The notes under the pieces were generated by a model, which was given only the letters and a program-made list of their open reading frames with translations, had not been told where the DNA came from and made no database searches. A program made the position numbers and the translations under genes. This document shows positions 1-64,000 of a stretch of DNA of 64,000 nucleotides, piece by piece (positions within the stretch are counted from its first letter, which is position 1; each line of letters begins with the position of its first letter). Source of the stretch: Neoconidiobolus thromboides FSU 785 (lineage: Eukaryota > Fungi > Entomophthoromycota); the NCBI GenBank assembly GCA_025603075.1, contig MU626332.1, positions 31,053 through 95,052 on the forward strand. The letters run 5' to 3'.

Positions 1-1630
1 GTAGCTGGTGAGAATCAACATAAAACAAATAGCCCATCTTGTCATTAACAAAGTAAAGCCAGTCAAGGTTTATTTTTAGTTTCGGAATTAAATTTAACTT
101 GATACTATTTGTTATAATTGTTAAATCAATAATAATATAATGATAAGCTTGTTTACCTTATCTCATATGAATTGTATAACTTGGTAAATTCTTGTTCAGT
201 TTTTATGTGAAGTATTTGATTATTAACCTAAAAGCAACGATTAATATATTAGTATATTGATAAACTACTGATTGAATACTACTTTATTAATTAAATTATC
301 TTTAATGATAAAAATACTAGCTGACAATAACTGAAGATTATTTTTATTAACTAGCTCATTATTACTCTCATCTTTATTATCATCTTTGTTGTATTTTTGT
401 TTATAGTATGAAGCCACCAATTGGTCGTTACAATTCAAGATGAACTTTTTATATTGGATGCTTTTGTATTTTAATAAGTGAACTTCCGCTTGTCTAAATA
501 AATCAGAGTAAAATTTAGGATACTTTAAATATAACCGATATATCATGTCCAAGAAAAAATTCCTATTGTTCATTATTAAATTTAAATGGGCTATCAAATT
601 ACCATCTTTGCAATTGACGTATTTATTAATTAATTTACAATATAGCCTTAGTAACTTTTCATCTTTACTAATAATATACTGATACCCTAGATTGCCTATT
701 AATATAATAATATCGAATACTTTTTTGGTTATCTCTTCATCTCCATTGCTATTAATGTCAATTAAGCTAATCTCAGCAAATAAAACGAAGCTAATTTCAA
801 TTTGGTCAAACTGATTAGATTGGTTTAATTTAACATTAATAAACTGTATGATTTTATCTAAAAAATAGTCATAATAAATAGCATCATTATGAACCAGAAA
901 GCGGATAATTTCCTGAATGATAACAAAATAATTGCTTTTTACTTTTGAAATATTATCAATTATCAAATTAATTATATACTCATAATTTTCTTTAATAATC
1001 AATTTTAACATTAATAGTAAAAAATATTTCAAATTACTTTCACTGGTTTGTTCATTAATATCAATTAGATTAACAACAAAATTAGAGTATGTAGTCTTAT
1101 TTTGAATTAAATATGCTTCATTTTTTTGTATTTTACTAATTAAATTCCCCTTCTTTAGCCAATTTAAGTACAAAAAATTAATCTTTTCTTTTTCCTCTTC
1201 TTTCTCTTCTTCATTTTCATAAATCTCATAATTGTTAAACAGATGATTAAAATACTTCAAGCTCAACGCTATCAACTCGTTATTATTACTGTTTCTTAAA
1301 TGATACTCACTTTCATTCTATAAAAAATATAAAAAATATAAACTAAAATAATAAAACATACTTTGAAAAAATTCCTTATATTCCTATCCTTAATATCAAA
1401 CATATGTTCCATACACCAAATTTTCAAATATAAGCTGTTAAATTGGTATAAATAAAACACAAAGAGCTCTTGTCTTAATCCATAATTTATTTTAATTTCT
1501 TTGATCACTGTTTCCATTTTTTTCTCTTCTTTTATCCATATTACTTCTTGAATCTTTTTAATTATATCTATTTATTCATTAGTAAATTATCTTTATTTTC
1601 TTGTCTATTACTTTCATTTTCATCCTCCAT
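1..1630 (-). CDS. Hypothetical multi-exon helical protein; 3' part runs off the left edge
   Basis: ATG at 1630 (MEDENE), GT-AG intron 1611-1568, then an exon in frame with ORF 1296..1517 and ORF 265..1275; further short exons below 265. No family recognised. Confidence 0.6.
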
Positions 1631-1678
1631 CTTTTCAACTTAAAAACAAACAAAGTTAAAACTGATCTTATCTAATGC

Positions 1679-1788
1679 AGTCATGCTTATAAATATTGGC
1701 GTAAAATTCTGTTTGCTGTGAAAAATTATTTAACTAATTTTTTAGTCACAGTAAATAGAATTTTACGTCAATATTTATGATCATGATT
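1679..1788 (+). repeat. Long near-perfect hairpin (33-bp core arms 1689-1721 / 1746-1778)
   Basis: ataaatattggcgtaaaattctgtttgctgtga is the reverse complement of tcacagtaaatagaattttacgtcaatatttat except at 3 positions, all G:U on the + strand. Pairing extends outward (tcatg/catga) and inward (aaaatta/taatttt). Confidence 0.85.
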
Positions 1789-2067
1789 ATAAACTATTTG
1801 ATTAGAACACAATTTATAAAAAATAAATTGTTTTGATAAATTATTTAAAATTCCATAGTTTTCTAATCATCTATCTAGGTAAAGTTGATTTTTTAAAAGC
1901 TAAAAATATTACTCTTGATATTTATAACCATCATTACCTTTAAAAGCGTATAGGTTCTTGATGATACTATCCTTATTTGAGTATCCCTTACAACCTAAAA
2001 ATTTAAATTTTTTGTGCAAAGGTGTAAAATATTTAATAAATATTCCTTAATCAACACAGTAAATAAG

Positions 2068-2140
2068 GCCTTCTTGGCTCAGTTGGCAGAGCGTCCGCCT
2101 AGTAAGCGGAAGGTCATTGGTTCGATTCCGATAGAAGGCA
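2068..2140 (+). tRNA. tRNA-Thr(AGT)
   Basis: Cloverleaf: GCCTTCT/AGAAGGC acceptor stem, TGGCTCAGTTGG A-box, TCCGC-CTAGTAA-GCGGA anticodon arm, GGTTCGATTCC B-box, followed by a T5 Pol III terminator. Confidence 0.97.
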
Positions 2141-2461
2141 ATTTTTATAATCAGAAATACTATAATTTTAATGCAGATACTTAAATACAATGAAACAAGA
2201 ATATCTTTACAATACGTTTGTTTAGCTTCTCTCTAATATGAAGTAAATTAAGTAATACAAATAGTTGATTCGAATAAATACTTTAAAGAGATTAAATTCC
2301 ATTACTTTGACTGTTTTAATTCAAATCCATTGATTTTTGAAAATAATAATCCAAGTTTTTATTTATAGCTAATCACAGTATTATTTGTAGTCTTAGTATT
2401 AAATTTTGGTAAAATTTAAATATTTTATTAAATAAAAAATATAATGATACAATACCATCAC

Positions 2462-3842
2462 CTATTCCTTCCAATTTAACGAGTATGAAAGTGATTTAGG
2501 AACTTGATCAAATGCATCGGAATGATTCAAAAGATGTGGAGGAAGAAATTCTTCTATGACTTGGTCTTCTTGAATAGTTGAAGGAATACCAACAGGCTTC
2601 ATTTTGTTCATATGAATTGGTATTGGTACAGAACTTGAATATAAACTATTACTCGTATTATCTACATTTTCTTGCTCTATTTTGAAAAATCATTATTAGT
2701 TTTTACTATTGTGTTCTAATAATATAGCATTTACCTAAATCTAATTTTATATCATCATCATCATCAAAGGTTGAATACTTCTTAAATCGAGACGCATTCC
2801 ATTTACCCTGAGCTACAAAAGAGCCAGGAATAACAGCGTTTTCGACTAATGAATCATCAGTTTCATTAACTTCAAGGTTATTACTACTGTCTATTTTGAT
2901 ACTATTATTATTATCATTTATATCTTCATCTAAATCAAATAGATTTTCATCGCCTTCGTCTTCGTTAATAGCATAATGGTCTTCATCTGAAGAGAAATCC
3001 GACATTTCCAAGTTACATGCTTTAGGTTTTATTGGTGGTGAATGTATGTCACCAATAGTAACATTAATACTATTTAAAGCAAAAGGATCTTTATTGTCTT
3101 GTCTTTGATTGATAATTAGTTTATTTTCGATCATTTGTTTCTCTTTTTTACTTTTATTTATCTTCTTTGAATATGCTTTCTTCTGTTTTTCAATAAACTC
3201 CTCAATCTTTAATTCCATTTTCAATAACTCTTTCTTCTCGAAATCTTTTAATTTGGCTAATAGCAGCTCATCATCTAAAAAATTGTCAATTCTTGCTCAT
3301 GAGCTATTTTTCAAATACCTTACTTTTCTTTTCAATCCTTTTATCTACTTCATCTTGAGTCACAACCATTCTAAAACATTTGGAATAATCTTCTCTCTTC
3401 CTTACAATTTCGGCTTTTTCCTCATTCTAATTATTTAACAATTAAAAAAAATTAGAATTTGTTTTGGGAACTTACTAGCAAGTGTATATTAAATAAGATT
3501 GGCCTTGTATCAGCCTGAAAAGCGGTTGAGTCTGTAACGTCATAGGCATACACTTCATAGTTGCAATTAATACATTTAGTAAAACTAAAATGGTCTTTTA
3601 TCTCTCTTTTTGTCAGATTAATATATTCCTAAGACAACATTTAAAACATTACATATACTAAAGGAAACTAAATTTACCACAGCAGCTCCGTTCCTTTGCA
3701 ACAACGACCATCTAAACCCTTGGAATATTTCATCATGAACCCCATCATCAGCTTCTTCCTTTTTTAGTTCTGTTTTCAAATTTAATCTAATGTTCAAACA
3801 CGGACAATAGTATGATTTATATTCTTTAGGTGAGCTATTCAT
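2462..3842 (-). CDS. Multi-exon hypothetical protein with N-terminal YCPCLNIRL motif, acidic middle and C-terminal SSSVPIPI...EEFLPPHLL motifs
   Basis: ORFs 3618..3842 and 2706..3224 plus intervening exons. The last exon reads ENVDNTSNSLYSSSVPIPIHMNKMKPVGIPSTIQEDQVIEEFLPPHLLNHSDAFDQVPKSLSYSLNWKE* (TAG at 2462-2464). Confidence 0.65.
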
Positions 3843-4932
3843 CTTTAAAATTTGAAATTGATTTTTAGTGATTTGTGGATGATATTTAGTAAAACTTTGC
3901 TTTTTATTGGTTGTACTAATTTACATTTAGTATTAGTCATAAATGTTTAATGAGTAATTTGCATGAACTTGGGATAGATTTGCGAAAAAGTTTAATTTAA
4001 TAATTTGCAAATATTAAAGTTCAATTTAATAATAATCATTTTGTTTTAAATTCTATGTAATTAGAGGCATTGTGAAATTTACATATAAAATAAGATAATT
4101 TTTCCAGTTAAAAAAGATACAATTATCGAAAAATACAATTAATATAAATCAACGTAATCAATTTTCATTGTATTTAATTTAAAAACCTTACTTATGCTAA
4201 TAAACTGATAAAATTTATTCAAATATATGAAATTTTTGAAGTAAAAATTTATAATGCTCATTGAGTGTATTCGATTTATATCAATAGAAAAGGACATTAA
4301 ATATAATACTATATCATACTTTTGCTATCACCAAGGATCTGTTATAACTTCTTATTAGCTTTAGAACTATATTTTATTCTTAATCTAAAAATTAAAGGGT
4401 TATATCAATAGCATTAGAGCTTATTTTATAAGAAAAATTTAATTATTAAATAAAAGAGTGTTTTACAAAAGTTGACTTTAAGTTATCTAATTTGAAGGAA
4501 TAGAAACTATAATTAAAGGAGACACTTAATACACAATTCAAGTTATTTAATTCCAATTAGAGTCATAGTAAATATGAACAGCAAGCAAATAAAATAAGGT
4601 TCTAAACTTAAGTCATAAGATTTGAGTACAGAAATAGTTAAGACTAAGACTAAAAATAAAAGTCAAATAAAAGGAGTCGAGCTTAAGACTACACTTTAAA
4701 TAATAAATAAATAGATTTATTTATTAAACATATTTAAATATTTTATTTTATTTTATTTTTAATAATCAGCTACATCAATTTTGGAAATTAAAATACCAAA
4801 ACTACTTTATTAATCCTGCCAAACCAACTTGTTTAAAAATATAAAATTAGTAAGAACATAAAATAAAAGAAAGCTGACAAAGAACATATAAATAGATAAA
4901 GATTTCTTCTTTAACTCCTTATTTTAAATTAA

Positions 4933-5919
4933 ATGGGTTTGAACGTTTTTGTTGTAGAGATGATCGGTGATATACTGGGGGTAATAAGCATCTTATTAAA
5001 CCTGATAGTAGCCACCACAGTCTTTTTTCTATGGAAAGAATCTGGGCTACTGTTAGGATTAAGTTTTATTTTACTAATCATATTCTGTGACATTACACTG
5101 CCCATTGTTGGAATAACCCAAGAAGTAGTAACTTTATCAACAAACCATAATCCAATGCGAGATGTCGTAGGTTGCCAAATACTAGGAGTTTTCCACAATG
5201 TTATGCCTATCGGAAGTAGTTGTGGGGTAGCACTTTTATCTTTAGAGCGGTATTTAATTATCAAAGATCTAAAAGTGCCCAAAGTAATCCTTTGGATTAC
5301 TGCAGCTGCTATGGTTGGTGGTACTTTAGTCTTAGCTATAATAACTGCTATTAACCATCAATTTGAATACACATCTTCTTATATGATATGTATGGGCTCC
5401 CCAGTAGGTGGAATTGCTAGTAAGAGCTTATACTATTTCATGATCCTTATATTATTTACAAATACCTTGATTATCCTTTACTGTTATTACGGAATTTTAA
5501 AAATTAGGAATAAAACAAAAACATTGACTGGTATGAATTTAGAATCAACTAATCACTCAAGTCAGTTTTATCGATTAGATGATAATAATAATAGTATTAA
5601 AGACCACAGTGTTACTAACAAGGAAAAAATAAAAAAAGGAGTTAAAATAGAAACCAAGTTGTTTTTTAAAGCAGTATCATTTGTAGCTTGTTATGTACTA
5701 TTTGTATTACCGTCTGTTATTTTAATGATCTATTATAGTGTTATGTCCAATAATAATACAAATTTTACTTTAAACGGGGTATTGTCGTCTATCATCTTTG
5801 CTTCACTCTATTCCTTTTCACTCATAAATCCTATTCTTTTGCTATTTCTTCATAATAAGGTATATGTCAAGTTTAAATCTTTGTTTGTATCACTCTTAAG
5901 GTTAATTCAGCGTAGGTAA
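4933..5919 (+). CDS. Class A (rhodopsin-like) 7TM GPCR, intronless
   Basis: Seven hydrophobic segments, TM2 Asp (FCDIT), TM3 Cys (VGCQ), ERY motif (LSLERY), ECL2 Cys, TM7 LINPIL. Confidence 0.85.
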   Translation: MGLNVFVVEMIGDILGVISILLNLIVATTVFFLWKESGLLLGLSFILLIIFCDITLPIVGITQEVVTLSTNHNPMRDVVGCQILGVFHNVMPIGSSCGVALLSLERYLIIKDLKVPKVILWITAAAMVGGTLVLAIITAINHQFEYTSSYMICMGSPVGGIASKSLYYFMILILFTNTLIILYCYYGILKIRNKTKTLTGMNLESTNHSSQFYRLDDNNNSIKDHSVTNKEKIKKGVKIETKLFFKAVSFVACYVLFVLPSVILMIYYSVMSNNNTNFTLNGVLSSIIFASLYSFSLINPILLLFLHNKVYVKFKSLFVSLLRLIQRR

Positions 5920-6114
5920 CTAATAATGTTATAAAATAAAATAAAATGAGTTATACATCAATATTTAGTTACTTTGACCAACCATGATTTTCATTAAAAG
6001 ATAAAACCCAAATTTTTTAAAAATAAAACAATTTTACCGATTAGGTAATAATTTGAGCCCCAAGTTACAATATGTTTTTATCAAAAGTTAAAAATAATTA
6101 GACAATACATCCAA

Positions 6115-6187
6115 TGCCTTCTATCGGAATCGAACCAATGACCTTCCGCTTACTAGGCGGACGCTCTGCCAACTGAGCCAAGAAGGC
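6115..6187 (-). tRNA. tRNA-Thr(AGT), identical inverted copy
   Basis: Exact reverse complement of 2068..2140. Confidence 0.97.
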
Positions 6188-6723
6188 AATCAACATTATT
6201 AATAGAAACTAGTATAGAATCTTTATTTATTAATTTCCAACAAGGTTGGAATTTTAACGATGGTTGCAATTAAAATCCAGTTTTTTGAACAAACACTAAG
6301 TAAAATTACAATAGAATGGATGAAATCTCATTTCAATAATTTATGTCTTTTAGGCAGAGTAAGCTTTGACCAAGAAACTAATTTGATTAACAATAGATAG
6401 CATTTTAAAAAAACTTAAGCATAGTTTTATAAACATTTTTAACTATTAAAAGTTTTTATAACGTTTGAGAATTTCATTAAGATATTAATTGAATCCAAGC
6501 AAAAATTTAATTTTGCGTTAATTTTTGGCTTAATTTTATAAAATTTTTTTTTTGAATTAATAAATAAGCTTATACTTATAGCTTTAATTATAATTAGTGA
6601 GAATCACAAATTAGATTATAACCTTTAACTATGCTTTGTTACCAAGTGGTTAATACTAGCTATTTTTGTAGATTCTTTTAATAATATTAAAAAAGTATTT
6701 CATTGGACTAATAAATAACAAAT

Positions 6724-6822
6724 GGGGATGTATTTTTGTGTTTAAGAATTTTACTATCAACTTTTCCGCTTAAATAGCGCTTGAAAAATGGAAAAAATAA
6801 TGAAGTTAAAAAAAACACTCCC
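6724..6822 (-). mobile_element. ~98-bp MITE, copy 1
   Basis: GGGGATGT...ACACTCCC ends; AAAT direct repeat on both sides. Confidence 0.85.
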
Positions 6823-6875
6823 AAATAATAAATAATAAATAATAAACAGTAAATAATAAATGACAAATAATAAAT

Positions 6876-6972
6876 GGGGATATGTTTTTGTATAAGAATT
6901 TTACTAGCAATTTTTCCACTCAAATAGCACTTAAAAGGTGGAAAAAGTGATGAAGCCAAAAAAAACATCCCC
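6876..6972 (-). mobile_element. ~98-bp MITE, copy 2
   Basis: GGGGATAT...ACATCCCC; AAAT TSD at 6872-6875 and 6973-6976. Confidence 0.85.
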
Positions 6973-7121
6973 AAATATTAAAAAAAATAACTATAATTCA
7001 TATAATAAACTTAAAAATTTAAGTAATTTTAATATTAAAGAAACTTATACCAAATTTAAATAAAAAAACTTTATGTATAAATTTATAAATATGATTAATT
7101 TTATTCTTTATTTTTTATTAT

Positions 7122-8183
7122 TGTGAAATCTGATACTCAGTAGTTAGAGTCAAAAGGAGTTCTTGGTTGGTTGACTATACTGTAAGTCGAAAGCCCTTAG
7201 CTTATGTAACTAAGATAGACTTGAGTTATGAAGAATAGTACGTAATAGGTTACAAGCTATATAAGACAAATAGAATAGACAATACTATTGTAAAATCTAC
7301 GTAAAATACTATTAAGAAAACTTAGTGGCTTTATTAAATGTACGAGATATCAGGGAATAATTCAAGTCTATCTTAGTTACATAAGCTAAGGGCTTTCGAC
7401 TTACAATATAGTCAACCAGGCAATAGCTGTTATTGCCTCCAATCACTGAGTACCAGATTTCACAAAAGTACGTCCATAATTAACAATACATATTTTTTAA
7501 TAAAATTTTACAAAAATATGTGTTTGTTCATATATCATAACTTTTATTATTGATAATATATGGAGATGTATTTTTTTGTTGAAAATTTTACTAATAAATT
7601 TTCCGCTCAAATAACGCTTAAAAAATCGAAAAAGTGATGAAATCAAAAAAATACCTACACATATCAAATTACTCAATTTTTGTATAACAGATATTTTTAT
7701 GTAAATTTGATAAACTAACCTTTTTTTTTTTAAATAAATTCTAAACAAAGTTTTAAAATACAAATTGTGAAATATCGCTTTGTCAGTCCCATGGTTAATT
7801 ATAATATAATAATCGCCTAAGCTGTTGTGTTCTCGAGTTCGGAGAAAATCAATCCCACGCTCTTAGTTTGATTTGATGAGAATTTTTATCTTCGTCTCAA
7901 AGAATATTCTCCCCTCGTTTTGATATTTATACTTATTGGAGTATAAAATAGATTCTAAAACATAATAGTTCGAGGCTTTTTAACTGAATTATTCCCTGAT
8001 ATCTCGTACATTTAATAAAGCCACTAAGTTTATCAAACTTACATGTAGCTTGTAACCTATTACGTGCTATTCCTCATAATCCAAGTCTATCTTAGTCACA
8101 TAAACTAAGACCTTTCGACTTATAATGTAGTCAACCCAGGAATAGCTGTTCTTGACTCCAAACCCTGAGTACCAGATTTCACA
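7122..8183. repeat. Nested inverted-repeat structure A-B-A'...B'-A'
   Basis: A = 7122-7265 and B = 7318-7364; A' = 7361-7465 is an inverted partial A; 7985-8183 is inverted B+A. The B copies are identical over 47 bp, and A/A' share a perfect 43-bp inverted core. Confidence 0.85.
7562..7660 (-). mobile_element. ~98-bp MITE, copy 3
   Basis: GGAGATGT...ACCTACAC; ATAT TSD on both sides. Confidence 0.8.
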
Positions 8184-8306
8184 CAGGTGACAAAACGGGG
8201 TATTAGATAACTCAAGCAAGTTTTCTATATTAAATGATGTAGTTTTTAAAAGGAAATATAAATTCAATTCAAAGGCTAAGAAGTTAAGTTAATAAAAAGT
8301 ATATAT

Positions 8307-8404
8307 GGGAATGTTTTTTTAGCTTCAGCATTTTTTCCATCTTTCAAGCGCTATTTGAGCGGAAAAATTGTTAGTGAAATTCTTAAACCCTTAAATACAT
8401 CCCC
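8307..8404 (+). mobile_element. ~98-bp MITE, copy 4 (right TSD overlaps a pseudogene ATG)
   Basis: GGGAATGT...ACATCCCC; ATAT TSDs; right TSD 8405-8408 overlaps the ATG at 8407. Confidence 0.9.
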
Positions 8405-8406
8405 AT

Positions 8407-9100
8407 ATGTTTACTAGCGAAAAAGAATCTCTATTATCACCAAGTTATGATAAAATAGCTGAGAAGCAGAGGAGCTCAAACGGATCATCAGCTAATTATA
8501 GGAATCAAAAAAAAATTATGAATTTTGTAGTTTAGACATCAGGAATATTTAAAAGGATGGTTAGTATTAAAGGTAAAAACGGGGTAGAATATATAACTGA
8601 TATAAAGGCCAAGTCAGTTAAATTCAAGAATAAAAATGGGAATATAGTATTAAACTTAAAAGGGTGTAAATTTTATTATACGCGCACGTTATGGGAGATA
8701 GTTAATGTTTCTGAAAAACCAAAGTGTAGAAATATAAGGTTTTATTCAATAATTAAAGAAAATAAACCTTCATATTTAATTCAATTTTTCAATAGTGAGA
8801 ATATAGTAGTGGAATATAGTAGTGGAATATAGTAGTGGAATATAGTAGTGGAATATAGTAGTGGAATATAGTAGTGGAATATAATAGTGCAATATAAATG
8901 GGAGAAAAGCAATTATTATTCAATATAGAAATTGTATATATCAGATTCTAACGTTGTATTGAAATATGAGTATTCTTTCTTTTTTACATGCACTTTAACA
9001 ATTTGTTAACGTTAATGAACAAGATTTTGAAATTTATTTATTCTCTTTGGCTGTTATCTTAATCGACCACAAGAGTATAAAAAGGCAGCTTTCTAATTGA
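8407..9100 (+). pseudogene. Pseudogene paralog of the 48197..48814 gene
   Basis: MFTSEKESLLSPSYDKI...IMNFVV*TSG...EYITDIKAKS...LWEIVNV...YKWE...VNEQDFEIYLFSLAVIL aligns with the 205-aa paralog; it carries premature stops, a frameshift and a 13-bp tandem expansion. Confidence 0.88.
8799..8889 (+). repeat. 13-bp tandem minisatellite (GAATATAGTAGTG) x7
   Basis: Six perfect units plus one variant unit, no spacers. Confidence 0.95.
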
Positions 9101-9607
9101 TGATCAAGGATAAATAAAGTTAGTTGTGTATTTAGATCTTTGTTTTTCAATTAAAGTGTAACATTTTTTAAAATAAGGCATTATTATTTAAATCAAGGTT
9201 GTTACATCCACTTTATCTTTACCAAGCTATCTACTTTGAAATAGTGCTATTATATAAATATTTTTTGAATATTTTATTGGGATATAAAACCTTGTATAAA
9301 TTGATATATATTTACGTAACTCTAGAGTATAAGTAGCTATTATATATATGTTTATTTATTGTTTTCTACCTATAATGTAATAGAAGCTACAACTAAAAAA
9401 GTATATCGGGAATATGTGATAGTTTAAAGGCACAAACTTCTAATAGTAGCTATTTTTGTCTTTTAAAAAATGAGTCACTTCAATATTTAATATTTCAATG
9501 AAAATATTATAAGCATTCAATATGTCAAGACTGGATCTTTTGTATTATTGTATTCATTCAAATTATATATATTAAAAATTTTGATTTTCTAATAACTAAA
9601 AACATAT

Positions 9608-9705
9608 GGGGATGTTTTTTTTAGTTTCATTACTTTTCCATTTTTTAAGCACTATTTAAGTAGAAAAATTATTAGTGAAATCCTTAAGCAAAAAAATACA
9701 TCCCC
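9608..9705 (+). mobile_element. ~98-bp MITE, copy 5 (best preserved)
   Basis: Perfect GGGGATGT/ACATCCCC TIR, ATAT TSD, 98 bp. Confidence 0.92.
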
Positions 9706-9946
9706 ATATTGTAATATAAATATTAGATAATTAAAATATACAAAATTTTTCAAAAAAAGCGAGAGTAAACTAAATAACAATAATTTTTTAAACTGTATAA
9801 GGTAAGATAATAATAAAATGTTTTACAAATGATAATTTTATTATATAAGCATTTGATATAATTGAATCTAGTTAAACTCATTAGATTGAGATCTTAACAT
9901 AATAAAAAAGCACATATAGAGCTAGTCACTTAATTTCTATAATATT

Positions 9947-10511
9947 TCATCTTATTGTTAATAAAGTCCTCAGATGCTTGACAGTTTTCCTTGTGATTTA
10001 ATTCTTTACTTAAAGTTAATATTGTGTCATCTTCATACACTTTTAAATGCTCATCAAATTTCTACATTCAAATTAATGTTTCTTTTATTAATAACTATAT
10101 GATTTACCTTGATTAAGGCATCTAACTTATCATAATACCGGATATCATTAGGAATTAAACCATACGCATATAAATCCTCAATACATTGTTTGGTTTCGAT
10201 ATTGATATCGAAATACTTTGAGTGCTCACTAGGGCCTAACTTATCTTTGATCAATGGGAGCAACACTTCCTTTTCGGCTTTATTAAAAGCAGAAACTAAT
10301 AACTATAAGTATAGCTAAATTAACAATAAATTGTATTACCATGGGATATAATCTCAGTACTTAATTTGTATTTTTTATCACTGGCTGTTACCTTATTGAT
10401 GACAGAACTCAGATATGATATTAAATCATGACTTTTTTTAACCGCCAAAAATAGGTTTTCATCTTTAATATGCTTGAAATGGTGTAGATGGATCTCTATC
10501 ATTTGATTCAT
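9947..10511 (-). CDS. Diverged hemerythrin/HHE paralog lacking two His ligands and the C-terminal tail (possible pseudogene)
   Basis: Intron positions match the intact copy; VSAFNKAEKEVLLPLIKDKLG aligns to ISVHSVAEEIVVYPFVKDKLG; stop after FITIR (TGA 9947-9949). Confidence 0.65.
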
Positions 10512-10888
10512 TTAACTGTTTATATTCAATATGTATTTGTTTCTTAGCTTCGAATTATAGTACTATTACCTTATTTTTATACCAAAAGGCTTAAATATTC
10601 GAACTTCTAAAAGGTAAAATAAGATGATTTTCTTTAAATATGAATTAAGTACAGCTTAATCATGAAGTAATAATCAAGAAATTGTTTAACATTTAGCATT
10701 CATTGTAATTTTTTGAATTTTATTACTTAGAATTTATTAATCCTATAAATTTATTATTAAGAGACTGATTTTTTATTGAGGCAATTTTAAGCAAAATAAA
10801 AAAATTCAAAAAATTCATTGTAGGGTATAGGAAGCTGTGTTTATTTAAAAGGCAGCAGATAAAAGTATATTGTCTTAAAAAGCACAGT

Positions 10889-11742
10889 TTAACTAGTAGA
10901 TTCTGGGAAGCTTCTGAAGGTTCTGTCACTAGCTTTGTCGACAGGAGCTTGCATTTTTCCAACAATATCCTCGGAGGGTTGAGTATCAGGAGCACTTGGG
11001 TGTGGTCTAATTGTGTTGTTAGTCAAATAGAATGAAAATATAAAAATACTACCTGGTTGGAACTTCCTCCCTTTTTTTAATAAAATCCTCTACCAACTTC
11101 TTGTTCTCACCCTCACTCAATACTTTGGTTATTTGTGGTAATACAAACTCTTCTTCTTCATCAGAGTGCTTCTTGAATTCCTTTTATAACGTTAGTATAG
11201 TTGATTTTATTTATTAATTTATTTACTTCAAACACTTTATTCAATTTGCTTGAAAATTCTTCAGAATCAGATCTCATGTAATGAGCAGATAGGGAATAAA
11301 GGTCTTCTTTTACATGACGATGCTCATTTAAGGATTTAGAATATTGGTCGTCCCCTAACTTGTCTTTTACAAAAGGGTAAACAACTATTTCTTCAGCGAC
11401 GCTATGGACAGATACTACTTATACGTTAGTAACTATTTATTTTGGTATTAAATGATTACTTTGGCGAATAATCTCATTACTTATCTCCTCCTTATTTTTA
11501 TTTGTAGTCGCTTCTTGAAATAAAGAATACAGATATTTTATCATATCATGTTCTTTTTTGATAGCAGTAGCTAAATCTTCACTTGTAGTATGTTGATACT
11601 TTTTTAAATCAATTACTGTTTTTTCTTGACCTAACATTTTTTGATAAGATACAAAATGTATCTCAGCTTGTTGATATACTTTTTTAGTTGGTGCTATCGT
11701 GGTTAAGTACTTGGCAAATAGTGATATCTTTTGTCTAAACAT
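10889..11742 (-). CDS. Hemerythrin-like HHE cation-binding domain protein, 4 exons, possible mitochondrial presequence
   Basis: Spliced translation contains KKEHDMI, SVHSVAEEIVVYP, NEHRHVKEDLY, KKHSDEEEEFVLP and the fungal-HHE tail PTRPHPSAP...VGKMQAPVDK...FRSFP. Confidence 0.88.
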
Positions 11743-12220
11743 TTACTAACTTTTTTTGCTCAGTAGAGCTTAAAAATGATAAAAGTGATAAAACCAGAAA
11801 ACATTCTTAAATACAAAGTATAATTATGATGCTAAGTATGAATACATGAAGTGATTATTAGTTAATTATTAAAACTTAATTGTAAATAATAGTAAAAAGC
11901 ATTTATTAAACAAGTTTAGATGATCTCTTGATTATCTTAACTATCTTAGATTTTAGCATCATCTTTAATCATCTTATCATTAATACGTTTTAATTACAAT
12001 AAATTTGGTTTTAGAGATCATTATTATTTATTGTGGTATTAAACTTGAGTATCAGTCTTTGATGATTTTATAAAAATTATTTTATAGATTAAAATAAAAA
12101 CAAAATAGTTCGTTTATCAGAAAACTAGTTAACGTTTAAGATATTTTAGTAGTAATAAATAAATTATCATAGTTTTATTAACTAGCACTTTAAAGATTTT
12201 ATTGACATTAACTTTAAATT

Positions 12221-12315
12221 GAGGATGTATTTTTGTGTTTAAGAATTTTACTAACGATTTTTCTTAAATAGTGCTTAAAAGATGAAAAAAGTAATAAAGT
12301 CAAAAAAATACCCTC
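12221..12315 (-). mobile_element. ~98-bp MITE, copy 6 (degenerate)
   Basis: GAGGATGT...ATACCCTC with the shared internal sequence; flanks AATT/ATAT. Confidence 0.75.
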
Positions 12316-12399
12316 ATATGATAGAATAAACTTTTATAGTATGTAATATTAGATAAAACATTTATTTTGTTAATATTAGCAGCTTAGCGATTGTGATAG

Positions 12400-13080
12400 A
12401 ATAGGGATTATCTGATCTTTCTCTGGTAATTCTCTAACCTATCACGAGCTTTATCAGTAGGAGCTTCCATTTTCCCGACCATGTCTTCAGCAAGCGAACT
12501 ATCAGGAGCACTTAGATAGGGTCTATTAATAAGGGTAAATAAATTTTTTATAATATGTAATTCGATTTACCTGATTAGAACTTCGTCTCTCTTTTTTGCA
12601 AAATCATGAGCCAAAATATTAATTTCGTCACTATTTAATAATTTATACATCTTTGGAACAAGGATCCTTTCTTCTTCATTCTCATGCTCTTTAAACTCCT
12701 ATTAAAAGTAAGTATATATAGCAACAACTTGATACTATATCACAAGGGTTCGATCAATTTTAGACTGAAATTTTTTGGTTGCTAGATCTCTATAGCAGTT
12801 TGACAACAGATAAAGGTCTTCTTTTAGTATAGGATACTCATCCAAGGATTCATAATATGGGAGTGTTTTTTTAACTTCATTATTTTTTCCGTTTTTTAAG
12901 CGCTATTTAAGCAGAAAATTTGGTAGTAAACTCTTAAACATAAAAATACATCCCCGTATTTTGATCCCCTAATTTGTCTTTAATTACTCTATATAAATCG
13001 ATTTCCTCAATAACATTATGAATTGAAATTATATAAAAAGTTGTTATTGAAGTTTATCCATATTAATCTTTGAGCTAACG
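12400..13080 (-). pseudogene. Hemerythrin/HHE pseudogene interrupted by a MITE
   Basis: HNVIEEIDLYRVIKDKLGDQ-[MITE]-YESLDEYPILKEDLY...EFKEHENEEERILVPK...KKRDEVLIR|PYLSAPDSSLAEDMVGKMEAPTDKARD. Confidence 0.85.
12859..12955 (+). mobile_element. ~98-bp MITE, copy 7 (exonic insertion)
   Basis: GGGAGTGT...ACATCCCC; flanks ATAT/GTAT; homologous coding sequence continues on both sides. Confidence 0.9.
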
Positions 13081-13089
13081 TTGACACAT

Positions 13090-13182
13090 AAGAGTATTTT
13101 ATAGCTTCATTACTTTTTCTATCTTTTAAGCACTATTTGCACAGAAAATTGTTAGTAAAATTCTTAAACATAATACATCCTT
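13090..13182 (+). mobile_element. ~98-bp MITE, copy 8 (degenerate)
   Basis: Internal cttcattactttttct...aagcactattt...gttagtaaaattcttaaaca...tacatcc. Confidence 0.7.
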
Positions 13183-13695
13183 AAATGAATTGCTTTATAG
13201 ATTTAATCCGACAAAAGTAAACTGTTATAAGATAAAGCAACATTTAGATTTGAACAAGTTAATATAATAAATGTCAGTATTTCGGCACCAGTATAACTGA
13301 AAATCAAGTTTAAAAATGTTAGACGTTCTATAGAGTAGAAGTGGATTTTTGATGGTTTTTCAATAGTTGTAGATACAACAAAAATAAACCAAAATGCAAA
13401 AATTAGAGTAAAGATTTTGGTATTTCTAAATGGCATTTTTATACTTTGCTTTATTGGAAGTGTTGTAATATTAAAAAGTATTAACGTTCTAAATGCAATA
13501 TCCTTAGAATTATAAATAGTAAAATTTATCGACATTTTAACTATATGGGTTTAAGGTGTAACTTAAAATAAACACTTCTTGAATATAACACAAGTTATTC
13601 GTTTATAATAGTATTTATTATAAATATTGTGAATCATATAATACAGACTAACTTGGTTGACATTGATTAATTTTTTAAGTGATCTTCAATCATAT

Positions 13696-13788
13696 GGGGA
13701 TGTTTGTTTTGGCTTCACTTTTTCTATTTTTCAAGTTCTATTTGAGTGGAAAGGTTATTAATAAAATTCTTGAACAAAAAATATCACT
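13696..13788 (+). mobile_element. ~98-bp MITE, copy 9
   Basis: GGGGATGT left end, eroded right end, ATAT on both sides. Confidence 0.78.
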
Positions 13789-15660
13789 ATATATTTTGAG
13801 TAAGGTTTTCTAAAAAAGTGGAGTAATATTTTGTTTTGAATGAAATAAATTTTGATATTATATAATATTTGTAATAAAACAAATATCGGCTAATTAAGTC
13901 AGAACTATTTAGACTGATTGATATATTTTATACTGATTTTTACTATAGATATAGTTGGTTAATAAAATTCTATAAGATCTGACTCTATTATGTTATAATA
14001 AAAATATAAGATAATACCAATCTACACTTCTATAAACTTTTATAGCAGCTTTTTGTTATTAAATTATAAAAACATACATAAATAATATAAAAATACTTTA
14101 TTCAGTATAGACTAGATGCTGAGGATTTTTTAAAAAGCTATACTAGAATGAAGATAAAAATAAACCTACTCAATCAGCTTGATACTATTGTTTCTTAATT
14201 TAATTGGATCAATTTAATTAAGAGTTGAATAAATGGTATGATGTTATGAAAACTATTCTATGACTTAAATATAAAGCAATAATAATATCTTTATAAAAAG
14301 CATTAAAGATCAAAAACTTTGTTGGTTTTGATATTGGTCTTTCGTAAAAACCAACACTTACATCATTATTTCTCTTCCTATAAAAATTAGTATTTAATTT
14401 TAGTTATATGAAGGAAGTTTACTTATTAATGAGAATTATAAAAGTTTATTATAGGTAATATTTAAAAATATAAAATATAACTGGAAGACACATTACGTTG
14501 TTTAATACATAGAGCTATTGACCTTTTCAAGCTTCTATAACTTTAGTACTTTCTCATCAACTCAAGTGACCCCTGGGCTTATTTTCAAAGATAATAGCTT
14601 AGTGGGAAAATACAAGGAATTTATAATATAAAATGTTGTTAGTTTAGTTTCAAGCCAATATGTGGTTCAAAGTAATAAACTGCTTTTTTTAATGCATTGT
14701 AATTTAAAACCTTATTCACTTATATTTACTTAAATAACTCTAAATAACTCTAAATAACTCTAAATTTAATATTAAATTGTCTTTGAGGTTACATTTGACT
14801 ATATATATTAATTGACAATACTCATAAAGCTTTAAGGCCATTTATTAAGTTTACGTATCTTGTTTATTATATCCAACCATGGACTCGTTTAAATTTAATC
14901 CAAAGTTTCTAAAAGAATGTTAATTTTTATGACTATTATTCTGAATCAATGTCTTATATAATACTTTAAATCAGTAATTCAATTATATTATAAGAATTAA
15001 CTGAAACAACGTGTTCAAATCAAGGGTATAAAAGTATTAAGGGCTAGGAATCAAGCTATGGATTATATTGCATATATGTATACCCCTTATATATAAAAAT
15101 AAATACCTTTAAACTTAATGGAGCAGGAAGTCATAATCTAGCTTTTAATATTTGTAAAAACTTAACTTTAATGAGTGCCATTAAGTATTAAATTTTTTAC
15201 TTATTACATAATAAGTAATGAAGTTATTAAAAATAATCAGTTCTCATGCCATCAATACTACTTTCGTATTATAGTGTTATCCTTATAGGCGGAATTTAAA
15301 GCTTTGAATCATTTCTTAAGTGGGTATACTATCTCCTTAATACATTATACACTACCATATACATAATTGAATAGATTCTAGAATCTTTTGGAGTTAATAA
15401 ATGAAAATTTTGGCTAAAAAAATAAAGCAAGGATATTAGTGCGGGTTATTTTATCAATTCAGTTGATAGTTTTGATTTGTTAATGATTAAGTCATGCTTC
15501 CACTTGAAGCCAAGAATTCTAAATCGAAACAGGCCCTATTTTTTCTCAATAGAAAACTTAGAATTTTTTTGATTTCCTAATTAAAATTTATTGTAAAGCA
15601 ATTTTATAACACTTATTGAAATATAAAAATTAATGTTTATCTTTCTAAGGTATAGCTACA

Positions 15661-16830
15661 ATGAACAAAAATTGTATAACAACAAAAAAAAATTCCAATA
15701 ACGGCTTAAAGCCTTCTTTAAGGAGTAACCAGAATACCTTTGTACATAAATTGGGAACGTAAGTGTTTATTTAATCGATAATAACTTTAATTAATATCCC
15801 TATTAGATTAATTAATGATCCAAATATACAGGACTCTATCTATTGGAATACAGATGGGCGCTCATTTACCGTAAAAAACATTGATAAGTTTTCCAAAACT
15901 GTGTTACCTTTACATTTTAAGCACAATAATTTTTCAAGTTTTATTCGCCAATTGAATATGTAATTTTAATATTGAACACTTAAAGAATAATTTTTAATCC
16001 CTTTTGTATTAGGTATGGCTTTCATAAAGTAAATAGATCACCTAGAGGTCATAGAAGTGATCCAGCATTTCAAACATGGGAATTCTCACATAAGTTATTT
16101 GTAAGGGATAAACTGGAACAAATCAATGATATTAAAAGGACAACAAATGATGCGGATTCAAGTATGAAAAATAGTCCATCGCCAGATATTCATTCCCAAG
16201 TAGCTTTGATGTATAGTCAACAAAAAGAGATGGTTAATACAATCCATTCCATGTCAAATGAAATACTTCAACTTCGAAGGGAGTTAAGTGAAGCAAATAG
16301 AGTGCAACAAGTTCAACAACAAGTCATAAGGAAGATTACTAATCACTTGCAAAATATTAATAGCTCAAGTAATAACAATAATAATAATAACATAAATAAT
16401 TCGAACAATAACCAATTAGGTAAATTAATAAAGCTTGATAATTTATATGTATATTAATAATATTATTATAGTAAATAGTGATCAGGCACAACCTACAATT
16501 TTTATTACGCCACCACAGGCTCAAAACAATAGCAATATGTATAACAGCTTAAGCCCCATGCCACATAATGGAAATTCACCAATTATGACCCAAGGACAAG
16601 ATTATTATTTTAACACCTCAATGAATCAAGAGTTTCAAAATAATATGTTGAATATTAACAATATGAATTTAAGTCATCTTTCGCCCGGGTTAGCACCTTT
16701 AGGATCGGAACACTCATATACAGAGGAAATTAAATTTTCTCCACGTTCACCAATAGTTTATAAGCCTCATGATAACTTTTATAGGTCTAATATTAGTGAT
16801 TCGAATCCAGACGAAGTTTCTCCAAAATAA
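15661..16830 (+). CDS. HSF-type DNA-binding transcription factor, 4 exons
   Basis: NTFVHKL|...YWNTDGRSFTVKNIDKFSKTVLPLHFKHNNFSSFIRQLNM|YGFHKVNR...WEFSH...; coiled coil (EILQLRRELSEANRVQQ); Asn-rich tail. Confidence 0.9.
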
Positions 16831-17578
16831 GTGGTTATCTTTGTTGCTCTTTTTTCTCTATATTCTTTTAAGGATTTTAAATATTAGTTTTTATTTTTTA
16901 ATAACATCTATCTATGTAAATTTATTTTTATTAATTAGTTTATCTTTTTAATTTATTAAATGTCTTACTTAAAACTTCAAGTCTTTTATGCTGAAATATA
17001 TGGTGGTTATATTAAAAAATATACACTTTAATTATTATTTTGTAGATTGCTCTTAAAGTTTGATTTATAAATTGTGTTAAATTATCTTCACTTACCTTAA
17101 ATTATAGATTCAAAAATAATAGAATTTACATACCCATCACTTACATAAAAGCTTTAAGAAATGACTTACTGCTATTTTTTATATATAGTGATAAATAAAC
17201 TATTATACGTTAACACATTTCTGCTAAAAGATTTCAATATACAAATTATTCATTAAGTATGACTAAAAAACGATATATCAAAATAATAAATTAAATAAAA
17301 GAACATGGTTTAAAACAATAACCTGTATATTAAATAGGGACACATATTAAATAAACATCGCATATATTAAATAATTCAACAAGTAAAAAAACAAAGGCAA
17401 CAATTAAGCCTGCTAAACAAAAGAAATTAGAAGTCAAAGTTTTAATTCTATAAAACTAAAGAAAACATGAAACAATTTTATTTTTAATCAAACTCAAAGT
17501 ATTAAAATTTATTTATTACTTTTTTGACAATGATTAATATAAGGTATAGTTATCACTTTAGATGGTTAATTAAATTTT

Positions 17579-18251
17579 TTAAGCTTCACTCTTTTCAACT
17601 TTTTCTTCAGTTACAGCTTCTTCAGCTGGAGTTTCTTCAGCATCAATAGCAGCTTTTTCACTAAAATTAAGTCAAGATTAACCATTATTCACTTAATATT
17701 AATTATTATAAAATTACAAGTTTTCAACTAAATCTGGGATATCATCTTCTCCATCTTTACCAGCATTTGGGTTTAAATGTTGATAAGTTTCAGCTAATTT
17801 ACGGAGAGAAGCAAGGGATTCGGGGCCAAGTTGATTAAGGATACCTGGTACAAGTTCGGTAATTTCTATGCAAAAGTTTAAGTAAAAAAGAATAAAAAAG
17901 AAACTTCCAAAACATACCTTTATCAGTGGATGGACCGCTAATGACGAAAGTAGCACCATCAGTACCAGCGAAAACTTTAAAATATCGTTATTTAAAAAAA
18001 GAAGCATTAATAAAAATAATAAAATTGTTACCTTTTGGATCAGCAAAGTGGAGTACTTTACCAGCGTCACCAAACATGTTGACTTCTTGAATATTTGATA
18101 ATGGAAGTACATCTAATGTTTTGACCACTTTTTCTAAGTTTTTATCACCGAGTCCTTTGGAACCAGTAGATTTAAAAACTTTACGACGTGGGGTACCTTT
18201 ACCACCAATACGTACTTGATTTTGGAGTTTAGCAAGTTTTTCAGGATTCAT
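17579..18251 (-). CDS. EGD1: Nascent polypeptide-associated complex beta subunit (BTF3)
   Basis: [68 protein letters not shown]; 4 exons. Confidence 0.95.
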
Positions 18252-19838
18252 CTTTTATATATAAAATCAAAATGTTAATCTCTTGACTCCATTTTTTTTC
18301 TGCTGTGTTTGGTCCAACATATTTAAGATATAAAAAAAATGGAACGAAAATGGATGGGACTTTTATTACACTGTTTTGAAATAAATTGGGATTTACTAAC
18401 CTTAATCAACTTAATATACAATTTTTAAAGTATACAAAGAAAGGACTTATTATGCTAGCTTGACCCCCTGCTGAAAACAATTTTTGATATTTTTTGTCCA
18501 ATGTAAGCTACCTTTGTGAAAAAATTAGAATTTGTTTTTAATTTAACCAATCAATGTAAATTACGCATTTTGTTTCGAAAATTACAACCAATTATTTTGA
18601 ACTTTATTTTTAAAATCCCATGAATAGTATTAGAAATCCTTTTTTTTTAATTGTTTCGAGTTTTAGAATCAAGCGAAAATTTTGATTTAGATTTGTTCAA
18701 TTTTTTGATATTATATTTGGTATATTAGTTCACTTCTTTGAACTATGTGAACTAGTTTATTTATTTTTTAAAATAAATTATATTCGATTTAACTCAATCC
18801 TTTAATTATCTAAATAAACTTTATGTTTACATTTTTAAACGCTAAGATCCTTTTTTAAAAAAATAGTAAACTGAATATTCAAATAATATTCTTAGCTTGT
18901 TTTTTTAACTAATTGAAATTATTCTACAGTTCACTTTAAAAGTGACAATAAAAATACTGAAAAAATAATATAGTAAAAAATAGAGCAATTATAATATAAA
19001 GTCAATGTTACTAAAATAACTTCAATTTTAAAACAAACCGTTTTTGTTATTTAAACTGATAACTAAAAATACGAATATTTCATCAACAGAATCAAACTGT
19101 GACCTCAAAAGTAAAAATAGGGAAAAAAATTAAGGTTCGAAAAAAGGAAATAATTATCAAGAACATACACACTAAAATAAAATTCATAATAACCTATTTA
19201 TTTATTATAAACTCTAAACTATGTTAAGTTGCTTCATATCAACATCAAAAATAAACAAAGTTAAAAAAAGGCTTAATTTACCATCAATTACCATTGACAT
19301 CATAAAGATCATATTTAAAAATCTCATTGGTTTTTTAAGATGAATAAGGGAGGAATTCGTTCAATAAGTTGAATTTACAAATTAACACCCGACTTTACAG
19401 ATAATCTATAGATCTAATTCGCTTATTTTATTATCCTGGAGAAATTAGGTAACTACAAAGTAAAGAATGAACATTGACAAAAATTTAGAAGGTCAAAAAT
19501 TAGTTAGCTGAATTTTCATCACTTTAAAGTTTTTGAATTGAGTTTTAAAAGTTCAAGTTTGTATTTTTAATATAAAAAAGATAAAGTTTTGCACTTATTA
19601 TCCAAGATTGGATATTTATTTGAAAGTTGGAAAATTGAGTTTTGGTAAGTGTTCATTCGACTATTACTTACTAATTAGTTATAAACAGTGACTTGAGTAT
19701 TTTGTTGTTAAATACTTTGTAGATAATCACTGTGTTCGTAGTTAATTTAAACTACCATTCCCTATTTCTATTTATATCTTCATTTATTCATCCTTAAGAC
19801 ACTAGTATTAATCTCTTAATTATTTATCTAGTTAAGAA

Positions 19839-20872
19839 ATGGCAGAAGAAGGCAAAAATAGGTGATTATTTATAAAATGAACACAAAAATCGGCAATAAA
19901 CTTATCATTTGTTTATTTTAGTGTTGTAATCAAAGTAGGTATGGTAGGGGATTCACAAATTGGAAAAACAAGTTTAATGGTAAAATACGTTGAAGGATCA
20001 TTTGATGAAGATTATATTCAAACGCTTGGTAAGTGAGGTTGTTTCAAAAGATTTTGTTTTTTAAAACTGAAGAATTTATTGACTATTTTGAATTCTTATT
20101 TTTTTATAAATTAGAAGTAGAATTTTAATATTAATTTATTTTTTATTACTTTTAGGTGTTAATTTTATGGAAAAAACAATATCTATTAGAAACACTGAAA
20201 TTACTTTCTCAATATGGGATTTAGGAGGTAACTCATTAATTCACTTCTCATGTGTTACAAAACATTAACCCATTTCTTCCTTCCCACTCTTAGGTCAACA
20301 TGAATTTGTTAATATGTTACCATTAGTATGTAATGACGCTGTAGCAATATTATTTATGTTTGATTTATCAAGAAAAGCAACTTTAAATTCAATTAAAGAA
20401 TGGTATCGTCAAGCTCGTGGATTTAATAAAGTAATTTATTATAGATTGTTAGAAGATGAACAACTAAATGGATGCTAATATTTGAATTTTAATAGACTGC
20501 TATGCCCTTTTTAGTTGGTACTAAATATGATCATTTTGCTAGTTTTAATAGAGAAGAACAAGAAGAAATAACAAAACAGGTAATTGGGATCAATAATTTT
20601 ATTAAATAATAATAATATATAGTATATTATATTAGACAACAATAAGATCTATTCTAAAAAATTAATACTCATTATAATTTTAATTCATATAGGCACGTAA
20701 ATTTGCGAAAGCAATGAGGGCGCCATTAATATTTTGTTCTACATCCCATTCTATCAATGTACAAAAAGTATTTAAAGTGGTATTAAGTAAAGCGTTTGAT
20801 CTTAAATGTACTATTCCAGAGATTTCAGATATTGGTGCACCTATACTTGAGTATGAAGTTGGGTCGGAGTAA
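19839..20872 (+). CDS. spg1: Septation/mitotic-exit GTPase Spg1/Tem1, 6 exons (not in the ORF track)
   Basis: [36 protein letters not shown]|[24 protein letters not shown]|[27 protein letters not shown]...LVGTKYD...[15 protein letters not shown]...[10 protein letters not shown]. Confidence 0.95.
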
Positions 20873-21265
20873 ACAATGATTGTAAAAGAAAAGAGATGTG
20901 TAGTTTTTGCAAAGCTTGTTTGTTAGATTCATTCATAAATTGATACAGATTATAATGTTAAAATTATACGTCCCACTTTTTCTCAATGGTTAGTTTAGAA
21001 TAGTATTTTAAGCTTCAATTTTTGTCCTACCTCTTCACTTTCTTTAATATTTTTTCCTTTACTATTAACTTTTAATCGGATCACCCTTTTTTGACATTAA
21101 AGTTTTCAAACCTTTAGTTTTTATTATTTTCAAATAGAAATGTCTAGAAAAATAGATGTCATTATATTTGATTATTAAAATCTCAATTCTTGACTTTTCA
21201 AATTTATTTCTTGAAAATCTTAAAACATTAAATTTTATCATTCTTTAAAATAGATAAACATAGTT

Positions 21266-21647
21266 GAGGAAAGTTCATGAAGTTTGAAGAATAAATAGAT
21301 TCGATAAGATGTACAAGAGAGTGTTTTGGAGAACCGTATTATATGTATTAGAAATAGAACACATACAAAGTTTTCTATTAATTGAACCATTTGTATATAA
21401 TTAGAAACTTAGGAAATATTTACTATTAAGATATCAATTTTTTAGTCATTTTCCTTAATTTTTAATCAAAGATTATGTTTCATTAAGATATACTCTTGAT
21501 GCTTGAATTATATCTCAGAGGTGAGTAATTCAATCAATACAGAGCTTGGTATGTGTTCTATTTATAATACATAATAAGATCCTCTAAAAAATACTCGCCC
21601 ACATTTTCTTTAAACCCTTCATTCTTCAAATTTTTTGAAATTTTCTC
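21266..21647. mobile_element. Degenerate ~380-bp fold-back/MITE-like element with ~115-bp imperfect inverted arms
   Basis: 21266-21387 pairs with 21525-21647 (e.g. atgtattagaaatagaacacatac vs gtatgtgttctatttataatacat). Confidence 0.7.
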
Positions 21648-21743
21648 ACAGTTATATGATTCTATACTACATTACTTTAGAATATAATATTTAATCTTTA
21701 TATTTTTATATTTCTATAATATTCTATAATTTATTTATAACAT

Positions 21744-24051
21744 TTAATTTTTTAAGAATGGAGGTAAATAAGCTGGTAATTCATCCCATTCTAGTGGTAA
21801 TTCTAAATCTGGATAAGAAGTTTCATTTAAGGCACCTAATGGAGCATTTGAATTAAATTCCATTGAATTGACTAAACGAGGATAAATGTTATTAATACTT
21901 AAATCCTTAGCCTCATTATTTGTTAATTCTAATTTATTCGTGTTCTACAATAATAAAATAGGTTAATAAGTATTAAATGTAAGAGGGAAATAAAATAAAT
22001 TTACTATAAATTCATGATATTTAGTTTCCATATCAATTATCTCTAAAGTGCTATTTTTTATTTTTTTTGTTATTGATTTGAAGTTATTGTCATCAATTTC
22101 GTGTTTTGAAATCTAAAATAAAATAAAATAAAATAAAATAAAATAAAAAATGATAATAAATCATTTTAACTTACGCTTTTCTTGGAATTAATAATTAATT
22201 TAACTAATTGTAATTGATTTTTAAAATCATCAATTAAATTGGAATTTAATGAATAAATATGATTTAATATCATTAATGTACTAATAATAATTAAATTAAA
22301 TAATTAATCAAAAATAAAAATATACTTACTAAATATTAGGTTTTCTTAAACAAATATGAATTATATAATCTAATTCAATTTGTTCAAAATTTTCTTCTAA
22401 ATTAAAACTCAAACTAATAATTTCTTTACTCCAAGCGACTAGAAATTGAATTATTAATATTATAGTATAATAATATTATAATATTACCTAAACTTAACAT
22501 ATAACTGTCATCAAGGTCTTGATTTTTATCCGAATTATTCTAATAATTAATTAATTAATATTAAAACTCTGTCCACATATCACAACAAACAATAATAAAC
22601 TTACTAATCCTAATAAATCCATTGTTGTAGAAGATAAATCAACTAGATAAATATTAATAACTACAATATAGTAATAAACAAAATACATAATTTACATTCT
22701 ATAGATTCTAATTTATCAATTAAAGCTAATAATAAAGCTTCTAAAAATGCTTGATACTTTTCAGCTAATAGTTTCATTAACGGTAACCATAAATTTAATT
22801 GATTTTTATCTAACTTTAAATTATTCTTGGTTGGGCGTTTTCTAAAATCGAATTGTTATTATTGTTATAAACTTTTTTCTTATATAAATAATATAACTTA
22901 CTTTTTTCTTTGTGGAATTAAAAAAGAAGGTTGAATTAAATTATTAATTATCAAATTTAAATACAAATTTATATTTTTTCTTCTAAAAAAATTCATCACT
23001 ATTCCTTTTTCTTTACCGACTAGTTTCATTCCATCTTCTTCTTCGTTATCTATATGCATCCATATTTAATATTGGTTTATTAAAACAATAATAAACAACA
23101 TAGTATCAAATATAATACGATATTGTTACTAATTTACCTTTTAACCAAGCTTTTCTTAATTGTTTATAACTAATTAGTAAATTGTTGACTATTTCTACAT
23201 CTTCCGTTGATTGATGTATTATTTTATTCCAGTAATGAACATTCAACCATTCCAAAGCCTATAATAATAATAAAAAATTAATATAAATAATTATACTCTT
23301 AAATCTCAACCCAAGTCATTCCTCAAATTTAATAAAACTAATTAGTCAAAAACAAAATTTAAACCTACTTCTTTTGCATAATCTCTTAATATTTGAATTT
23401 TAGGTAAATTACCATGAGTAGCTGTATGACGAAGCATCACAAATTTAGGTGGTAATTGAATATTTTTAGCAATAATATGAATTGGTTTTGCATATTTACT
23501 TGTTTGTTCAGGATCAATAATACCATTAACAAATCTAAATCAAAAAGATTACTATTAAATAATAATGAGAGAAATATTAATAAAACTATAAAAACGGATA
23601 TAAATGAATTTTGCTTTTTGCTTTTTATTACCTTATTAAAGCCATTGAATATAACATTCTTAATTCAATATCATTAAAATTTTTTACTTGTTGTTCATAA
23701 TCTTTAATAATAACTTGATAAAATAACATACTACACTCAATACTACAAGGCAATTTTCCACGAATATACCATGCTTTAATCTGTTTAATTTGTTAATAAA
23801 TAAATAAAACTGAATCAAATTAATCAATTAATAATAATATTCGATGAAATAGTTTATTAATTTTACCATTCTTATTTTATATATTATTATTATTATTATT
23901 ATTCTATTAATTATTGTTAACTTACTCTTTTTAAAGCCCATAGCAATTTATCATCGTTATTGGGTTGTTTCGATATTGGAAATAAAGCCTCTTTTACTGA
24001 TTGAAATTCTTCAATATTAGTCCATGGTACGATTGTTGGTATAAATTTCAT
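21744..24051 (-). CDS. LAS1: Las1 HEPN endoribonuclease (pre-rRNA ITS2 processing), multi-exon
   Basis: N-terminal PTIVPWTNIEEFQSV, IKAWYIRGKLPCSIE, HEPN motif LRHTATHGNLP. Internal exon boundaries are approximate. Confidence 0.8.
22114..22148 (+). repeat. (TAAAA)7 microsatellite in a LAS1 intron
   Basis: Read directly from the sequence. Confidence 0.85.
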
Positions 24052-24229
24052 TTCTTTTTTAATAAAAAATAAAAGTAAAAATTGTTTTAATGTAGAATTA
24101 AAGTTAAATTATTCTTTTTATTCAAGCCATTAATTTTTAACTATTATGTTGAAAACCAATAATTATATTAAAAATGAAAAATAAAAGTTTATATAAGAAA
24201 ATACATCAATTTTATTTCAACCATACTCG

Positions 24230-24962
24230 TTAATAAAGAGATTTGGCTGCCAACTTCCATTTATTAACTACCATATCCACATCTTTTTCTTGTATTCCCT
24301 TTTCTTTTAAAAACCCTTCCAATTCTGTCCAGAATTCAACATGCAACAATTTCTGTTTTGTTTCCTCACACACTGTCTTATCCTTTTCGCTTTCCTTTCC
24401 TTCAATTAATGAATTTCCTTCTTGTTGATTCTTTTTCTGTAAATAAACTGTACTATTACTATCAATATTTAACTCGAACATTTTCTTATCATCCCCTAAT
24501 GGTCTTCCTTTTAATAATAAACGTTGATTCGATACTGGAATAGAAAGCTTTTTTTCAATGATATGTTTAATATCAAGAATAGTATGAGTTTTAGTGATAT
24601 TAGGGATCATGGATTCCATATTACTATTGAGATATTTGAATTTTAAATGGAAAGGGACTATTTAAATTGATTAAGTATTAATAACTAAATTACGTGGTGG
24701 AAGAGTAAATGAAACTTACCATCATCTTCGGTTTCAGATATTAAATATGATTTTCGTTTGAAAACAGATGGTAACTAATTAAATGAAGAATTAATTAGTT
24801 TTAATTTGTATAAAGTGATTTACTTACAGGTTCTAATTCACCGATTTTAAATACTGCATTAGGAAATAATTGGGATTGTATTGATTTGTAATTAGAACTA
24901 GAATCACGTTGATCCAAAGAAGTTAACATATCTTGAATAAATAAATCCTCAGTTGTAGTCAT
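24230..24962 (-). CDS. GET5: Ubiquitin-like domain protein, Get5/Mdy2/UBL4-like
   Basis: UBL (TILDIKHIIEKKLSIPVSNQRLLLKGRPLGDDKK) plus C-terminal EFWTELEGFLKEK dimerisation-type motif; two short upstream exons from ATG 24962. Confidence 0.75.
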
Positions 24963-25404
24963 TCTTTGTCTTGTTATGTTGTAATTAGAATTTTTAAGAA
25001 AAAAAATGAAGTGTTGAAATTTAGAGTGGTAATTTTTTATACGCAATTCTATTTTTGAATTGATAAAAATTTTAGTAATATTAAAAGTTCTAGTTTTTTA
25101 AATATTTTTTAAGACAAAAATTGATAATAACTTTTATAATATTTTAAATAAAATAAAATAAGATGGAATCTATTTATAATTTATTAGAGATTGAATTTAT
25201 AAAATATTCTTAATTTATATTTATTAAATTCAATATTCCATTTATTTATATAATAATTGAAATATTAAAGATAAAATACAGAAGAATCAATTGTAATTAA
25301 AAATGAATTATTTAATAAAATATTATTATCATCAAATTAAAACGATTATTTCTAATTCCCTAAAACTTCTGTTTTATTAAATAACTTCACTCATCTATTC
25401 ATCT

Positions 25405-27638
<2,234 letters not shown>

Positions 27639-27859
27639 TTAAATTTTGAATTTTTTGATCAACGCAATTTTGAGATTGAAAAAGCATCTGAATCAATTAG
27701 AAATATCAAAAACAAAATTGCTTTTTACTTTATTTTCTAAAAAAGATATGCTGATTAGATAATGAGTAAAAGAAAAACGTAAAAATTTTAGTACAGGATC
27801 AATAAAATAACAATAAAAACATTTAAACATTAATTAGTAGAAGCCAAACTAAGTTAGAA

Positions 27860-29985
27860 ATGGAAGATTCGGAAGAGGATTTGGAAATGATGAAAGGGAT
27901 TAAAGAGGAAATAGAAGATATTGAAGAGGTAAAGATTTTAAATTGAAACTAAAATAATTTTAATTCGTTCTATAATTCTTAGTTATTAGATATGGATAGT
28001 GAAGCTGATTCATTAGATAAAGGATTAGAGGAACTGAGATTTTTTTTTGATAGGTAAATTAAATCAACCATTCTAATTTTTTACTTCATATTAAATCAAA
28101 TAATCTCTTGTCCTCAGTGATACATCGAAGTCCAAAAAATTAGCAAAGAGAACGATAGAGAAAGAGTATAATTATTCTTTAGATAAATTACTGAATGAAA
28201 AAGAAAATGATAAATTTCAAGAACTTGAAATTAAACCATTTCATTTGATGTTTGAAAATGTAGATTTTTATATTTTACTTTTATATCATTTGTAGGCTAA
28301 ATGAATAATTTATTTATTTATTTTATTAAATAGGAATTCGATAATGATATCTTAGATCAGGATACAGCACTGAAGTTTTTAAGAGAGAAGGAGGAAAATG
28401 GAAATGAAGGAAATGAAGGAAATGAAGGAAATGAAAATAAGATAGATAGATTAAAACAAGTAAGCAATCATATTTTAATATCTTAACAAAATAAATAATA
28501 TTATTCAGATAATGAGCGATAGTAAAAATGATAATGATACAATAGAAATTAAAATAACAATCTTTAAAACCAGTTATCAAAAACAAATTCTTGAACTATC
28601 TAATCTCAAAGACATTAAACTCCTCAATGATTTTCAACAACTCATTGATGCTACTAAATTCGAATATAATGATAGACTATTAACTATAGTGGAAAATAGT
28701 ATCTATAATTTAGATTTTGAATTAACACAGGAATTTTATGCATTGATATGGAAATTTACAATCAAATTTGAGTTTGAATGGGATTTATTCTATTTATTGG
28801 AAGAATACTTTAGATTATTTGAAGCTAAATTTTTAATCTTAGATGACTTTAATAAGTTGGATTTAAATTATATATTTGATATTGAAGATAAGGAGGATAA
28901 TAAGGAAAAGGAAGAGGAGATTGAAGAGAATAAAATTATGGAATATGTTAATGAAATTCGACTGTTTTTTAATTTTATTAATCAAGTATTAGATTCAAAG
29001 TAAGTTTTTATTATTTTTATTTGATTTAATATATAAATAATAACAACAATAATTGATAGGTATTATAAACCCATGACTTTTCATGAAAAAAGTAATTTAG
29101 TTATAGGATTAATACTCCTCTCTTTCGACACTCATTTAGCATGCATTGTAAATAACGAATTACAACTAATAATAGGAAAAATTATCAACTCAATACAAGA
29201 TCTGGATTCTTTATACACAATTATTATTAAAAATTTAATACATTTGATAACTAGAATATACGATATGGATGAAAAAAAAGGGTATTATTTTATCAAGAAT
29301 ATGCTAGGTTTTTTATTTTCAGTTACAAGGACTAAGCGAGAGAGAGGGAAGTATCTGTTTTTTCAATTAAGTAGTTATCATTGTTTAGAATTACTTAGTG
29401 GACAGAAATTTAAGGTATATTTTTGTACTAATGTGTAGAATAGCATTAACAGTATTAATATTAGTTATTGCCTAACATTGAAGATTATAATTTAAAAACA
29501 TATTTAAAATTAATATATCCTAATTATAAATTAGATAACAATAACAAATTAATTGATAATAAGATTAACGAAAATTTAATATTAAAAAATATATTAACGG
29601 AATCCAAATTAATTAATTTAATTCAATTATTTCAATGGAATTTAACCAATTTTATTTTGAATAAAAAAGACAAAGTAGTCATTTTATTATGATTTTTCTA
29701 TAACAATGTTAATGTTGATTATTTTAGCTATTAATTAATCAATTGATTAATTTTTTTAAAGATTGGGATAGTCAGATAGGCAAGATTTGTATTTTAATAT
29801 TAAATTATTAAATTATTAATAGAAACTTAATACAGATGTTAAAGGAGATAATATATTCTATTCAATAGTAAGTGGAATTAATAGATAGAGATAATGACAT
29901 AATCAAGTATTTTTATTTTTTTTACTAGGCAAAAGAAGAATTACAATTATTATATTTAAGGCTGCATTATTTCATCAAACAATAA
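27860..29985 (+). CDS. Hypothetical acidic multi-exon protein
   Basis: ATG 27860 (MEDSEEDLE), GT-AG introns linking ORFs 28512..29003, 29073..29438 and 29468..29692, last exon AKEELQLLYLRLHYFIKQ*. No family recognised. Confidence 0.55.
28399..28436 (+). repeat. 9-bp coding tandem repeat (GAAATGAAG) x4
   Basis: Read directly from the sequence. Confidence 0.75.
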
Positions 29986-30451
29986 ACACATTCAAAAACA
30001 AAAATCATTAATTACTCGTCTCTTTCCTATAGAGTAAGATAATGATGATTAAAGAGTAAGTTAATATCACTGATAACGAAGTAAAGAACATCAAACTGTC
30101 TGAAGTGTAAAGATCGGTTATAAATAAACTTTTTTAATTGAGTTAGCTTTATCTTGTTTTTTTGATAGAATTGAATTAAATACGGGCTAATTAAAATACG
30201 GGCTAATTAAAATACACTCTTTAGCTAGGAAAATACGGCTGATAGTATTTTTATTATTTATTGTAGTCAATTTTCTAGGGTATAGAATATAAAGACAAAA
30301 GGGAATACTATTTTGAACTCTGAGTTAAATCAGAACGAAATAAATAAAATAACTACAAAGTTTATTATTCGAAGTTCAGGAAAATGGTGATATTATATCT
30401 AAAGATATACTATCAAATTAAACAATAGTACATAAAACAAGTCCACTTCCA

Positions 30452-30895
30452 TTATCCTCTTCTCCCCCACAGTAAAATAAAAATTACTGCAGTATAAGCC
30501 AAAATAGCCAATAATGAAGTAGCAAATACTAAATTCCCTGATGTATAAAAATATTTTAAAAACAAACTTTTCTTTAACTCTTTATCTTTATCTTCCTCAT
30601 CTTCAATATAACTATATTGGAACTCTTTTAAGTGATAACGTCTTATAATATCGATGATGAACATTGAGATTCCAAAAGTAATAAACACTAAACCTATTAA
30701 GCGTAACTCTTTATCGAATAAACGAAGGGCGAGAAGACTCGCGCCCATTAATCCTATACTTGTACGGAAGTAAGCACCATCTAAAGTACGCTCTTTGGCT
30801 AATTAATGAAAGATTACTTATTTGGTTGCTGCTTGTATGTTCATTTTTTTACCTCTTAAGTCCAATACTTGATTGTCATTGAGTTGATCTGCCAT
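30452..30895 (-). CDS. DUF202 (YidH/Vtc1-like) small membrane protein, 2 exons
   Basis: LAKERTLDGAYFRTSIGLMG followed by three TM helices; ATG at 30895. Confidence 0.75.
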
Positions 30896-31732
30896 CTTTA
30901 ATAAAAATAGTTGGTCTTGAATAAAAGTAAAAAATAAAACTTAAAAAATAAAGGAATTATTTTTTTGAATTCATAAACTTATGCTAATTAACTAAAAATA
31001 AAAATTACTCATTTTGAAATTGATTTTTTAGGCTTAATTAGTTTTGGTAACAATTCAATTTCTTTGCCCAAAATTTTAGTTTTTATCTGGTTTTATTTGT
31101 TTTTAAGATCATTTTTATAATGAATTGTGACCAAAAAATTCGAAAAAATCATATTTTTAGGTCAATTTTAAAAAACTATTCAAATTGAAGTTTCAAATTT
31201 ACCGGTAAATAGCAATGTAAAAATGAACAAAAAATCTCACTTCCTTTTTTTAATCACAGTCATTTTTGTTAAACTCATTTTTCGGTTCATATTGTACTTA
31301 TTTTTTTCTTTGATAAGGACATTATTAGCTACTCTGACTTTATCTAAAAGATAATAATTGGAAAGTTGGTGCTCATTCGAAAAAATTAATCTAAATTTAC
31401 AGTTAAAAATAAAAATAAAGTCTAAATTTCTTTTGCTTAGTTTTTTTTTTCATGAGATCATTTTTTGACTACAGATTTGGCTCATTTAGTTTAAAAAATG
31501 GTCAAATTCAAGTACTTTTTAGAAGAATTTCTCTTTTTGAGTTTTATTTTTTAAACTACTCTGCTTTTCAAAGCAACGAATTTAACAAAACCCAAAACCG
31601 AAGCTTTTTATTTACTAACTTATTTAATAAATCTTTTCATTTATTTAAAAGTTAAGCTTTACCTTAACTAACTATTTCTAATCGAAAAGAAGAATATTTT
31701 AATTCTAAAAAAAACAAACTGAAATAAAACAA

Positions 31733-34700
31733 ATGGTTGGTAAAAGAGGAAGACGTAGTACTGGGACTCCAAGCACCCGAAGAACAAGGGCAACGGCAAA
31801 TAGTGAGCCATTGGAAGCTTCCCAAACTATTACTTCGGATCATACTGGAGAAGGGGTTGAAAATGTAACTGTGGAACTCGAATCGGGTAGTCAAATGGAT
31901 TCAAACACTCAAGAAGCGAGTAAAACTCCTGTTCAGGCTAATGAAGACGAAAAATCGGCTTTAGGGTCAGGTGAACAAATGGAGCTGAATCAAGAAGAAG
32001 TTGATTCTAATGAAATGGTAGTTAGTTCCGTTATTAAAATTATTGAGATTCAAGAAGAGGATATAGGAGATAATTTAAATAAAGTGAGTGTAGCTGAAAG
32101 CGAAGCTCATAGTCATCAAGTTTGGGAACATGGTGAAAGTACTTTTGTTTATACAGCTGATAATGAAACAAATAAGATCATTGTTGAAGAGGCATCCGAT
32201 AATCTTCAAGAAGAGGCCAGCCTCTTGGAGCAAGTTAATGAAGAAATGATTCCTCAGGAAGAGATTAATGAAATAATTTCCAAGTTGAAAAAGGATATGA
32301 TTGGTATTTCTGCATGTTTGAAATTATATCAGAACAAGAATTTTGGTAATCTAAAATTTAATAATTTTATATTTATAAAGGCTAATTGTTTCTTCTAGAA
32401 AATTATGAAGCTCATAGCTATATTGAAAAGCTTAGGAGAAGTACTGATAAAATCGTAGAGGATTATAGCAAAGTATACGACCAAGCAGTCAAATTAAAAA
32501 AGACTTGTGACTATATTAAAGGAAAATATGATACTCTGTATAATAAAACTGTTACCATTTTGGGTTCTGAAAGTCTAAATGAAGAAAAAGAAGAGCTTAT
32601 AAGTAAAGTTAAATCTTTGGAGGTAAATCTTGTTTTACAATTTTATAAGTAATTATAGTAAAGTTATTTTTTAGTTTTATAAAACTCAACTTGAAGTTGA
32701 AGTGAAAAAGATTGAGCCATTAAAAAATATGGTAGAGGCACTTGAAAAAGAGAAAGAGAAAAATAGAAAAGATATTGCAGAAAAGTAAATATATTAATAT
32801 TGATGATATAAAATAAATCTTAAATGAACTAAATAGGAGAGATCACATTGATAGATTAAATGAACAAGTTAGACATAAAAGTCAAGAGCTTAATTCCAAA
32901 GATATTTTAATTCATGAGTTAAAAAATAACCAGAATTTAATTGAAGATTTAGAAATGGAAGTTAGAAGATTAAAAGAAACAAATGAAGATTTGGATGAAA
33001 ACTTCATGGCATTAGAAATGGAGAATGAAGCGAACAAGAAATCTAAAAAAGAGATAGAAAAAGCTAATAAGTTGTTTATGGATCAAAATGAACAATTAGA
33101 ACGCTATATAAACGAAAAAAAGAGAGATTTAGCATTTAGGGGCATTATGGAGTACATTGATGATAATCATAATGCCGTTGATAATGTTATCAAAATGATT
33201 GACTTACTCCTAGATTCTATTAATGATATTCAAACATTGGAAAATGAGCTGGAAGAAAAAAATGGGATGATTGAGTCTTTAAACGTCAATATCAAGGGTA
33301 AAGATCATCTCGTTTCACAAAGCAAAAAAGAAAAGGAAGAAGCCACAATGGAATTAAACAAAGTGCAAAGTAATCTTGACGTATTGATGAAAAATAACGC
33401 TGAGTTTTTTAATACAATAGAAGCTATGAAGAGGAGAAAGGCTGAGCAAGATAAGGAATACAATATAATGAAAAAGAAACTGGAAGATTATGAAAAAATC
33501 AGTGTTGGTCAAGAATTTAAGATAGAGCAAATGAAAGAGTTTAACGATATGAAAAAGAAAATGGAAGAATTAGAAGGAAAAAATATTAGTCTACAAGTCA
33601 AATTGGATACGACCAATAAGTACAATTATTTATTAATGCAAAGAACAGCCATTTCGGAAATAGATTATATTCAATTGATGGAAACGGGTGAGTTGTCAGC
33701 TGAACTTGAAGATACATTAAAAGATATGTCTGATCCACAAAGAGTTTATTATCTAAAATCCAAAGTTGGTAAATTACAAGTACAGCTTGATACGGCTAAA
33801 AGGATGCAAACTTATGGTTCTAAGTCAAGTACTGATGAGATCAAGAAATTTGAAGATGAGAGTAAGCGTAATGCTAAACAATTAAAAAAAGAAGAAATAA
33901 CTAACTTTAATTCATTAGTAGAAGAGAGACAAAAGGAACTTGATGATTTGAAAGTAGTACTTAGAGAGAAAGAAGCTATCAATCTTAATTTAAATGCCAA
34001 AATTAAGGAAAGTGATCAACTTAATAGTGTTTTGAGTGACCAATTAGCCAAAAAGGATAACTATTGTAGCGTTGTAGATAAGGAGTTAAGTCAAAAGATA
34101 GAGGAATGTGAAAATCTTAAGATACAATTGGAACAAAGTTATCAAGCCCAGCAGGGATTTATTCAACAAGATCAATTTGATAAAAATGGCTTATTAAATC
34201 AAAAGATGGCAGAAATCGATTTCCTTAGACAGGAATTGAACCAAAGTTATGAAAATCAAAAGAGGTTAGGTCACCCAAACCAAGCTAGTCAAATGGTTAT
34301 AGAGGGTACCATTGAAAACAAAAAAATGAAATTCGATTTCAATACTATGCTAGATAAGTATAAGAGATTGAAAGAGAAGTATAATGATGATGTCCGTAAG
34401 TTATATGAGAATAACTTAGCTTTAGAAAAACAAAAAAAAGCTATGCAAAATTCAATTACTGATTATGTTACTGTAATTGAAGAATTGAAATCCAGATTAA
34501 ATATTAAAGTGAATGAATATGAGCTTCCATCTTCACCAGTATATTTGTACGAAAATAAACCAGAAGTGGTTCGATTAAATCCGAATGGGGTAGAAGCTTA
34601 TTATGATTTAGGTAATACTAATTTAAATAATGGTAATAAACAAGTGAATGTTCAGGTAAATCCAAATCAAACTGAAACGTATTATGAAGTAAGTAATAGT

Positions 34701-36362
34701 AATTTAAATAACTCAATAACTCGAAATGATTTGAGTCAAACTCAAAATGCAACTTTTCCACAAAGTTACCGTAACCAAAACGAGAACCTTGATTATCCTA
34801 TTGAAGTAAATAATCAAGGACCGGTGTATTATAATGATAATCAAAGAGTAATTGAACCTGTAAGAAACACTAATTTAGCTGTAGATAATCATAATTTAGA
34901 GGCTAGTAATAATGGCCGATTATCCAGTAGAAATAATCAACTTCTGGATAATTATAATAATATAAATGAAAGAAATGAAAATGCTATTGTCAATAATGGT
35001 ACTGTTACCAATAATCATATAATTAACAATGTCAGTCATAATAATACTGCTAATAATGATATGATTGGAAATTTAAGAAACGAAATAGATGCTAATGAGA
35101 ATATTAATAATATTCAACCACAAGTAGTTTTAAGTACAAAACATAAAACCCGCCGAAGGGAAAAGAAAAATTACAATAATAATCTTATTAATGGAGTATC
35201 TAATAAAAGAACTTCTGAATATGAAAAACAGGAAGAAATTAAAAAAACTAAGAATGATCCAAATATAATATTACACTTTTTAGATCAAGTTAGTTTAGGT
35301 ATTGAAAATGATAAGAAAGTCTCAATGAATCCTACTGGATTTAATAATTTTTATTATGATAATGAAATCCCATTTCATACTAGTAAGTATTTGATGATAT
35401 TCAATTGTTTCTAACTTATTGATAATTTTATTTTAGATATACTGAACTTTTTAAATCTTAAATTTTTACATAATACGTTTATACACAGTCAAATTACAAG
35501 CTTTGTAAATAACATTAAAACAGAAGAAGTTGATTCAATTTTAAAATCTATATTTTTAATCTTTGAACATGGTGAAAAAAATCAAGCTACATCTGATCAT
35601 GATCGATTTGTTATTGATGGCAAATTGATTATATTAAAAGGATGTGTTTATGGGTGGGAATTTAATTTGATATTATTTTTATGTTTATATACAGCGGAAA
35701 CTAGAGACTGTAAGCTGATCAATTCATTCTTATTTCAATTATCGACCCTCATTTACTTGATTTATGAAAAAGATGAAAAAAAGGATGATCTATATAGGTA
35801 AGTAAAATTATATAGTTATAATTTATTAATGATTTTATTATCTAATATATTTTTAGTTCTATGGTAAAAGTTTTTGTTACCATATGTTCATTTCTCAATT
35901 TAAAGAATCGAATTGACTTGCTTTTAATTGATTTATTGTCAGCCAATGTTCCTTCAGAAAGCATTTTACCAACCTTGTTTTTAATCAATTATATATGGAA
36001 TGAGCCATTCAAATATGACTCAAAAACATTTGATATCTATGAGTTTAATGAGGAATCCAATTTACTCACTATTGTTTATCAGCATTGTCTTGCTCATATA
36101 TTTTCAATGAACTTAAAAGATGAAGAAAACTTTAAAAGGCATATCGAAGAATTTATGCATATTAATGAGTGGCCAGCACTCCATACTTGGTTGCCTTTAG
36201 GTCAACTTTATACCTTTTATCTCATGCCTTTAGCTTTTAAGGATGAATTTGTTTCCAAAATTGGTAAGCTTTTGTCTGTAATGGGTAAGTTAATTTATTA
36301 ATATTTTATTAGGTGAAACTGTGGTCGCAAGATCTCTTTTATTGTTGAAAAACTTGGCCTAA
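31733..36362 (+). CDS. Large multi-exon coiled-coil protein with Asn-rich linker and helical C-terminal domain
   Basis: ORFs 31733..32398, 32386..32652, 32955..35414 and 35861..36301 joined by short GT-AG introns; last exon ends LLKNLA* at 36362. Confidence 0.7.
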
Positions 36363-36916
36363 ATTTTATTATTATTAAATACCAATGCTCTCTTATTTTT
36401 GAATTTTATTGAATTTTATGAATTTTTATTTAATCTTTTCTTTTTCAAATTTACAATCAAACCAAAGTCTAACTATTTTATCAGTGCAAGTAAATTTTAG
36501 ATAAGGTCGGATTAAAAAAGATACAGGTTGAGGGAAACGTGCGAAGGTTAAGGTAAAAGTAAGTGGGAAGTGAGAGGTAAATTATGCAATTGTAAAAAGG
36601 GACTTTAATTTGAGAGGCCTAGTTCAGAAGATATCGTGTTCTTTTTATATTTCCTTTTTACAAAATTAGTCACTTTGAAACTAAAATTATATATTTAGAC
36701 TAAAAGTAAGAATAAATTAATCACCAATAAAATTGAAGCATCATGTCATCTTTTTTCGAAAAACACTTAAATTAGCAAATCATTGATAAAAAAGACTTAA
36801 TAGCAATTTAAGTCAGCTGAGAATACTCAAAAACATAAAATATATATAAAGGAAAAAAATTCATTGTAATAAACCTTTATTTCCTTTCAATATTTTAAAT
36901 AATAAAAATTAAAGAG

Positions 36917-38484
36917 ATGCTCCAAACAATAACTCGTCAAAGAGCAACGGCCAATATTGTTCAAAGATTATTATTACGTACTTTAGCTAGTAGTGTGCAA
37001 GGTAAATTTTATTGTTAAATTAACTTGAAATATTAATATTAAATCAATCATTCTTGTTTTGTATAGCTGAAGTAAAAAAGACAAGTCTACATTCCTTCCA
37101 TGAATCTCAAGGTGGACAAATGGTAAGTTTTGCTGGTTGGAGTTTACCAGTAAAATACAGTGATTTATCCGTTTCTCAATCCCACCATCATACTCGTAAA
37201 AATGCATCTATTTTTGATGTTTCTCATATGTTACAAACAAAGTAAGCTTTCATTTTATAATTATTGGCATTCTTTAAAAACTATATTGACATAACAACCA
37301 TTTTTAGATGGACTGGTAAAGATCGTATAAAATTTATTGAAACTTTAGTTGTTGGAGATATTTTAAACCTCCCAGAAGATACCGCTACACTATCCTTATT
37401 CACCAATAAAAATGGTGGCATCATAGATGATACCGTTATATGTAAACATAGCGATCATCTTTATGTAGTATCCAATGCTGGTTGTGCTGATAAAGATTTA
37501 GCTCATATTCGTCAACAACTGAAAGAATTTCAACAACAAGGCGGTGACGTTGATGTGCAAGTGATCGACACTCATTCCCTTTTGGCTTTGCAAGGTATGT
37601 TGAATTGTTTTATAGTTGAGATGAGAAATATGCTAATGGTTTATTTTGTAGGTCCTAAAGCTGCTGAAGCTTTACAAGCATTAGTAAAGGAAGATTTAAA
37701 AGAAATGAACTTTATGACTGGTAAACCCATTTCAATTAAAGGAATTGAGTGCCATGTTGCTAGAGTTGGTTATACTGGAGAGGATGGGTTTGAAGTAAGA
37801 ATACTTTATAGTATTTATTATTTTGTATGTTAAATTTTTTCATTAGATTTCTGTCCCCCATGAGCAAACTGTTGAGCTCACCAATTTATTATTAGAAAAC
37901 GATTTAGTTCGTATGGCTGGTTTAGGAGCCAGAGATTCTTTAAGATTAGAAGCCGGGTTATGTTTATATGGTCATGATTTAAATGAAGAGATTTCTCCTA
38001 TTGAAGCTACTTTAAAATGGACGATTGGTAAGTTGAATTTAATTTGTGTACAAAATATTGAGTAAATTTAATTTTATCTTTTCTTTAGGTAAGCGTCGTT
38101 TACAAGAAGGGGGTTTCTTAGGAGCTGAAAGAATATTTAAAGACATTAAAGATGGTGTTAGTAAAAAAAGAATTGGTTTGATTGTACAAGGTGCTCCTGC
38201 AAGAGGTAAATTTAACTCAACTCTTTAAACTTTGCTTATTAATTCCTACTTTTTACATAATAACAGAGGGAGCTAAGATTTTAGATTCAGAGGATAATGA
38301 AGTTGGTTACGTTACTAGTGGTTGTCCATCCCCAAGTTTAGGGAAGAATGTAGCTATGGGCTATGTTGCTACTAAATTAGCTAAAAGCGGAACGGAATTA
38401 AAGGTTAAAATCCGTAATAAACAATATCAAGCTGTGGTTTCGAAAATGCCATTTACCCCAGCTGGTTATTACAGAAAACCTTAA
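36917..38484 (+). CDS. GCV1: Glycine cleavage system T protein (aminomethyltransferase), mitochondrial
   Basis: [109 protein letters not shown]. Confidence 0.97.
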
Positions 38485-38766
38485 AGAGATAATATATGGG
38501 TATTCGGAAGGAAGTATATTCTTAATAAAATTTATGAATGATGTTTACTTTGTTTGCGTACTTTTGATGGAACGGTTTTTTTATGATTTATTTGCTTATT
38601 TTGTTTATTCTTAAAAGGTTACTTTTTTAAAAATATGTTTCAAAGTTAAAATTTCCAAATCCCCTAATTTTCAAAATAATCCCACCAATTTTTTAAAAAA
38701 TAAAATTAGACTAATAGAATTAAACTACCCTGTTTTTTTGCATATATAAAAATAAATATACAAAAG

Positions 38767-40565
38767 ATGAGTAATCAAATTGAAAATGATCGTAGTGCTG
38801 TTGTTGGTTTGACCATTGGTTCATTATATTCTTCCGTTGCTGTTATTGATAAGGTAGAGTTAAACGATTAATTGACAAAATGAATTTGAAATTAAAGTAT
38901 AAAATTAGGATGGGCGTCCAAATGTCATTGCTAACGAAGATGGTGAACGTTTAATCCCAACCTGTGTTGCTTTCCGTGGTGATGAAATTGTAATTTTTTG
39001 AAAAACCAATAATTAAATACAATTCAATTAATTACTTTTATTCTAGTTTGCTGGTTCTCAAGCTCATAACCAAGCTGTGCGTAACCCAAAAAATACTTTA
39101 TATAACTTTTTCGATCTTTTAGGAAATGAGTAAGTCAAACTAATATCAGTATTTATTATGAATGTTAATAACAACTTTTATTTATAGCGAAACTAATGAA
39201 ATTGTTTCTTCCCTTAAAGCCAAAGCCAGTTATAAATTAATCACTAAAGATAGTCAATTAGGCTACGAAGTTGAATACAAAGAAAAAGCTACTACCTTCA
39301 CTGCCCATGAAATAGCTGTTCATTTTTTCAAAGTATTGAAGGAAACTGCTTTAACTTTTATCAGTACTCAAGTATCAGCTACCGTGATTGCCGTACCAAT
39401 CTATTATACTGAAGAACAACGTAAAAAGATTACATTAGCTGCTAACGAAGCTGGTTTAAATGTTGAACAAATTGTCAATGAGCCATCCGCTGCTTTATTA
39501 GCTTATGATTCTTTTGATAAATTAGTATTAAGTGATAAAACCGTTATTACTTTCGATCTTGGTGCCAATAGTTTAGATATCAGTTTATTATCAGCTAAAC
39601 AAGGCGTTTATACTTTATTATCTAGTTTACAAGATAGAGAAGTTTCAGGATTAGCTTTAGATCAACTTTTAGTTCAGCATTTTATGAAAGAATTTAAAAC
39701 CAAGAGCAAAATTGATATCACTGATAACCAAAGAGCTTTAGCTAAATTAAGAGTGGGTTGTGAATTAACTAAAAAGACATTGGCTTCTACTAATTCTGCT
39801 CCTTGTTCAATTGAATCTTTAGCTGAAGGCGTAGATTATCATGGTACTATTAACCGTTTACGTTTTGAAATGATGGCTTCCAAATTATTTAATAAAGCAA
39901 TTGCCAGCTTAGAAAAGGCCATTGAAACTGCTGGTTATCATGTAATTGATATTGATGAAGTCATCTTAATTGGTGGTGGTTCAAGAATTCCAAAGTTACA
40001 AAATAGAATTCGCGATTTGTTCCCAGAATCAACTAGTTTAAGACTTGAAATTGAAACTGATGAAGCCGTTTCTAGAGGTTGTGTTATGCAATCTTTACTA
40101 TTAAAAACATTACACGAAACTGAAGACATTAACTTAGATACTTTAGCTAAAGAAGAAGGTTTATCAAATGCTCAACATTTGACTAAACCAATCGGTATAT
40201 TAGATGGTGATAACAAATTTGTAAAATTAATTCCTCAAGATACTCCATTGCCGTTACGTCGTATCTTTAGATTCGAAAATAATGAAGAATCAGCTTTTGT
40301 TCAAGTATTTGAAGGTGAAAAAGAAGCTACTACTATTCAACCAGAAACCCCAGAAAAAGATGATGATGATGATGATGAACCAGAAACCCCAGAGCCATAT
40401 ACTGTTTATTCTTATAAAGCTGGTAAATTAGTTGCTGAAGTTGGTATTGATGGTTTAAATAATGAATCTGCTGTTGAATTACAAATCCAAATTGATGAAC
40501 AATGTAAATTGAATGTATTACTTCGTGATTTAAAGTCAGGTAAAAATTCAGTTGCTAGCCAATAA
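38767..40565 (+). CDS. SSZ1: Atypical Hsp70 of the ribosome-associated complex
   Basis: VIANEDGERLIPT, QAVRNPKNT, VNEPSAALLAY, FDLGANSLD, INRLRFEM, VILIGGGSRIPK; short C-terminus lacking the lid and EEVD. Confidence 0.82.
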
Positions 40566-41088
40566 AGTGGGAAACGATGAATGAAGCGTTAGTAGAAGGT
40601 ACAAAATTCTGTGTTTTTTTGAAATAAAAGTGAGCTAGAATTCATCACTGATTTGTATTATTTTATTATGTTTAATTAAGTTTCTAATTGACCTTTAAGC
40701 ACATGACTTGTAGTTTAAATTAGCTAAAAACAAATTATTTAATTGATGGTAATCTAGCTTAGTTAAATTAATAGAAATGATTTTTAAGCTTTATAAATTT
40801 ATTATTGCTATTTATCAGTTCTATCTATCATAATACTAATAAAAATATAAGCTTCATAAATTAGAAAGATAAATGAATACTTCAACTTTAATTAGGAACA
40901 CAATATTTAATTTAAAAGATTTCATGGTAGTAATATTACTTTAATTGGAAGCAAATCAACTGATTTTTTTTAAAAAGAAGGGAGCTTAAAATAAAGATCA
41001 CACAAAAATTATAAAACTCATAAGGTATAAATAAATTCCCTTCTTTCTCCCTTTCTTTGTATCAACTTAACAAAAGCGCAATCAAAAT

Positions 41089-42904
41089 ATGGTAGAAGCA
41101 AGTCAACTATTTACTTGCAATGATGAATTATTACTCCACAAATTAGTTTTCTTAAAAGATTATGAATTATTAAAAATGATTTTATTTAAAGAAAGAGTCA
41201 AGATCGGAAACAAGTATAAACACCCCTTAATAGATCAGTTGGATAACAGAGGCTGTACAGCGCTTCAATTAGCAATTATGACAAATCAAAGTAATATAGT
41301 AGAGTTATTAGTAAATTACGGCGGTGCCTCTGTATTGATTAGTAATAAAAATGGTTGGAGTCCGCTCAATGAAGCAGTTGCAATTGGAAATAAAGAGATA
41401 CTCAGGATTATTGTAAGTTCAGTTATGTAAATGAGTGGTAATGGGCGATAAATTTAATTGTTTTTGTTTAGCTATTGAAAAAACAAGAAGAAATCAGGAA
41501 GAACTTTTATCAAATGATACCCAAGATTGCTAAGGTTATAGCTAAAGTAGGAATGTTCTTTTTTTATAAATATTTTGTTTATCTTTCGCTATTAGAATGT
41601 TAACGACTTTAAATTTGAAATAAGTTGGAATATGAAAAGTTGGGGTAAGTTGAACTATTTTAATATTCGGTTTGAGTTCATACTTTTTTAGTTCCTATAT
41701 TATCTGGTTTTTGTCCTTCAGATACTTATACTATTTGGAAAAAAGTAATATTTGTTTTTATTAGCAGCAACATTTATTTATTTAGTAGGACTCTAAATTG
41801 AGGATTGATTCAACATTAAGTATTCTTTTTATCATTTATTATTTTTATTGTTTATATTTATACATAAAATAGTTGGATTTGAAAATCTCCGTTGGATTCG
41901 TGGGAAACAAAGTTTTATATTTCAATTAGAAGGTTCAGATGAAAGTAAGTTGTTACTATGATATAATTTTATCTAATGTTTATTTATACATGATATTATT
42001 TTAGCTCCGACAATTACAGCTATAAATCATACGAATAAAATATTTCGTAAAATATTTGACAATCATTCGTTAGAAGGAGATACGTTAATTTATGACAAGA
42101 CAAGAGAAAAAGATGATCAAAAATTAAATAAGAAAATCAACGATTTACTAAATGAAAGGATAGTAAGATTCGAGTAATAACAATAATATGAAAATTAACT
42201 AACAAACTTATCTTCAACAGACAAAGTTTAGTTTATCTGCATCTTCAGTTATTTTTAAACCAGATAATAATTTTATGTGGAATTATAAAACACAGCGTAA
42301 AGAAAAAATCAATGGGTATTTATGTTCAATATGGAAAACGGAAAATTTAATATTAAAAGTGAAATCACGATGTGAACATATGACACTAGAAACAAAATCA
42401 TCAACAAAAGAAAATAGTAGACAAAAAATAACACTAAAAAAAGAAAACAAACAGTTTAAAGGTTTAGATTCCATCTTACCAAATGAGCTCATCACTTATA
42501 AAGATTATTTTGAAACGCAACAATCAGATCATTTACATTTAGGAAAACCATATCAACTCAAAAACTCTTTTTATAATTTAAGTTCCAGTTTATGGATATG
42601 TGAGCATAATCTAGATTCAACAACTACAGCCCCAAAGTTTCCATTAGAGTTAACACATTTTATTCAACTAATTGATGTCTTAGCTTGGTATCAGCCTACT
42701 TTTGCTAATGAATTAGGCTATTTATTAAAGAATAAGTTTCCAACAGGTTTTCCTATGAAAGCGCAGATACCACTGTTGCCTACAATTACATTGAATATTC
42801 AATTTGATAATTTCAACTTTGGTAAATTTGATGAGACCCTTTTTGATATCCCAGATGATGGCTATTCTTCTTGTTCGTTAAGTGAAAAAAGTGGATCAAT
42901 TTAA
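41089..42904 (+). CDS. ANKRD13-like ankyrin repeat + GPCR-chaperone-domain protein, multi-exon
   Basis: Ankyrin repeats (DNRGCTALQLA, NKNGWSPLNEAV), then FEISWNMKSW|VPILSGFCPSDTYTIWKK|..RIDSTL..VGFENLRWIRGKQSFIF and C-terminal KFPTGFPMKAQIPLLPTITLNIQF. Confidence 0.85.
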
Positions 42905-43570
42905 AAAAGTAAATGTGACTACTTTAATTTGGGTTTGTGTGGCTGTTTTTGTCCCTTTGATGGATTGTTAACAAGCTTTTTAAAAGATACTAACAGTCGT
43001 AATTTATTTATTTACAACACTAATAAAAATTGATGTTTTAGTTTTTATTTTTTGTATTTATTTTGAGGTTATTTATGGTATGCTCTCTTAGAACTTGATA
43101 TATTAAAGTATTCTTGCTAATTTTTTTATTTAGTATATAAAAGTAATAGCTTATAATACAACTCCATATCCTATTTATCAATTTTAATAACAATAAAATA
43201 CTATATTTAAGAAAAGTAATGACTTGTATAAAAAATAATAAAATATAACAAAAATGCTACAAAAAATTTAACTAAATTAAACCCTATTATTTATTTCACC
43301 ACCAATTGAATAAGAAACTATTAATTATATTGAAACCATTTGAAACATATAACTAAATGAAGGATCATTGACTTATTAAAGTTTTAAAAAGCTAATTTTG
43401 TCTACAAAGTCAGACTAAAGTTTTAATATTCTCCTTCGAAAATTATTATTTTAAAGCAATATAACCAATTTTACTTATTATGTTTTGGTACTATTAGCAT
43501 AGCTTTTATTTATTAAATATAATATAGGTAAATTAAGTTAGTTAAAATGTAGAATAAAGTTTTATAATTT

Positions 43571-43621
43571 GGGGATGATTTTTTGATTTCATTACTTTTT
43601 CCATTTTAAACACTATTTGAA
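43571..43621 (+). mobile_element. MITE copy 10 (left half only)
   Basis: GGGGATGA ttttttgatttcattactttttccattttaaacactatttga. Confidence 0.7.
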
Positions 43622-44548
43622 ATAGAACAGAAAACCTGCTATTTTATAGTCTTTATGCTTAATATACAATATATATAAGAAAACAAAATATGAAAATAGT
43701 TAAGCATTAAGTTTAAACTATTTAATATAGATTTTTACTTTTATCAGCTTTTTTATTACGTATAGTTTGATAATAAATTATAAAAAGAATAAAAATTAGA
43801 ATTTATTAAGCTGAATATCATTTATAGATTTTTTCATTAATAACTTTGGTTTAAAAAATCTAGAAAAGCTATTGATTGCAATAGTAAATTCTTTTGCTAA
43901 TAAAATGTTTCAGTATTGCAATTTCATACCTTTACCGTATTTTCTACATCTAAGAAGCCAGTTATTTATGGGGAAGCTTAATAGTTTATTAACTCAGCGG
44001 AAAATAGGATTTCATTTTTATATTTATTCCTCAATTCATAATAGCATATATACTTATTTCCGATTTAAGAAATAAACTACTTTGACAATGATAGTTAAAA
44101 GAATAAAATTTAATTGTATAAAATAATAGAATTGATTTAATAATCTTATTCAACTATTTAAATAGCGGGTAACTTTCGAGCATTCAAGATTCCGAAAAAA
44201 AGTGGACGAAAGGAGAACATTTAATAACTTAAATTTTCTAAATTGTAAAAAAATAGGGCTTTCGAAATTAATGCAGACTAAAAGATAAACTATAGTGAAA
44301 CACTGAATAAAAGATAAACCCAATATTCTACCGCACTTTAAAACCCAAAGAAATTTAGATGGCTTTATTGATAAAAGTTTAATTATAATTAAATTTATTA
44401 ATTATAAATAATAAACAATGCCATTAGATTAGTTGAATATGTTTAGATTAAAACTTATTCTTTTATTTCATATGTTTTGAGTTGGCTAGTAAATCAAAGT
44501 ATATAAAGGAAGGCCCACTTGGATTTGTTAAAAAGCTTGATTTTAAAA

Positions 44549-45490
44549 ATGGATGAAGGAGCAGATAAAGCTGTGAATATAGCCTTAGCAGTCATAATTT
44601 TTCTATCATTGTTATTCAATACATTACTACTAATTTTGCTAATAAAAAAGAGAAAGCAAGATATTTGGACCTTAAACGATAAGTTAATAGTTGGAGTAGC
44701 AACTATTGATATAGTGGAAGGTATATTTGGAATAAGTTCATCTATTTACCATACAAGTTATGGAGATACATTGCTATATGATAAACCATGGTATTGTCAA
44801 ATATCAGGTTATATAATGACTACTCTTTTACTAAATTCCATTTTATTATTGGTACTTATATCAATTTATAGATATAGAATATTGAGTAAAAAAGCTGGTC
44901 AATATAATTTGAGATATTTATATATCATTCTTGGATTGATTGGAATCATTCACTTTTTTGGGTTACTTTGTTTGGGTTTTTCCAATTTTTATCCAGTTGG
45001 TTCAGGGGCTTATTGTTATCCTAGCTTACATTTAGAAACCCCAGGAATTATATATTATACTGTTATAGCAATTATAAATTTTTTAGCCCCATTGGCCTTC
45101 GGTTTTAGTTATTTAGGAATTTATTTTACATTTCGAAAATTCACAAAAAAAGAGCATATTGAATTGAATGATAGCAACAACGTGAGCTATAAAAATGGGA
45201 AGCCTATTACAAGTATCAGTAATATGTCTAATGATATATCAAACAAAATTTTATTTCGTACAATTATTTATTTATTTCTATACCTCCCAATTTGGTTCCC
45301 TAACTTAGTGTCCATTGGGTGGGACTTAACCCATTTAAACGAAGCTAAAAGGCCACTTATTTTAGATGTACTATCCGTTATTGGTGTATTACTAACTATT
45401 TTAATTAATCCTGTGATGGTCTTCTTATTACGCTCTTCATTGGTATATTCTTTATTAGAACTCTTAAGAATAAGGAGAAATAGACTTTAG
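44549..45490 (+). CDS. Class A rhodopsin-like GPCR, intronless
   Basis: Seven TMs; TM2 TIDIVE, TM3 WYCQISG...SIYRY, ECL2 YPVGSGAYCYP, TM6 YLPIWFP, TM7 LINPVM. First ATG is 44549 (the ORF track starts at TTG 44519). Confidence 0.88.
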   Translation: MDEGADKAVNIALAVIIFLSLLFNTLLLILLIKKRKQDIWTLNDKLIVGVATIDIVEGIFGISSSIYHTSYGDTLLYDKPWYCQISGYIMTTLLLNSILLLVLISIYRYRILSKKAGQYNLRYLYIILGLIGIIHFFGLLCLGFSNFYPVGSGAYCYPSLHLETPGIIYYTVIAIINFLAPLAFGFSYLGIYFTFRKFTKKEHIELNDSNNVSYKNGKPITSISNMSNDISNKILFRTIIYLFLYLPIWFPNLVSIGWDLTHLNEAKRPLILDVLSVIGVLLTILINPVMVFLLRSSLVYSLLELLRIRRNRL

Positions 45491-45712
45491 ATTAGATACA
45501 AAATTAGACTAACATAATGGATATTGGGATAGTAGTAGTTTCAAGTTAATTATATTAAGCTATAAATTTCAACTCATTTGATCTTTAACGAGTTGTATTG
45601 TATTATGTGTCAATAGGAAACCTTTCTATACCAATTTGCTTATATTTTAATAAATTGTCATTTAATAAAAATTATTTCAATGCAAATAATACTTTATTAC
45701 ACATTATAATAA

Positions 45713-46936
45713 CTAAAGTCCTTCGTTGGTTTTGATATATTTTCCAAGAGCTTTGACGGCAGCTAAAATCTCTTTACCAGTAGAAGGGATATAGGAAGGT
45801 GGGAGAGCAAAACCATAAGCACCAGTATCCGGTAACTCAATCGCATAAGGATATTTAACACCACCAGTAACATAGGCCCAATCGACAGAAGAGCCATAAG
45901 CCTGATAGATTGTTGAACATATAGTACCTTGTTGGTAATTACGACCATTGACAGCTCTAAGAGCAGCATTGGCTTGTTTAGCAGCAGCATCTTGGGTATC
46001 AAAATCATCAGGGTTTTGATCACAGGTATAACCGAATGGTGACATAAATAATTGTCCATAGGAATGGAAGTCAATATAACTGATGACATTTCCTTTTGAG
46101 GAGATAAAATCAGCAACTGCTTTAGATTCTGGGGCTGAAAAAGCTTCAGATCCTGGATAAGTTTCATCACATTCATTATCGCCTCCTTGCCATTGATAAC
46201 CCCAGTTACGATTAACATCTGTGCCTTCGCATTGACCCCCACTATTTGGTTGACGATTTTTGCGCCATAAACGATCACCATTTCTTGTATATTCGTAACC
46301 ATCTACATTTACTACCGGGATAAAAGTATATTCAAAGGAGTCTAAAAGTTTGGAAATATCAGCATCGGAAGCGTATTTAGAAAAACTACTAATTAAAGTA
46401 ATAACAGTGGCTGGTGAGATCCATTCACGAGCATGGATACCACCATGGTAAATAATACTCTTTGATGGCGAAGCACCTGGTTTACGGAAAGTTATAGCTT
46501 TGATTGGGCGACCTTCATAAGTGTTACCGATTGACGATATGGTAGCAGAACCACGAGAACCAGCAGCAATGGAATCTAACCAGCTGTTTATTTCGCTTAT
46601 TGAGTGGTAACTATCTGAGAAATTAGCTGCACGGGTAGTAATATTCTCTTTATTAAAAAGATCTTGAATGTTTTCACTCAATATTTCGTACTTTAATGGA
46701 AGTGCTTCCTTCACTTTTTTGCTCTGTTCGGGCGTTAGACGAAGGTCTACTTTACCCACCCTTATTGTGTTCCAGCTATCTGCTTTGGAGTTTTTTACAT
46801 AGCTTTTGATTTTGGCAACATCAGACTCATTGGTCACATCAAAGCGATAAAGTTTATGGCCAGTGTAATCTACCTTCTCGGAAATAACTGAAGAGGTAAG
46901 AGTAAGTAAAGTGATTAGTAATGAATTAAATCTCAT
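45713..46936 (-). CDS. Secreted M14A zinc carboxypeptidase (signal peptide + prodomain), intronless
   Basis: HGGIHAREW, WRKNR, DVNRNW, IDFHSYGQL, GSSVDW, IELPDTGAYGFALP. Confidence 0.95.
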   Translation of the reverse strand: MRFNSLLITLLTLTSSVISEKVDYTGHKLYRFDVTNESDVAKIKSYVKNSKADSWNTIRVGKVDLRLTPEQSKKVKEALPLKYEILSENIQDLFNKENITTRAANFSDSYHSISEINSWLDSIAAGSRGSATISSIGNTYEGRPIKAITFRKPGASPSKSIIYHGGIHAREWISPATVITLISSFSKYASDADISKLLDSFEYTFIPVVNVDGYEYTRNGDRLWRKNRQPNSGGQCEGTDVNRNWGYQWQGGDNECDETYPGSEAFSAPESKAVADFISSKGNVISYIDFHSYGQLFMSPFGYTCDQNPDDFDTQDAAAKQANAALRAVNGRNYQQGTICSTIYQAYGSSVDWAYVTGGVKYPYAIELPDTGAYGFALPPSYIPSTGKEILAAVKALGKYIKTNEGL

Positions 46937-48058
46937 GTTTTTTTTACATAGTTTAATTATTATTATTTTACTATTTATACTGTTGGTATTGATTCGAGAT
47001 ATACCGAAATATTATTGTAAAATCAAATGATATATCATAACAGCTCTTTAGTTTACTCAAAAGCTGCATAGGATTAGAAATTACAGTAAATAGTGTAAGA
47101 AGTTATCTGAATGACTTTGCGTAATTAAAGATTTGCTATAAAAAGTGATCCCTTTATTTCCTTATTTTAGTCTGATTTTTACTACCTAAAATATTATGTT
47201 GATAATAAATTTAAACTTATTTTATAATAAGTATTGTCCTGATTGACTTTCTTTTCAATAAAAAATTATTATCCAAATAACTGCAATTCATATAACTTAT
47301 TTTAACATAAGTTAGTTATTGGCTTCTTATTTTTATTAAAGTAGTAGTAATTAGCTAACTACAAGTTAATGATTTAAATTAACAAATGTCTATAATTATA
47401 GCTGCGTGATGAAAATGAAAAAATTTATATTATTAAATAGGGAATGAGATTTTGTAGTTCACTAGGTAGTACTGGATAGAGCTACTAAAACTTTATGTTT
47501 AAATACAGCAACATAACCAAATAAATAAAAAATGATATATAAATTCGGTACTATGATGAAATTTTATAACCTAGTAAGCCAATCTACTAGACATAAGAAT
47601 GTATCGAAATAAAAAAATATGTGAGCAACTAAATAAATACGTTTTAAAAAATAAATTCATCTTTAAATGAATGATTGGAATTAAATTGAGAATTATACAT
47701 ATTTAGCGATATCAATTGTTTTTATTGATTACTCAGATTTATTGTATATGATATTCTTTTAGGCGTGAACACTCAGAGCTTGTTTTGTAGTTATAGCTTA
47801 TGCTATACTATAAACTTTAAAATAACGAATGAATATTCCATATTGTATTTTAATTTTATATGACTACATATCAATCATATAACGTCTCGTTTATAACAAG
47901 ATATTCTATAGGTATTTATCCTCTAATAATATTTCAAATAGGGGCAGTTCACTAGAGGTTAAGTAAAATGCAATAGCCTCGAACCAAATTTTATTGTTTT
48001 TATACATAAAAATAACAATACAGTTCCAAAATAAAAATAAAAATAAAAATAAAAGTAC

Positions 48059-48155
48059 AAAGATGTATTTTTATATTTAGAGTTTCACTAACAGCTTTTC
48101 TACTTAAATAGGGCTTAAAGGATCTAAAGAGTGATGAAGTCAAAAAAACACTCCC
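48059..48155 (-). mobile_element. ~98-bp MITE, copy 11 (degenerate)
   Basis: agatgtatttttat...ttttctacttaaatagggcttaaa...gtgatgaagtcaaaaaaacactccc. Confidence 0.75.
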
Positions 48156-48196
48156 ATACAAAGACATGTTTAGCTTTATTTACACTTAACTATTAA

Positions 48197-48814
48197 CTAA
48201 TCTCTAGTAACCTGCCTTCTTCTACTTTGAGAATCGTTTAAAATAACACCTAACGAAAACAAAAAAATATCCAAATTCGTTTCATTAACGTAGATAAACT
48301 GTTTTAAAGTGCTTGAAGAAAAAAAAGCATATTTATATTCCAAAATTACAATATTATCAGGCCCATATAATTTCCATTTTAATTTAGATTTACCCTCCTC
48401 CCACTTATACTCAGTCATTTTGCCTTCATTATCAATTAAATAAAGAAAATACAAAGGCCGGTTTTTATTAATTACTGAATGGAATTTTATGTTTCTATAT
48501 TCTTGATTACCAGCAACATTGATAATTTCCCATAATGTATACATATAATGAAAATTGCATTCTTTTAAAGCTAATACTAAATTACCATCTTTATTTTTAT
48601 ATTCCGCTGATTTAGTTCTTACATTAGTTATATATTCCGTCCCATCGTCGCTTTTAATATTAACTGTTCTTTCGATCATCCCAGATGTTTTGACTATAAA
48701 ATTCATGATCTCTTTTTTCCTACTGTAGTTAGGTGATGGCCCTCTCGAACTCCCAGGTACCTTATCTATTTCATCATAACTAGGTGGCAATAGTAAGTCT
48801 TGTTTGATTAGCAT
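48197..48814 (-). CDS. 205-aa protein with N-terminal PPSY (PY) motif; tentatively Tubby-C/LURP-one-like beta-barrel
   Basis: Intact ORF with LPPSYDE, a run of short beta-type segments and a terminal hydrophobic helix (DIFLFSLGVIL). The fold call is inference. Confidence 0.65.
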   Translation of the reverse strand: MLIKQDLLLPPSYDEIDKVPGSSRGPSPNYSRKKEIMNFIVKTSGMIERTVNIKSDDGTEYITNVRTKSAEYKNKDGNLVLALKECNFHYMYTLWEIINVAGNQEYRNIKFHSVINKNRPLYFLYLIDNEGKMTEYKWEEGKSKLKWKLYGPDNIVILEYKYAFFSSSTLKQFIYVNETNLDIFLFSLGVILNDSQSRRRQVTRD

Positions 48815-49431
48815 TTATAAATCTCATTTTTTTAGAATATTCTTTGAATTGTATTTATACTTTTTAGCATTTCTTATTAGAAATTTTTGAAGTTCTTTTT
48901 AAAAAACACAAATAATGTAATCATGAAAAAAACCAGTTTGACTTCCCTAATATTCCGCTTTATTTTTTGTTACTGGAAAAATTATTAACTTATTAGTCGA
49001 TATATAAAGATATAATAAGCAGGTTTAAATATTAGGGCCATTCTACTATTTTTTAAATCATTTCATTGGAATGACGATACAGTTTGTTATAAAGTAAAAG
49101 TTTAAAGACTCATAATAAGAAGTAGGATGAGTGAATGTAAGTTCAATATTGAAATTATTTTCAATCTTATGTTAATTTATTCTTATATCATTCCATACTT
49201 ATTATATCAAAAGTATCATCAAATGAAACAATTTCTTGTATTTTAATACAAAAAACAAACTCTATAAATGCTTAATTTTTTAGAATCTTTGATAAATAAT
49301 TCTTTAATTTGATATATTGGCTTATACTACAAATAGTTTATGGCAACCATAAACACTGTAGTAAAGAATAGTATCTTTATTAACTGACGTGAATTAGAAG
49401 ATAGCTAGCAGAAATTCAAATTTCAATCATT

Positions 49432-50418
49432 TTATTTTTTCATGACTCTTTTGAAAAAATTTAACACTTCACTTTTATATCCAGTCTGTAAATAAATGTT
49501 ATCATGATTGGCGTGATTAAAGCCCATAAATTGCTTCTGTTTACTTTCCAATGCTTCAAACATTTCTTTTGACATAGTACTTGGTACCATACTATCATTT
49601 TCACTTAACAAAAACAAATATTCTGTTTCAGCTTGCCTTTTTTTTTTCTTTTTTTCATTGATCTCTTCAATTGCCTTTTTACCATCCCACTTCTCCGTCA
49701 AAAACCATTTAGTTAAATACCTATAAGGTAACCATCTAGGGTACATATATTTTACCATACCTTCGATACTAGATATCCCATTTTCCAAAATTAATCCATC
49801 CACTTTTCGTTGACTACTAAGATGTAAGCTTACAGCTGCTCCTAAGGAGTGACCGTAAATAATTAATTTGTAATCATTCACATTATTTTCGATTATTTCT
49901 TTTTTCACTGTATCATAAACTAGTAGAGCGTCTTTTTTGAGCTCGTATTCATTAGATTTGCCGTCTGAGTCGCCATAGCCTGATAGATGATAAGCGACTA
50001 TTTTTAATGGGAAATGCGGTTTTACTAATGATAGTAATTGAAACAGTTTATCTTTCCTTAAATAAAGGTTTCCAGCATTACCTTGGAAATAGATGAGTAT
50101 TGCCATTGGTAAAGAAGAAGAGGGGGAGATAGTTTGGTTACTTAAACAGAAACCATGAAGGTATTGTTTCCTTCTTAATATAAGGCTATGTTTTGGTTTT
50201 AATATCGAGTTAAAAGTTAAGTCGTAATTCTCCTGCTTTGCTTCTTTTTGTAAAGTTTTACTCTCTTCTTCAATAACGGCTGGATTATTGTTTCCCAAAG
50301 GTAAATAAGAACAATATATAATTTTTTTTTGAAACGCTATTAGTATAACGCTCTTATATACATATACTAGTGTTGGTATCCCAAGGATTATTGTTATCAG
50401 TTTACTTATAAATAGCAT
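49432..50418 (-). CDS. ABHD13/Bem46-like alpha/beta hydrolase
   Basis: N-terminal TM, QKKIIY, YFQGNAGN, GYGDSDG, GHSLG nucleophile, Asp in ENDSMVP, His in ANHDN. Confidence 0.88.
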   Translation of the reverse strand: MLFISKLITIILGIPTLVYVYKSVILIAFQKKIIYCSYLPLGNNNPAVIEEESKTLQKEAKQENYDLTFNSILKPKHSLILRRKQYLHGFCLSNQTISPSSSLPMAILIYFQGNAGNLYLRKDKLFQLLSLVKPHFPLKIVAYHLSGYGDSDGKSNEYELKKDALLVYDTVKKEIIENNVNDYKLIIYGHSLGAAVSLHLSSQRKVDGLILENGISSIEGMVKYMYPRWLPYRYLTKWFLTEKWDGKKAIEEINEKKKKKRQAETEYLFLLSENDSMVPSTMSKEMFEALESKQKQFMGFNHANHDNIYLQTGYKSEVLNFFKRVMKK

Positions 50419-50914
50419 TTATTAATTTATTAATTTAAAAAAAATAAAATTGTTAAAAGAAGGATATGGGATTTATTTTTTTGTTTCTTAATTTTTGTTT
50501 TATACAGCATAAAATTGATAGTTTTTTTAAAATTCAAAACAAATTTTGATATCTGTTTAATATGATACTCGATATAAAGGACGTGAGATTACAGTAGAAT
50601 AAGTTGAAAAGACGAGGAATTTTTATATAGTGAAAGAACCGGCTTGAGAGCGGAATCAAGCAAATGAGAGAAAAAAGCATAGCATAAACTAATGGGTTAA
50701 TGAGCTAACTCTAGATTGTTCTAGATGGAGGACTGAGGATAGTTCTCTGATTATTAACTATTTACTGTCAGGGGAAGGAGTTGAAGGGATTATGGTGTTA
50801 TGGTGAAAAAACAGTTTGGCATGAGAAGAGATAATTGAAAGGAAGCCAGGGCCAATCGTAGCAAAAGCAATAAATGGGTGAGAATTTTTTTAATATCAAA
50901 GTACGAAAAAATAT

Positions 50915-51012
50915 GGTGATGTTTTTTTTGATTTCATTACTTTTCTATTTTTTAAGCACTGTTTGAATGAAAAAGTTGTTAGTAAAATTCCTAAGCACAA
51001 AAATACATCCCC
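50915..51012 (+). mobile_element. ~98-bp MITE, copy 12
   Basis: GGTGATGT...ACATCCCC; ATAT TSD; 98 bp. Confidence 0.9.
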
Positions 51013-51544
51013 ATATCTTATTATGTAATGTTAATCTCGCTTTGAGGCACTATAATAGATAAATAAAGACTCCTTGTTTAGAGGAGTCTATGTTATTGAT
51101 ATATTATATTATATCTAGTTTTGAGATAAGTATAAAGGAAAATTTTAGAATGTTTTAGTTCTGGCATTTCGATAATAAATTGGCTTTCCCATGTGTTGGT
51201 TAAAAAAGCATAAAATAATAAAACAGGAATGATGTTTCTATGTGATATTTATCAGAAAAAAATATTATATACACAATTTTCAAATGCCTCTCATTTATCT
51301 ATATAAATGATTTATTGTAAATCTAAATTAAATTTGATGTCAGCTTCAGCCTAGTTTATTAAATAAATAAATAAAGTCATTGTCTTTTTAATTTATATAT
51401 TAGTTTAAAGAAATACCTACAATAACTAAAAAATGAAATAAATAAATAGTACATTTTATTTTTTTACTATAACCCGTTTTTAATCTTTATTTTATTATTA
51501 GTGTAAGGATGTGGAGTATTAACCATAATGAAGAGTTTCGGATA

Positions 51545-52528
51545 TTAATAGAAATTTATTTTCTTGAATTTCAACAAGCTCAATAATGCATCAAACATTT
51601 TAGAATCGACTAAAAACACCATAATAGGATTAATTAAGATTGTCAATAAGATTCCAATAACAGGAATGATGACTAATATTTCAGTCCTTCTATTTTTATC
51701 TAAGTTTGTTAAATCCCATCCAACAGAGATCAGGTTAGGTATCCAGATCGGCAAATAGATAAATATGTATATGATTGCTCGAAATGACACTTTGTTAACT
51801 AAATTCTTATTTGAAAATATACTATTCTGAGCTTCCATTTTAATAGCAGTGTTACTATCGCTACTATGATTACTATTGGACTGTATTAATTCTAATGAAT
51901 TTCTTTTTTGTTTTCGAATAAAATGATGAAAGTTAAAAAATATCCCTAAATAAGCAGCGCCAAATAGTATAGGGACTATTAAATTAAACAGACCGATTAT
52001 GGTATAATATAACTTTCCAGAAACTCTATGCTTAAGACTAGGATAACAATAAGCCCCAGAACCAACAGGATAAAAGTTGAAATCAAATAAACAATATAGG
52101 CCAAAGCCATGTACTACAATAGTGACTATTAGAAATACATAGAAATACATTGGATTAAATATATTTTTTCTATATGTTATAATTTTAAATCGATATACTG
52201 CTACAAGTAATAATAATAATATTGAAGTCATTAACAGGCCAGTCATTATATATCCTGAGATTTGGCAGTACCAAGGTTTGTCAAAAAGTAGCAATTTGCC
52301 ATACAATGTATGATAGATACATGAAAATGTACCAAAGACTCCTTCACTTATATCTATAATTGCTATCAGGATTATTAGTTTATCATTTATATTCCATCTA
52401 GTTTGCTTCCTTTTCTTTAGTAGTATTATTATTAATAAACTATTTAATATTAAGGAGAGTATCACTATGATAGCTAATGCAATATTAACTATTCTATTCA
52501 AATTTTCCGACTCATCATTGGCTTTCAT
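51545..52528 (-). CDS. Class A rhodopsin-like GPCR, close paralog of 44549..45490
   Basis: Shares PWYCQISGYIMT, NFYPVGSGAYCYPSL, YLPIW.PNL.S.GWDLT and ILINP.MVFL with the 44.5-kb receptor. Confidence 0.88.
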   Translation of the reverse strand: MKANDESENLNRIVNIALAIIVILSLILNSLLIIILLKKRKQTRWNINDKLIILIAIIDISEGVFGTFSCIYHTLYGKLLLFDKPWYCQISGYIMTGLLMTSILLLLLVAVYRFKIITYRKNIFNPMYFYVFLIVTIVVHGFGLYCLFDFNFYPVGSGAYCYPSLKHRVSGKLYYTIIGLFNLIVPILFGAAYLGIFFNFHHFIRKQKRNSLELIQSNSNHSSDSNTAIKMEAQNSIFSNKNLVNKVSFRAIIYIFIYLPIWIPNLISVGWDLTNLDKNRRTEILVIIPVIGILLTILINPIMVFLVDSKMFDALLSLLKFKKINFY

Positions 52529-53061
52529 TTTTTATTAAAATTAATTTAGTTTATCTAGCTATTTATAGTTTTAATTTTAGTCTATCATTTTTAGTTTTGT
52601 ATAATTTTTATGCAATTGCTTATCAATTTATTCTTTAATTTTAAAACATGATACTTTAATATTTTGACTGAACAATGCTACATATTGTTATGTATATAAT
52701 AAGTAACCTAAGATAATGGTATATAAATATCACTAAAACCTATTTTAATTCATCTCAAACCTATTTATAAAAATAAGTATTTAAAAATACTCTTCTTCAA
52801 AATTTACTTAAATATTTAGCTTTTAATAAAATAAGATTTTAGCTTTATTGTTAATTTATATTCAATTGCACATTTACTTTTAAAGTATAGATTATCACAT
52901 ATAATCTAGTCTCAATTAATGGGAATTTTATTCAATCAAAAAGTAAGACGCTTAGTTGCTTTGGTAATATTCCATGGGATGTAATATAATTCAGTAAGAT
53001 AATATGGAAGTGTGGAAATAATATACTCTGAAGAATACTTTGTCTTACAATTTAAAAGTTA

Positions 53062-53090
53062 GAAAAATTCTTAAACACAAAAACATCCAC
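53062..53090 (+). mobile_element. MITE copy 13 (right-end fragment)
   Basis: aaaattcttaaacacaaaaacatccac followed by ATAT. Confidence 0.55.
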
Positions 53091-53179
53091 ATATATTAAA
53101 AAGTACATTTATTTTTTTAAATCCAGAGAACTTTAAAGTCCTAGTTTCAAAACGTGGAATGCTAGTTTGATTTCTGGCT

Positions 53180-53247
53180 CTAATAACTTTCCTACTCAAA
53201 TAGCGCTTAAAAGGTAGAAAAAGTAATGAAGTCAAAAAAACACTCTC
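53180..53247 (-). mobile_element. MITE copy 14 (truncated, inverted relative to copy 15)
   Basis: 68-bp near-exact reverse complement of 53301-53370. Confidence 0.8.
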
Positions 53248-53300
53248 ATATTAAGTTATATCTAAATTCAATCTCGCTTTTCAATTTCAATTCTATACAT

Positions 53301-53399
53301 GAGGTTGTTTTTTTTGGCTTCATTACTTTTTCTACTTTTTAAGCGCTATTTGAGTAGGAAAGTTATTAGTAAAATTCCTAAACACAAAAATACATCCCC
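53301..53399 (+). mobile_element. ~98-bp MITE, copy 15
   Basis: GAGGTTGT...ACATCCCC with non-palindromic ACAT TSD on both sides (53297-53300, 53400-53403). Confidence 0.9.
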
Positions 53400-53997
53400 A
53401 CATTATTATATTTACAATGTGGTCATATATACTTTCTAGTATCCATCTAACTTTTATTCCTAAAATCGTTTCTATCTGCAAAAGTGATCAACTATAACCA
53501 ACAAATGGAATGGAAATAAACCACTTGTATGTGTTTTGAAGCTATCAAGTAACGAAAATACAGATTTGACTAAATATTTTTAATGTTTCTACGATATTGA
53601 ATAGATATTTAATACAGTTAAGTGTTTTTTAACTGAGCGTATTTAATATCTTGACCTATTAACAATAGCCTACATATGAGTATCAGAACTAGTGCTAGTC
53701 GTGCTATTAGATGTGTTTTATACAATATACAATTTATAGCTTTGTTTTATACTAGATAGTGCCCAGTATAGTTTTATATTATAATGAATATAATAATAAT
53801 TAAATATAAATCATGACGTCCTGCATCCAATTATAACCCCAAATGATTGAGATTTAGCAAATCGAGTGGAAAATAGCATACAAATAAAATTTAATTTGTT
53901 TATAAATACCCAATAATTGTAGAGGATTACAAAATTAAAACAATGTGTAAAACTATAAATTAATAATTAAAAATAATCAGATTATCTTTTATTAAAA

Positions 53998-54528
53998 ATG
54001 CTTCATACTAACTTAGCAGCGCAAAACTTTGAACTCACTAATTTGAATATAATTCAACAGCAGATCAACAGCTCTCAAAAAGCCTCTCATCAATTTGAAT
54101 GGTTAGCAGCCTACTTTGATCAAGATAATGTAAGTTTAAAAGGATTTCATAAATTTTTCCGCGAGTCTAGTGAAGAAGAAAGAGAACTTTGGTTTAAGTT
54201 ATCAAAGTATATAGTAGAAAGAGGAGGAGAGGTTCAATTTAAAACGGTAGATTATTTACAACCAAAATTCAACTCAGTCACTGAGGCTGTTCAATTTGCT
54301 TTAGGCTTAGACAAAGAGCTCAATCAAAGTTATTTAAAGTTGGAATTTAGTGCTCTAGAACTTCATGATGCTCATTTGAATCATTTTGTCAAGAACAAAA
54401 TTTTGCAAGAATATGTTGAATCTATTAAAAAGCGTTCAGATATGATTACCCAGCTACATAGAGTATCTTCAACTGGGTTAGGGGTTTATCTCTTCAACCT
54501 TCGACTTTTAGAGGAGGAAGGTCATTAA
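53998..54528 (+). CDS. Ferritin, L-chain-like (ferroxidase centre degenerate), intronless
   Basis: Ferritin signatures AQNF, QQQIN, AYFDQDNVSLKGFHKFFRESSEEERE, ERGG, GLGVYLF; ferroxidase positions read S/F/L/D/Y. Confidence 0.88.
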   Translation: MLHTNLAAQNFELTNLNIIQQQINSSQKASHQFEWLAAYFDQDNVSLKGFHKFFRESSEEERELWFKLSKYIVERGGEVQFKTVDYLQPKFNSVTEAVQFALGLDKELNQSYLKLEFSALELHDAHLNHFVKNKILQEYVESIKKRSDMITQLHRVSSTGLGVYLFNLRLLEEEGH

Positions 54529-55929
54529 TTTATATAAATGATAAGGATTTAGTTTAAATGTGGCTTTGGGCTTTACTTTTATCCGTACTTTTTTGAAATA
54601 TTGGGTTAATAAATTTAATTTACAATTTTTTACTTATGATTTTACACGTGATTATATTCATGATTATATTTATCCCTTTCTTATAAGAGGGGCCTTATCA
54701 GTGATTATCTTGATCAGCCTTTAAGTACTGTTATTCTGAGTAATTTATTTTCATACTTAAATAATATAGCCATAATAGAATATTAAACTATAAATAGATA
54801 AAAAAGGCCAATAATTGGTATTTTTATTTTATATAAAATCAACTAGTATTTTTATTTAAATTGTTTTGTACATCTTAGAAGGACCATAATTAGAACATTA
54901 TTATATTTGATGATTGAAATCAAAAGTAGTGCACAATAATCACCTAGACCACTACACACATTATATAGAATGATGCTAACAACATTCATCTAGTTTTATT
55001 TTTGAATTGTACAATTAATGAAACTATAGGGTAAATGAATAAAATAGTCTATAGATTAGATCAAATGTTATGGATCAAGATAAACTAAGAGGTGCGGTAT
55101 TGAACCTCCAAAGACATTTAACGTATATACAAACTGGGTTAATTGAAAGTCAACGATATAATTATAGATCCCTTTACTTTTTATCAGATAGATCAAATAA
55201 CAAAAAATTGATAAAGAACTAATTTTCTACCGTTGTGGTTTATATAAAAATTAAAAAATTAACTCATTTGAATGAATTGAATCCATACTATTTTAATAAA
55301 TCGATAAAATCTTCCCAACTTAATAATATTAAATGCATCACATTTTTAATAAGAATAGATTATCTCATGTTTGGCTTATTTCTACTATAACATTTTTTAA
55401 TACTCTATAAAAGTAGTTTGGATTCTAAAACTATTATCGAAATTTGATATTGATTTATGTAATGATTAATAATTCAATAAAATTTCATCAGTTTTCCATA
55501 GGCACTTTACTTGACAGCGGTTAATGATACTGATCAATACAATATAGTAATAAACTGAGGATTAAAAGCAACTGTATAAATCTTTTCTAAAATATTTCAC
55601 TATAAGCATTGATTATTCTTAAATCAAGATTAAAATCAAAGATTAGATTAGATTATCTTTGACCAATATAGTTTTACTCTGCATCGTATAGTCAAGATTT
55701 TATTTGTTAGAGTTAAGACATTACCTAATTTCAATTGGCTAGAGATCATCGGCCTAAAACAATTTTACAACCCTTGTGGAACCAACCAATTATTCAACTG
55801 GAAAATATTAGAGGTTACAATGATTTGAGATTAAACAAAAATACATCATTTGATAGTGAAATTTGCTTTCACAAAGTATAAAAGACCAAGCTTATAACAA
55901 TAAACGACATTTTTTATCAAAATTTACAA

Positions 55930-56454
55930 ATGGCTTCCGCACTTGCAAGACAAAACTTCTCGACCTCAAGTGAAGAAGGTATCAACCAACAAATTAATAT
56001 GGAACAAAGAGCTTCCCTTGCTTATGCTTCTATGTCCGCTTACTTTGGTAGAGATGACGTTGCTTTACCAGGTCTTGAAAAGTTCTTCCGTCACTCCTCT
56101 AATGAAGAAAATGAACACGCTCAAAAGTTGATTGACTATCTCAACCGTCGTGGTGGTAGAGTTGTCCTTCAATCTATTGAAGGTCCTGTAGTTGAGTGGA
56201 AATCAGCTAAGAATGCCATTGAAGCTGCATTACAATTGGAAAAAGATGTTAACCGTTCCCTCCTTAGCCTCCACAAGATTGCTGAAGAATCTAATGATCC
56301 TCAAATGACTGATTTCTTAGAAGGTGAATATCTAAAAGAACAAGTTGAGTCAATCAAGCAACTTTCTGATTACGTCACTCAACTTAACTTAGTTGGTGGT
56401 GATGGTTTAGGTTTGTATTTATGGGATCGTGAGTTACTCAAGAGTCAAGAATAA
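55930..56454 (+). CDS. Ferritin, H-type with intact ferroxidase centre, intronless
   Basis: RQNF, INMEQRASLAY, YFGRDDVALPG, SNEENEHAQKL, RGGRV, LQLEKDVN, DFLEGEYLKEQVESIK, GLGLYLWDREL; TATA-like TATAAAAG at ~55877. Confidence 0.97.
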   Translation: MASALARQNFSTSSEEGINQQINMEQRASLAYASMSAYFGRDDVALPGLEKFFRHSSNEENEHAQKLIDYLNRRGGRVVLQSIEGPVVEWKSAKNAIEAALQLEKDVNRSLLSLHKIAEESNDPQMTDFLEGEYLKEQVESIKQLSDYVTQLNLVGGDGLGLYLWDRELLKSQE

Positions 56455-57399
56455 TTTGCCTTCTATTTATAATACAAAATATTAATAAAGTATTTATTTT
56501 TTTACTAATTATTTGTTTAGTATTTAATGTTATCGTGAAGTATAATTAAATTTTTTATAGATAAGACGTCAAACTAGAAGGTAATTTTAATAGTTGTAAA
56601 GTACTTTTAATATATGTATTATTTTGACTACGTCATTTATGCCCATATACTTATACCTATGCTCACTGCTTTATTAACGTAACTTCAATTCAATGAGTTC
56701 AAAAGGTTGTTAATGGCTAACTCATTTTGGTTAGCATGTCACACTTATTTAACCTAATAAAATGATATTTTCTACAATTATTTACTATCCTACCAATGTG
56801 ATTTGGACTTCTAATTATATGCATTACGTCGTGTGTCATTGTTTACTAAATATAGAAAGGTTTTGGTAACAGTACTATCAAATTTTATCCTTAAATATAG
56901 CTGTAACATATATAATCCAGACATTAGAATTGTGATCCATGATCAGTTGTGCTTAAATTAGAGGAAAGTACTCATACATTAATATATCAGTTACATGGGT
57001 AAAATAAATAAATATCTTTGGCCTAGTGGATTACAAAAAAATTGCGTAAGTAATGATGTAATGATGTAATTATATGTAGTTTTCGACAATAGTAACCCAT
57101 AGGATGGTAGCTTATTTTTTTAATTAAGCTAAGAATCAAAAGCGGTGGATACAGATGTTATTGTCTTGTTGATTGTTCTCATTGTGATGATTTACCTCGA
57201 AGAGTTATTTATATAAGACAACACGCTTTGCCATTTGCTGTGTACACATTATGTTTTCTACACATGCTAGATTTCTGTCAGTAATTAAATTTAGTTATAG
57301 CAGTGATATCAGGTAATTTTTATTTAATATAATAAATTGTATTTATAAAAGAGACGTGGTATGAATAGACGCTATAAGAGGTAAGTAATGAATGAATTT

Positions 57400-58852
57400 T
57401 CTTTATTAGATTCTATCTTAGAGTAGATACAGCTCTAATTGTAGGCTTACTTTGTAAGTAAATTTTTATAAATTGTACTATCAAAGCTAGCTTAATTCCA
57501 AATAAACATCATGGTTGTTTATATTTAGTGTTGTTCGATTTATAAATGTTAATTTTATGATGTATATTAGCTTGCTTTCTATAAAGTTGACTTTTGATTT
57601 TTCCAATGTTTATTTAAATGATTGCAATCAAGCATAAATTAGAAAATATTAGAATTGTATTAGGATAATAGATCGAAAATTTTCAAGTTAGCTTGTTTAA
57701 AATCTTTCTTGAGATAGCTGGTAGAGTTGGAAATCTTGTAACTTTATAATATATTAAATTTATCAGTATTTTGTATACCACAAAAATATAAAAAGGGTCT
57801 CAAAATAATATCTGAGGTTTTATCTGCCATATCCTTTTGTATAAAATAATATAAACAAAAGTTGACAAATCTATTTAATTTAATATAAGTGGCCCTTAGG
57901 CCAATTTGGCTCAAGCGTATCATTTTGAAAAATGCCATTAATTCCAAAGCATCAAATGATATAGATAAATTCATTATGTCTTTTTTATCGCTATTCCAAT
58001 ATTCTTAGTCCAAAAGTTTATTTTTATTTATTATAATATCTTTTTAATGGAATTCAATGAGAATGTAAATTAATGCCCTTTATATTAAATCCCTTTCTGA
58101 ATTTTAACACAGTGGCTTTAAATTGTATTCTTTAAGCCAATGGAACTTATTCATAATTTTAACTATGCTCCAGTATTCCTTGGTTTAATTTATAGATTTA
58201 GAATTATACATATAAATGTTTATTTATAAATCTAGTAAATAAAACAACAATATTTTTAAGCCAAGTATTAGATAATAGTATTATTAGTTTAACTTTTGCT
58301 CTACAAAGTAACTTGATGTAAATTTTGACTATTTAATACATGAACAGTATTATAAAGGTTTAATATTTCAATACAACTAAGAGCATAGCTTTTGTGGTAT
58401 AGTGTTAAATTAATTTGTTACCCATGTTTTTTATGTTTGCATGAGTTAAGATCTAAGCTAAATTCGATTTCAAAAATGATTAACCAAAGTTAATATTTAC
58501 TACAAATATAAATATAAATATCAAAGAGATTTAATTGCAAAGAACATTTTTATTAACTAATTTTTACTTAAATTCTATTTTAAGTACTTGAATTTTAACT
58601 CATATAGCCATGTCTAATGTTTATAGTTACAATTGTTTTAAAATTATTTAAACTTTTAATCTGGACCTTATTTTAAATTTTTGCTAAGTTTATTTGAAAA
58701 TGATATCATTTATGGAACTCAATATAGAATCATACGTTGACATGAAGATATAGTTACATAAAGAACATAAATGACAAGTGGCTTATAAATTTGTCACTAA
58801 AATTTCAAACTCAATTATAGTAAGCGTCGGTTGGTAATCCAATAAATGTCAT
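57400..58852 (-). pseudogene. Possible decayed F-box-type gene
   Basis: ATG 58852: MTFIGLPTDAYY, then after a frameshift IEFEILVTNL*ATCHLCSLCNYI; downstream coding-like fragments (ORF 57744..57974). Weak. Confidence 0.3.
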
Positions 58853-58987
58853 TGCTATAATTTAATAAATAGGATACTTAGACCATTGAAGGTATTAAAT
58901 AATAGTGAAATTGCTCATAGCTAAAGTACTATGAGTAATTTTACTATTACAAATTATGAATTGGGTTAAACAAGCTATGATAAATAT

Positions 58988-59085
58988 GGGAATGTATTTA
59001 TATATTTCAGAATTTTACTAACAAATTTTCCACTCAAATAGTGCTTAAAAAATGGAAAAATAATGAAACCAAAAAAAACAGCCCT
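58988..59085 (-). mobile_element. ~98-bp MITE, copy 16
   Basis: GGGAATGT...ACAGCCCT; ATAT TSD; 98 bp. Confidence 0.85.
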
Positions 59086-59394
59086 ATATCATAAATAAAA
59101 TTTTAGTAGGGTAAAGAGGCTAAATTATTAAAAATAAACGTCCCTTTAGGTTATGTGTGGAAATGTTTAAAAATACGATTTCCTTGTGCTATTTCAATGC
59201 CTTTATGAATATAGTATAATTTTAGTCAAAGGAATTTTTCTAGTTATTTGCTACTATTTAATTCAAATTCATTAATAGACTAAATAATAAATACAAAATT
59301 AGCTTTGTAGCTCATATTTATTTTGTATAAGTACTTACGATATTTTAAAAAAGTATATAAATAAAATCAAAACACATCAATCACATACAAAAAA

Positions 59395-60513
59395 ATGTTT
59401 CTTACCTTATCTCTCTTGTTTTTTATTGCTAATACATTGAGTGAAAACCCTCTTGGGTTAACTTACTTGGATGCAAATTGTCGTGGCCTTAAACCCGATA
59501 CCGCATGGTTTGAAATTGACATATCACCAAAGTATCAACGGAATTGTGAGGCAATTTTTAGCTCTATATTTACATCAAAAGCAAGATATATTGCATCAGC
59601 TGAATGGTATAAAGGGAAGAGTTGCTTTCGTCCTTCAAATGACTGTGGTTCATTCAGTCGTCAATATTGCACCGATGCTTTTTTAGCAGCTGCTTCAGAT
59701 TCAACTGCTTTACCAACTTTAATTCAACATGAGATTTCATCTACAAATAAAGAAAGGGATTATCTATACTTTAATCCCCCAGTTGGAACTGGAAATTATA
59801 TTACTGTAGATTTGAGACAAGGTATAAAATCAATTGTTATCCCTATGGATAATGTACATCCAGATGATCAAAACTATCGTCAAGTCTTTGAAATCATAAT
59901 GACTGAAAGAGTAGTTAATACAATTTTAAATAATACTAGTATATATAGAAAGGATTCTCAAACAATTCAATCCGATACCCAAGCACTATCAATTGATAAA
60001 ATTTGTCTGTTAGCTAATGATGTGCTACGAACCGCTTCTATGAAATATAACTTTAGAAATTGCTTCAGATTAACTTCTATGGCTATGGCCAAATCAGAAT
60101 GTGCACCTGGTGGCAAGAAGCGAGATATTAGACGTGGTAACTATTGTGCTAATAGTGGCGATAAGTACCCAGCATCCAGGGTAGCTTCGTGTTTACATAA
60201 TGTAGATCTTATTAATGCTTCTCAGCTGGCTTATAACAACAAGGCTCTAGGTTATATGAGAACCGCTGTAGTTGCTGGAATTTCAGCCATTCCATACGCA
60301 GGTTTAGTTTTGGCTGCCACTACTAACGCTATTTTGGGACCCACTGCAGATGAAATGATTCTCGCTGAATATAAAGATGCCCAATACAACGAAAAGGCAG
60401 TTATCCTTAGAGGGGTTCGTCAACAAGTTCTAAAAGAAACTGGCGAACTTGCAAAAGGTTATATTAAAGATAATTGGGATGATATTGCTAAAAATATCAA
60501 AAAACTTTTCTAA
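59395..60513 (+). CDS. Secreted Cys-rich hypothetical protein, 372 aa, intronless
   Basis: Signal peptide MFLTLSLLFFIANTLS, 10 Cys, dibasic GGKKRDIRR, hydrophobic AVVAGISAIPYAGLVLAATTNAILG; TATA-like TATATAAA about 40 bp upstream. Confidence 0.85.
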   Translation: MFLTLSLLFFIANTLSENPLGLTYLDANCRGLKPDTAWFEIDISPKYQRNCEAIFSSIFTSKARYIASAEWYKGKSCFRPSNDCGSFSRQYCTDAFLAAASDSTALPTLIQHEISSTNKERDYLYFNPPVGTGNYITVDLRQGIKSIVIPMDNVHPDDQNYRQVFEIIMTERVVNTILNNTSIYRKDSQTIQSDTQALSIDKICLLANDVLRTASMKYNFRNCFRLTSMAMAKSECAPGGKKRDIRRGNYCANSGDKYPASRVASCLHNVDLINASQLAYNNKALGYMRTAVVAGISAIPYAGLVLAATTNAILGPTADEMILAEYKDAQYNEKAVILRGVRQQVLKETGELAKGYIKDNWDDIAKNIKKLF

Positions 60514-60636
60514 TTTTAAACCCTTTTGAATAAACTTATATTTTAGAATTACTATGTATAAATACAAATTTTATTTTTCTAAAAGGACTATAAAATCTTA
60601 TGGTTTTATCATACTATACATGTATTGTAAGCATAT

Positions 60637-60734
60637 GGAGGTATTTTTTTTGGTTTCATCACTTTTTCTGTCTTCTAAGCGTTATTTGAGTAGAAAAGCT
60701 ATTGCAAAATTCTTAAACACAAAAATACATCTCC
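60637..60734 (+). mobile_element. ~98-bp MITE, copy 17
   Basis: GGAGGTAT...ACATCTCC; flanks ATAT/ACAT; 98 bp. Confidence 0.85.
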
Positions 60735-63134
60735 ACATGTTATCGATTAAAATGTTTAAATGTTGCTGTTTTTATATTCAATTAACCTTGAATGAGTTTA
60801 TTGGTTTGTAATATAAACTAAATTTTAAATATCGATTCCCTAATTAAACCGTATTAATTTTATACTAAATGGATGTTGAATAAAGATCAAAGTTTAAAAA
60901 CTAATATACGAAGCAAAAAAAGGCTTTGTTAATTATATTATACAACCATAGCTATACCAAAAACAAATAATAGTAAAAGGCCAGCACAATTATAGCCTAA
61001 TAGTGCAGTATCATGATAGCACAATAACGTGAAAGCCATCATAAAATTTAACTAATACTATAGTTATTATAAAACTAAGCATCAAACTATTGATTGATAT
61101 TTTAGTATCGTATATCCTCCATACAACTCTCTATCAGCTGGATTTCACTTATATGAGCTCTATCTCTCCTATAAATAGTCCTGAAGTTGAAAGGAAAGTT
61201 TTTATAGTCTAGAACTTTAGTTATATGCATTCTAGACTAATGAAATCGAAAACGGGTAGACTTAATCTTAAATATGTCTTTATCTTACCAAGCATATCAC
61301 TCCATTATAATTATCTATTTTCTTATGATTTCTTTAATTTGATAAGCTAAAAAATTATCAATTATTAATACTAAAATAGTATACAGTTGCCTATTATTAA
61401 TGTAATACTGTTGATTTTCACTGCTACTCAATAATTAATGAATAGAAAACATATTATATTGAAAATTTTACTAAGACGTTTATCTTTAATTTAATTTTAA
61501 CTATTTAGTCACTCATCGTTATCGTGATATTATCTGATCTTAGTTAACTTGTTATTTTATGGAATATTATAACAAATAACTTTCAGAATATACAATAATT
61601 CCTACTAAATCATGATACTGATAAGGGCATAAAATAAGCCTATTATATCAAACTGTGACTATAAAACTGGGTATTGACTATTTATTACAAATCTTATTTT
61701 AAAATGCATAGTTACATATATTATAATGATGTGATTCGGGTAATAGAGTTTTGGTACTTTTTCCTGTGAACACTGTATTCAACTATTTTGAAAAGCTAAG
61801 ATTATAATAAGTTGACATGAAGATTTTATTTTAAAACTACTTATTTTATTAAAAGATGAATATTATTGATGGATATATAAGCTATTTTATGTTATTTATA
61901 CTTTGAAAATTAGTCAATTACCTTTAATAATTATAATTAATTGTTGATGAAATAATTGCTCAATTCGAATTTAGCAGTCCTTCCAAATCTTGTGACAATG
62001 ATATTATTAGGTTTGATTTAGATTTGTTATTTCTGTAAACTTTTTATATAAACTTTGCAATGATATGTACATTCTAATAAGATTAGAACATTAATTTATT
62101 AAAAAGCATTCGTAGGATATAGCAGCATAATGGATTATTACTCATTAAGCTCACTTTAAGGTATTTTTACTTATTATAGTTGGTGTTCTATACTTATCTA
62201 TAACAAATGTAGCTTGGATTTTCCACAACAACAATATTAATAGATGAGCCAAATGTGAATAAGATATAGGAATGTAGACTATTCATTACAATACCATGAT
62301 GTTTTCTAATATTAATTAGAAATTTACTAGTTTGGTTTCACCAATGATTACCATTAATCTATAAATAAAATCCAGTACTTAATTCGTATAATCTAGAGTA
62401 GCAGTAAAACATGTTCTTGTTACATAATACAAAGTTAATTATACTAATTAGTGCTCAGCTAAAAATATAAAATCAGGGTGTTTTCAAACAAACGTAGTGT
62501 TTTGCATTATAAATCATTAATTGAAAACGGGCCAAAGAAGAAAAAAGAATAGAATAAGACTAAAATCAACTAGTGTACCCACTTTGAGCCTTTGTATTTC
62601 TTGTTTAATGCAGTATAATTGAGATCTTCGTTTATCTTCTACTTTAATACTTATACAAAGCTCATTGTTTGATATTTAATCTATCTTGCCATATGATGAA
62701 AACAGGCTATTTGATTTGTTAAATCGTTAAATCCAAAATTTATTCTACATTGATTTTTAATTTTAAATATTATAGGCTGCATACTACTTCAAGGTATTAG
62801 AAAAATAATAAAGGAATAAAGTAGAAAAAAAAAGAAAAATTACACTTAAATTGTATAGAGAATGATAGTTAATACTACAAAACAATGAAAGATACAAAAA
62901 TGAGCTTTACCAGGTTTCAGTTTTTTAAGCAAATTATGATTATAAGATATTGGCTACGATTATAGCAATAACAATCATAATTATAAGTATAAAATACAAG
63001 ATTACCCAACATCATCATAGGGTACAATGGAAATAGCACCCCACATATAAATGAATAAATATAAAAGAGGGGTGATAGGAACAATTTTTACAACTAAAAA
63101 CAATTGGAAGCCATGTATATTATAACAAATAAAA

Positions 63135-63994
63135 ATGAAAGTATTTAATATTGTCATTTTGGTTTATTATGTTTAAGCTCCATCAACAGTCAAGAGATTG
63201 AAAGAGTAGTCTTCATTGGTTTAGATGGAGCTGGTAATTTTTATAAAGAAATCGATACACCTAATATCAAAAAATTGTTTGCTTCTGGTGCTTATACTAA
63301 CTTTGCTCAAGCTATGAAGCCAACCTGGTCTGGACAAAATTGGGGCTCTATGTTAACCGGAGTTAATCCTAATAAGCATGGGGTTACTAATAGTAATATT
63401 AATGATCATTACTACAACAAGAAAGAATACCCTACTATCTTTAAAACTATCTTAAATTTTGATGCTAACGCTACTATTGCTTCTATTGTTTCTTGGACTC
63501 CTTTGAATAAAGGACTTACTGAAGAAGGCTTAAAGTTGACTAAAGTTACTGACAACGATGATAATATTGTTGCTCCAACTTTAGACTTTATCAGTAACTA
63601 CGGAAAAGAAGCTAAACTCATGTTTGTTGATTTTAGTGATATTGATAATACTGGGCATGGGAAAGGATGGATGGGTAAAGAATATATAGCTAAATATAAA
63701 TTAATCGATAGCTATATTGGTAAGATTGTCCACAAGCTTCAAGAAACTCAATTACTTGAATCTACCTTAATTTTAGTCACCGCTGATCATGGCGGTATCG
63801 GGACTAGCCATGGTGGTAATACTCTCCAAGAAACTCAAATCCTATTTGGTGCTTCTGGTCCTGGTATTTCTCCAAAACAATTGCCTTCTAATACTGTACG
63901 TAATATGGACATCTTTGCTATCACTTTAAAAGCTTTAAATATTCCACTACCTTCTTATATTGATTCCAAAGTACCAGCTAATCTTTTTGATTAA
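63135..63994 (+). CDS. Secreted alkaline-phosphatase-superfamily (type I phosphodiesterase/NPP-like) enzyme with an apparent 1-bp frameshift in the signal peptide
   Basis: ERVVFIGLDGAG, PTWSGQNWGSMLTGVNPNKHG, DIDNTGHGKGW, ILVTADHGGIGTSHGG, NMDIF. The ATG 63135 frame stops after 13 codons unless one T is added in the T4 run at 63157-63160. Confidence 0.85.
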
Positions 63995-64000
63995 ATAAAA

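Follow-up and report, generated by a model that had tools for sequence, protein, structure and literature searches.

Tandem genes for a ferroxidase-intact and a ferroxidase-deficient ferritin in the fungus Neoconidiobolus thromboides

Organization of the ferritin locus

Two intronless ferritin genes are arranged in tandem, head to tail and about 1.4 kb apart, on the plus strand of the 64-kb window (the whole stretch of DNA analyzed). The upstream gene (53998–54528, +) encodes a 176-aa ferroxidase-deficient protein, here referred to as L-like, and the downstream gene (55930–56454, +) a 174-aa H-type ferritin, the two proteins being 40% identical in a gap-free alignment. The 3′ UTR of the L-like gene (54529–54632, +) has AATAAA at 54608–54613 and poly(A) addition at 54632, while that of the H-type gene (56455–56508, +) has AATAAA at 56474–56479 and one poly(A) site at 56508. 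Candidate promoter elements, matching the consensus only, are TATAAA at 53954–53959 (+), 39 nt 5′ of the L-like ATG, and TATAAAA at 55877–55883 (+), 47 nt 5′ of the H-type ATG. A tandem of ferroxidase-intact and ferroxidase-deficient ferritins had been proposed in a sequence-only reading of this DNA, and its open reading frames as well as its residue assignments proved correct.

Across the 64-kb window, no further ferritin copy or relic was detected by tblastn, and a third relic suspected in the 1.4-kb spacer from a DQD-like repeat was not found by this search either. An RNA resembling the iron-responsive element (IRE) was sought as well, with no Rfam IRE match at E ≤1 within 53000–57500. A shared promoter ancestry of the two genes was dismissed, as the similarity of their upstream regions (z 2.2) is equaled by 11% of random window segments. 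The motif AGATTATCT occurs three times at the locus (53979–53987, 55357–55365 and 55650–55658, all on the plus strand) and four times in the entire window; the window-wide count is not significant, and the clustering at the ferritin genes is a post hoc observation marking a candidate element. The host genome is AT-rich.

Sequence and predicted structure of the two subunits

Residues were mapped in human H numbering using a MAFFT alignment of 265 ferritins and, additionally, a 72-sequence alignment. Both proteins contain the full Pfam ferritin domain PF00210, spanning profile positions 2–141 of 142 and scoring 125.7 bits (1.7e-36) in the H-type and 77.5 bits (1.2e-21) in the L-like protein at a gathering cut-off of 24.5 bits. 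All seven residues of the ferroxidase set (E27, Y34, E61, E62, H65, E107, and Q141) are found in the downstream protein, which defines it as H-type, and D131 and E134 of the 3-fold pore are retained. It matches PDB entries down to 4e-58 and groups in the maximum-likelihood (ML) tree with the ferritins of Entomophthora muscae and Massospora (support 100/99), to which it is 77% identical. Its product would be a functional H-type subunit, equipped with a di-iron ferroxidase center and an acidic 3-fold entry pore. Of the earlier suggestion that the DNA stems from a probable insect pathogen, this kinship bears out a fungal source close to the insect-killing Entomophthorales.

In the L-like protein, the same seven positions are occupied by S27, F34, E61, E62, L65, D107, and Y141, a combination outside the H-type ferroxidase definition. 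Both ligands of site A are gone (E27S and H65L), accompanied by Y34F, Q141Y, and E107D; by its residues, the protein is without a ferroxidase center and in this respect of the L-type. Since E61, E62, and D107 remain, residual metal binding at site B may be possible. The cavity carboxylates E57, E60, E61, E64, and E140 are all present (5/5), the first four, aided by E140, having been named as mineral-nucleating residues (PMC12746419). The corresponding ESSEEERE patch had initially been regarded as an L-like specialization, but ferroxidase-intact ferritins of fungi and invertebrates carry E57/E60 together with E61/E64 more often than any other pattern. The patch, therefore, does not discriminate L-type subunits, and this argument has to be abandoned.

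At the 3-fold pore, the acidic carboxylates are replaced (D131H and E134K). Together with H118E, A66W, S36W, and changes at P88, W93, and L82, these belong to the 20 altered among 52 columns showing at least 90% conservation in 29 H-type ferritins, the other 32 being kept. Neither the pore changes nor this count had been part of the sequence-only reading. The RGG and GLG-Y-L E-helix motifs and the core leucines are preserved. The BC loop forms the 2-fold interface of ferritins, and the changes at the conserved P88, W93, and L82 fall in this loop, which was counted against co-assembly with the H-type subunit. Moreover, the L-like protein possesses eight histidines versus three in the H-type protein, and a pI of 5.9 versus 4.8. 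It has zero cysteines, no signal peptide, and no extension, insert or targeting peptide, its length being that of a standard subunit.

AlphaFold models the L-like protein (pLDDT 90.8) with helices at residues 13–41, 48–74, 94–121, 125–156, and 161–173, corresponding to a four-helix bundle that has a long BC loop and is completed by a short E helix as the fifth, and the model superimposes on solved shrimp, oyster and human H ferritins with TM values of 0.89–0.93 at an rmsd of about 1.0 Å. Along with the full Pfam domain, this agrees with the initial description of an intact 176-aa frame bearing ferritin fold signatures. The subunit would thus be structurally intact while incapable of iron oxidation at the canonical site, and its share of the Fe2+ entry pore would no longer be acidic.

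Expression and selection of the L-like gene

Transcription was assessed from RNA contigs of three runs belonging to one 2019 study. Contigs span the L-like gene from 54017 or 54057 to 54632, the initial 19 nt of the reading frame lying outside the contigs listed. An X4 contig stops at 54632 and continues with 20 A, revealing the poly(A) tail of the L-like mRNA; similarly, an X2 contig stops at 56508 followed by 24 A, giving the H-type poly(A) site, while X1, X3, and X4 contigs reach past 56600. Between the two genes, the RNA signal is at or near zero. Both ferritin mRNAs were found in the same runs, at contig depths of 225–550 for the L-like and about 1400–5000 for the H-type gene, and the L-like transcript amounts to roughly 5–40% of the H-type one, the L/H depth ratio ranging over about 0.06–0.4 between runs. 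Sampled 31-letter words of the L-like ORF are also present in runs under seven organism labels, in shares of 0.15 to 1.0; more divergent DNA runs, under two organism labels, contain 0.2–0.6 of them.

Selection was evaluated with strain variants from the RNA contigs, which took the place of an orthologue-based dN/dS. The L-like gene shows eight synonymous and two nonsynonymous differences (P = 0.0065 against the 64% nonsynonymous changes expected for transitions), both of the latter within the last four residues, resembling the nine synonymous and one nonsynonymous differences in the H-type gene. From this ratio it follows that the L-like gene is maintained and not a pseudogene. The question raised beforehand, whether the L-like copy is unexpressed or neutral, is answered in favor of a live gene: it is transcribed up to a poly(A) site, expressed and under purifying selection. 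In addition, a random codon is a stop in about 8.6% of cases at this base composition, which by simple arithmetic makes the probability of 176 open codons about 1e-7, so that chance does not account for the ORF. The GC3 value of 0.28 is similar to that of adjacent genes, and the bias for C-ending two-fold codons is weaker than in the H-type gene (11/44 versus 16/33). Altogether, the upstream gene very probably encodes a real and constrained ferroxidase-deficient ferritin.

Fungal relatives and origin

Fungal ferritins are almost unstudied. Loss of ferritin in higher fungi, consistent with its claimed absence from Dikarya, is stated in PMC4133162, according to which nothing is known of the dynamics or the functions that ferritins have in fungi. 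In the literature searched, there are only biochemical names, such as mycoferritin and zygoferritin, and in papers on Mucorales both ferritin genes serve as storage markers without distinction (PMC8065604). In a literature search covering few subscription journals, no paper describing a fungal L-like ferritin was found, and to this extent the statement that no fungal L chain has been described stands. It has to be qualified, however, as Mucorales and Umbelopsis possess a conserved clade of ferroxidase-less ferritins (Mucoromycota type 2; examples from Mucor saturninus, KAG2201265, Rhizopus microsporus, Radiomyces, and Umbelopsis), for which the search returned no description either. Judged from these sequences, the L-like gene is not unique among fungi as a ferroxidase-less ferritin. 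The type-2 clade is characterized by N/H131 and K/R134, the ferroxidase site being lost in Mucorales and Umbelopsis, and shares with the L-like protein the H131/K134 pore: H131 is found in 13 and K134 in all of 14 members from Mucorales and Umbelopsis. At position 65, L or M is carried by most of the Mucorales proteins, compared with L65 here, and a canonical H ferritin occurs in the same fungal species. In contrast, the clade is coherent (55–77% identity between genera, support 100/99), whereas the L-like protein is an orphan with 33–36% identity to it; furthermore, E27 and E61 are replaced by Y/H and H, respectively, in Mucorales, whereas the L-like protein has S27 and E61.

An exhaustive HMMER search of 1.84 billion representative proteins retrieved no relative of the L-like protein above 44% identity, and a word-indexed search of 5.8 billion clusters returned only the protein itself and no orthologue in other species; fragments and long matches included none closer. 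Among the best single matches are brachiopod and copepod ferritins, although the identity to animal ferritins (37–42%) is not above that to fungal ones. A metagenomic protein, P0234, having S27, F34, L65, and H131 in common with the L-like protein, was rejected as kin (32% identity, 1.1-kb contig, 45% GC), and its joining the L-like protein in the tree was treated as long-branch attraction or convergence. The terminal branch of the L-like protein measures 1.9–2.5 substitutions per site, about 15 times longer than that of the H-type protein (0.12–0.14), which is too long for placement, and its position shifts with taxon sampling. Free ML trees put it neither with animals nor inside the type-2 clade. 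Constraining it to the latter yielded +1.8 lnL over the free tree (p-AU 0.56), and to animal ferritins +1.0 lnL (p 0.54), eight animal H-type (soma) ferritins serving as proxy for vertebrate L chains in the tree. All four AU tests were non-significant, rejecting neither local duplication nor a Mucoromycota or animal link; the proposed convergent origin of a fungal L chain has thus been subjected to phylogeny, and the tests separate it neither from a Mucoromycota-shared nor from an animal origin. Counting clade-signature states in the L-like protein (Entomophthorales-H 0/7, animal 1/10, type-2-wide 0/2, L members of type 2 2/10) revealed no clear affinity and was set aside as an origin clue.

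Most probably, the L-like gene goes back to a local duplication of an H-type gene and then diverged very fast, and its L-like role would have been arrived at independently of animals. A recent duplication is not supported, because none of the seven Entomophthorales-H states is present and the upstream regions are without significant similarity. This absence would also fit an alternative in which the gene, instead of being a young duplicate formed locally, represents Entomophthoromycotina in an old second ferritin lineage of fungi to which type 2 belongs, as would the common H131, K134, and L65 and the slightly likelier joined tree. Such an ancestry is nevertheless considered unlikely, as the protein has neither type-2-wide state and is without the clade's A36, E147, and H168, and the Mucor type-2 protein P0143 matches the H-type protein of the window better (45% identity, 148 bits) than it does the L-like one (35%, 89 bits). 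Besides, the Mucorales pair resides on different contigs, judging by the unequal lengths of their longest contigs, while being tandem here, a type-2 gene was not seen for Basidiobolus, Entomophthora, and Massospora among the matches, and in many unrelated lineages the loss of the ferroxidase site goes along with that of the pore, which makes convergence plausible. That the gene was acquired horizontally from an animal (insect) host is highly improbable: the AU test leaves the animal grouping standing and brachiopod and copepod ferritins rank high, but animal ferritins do not exceed fungal ones in identity, only one of ten animal-specific states is present, and the gene is intronless, adjoins a native H gene and has the GC3 of its neighbors. 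In addition, it encodes no signal peptide, while insect ferritin subunits are secreted (PMC4783870).

Comparison with animal ferritins

The L-like protein resembles the vertebrate L chain (FTL; horse and human; PDB 3wvu, 6jef, and 2fg4) in length and fold, both being 24-mer-type subunits that are devoid of E27, H65, and Q141, carry E57, E60, E61, and E64 (and E140), by which mineral is nucleated in animal L chains, and coexist with an H subunit. In the horse L chain, E57, E60, E61, and E64 are accompanied by Y27, K62, G65, and E141. Unlike the vertebrate L chain with K62, the fungal protein has kept E62, while its E107 is changed to D; and whereas the vertebrate chain keeps Y34, D131, and E134, F34, H131, and K134 are found here. 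Vertebrate H and L genes are unlinked, in contrast to the fungal tandem, and a common origin of the two L forms is not supported by trees and AU tests.

Closer in gene arrangement is the insect pair, in which the non-ferroxidase subunit gene adjoins the H-type gene; the linkage asserted in the sequence-only reading is documented for insects by the clustered HCH and LCH genes (PMC3999511). Insect Fer2LCH works only as a heteropolymer with Fer1HCH in a fixed 1:1 ratio (PMC4508113). However, the insect genes are head to head and their subunits secreted and disulfide-linked, whereas the fungal genes are head to tail, the L-like protein is without signal peptide or cysteines, and the two genes differ in RNA depth to a varying degree. 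In both structure and sequence, the ferritins of the shrimp Marsupenaeus japonicus (6a4u; its structure title refers to a "hybrid type of H and L") and oyster (6lij) match best, at 41% identity and an rmsd of 0.9–1.0 Å. These show the same E57/E60/E61/E64 acidic patch but keep the full ferroxidase center and the D/E pore and act as homopolymers. Ferroxidase-less paralogues occur in many eukaryotes, among them nematodes, molluscs, cnidarians, plants, and amoebae, and a ferroxidase-less ferritin as such is, therefore, unsurprising.

Discussion

Taken as a whole, it is an even call whether the locus encodes a ferroxidase-deficient subunit, arisen by duplication, with an L-like role in mixed H shells. 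We infer that this subunit would be a minor, non-catalytic partner of the H-type subunit in mixed 24-mers, perhaps at one to eight copies per shell, where it would add nucleation surface and change the charge of the pores, with H subunits supplying Fe3+. Co-assembly with the neighboring gene product itself seems nearly as probable as its opposite; the tandem arrangement in the same orientation and transcription of both genes in the same runs were counted in its favor, whereas the L/H depth ratio differing between runs, unlike the constant 1:1 of insects, and the H131/K134 pore, unlike the D131/E134 of vertebrate L chains, were counted against it.

The inconstant L/H expression ratio could be read as a sign that the L-like subunit is functional but not a partner of the H-type one, building a separate shell or oligomer that serves another purpose, such as binding of a different metal at the His131 pore, a stress or chaperone function as in artemin, a ferritin homologue, or slow ferroxidase-independent mineralization. 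The extent of the alterations, comprising the 3-fold pore, the BC loop and H118E, A66W, and S36W among the 20 changed columns, as well as the surplus of histidines and the higher pI, point in the same direction. We regard such an independent function as unlikely, given a standard length and five-helix fold without extension, insert or targeting peptide, the kept cavity carboxylates, and a gene adjoining that of the H-type subunit and expressed in the same samples. Even less probability is assigned to the L-like gene being a relaxed duplicate drifting toward a pseudogene, with only incidental transcription. The long branch, the lost catalytic and pore residues, the weaker codon bias, and the lack of an orthologue found in other species would suit such a decay. 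Yet 176 codons have stayed open where about one codon in 12 is expected to be a stop, the fold is predicted with confidence, a polyadenylated mRNA is present at hundreds-fold k-mer depth, and the strain differences are distributed much as in the H-type gene.

Beyond the preferred reading of a non-catalytic partner in mixed shells, it may be speculated, as a rather doubtful proposition, that early-diverging fungi evolved two-subunit ferritin shells independently at least twice, in the Mucoromycota type-2 lineage and in the Entomophthoromycotina orphan, with loss of the ferroxidase site in both being coupled to a His131/Lys134 pore. If so, the non-catalytic fungal subunit would gate iron entry or exit beyond nucleating mineral, a design unlike that of the pore-keeping vertebrate L chains. 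Should ferritin-bearing fungi build shells from catalytic and non-catalytic subunits, the H/L division of labor would have originated independently one more time, a natural experiment tying ferroxidase loss to remodeling of the 3-fold pore would be at hand, and iron storage would have to be read differently both in entomopathogenic fungi and in those causing mucormycosis.

Results

Two uninterrupted ORFs on the forward strand, 53998-54528 (176 aa) and 55930-56454 (174 aa), are separated by a gap of 1.4 kb, and both encoded proteins match the Pfam ferritin domain over its entire length, sharing 40% identity in a gapless alignment. The downstream protein is an ordinary eukaryotic H-type ferritin. 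It matches solved ferritins with E-values down to 4e-58. Identity reaches 77% with ferritin from Entomophthora muscae and from Massospora cicadina and about 65% with Mucoromycota, chytrid and mollusc ferritins, and the protein clusters with both Entomophthorales proteins in the tree (support of 100/99). This places the genome among the relatives of Entomophthoromycotina, and its base composition hints tentatively at a Conidiobolus-like fungus. Moreover, it possesses E27, Y34, E61, E62, H65, E107 and Q141 (human H-chain numbering) as well as the 3-fold pore pair D131/E134. For the upstream protein, residue mapping in alignments of 265 and 72 ferritins gave S27, F34, E61, E62, L65, D107 and Y141, exactly as listed in the sequence-only reading, and additionally H131 and K134 at the pore positions, which had been absent from that list. 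The proposal of a fungal gene pair, one ferroxidase-deficient ferritin adjoining one of H type, is therefore upheld. A third ferritin copy or relic was not found in the 64-kb window by tblastn with four ferritin queries. Base composition is 20-30% GC across the whole window, characterizing it as AT-rich eukaryotic DNA.

The two ferritin genes are preceded, on the opposite strand, by an ORF for a multi-pass membrane protein of 327 aa (51545-52528). The divergent intergenic region between this ORF and the ferritin genes harbors a long hairpin (53183-53366) resembling the Rfam plant miRNA precursor MIR8643 at 52.9 bits, far under the gathering score of 135, and it is most likely a transposon (MITE) hairpin rather than a miRNA gene. 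A GATA-containing near-palindrome, AGATTATCT, occurs in four copies, three of them on the forward strand in a 1.7-kb stretch at the ferritin locus (53979-53987, 55357-55365 and 55650-55658) and one on the reverse strand elsewhere in the window (19399-19407); one copy sits 11 nt ahead of the upstream ATG. The window-wide count was reached in 14 of 100 shuffles and is not significant, and the clustering at the locus was noticed post hoc.

Conservation of at least 90% across 29 H-type ferritins from fungi and animals defines 52 columns; 32 of these are unchanged in the upstream protein, among them RGG, the core leucines and the GLG-Y motif of the E-helix. The 20 changed columns include the five ferroxidase positions and both pore positions, and further substitutions are H118E, A66W and S36W and, within the BC loop, P88L, W93F and L82F. 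With a pLDDT of 90.8 and a pTM of 0.85, the AlphaFold model is confident; it shows five helices, and superposition on the ferritins of shrimp and oyster and on human H ferritin gave TM values of 0.89-0.93 and an rmsd of about 1 Å. The fold is thus preserved, whereas the canonical ferroxidase site has been lost and the entry pore is no longer acidic.

The L-chain nucleation site consists of E57, E60, E61, E64 and E140 (PMC12746419, review), all of which are present in the upstream protein; horse L chain has the first four (PDB alignment). The sequence-only reading had taken such an acidic patch as an L hallmark. This view cannot be maintained, since E57/E60 with E61/E64 is the commonest single pattern among the ferroxidase-intact proteins of the 265-ferritin sample. 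The pattern is also present in nearly all Mucoromycota H-type proteins, and a shrimp ferritin with the same patch is presented in its title as an H/L hybrid. Because it is common in H-type ferritins, the patch in the upstream protein is best read as retained, not gained.

Among the public sequencing runs whose contigs were mapped to the locus (X1-X4), three that belong to a single 2019 study look like RNA, with contigs covering both ORFs plus short 3' tails and zero or very low depth in the spacer. One contig of the upstream transcript stops at 54632, followed by 20 A and preceded at 19 nt by AATAAA, and the H transcript likewise shows a poly(A) end at 56508. The listed RNA contigs of the upstream gene begin at 54017 or later, so that direct coverage is missing for the initial 19 nt of its ORF. 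Contig depth, a poor measure of expression level, was 225-550 for the upstream gene versus about 1400-5000 for the H gene (ratio of roughly 0.06-0.4). In run X1, a single contig (54017-56203) crosses the spacer, which may stem from read-through or from DNA carried along in the library. Within the spacer, RNA contigs at k-mer depth of 8-26 cover 54893-55293 in runs X2 and X3; this segment contains only short ORFs (42-51 aa) without ferritin similarity and may be a non-coding or read-through transcript. In addition, contigs from X1, X3 and X4 extend 230-710 nt past the H gene poly(A) site (region 56509-57300), so that the H gene may have alternative 3' ends or be followed by an overlapping transcript.

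The runs of the 2019 study represent a strain or set of alleles that differs slightly from the window. Ten differences were found in the upstream ORF, eight being synonymous third-position transitions and two nonsynonymous (E173G and G175S, both within the last four residues), compared to 64% nonsynonymous changes expected for random transitions in the same ORF (P = 0.0065). The corresponding synonymous-to-nonsynonymous ratio in the H gene is 9:1. Sampled 31-letter words of the upstream ORF recur at shares of 0.15-1.0 in further runs, both DNA and RNA, that carry seven organism codes, as a rule of thumb equivalent to up to about 5-6% nucleotide divergence. Expression, synonymous excess and an open frame in stop-rich DNA therefore show that purifying selection is acting on the upstream gene at present. 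The same evidence makes a decaying duplicate very unlikely. The gene is neither unexpressed nor neutral but real and maintained, as evident from polyadenylated RNA, the 8:2 ratio and the open frame.

The idea that no other fungal ferritin lacks the ferroxidase site fails at the sequence level. A second Mucoromycota ferritin clade found among the screened matches (type 2; P0143, P0153 and P0287-P0307; 23 rows, support of 100/99) has the pore carboxylates replaced by N/H131 and K/R134. Its members from Mortierellomycotina, Jimgerdemannia and Bifiguratus retain the ferroxidase ligands, whereas several are lost in Mucorales and Umbelopsis. Changes in Mucorales are mostly Y/H27, H61, L/M65 and K141, whereas Radiomyces, Syncephalastrum and Umbelopsis carry different substitutions at positions 62, 65 and 141. 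These ligand-losing proteins are nevertheless 52-77% identical between genera. A canonical H copy accompanies them in Rhizopus microsporus, Benjaminiella, Syncephalastrum, Radiomyces and Umbelopsis, and their annotation goes no further than 'Ferritin' or 'ferritin-like superfamily'. No paper describing this ferroxidase-less clade was found in the searchable literature; one paper states that nothing is known about the function of fungal ferritins (PMC4133162), and in Lichtheimia both ferritin genes were handled alike (PMC8065604). Further ferroxidase-less homologues exist in nematodes, Octopus, a pearl oyster, a jellyfish, an amoeba, Marchantia and Chara. Across the 265 fetched ferritins, proteins lacking ferroxidase ligands tend to lack the 3-fold pore carboxylates as well, D131 and E134 both being kept in 149 of 195 ligand-intact proteins versus 8 of 48 with at least two ligands lost (raw counts ignoring phylogeny). 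The H131/K134 combination recurs in fungi, Marchantia, Artemisia and one metagenomic protein.

Discussion

By sequence comparison, the upstream protein is an orphan. A word-indexed search of 5.8 billion clusters returned only itself, an exhaustive search of 1.84 billion representatives gave no match above 44% identity, and the top matches are scattered over a brachiopod, Mortierella, a copepod and a grass. Its terminal branch amounts to 1.9-2.5 substitutions per site versus 0.12-0.14 for the neighbouring H protein, and its position shifts with sampling, either with the long-branched metagenomic protein P0234 or near Blastocladiomycota, but is never supported. AU tests rejected none of four constrained placements, i.e., sister to the neighbouring H gene (lnL change -7.3, p-AU 0.31), with the Entomophthorales H clade (+2.4, 0.58), with Mucoromycota type 2 (+1.8, 0.56) or with animals (+1.0, 0.54). 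Because the genes are in tandem, the arrangement speaks for local duplication, albeit not a young one; the regions upstream of the two genes show no significant similarity, and 0 of 7 Entomophthorales H-specific residues are present. That the upstream gene is an ancient paralogue held in common with Mucoromycota type 2 is unlikely; the 2 of 10 Mucorales type-2 L residues found are the two pore residues. Nothing positive points to horizontal transfer from a host: only 1 of 10 animal-specific residues is present, identity to animal ferritins is no higher than to fungal ones, GC3 (0.28) is like that of neighbouring genes and a signal peptide is lacking, making this origin extremely improbable.

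The upstream gene thus encodes an expressed, constrained ferritin subunit, for which we infer an L-like function that may have arisen convergently. As a minor component without catalytic activity, it would assemble with the abundant H subunit into mixed 24-mers, supplying nucleation carboxylates and altering the charge of the 3-fold pores, while iron would be oxidized by the H subunits. Such co-assembly with its H neighbour has slightly less than an even chance, and a separate role as an assembly of its own is given a minor one. The protein differs from known L chains. Vertebrate L chain keeps D131/E134 and has E62 replaced by K62, in contrast to H131/K134 and E62 here. Insect LCH genes are arranged head to head and their secreted subunits are joined by disulfide bonds and occur in a fixed 1:1 ratio, whereas the fungal genes are both on the forward strand, differ widely in contig depth and the upstream protein bears no secretion signal. 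Much of the interest lies in the wider, apparently undescribed pattern of ferroxidase-less ferritins in early-diverging fungi.
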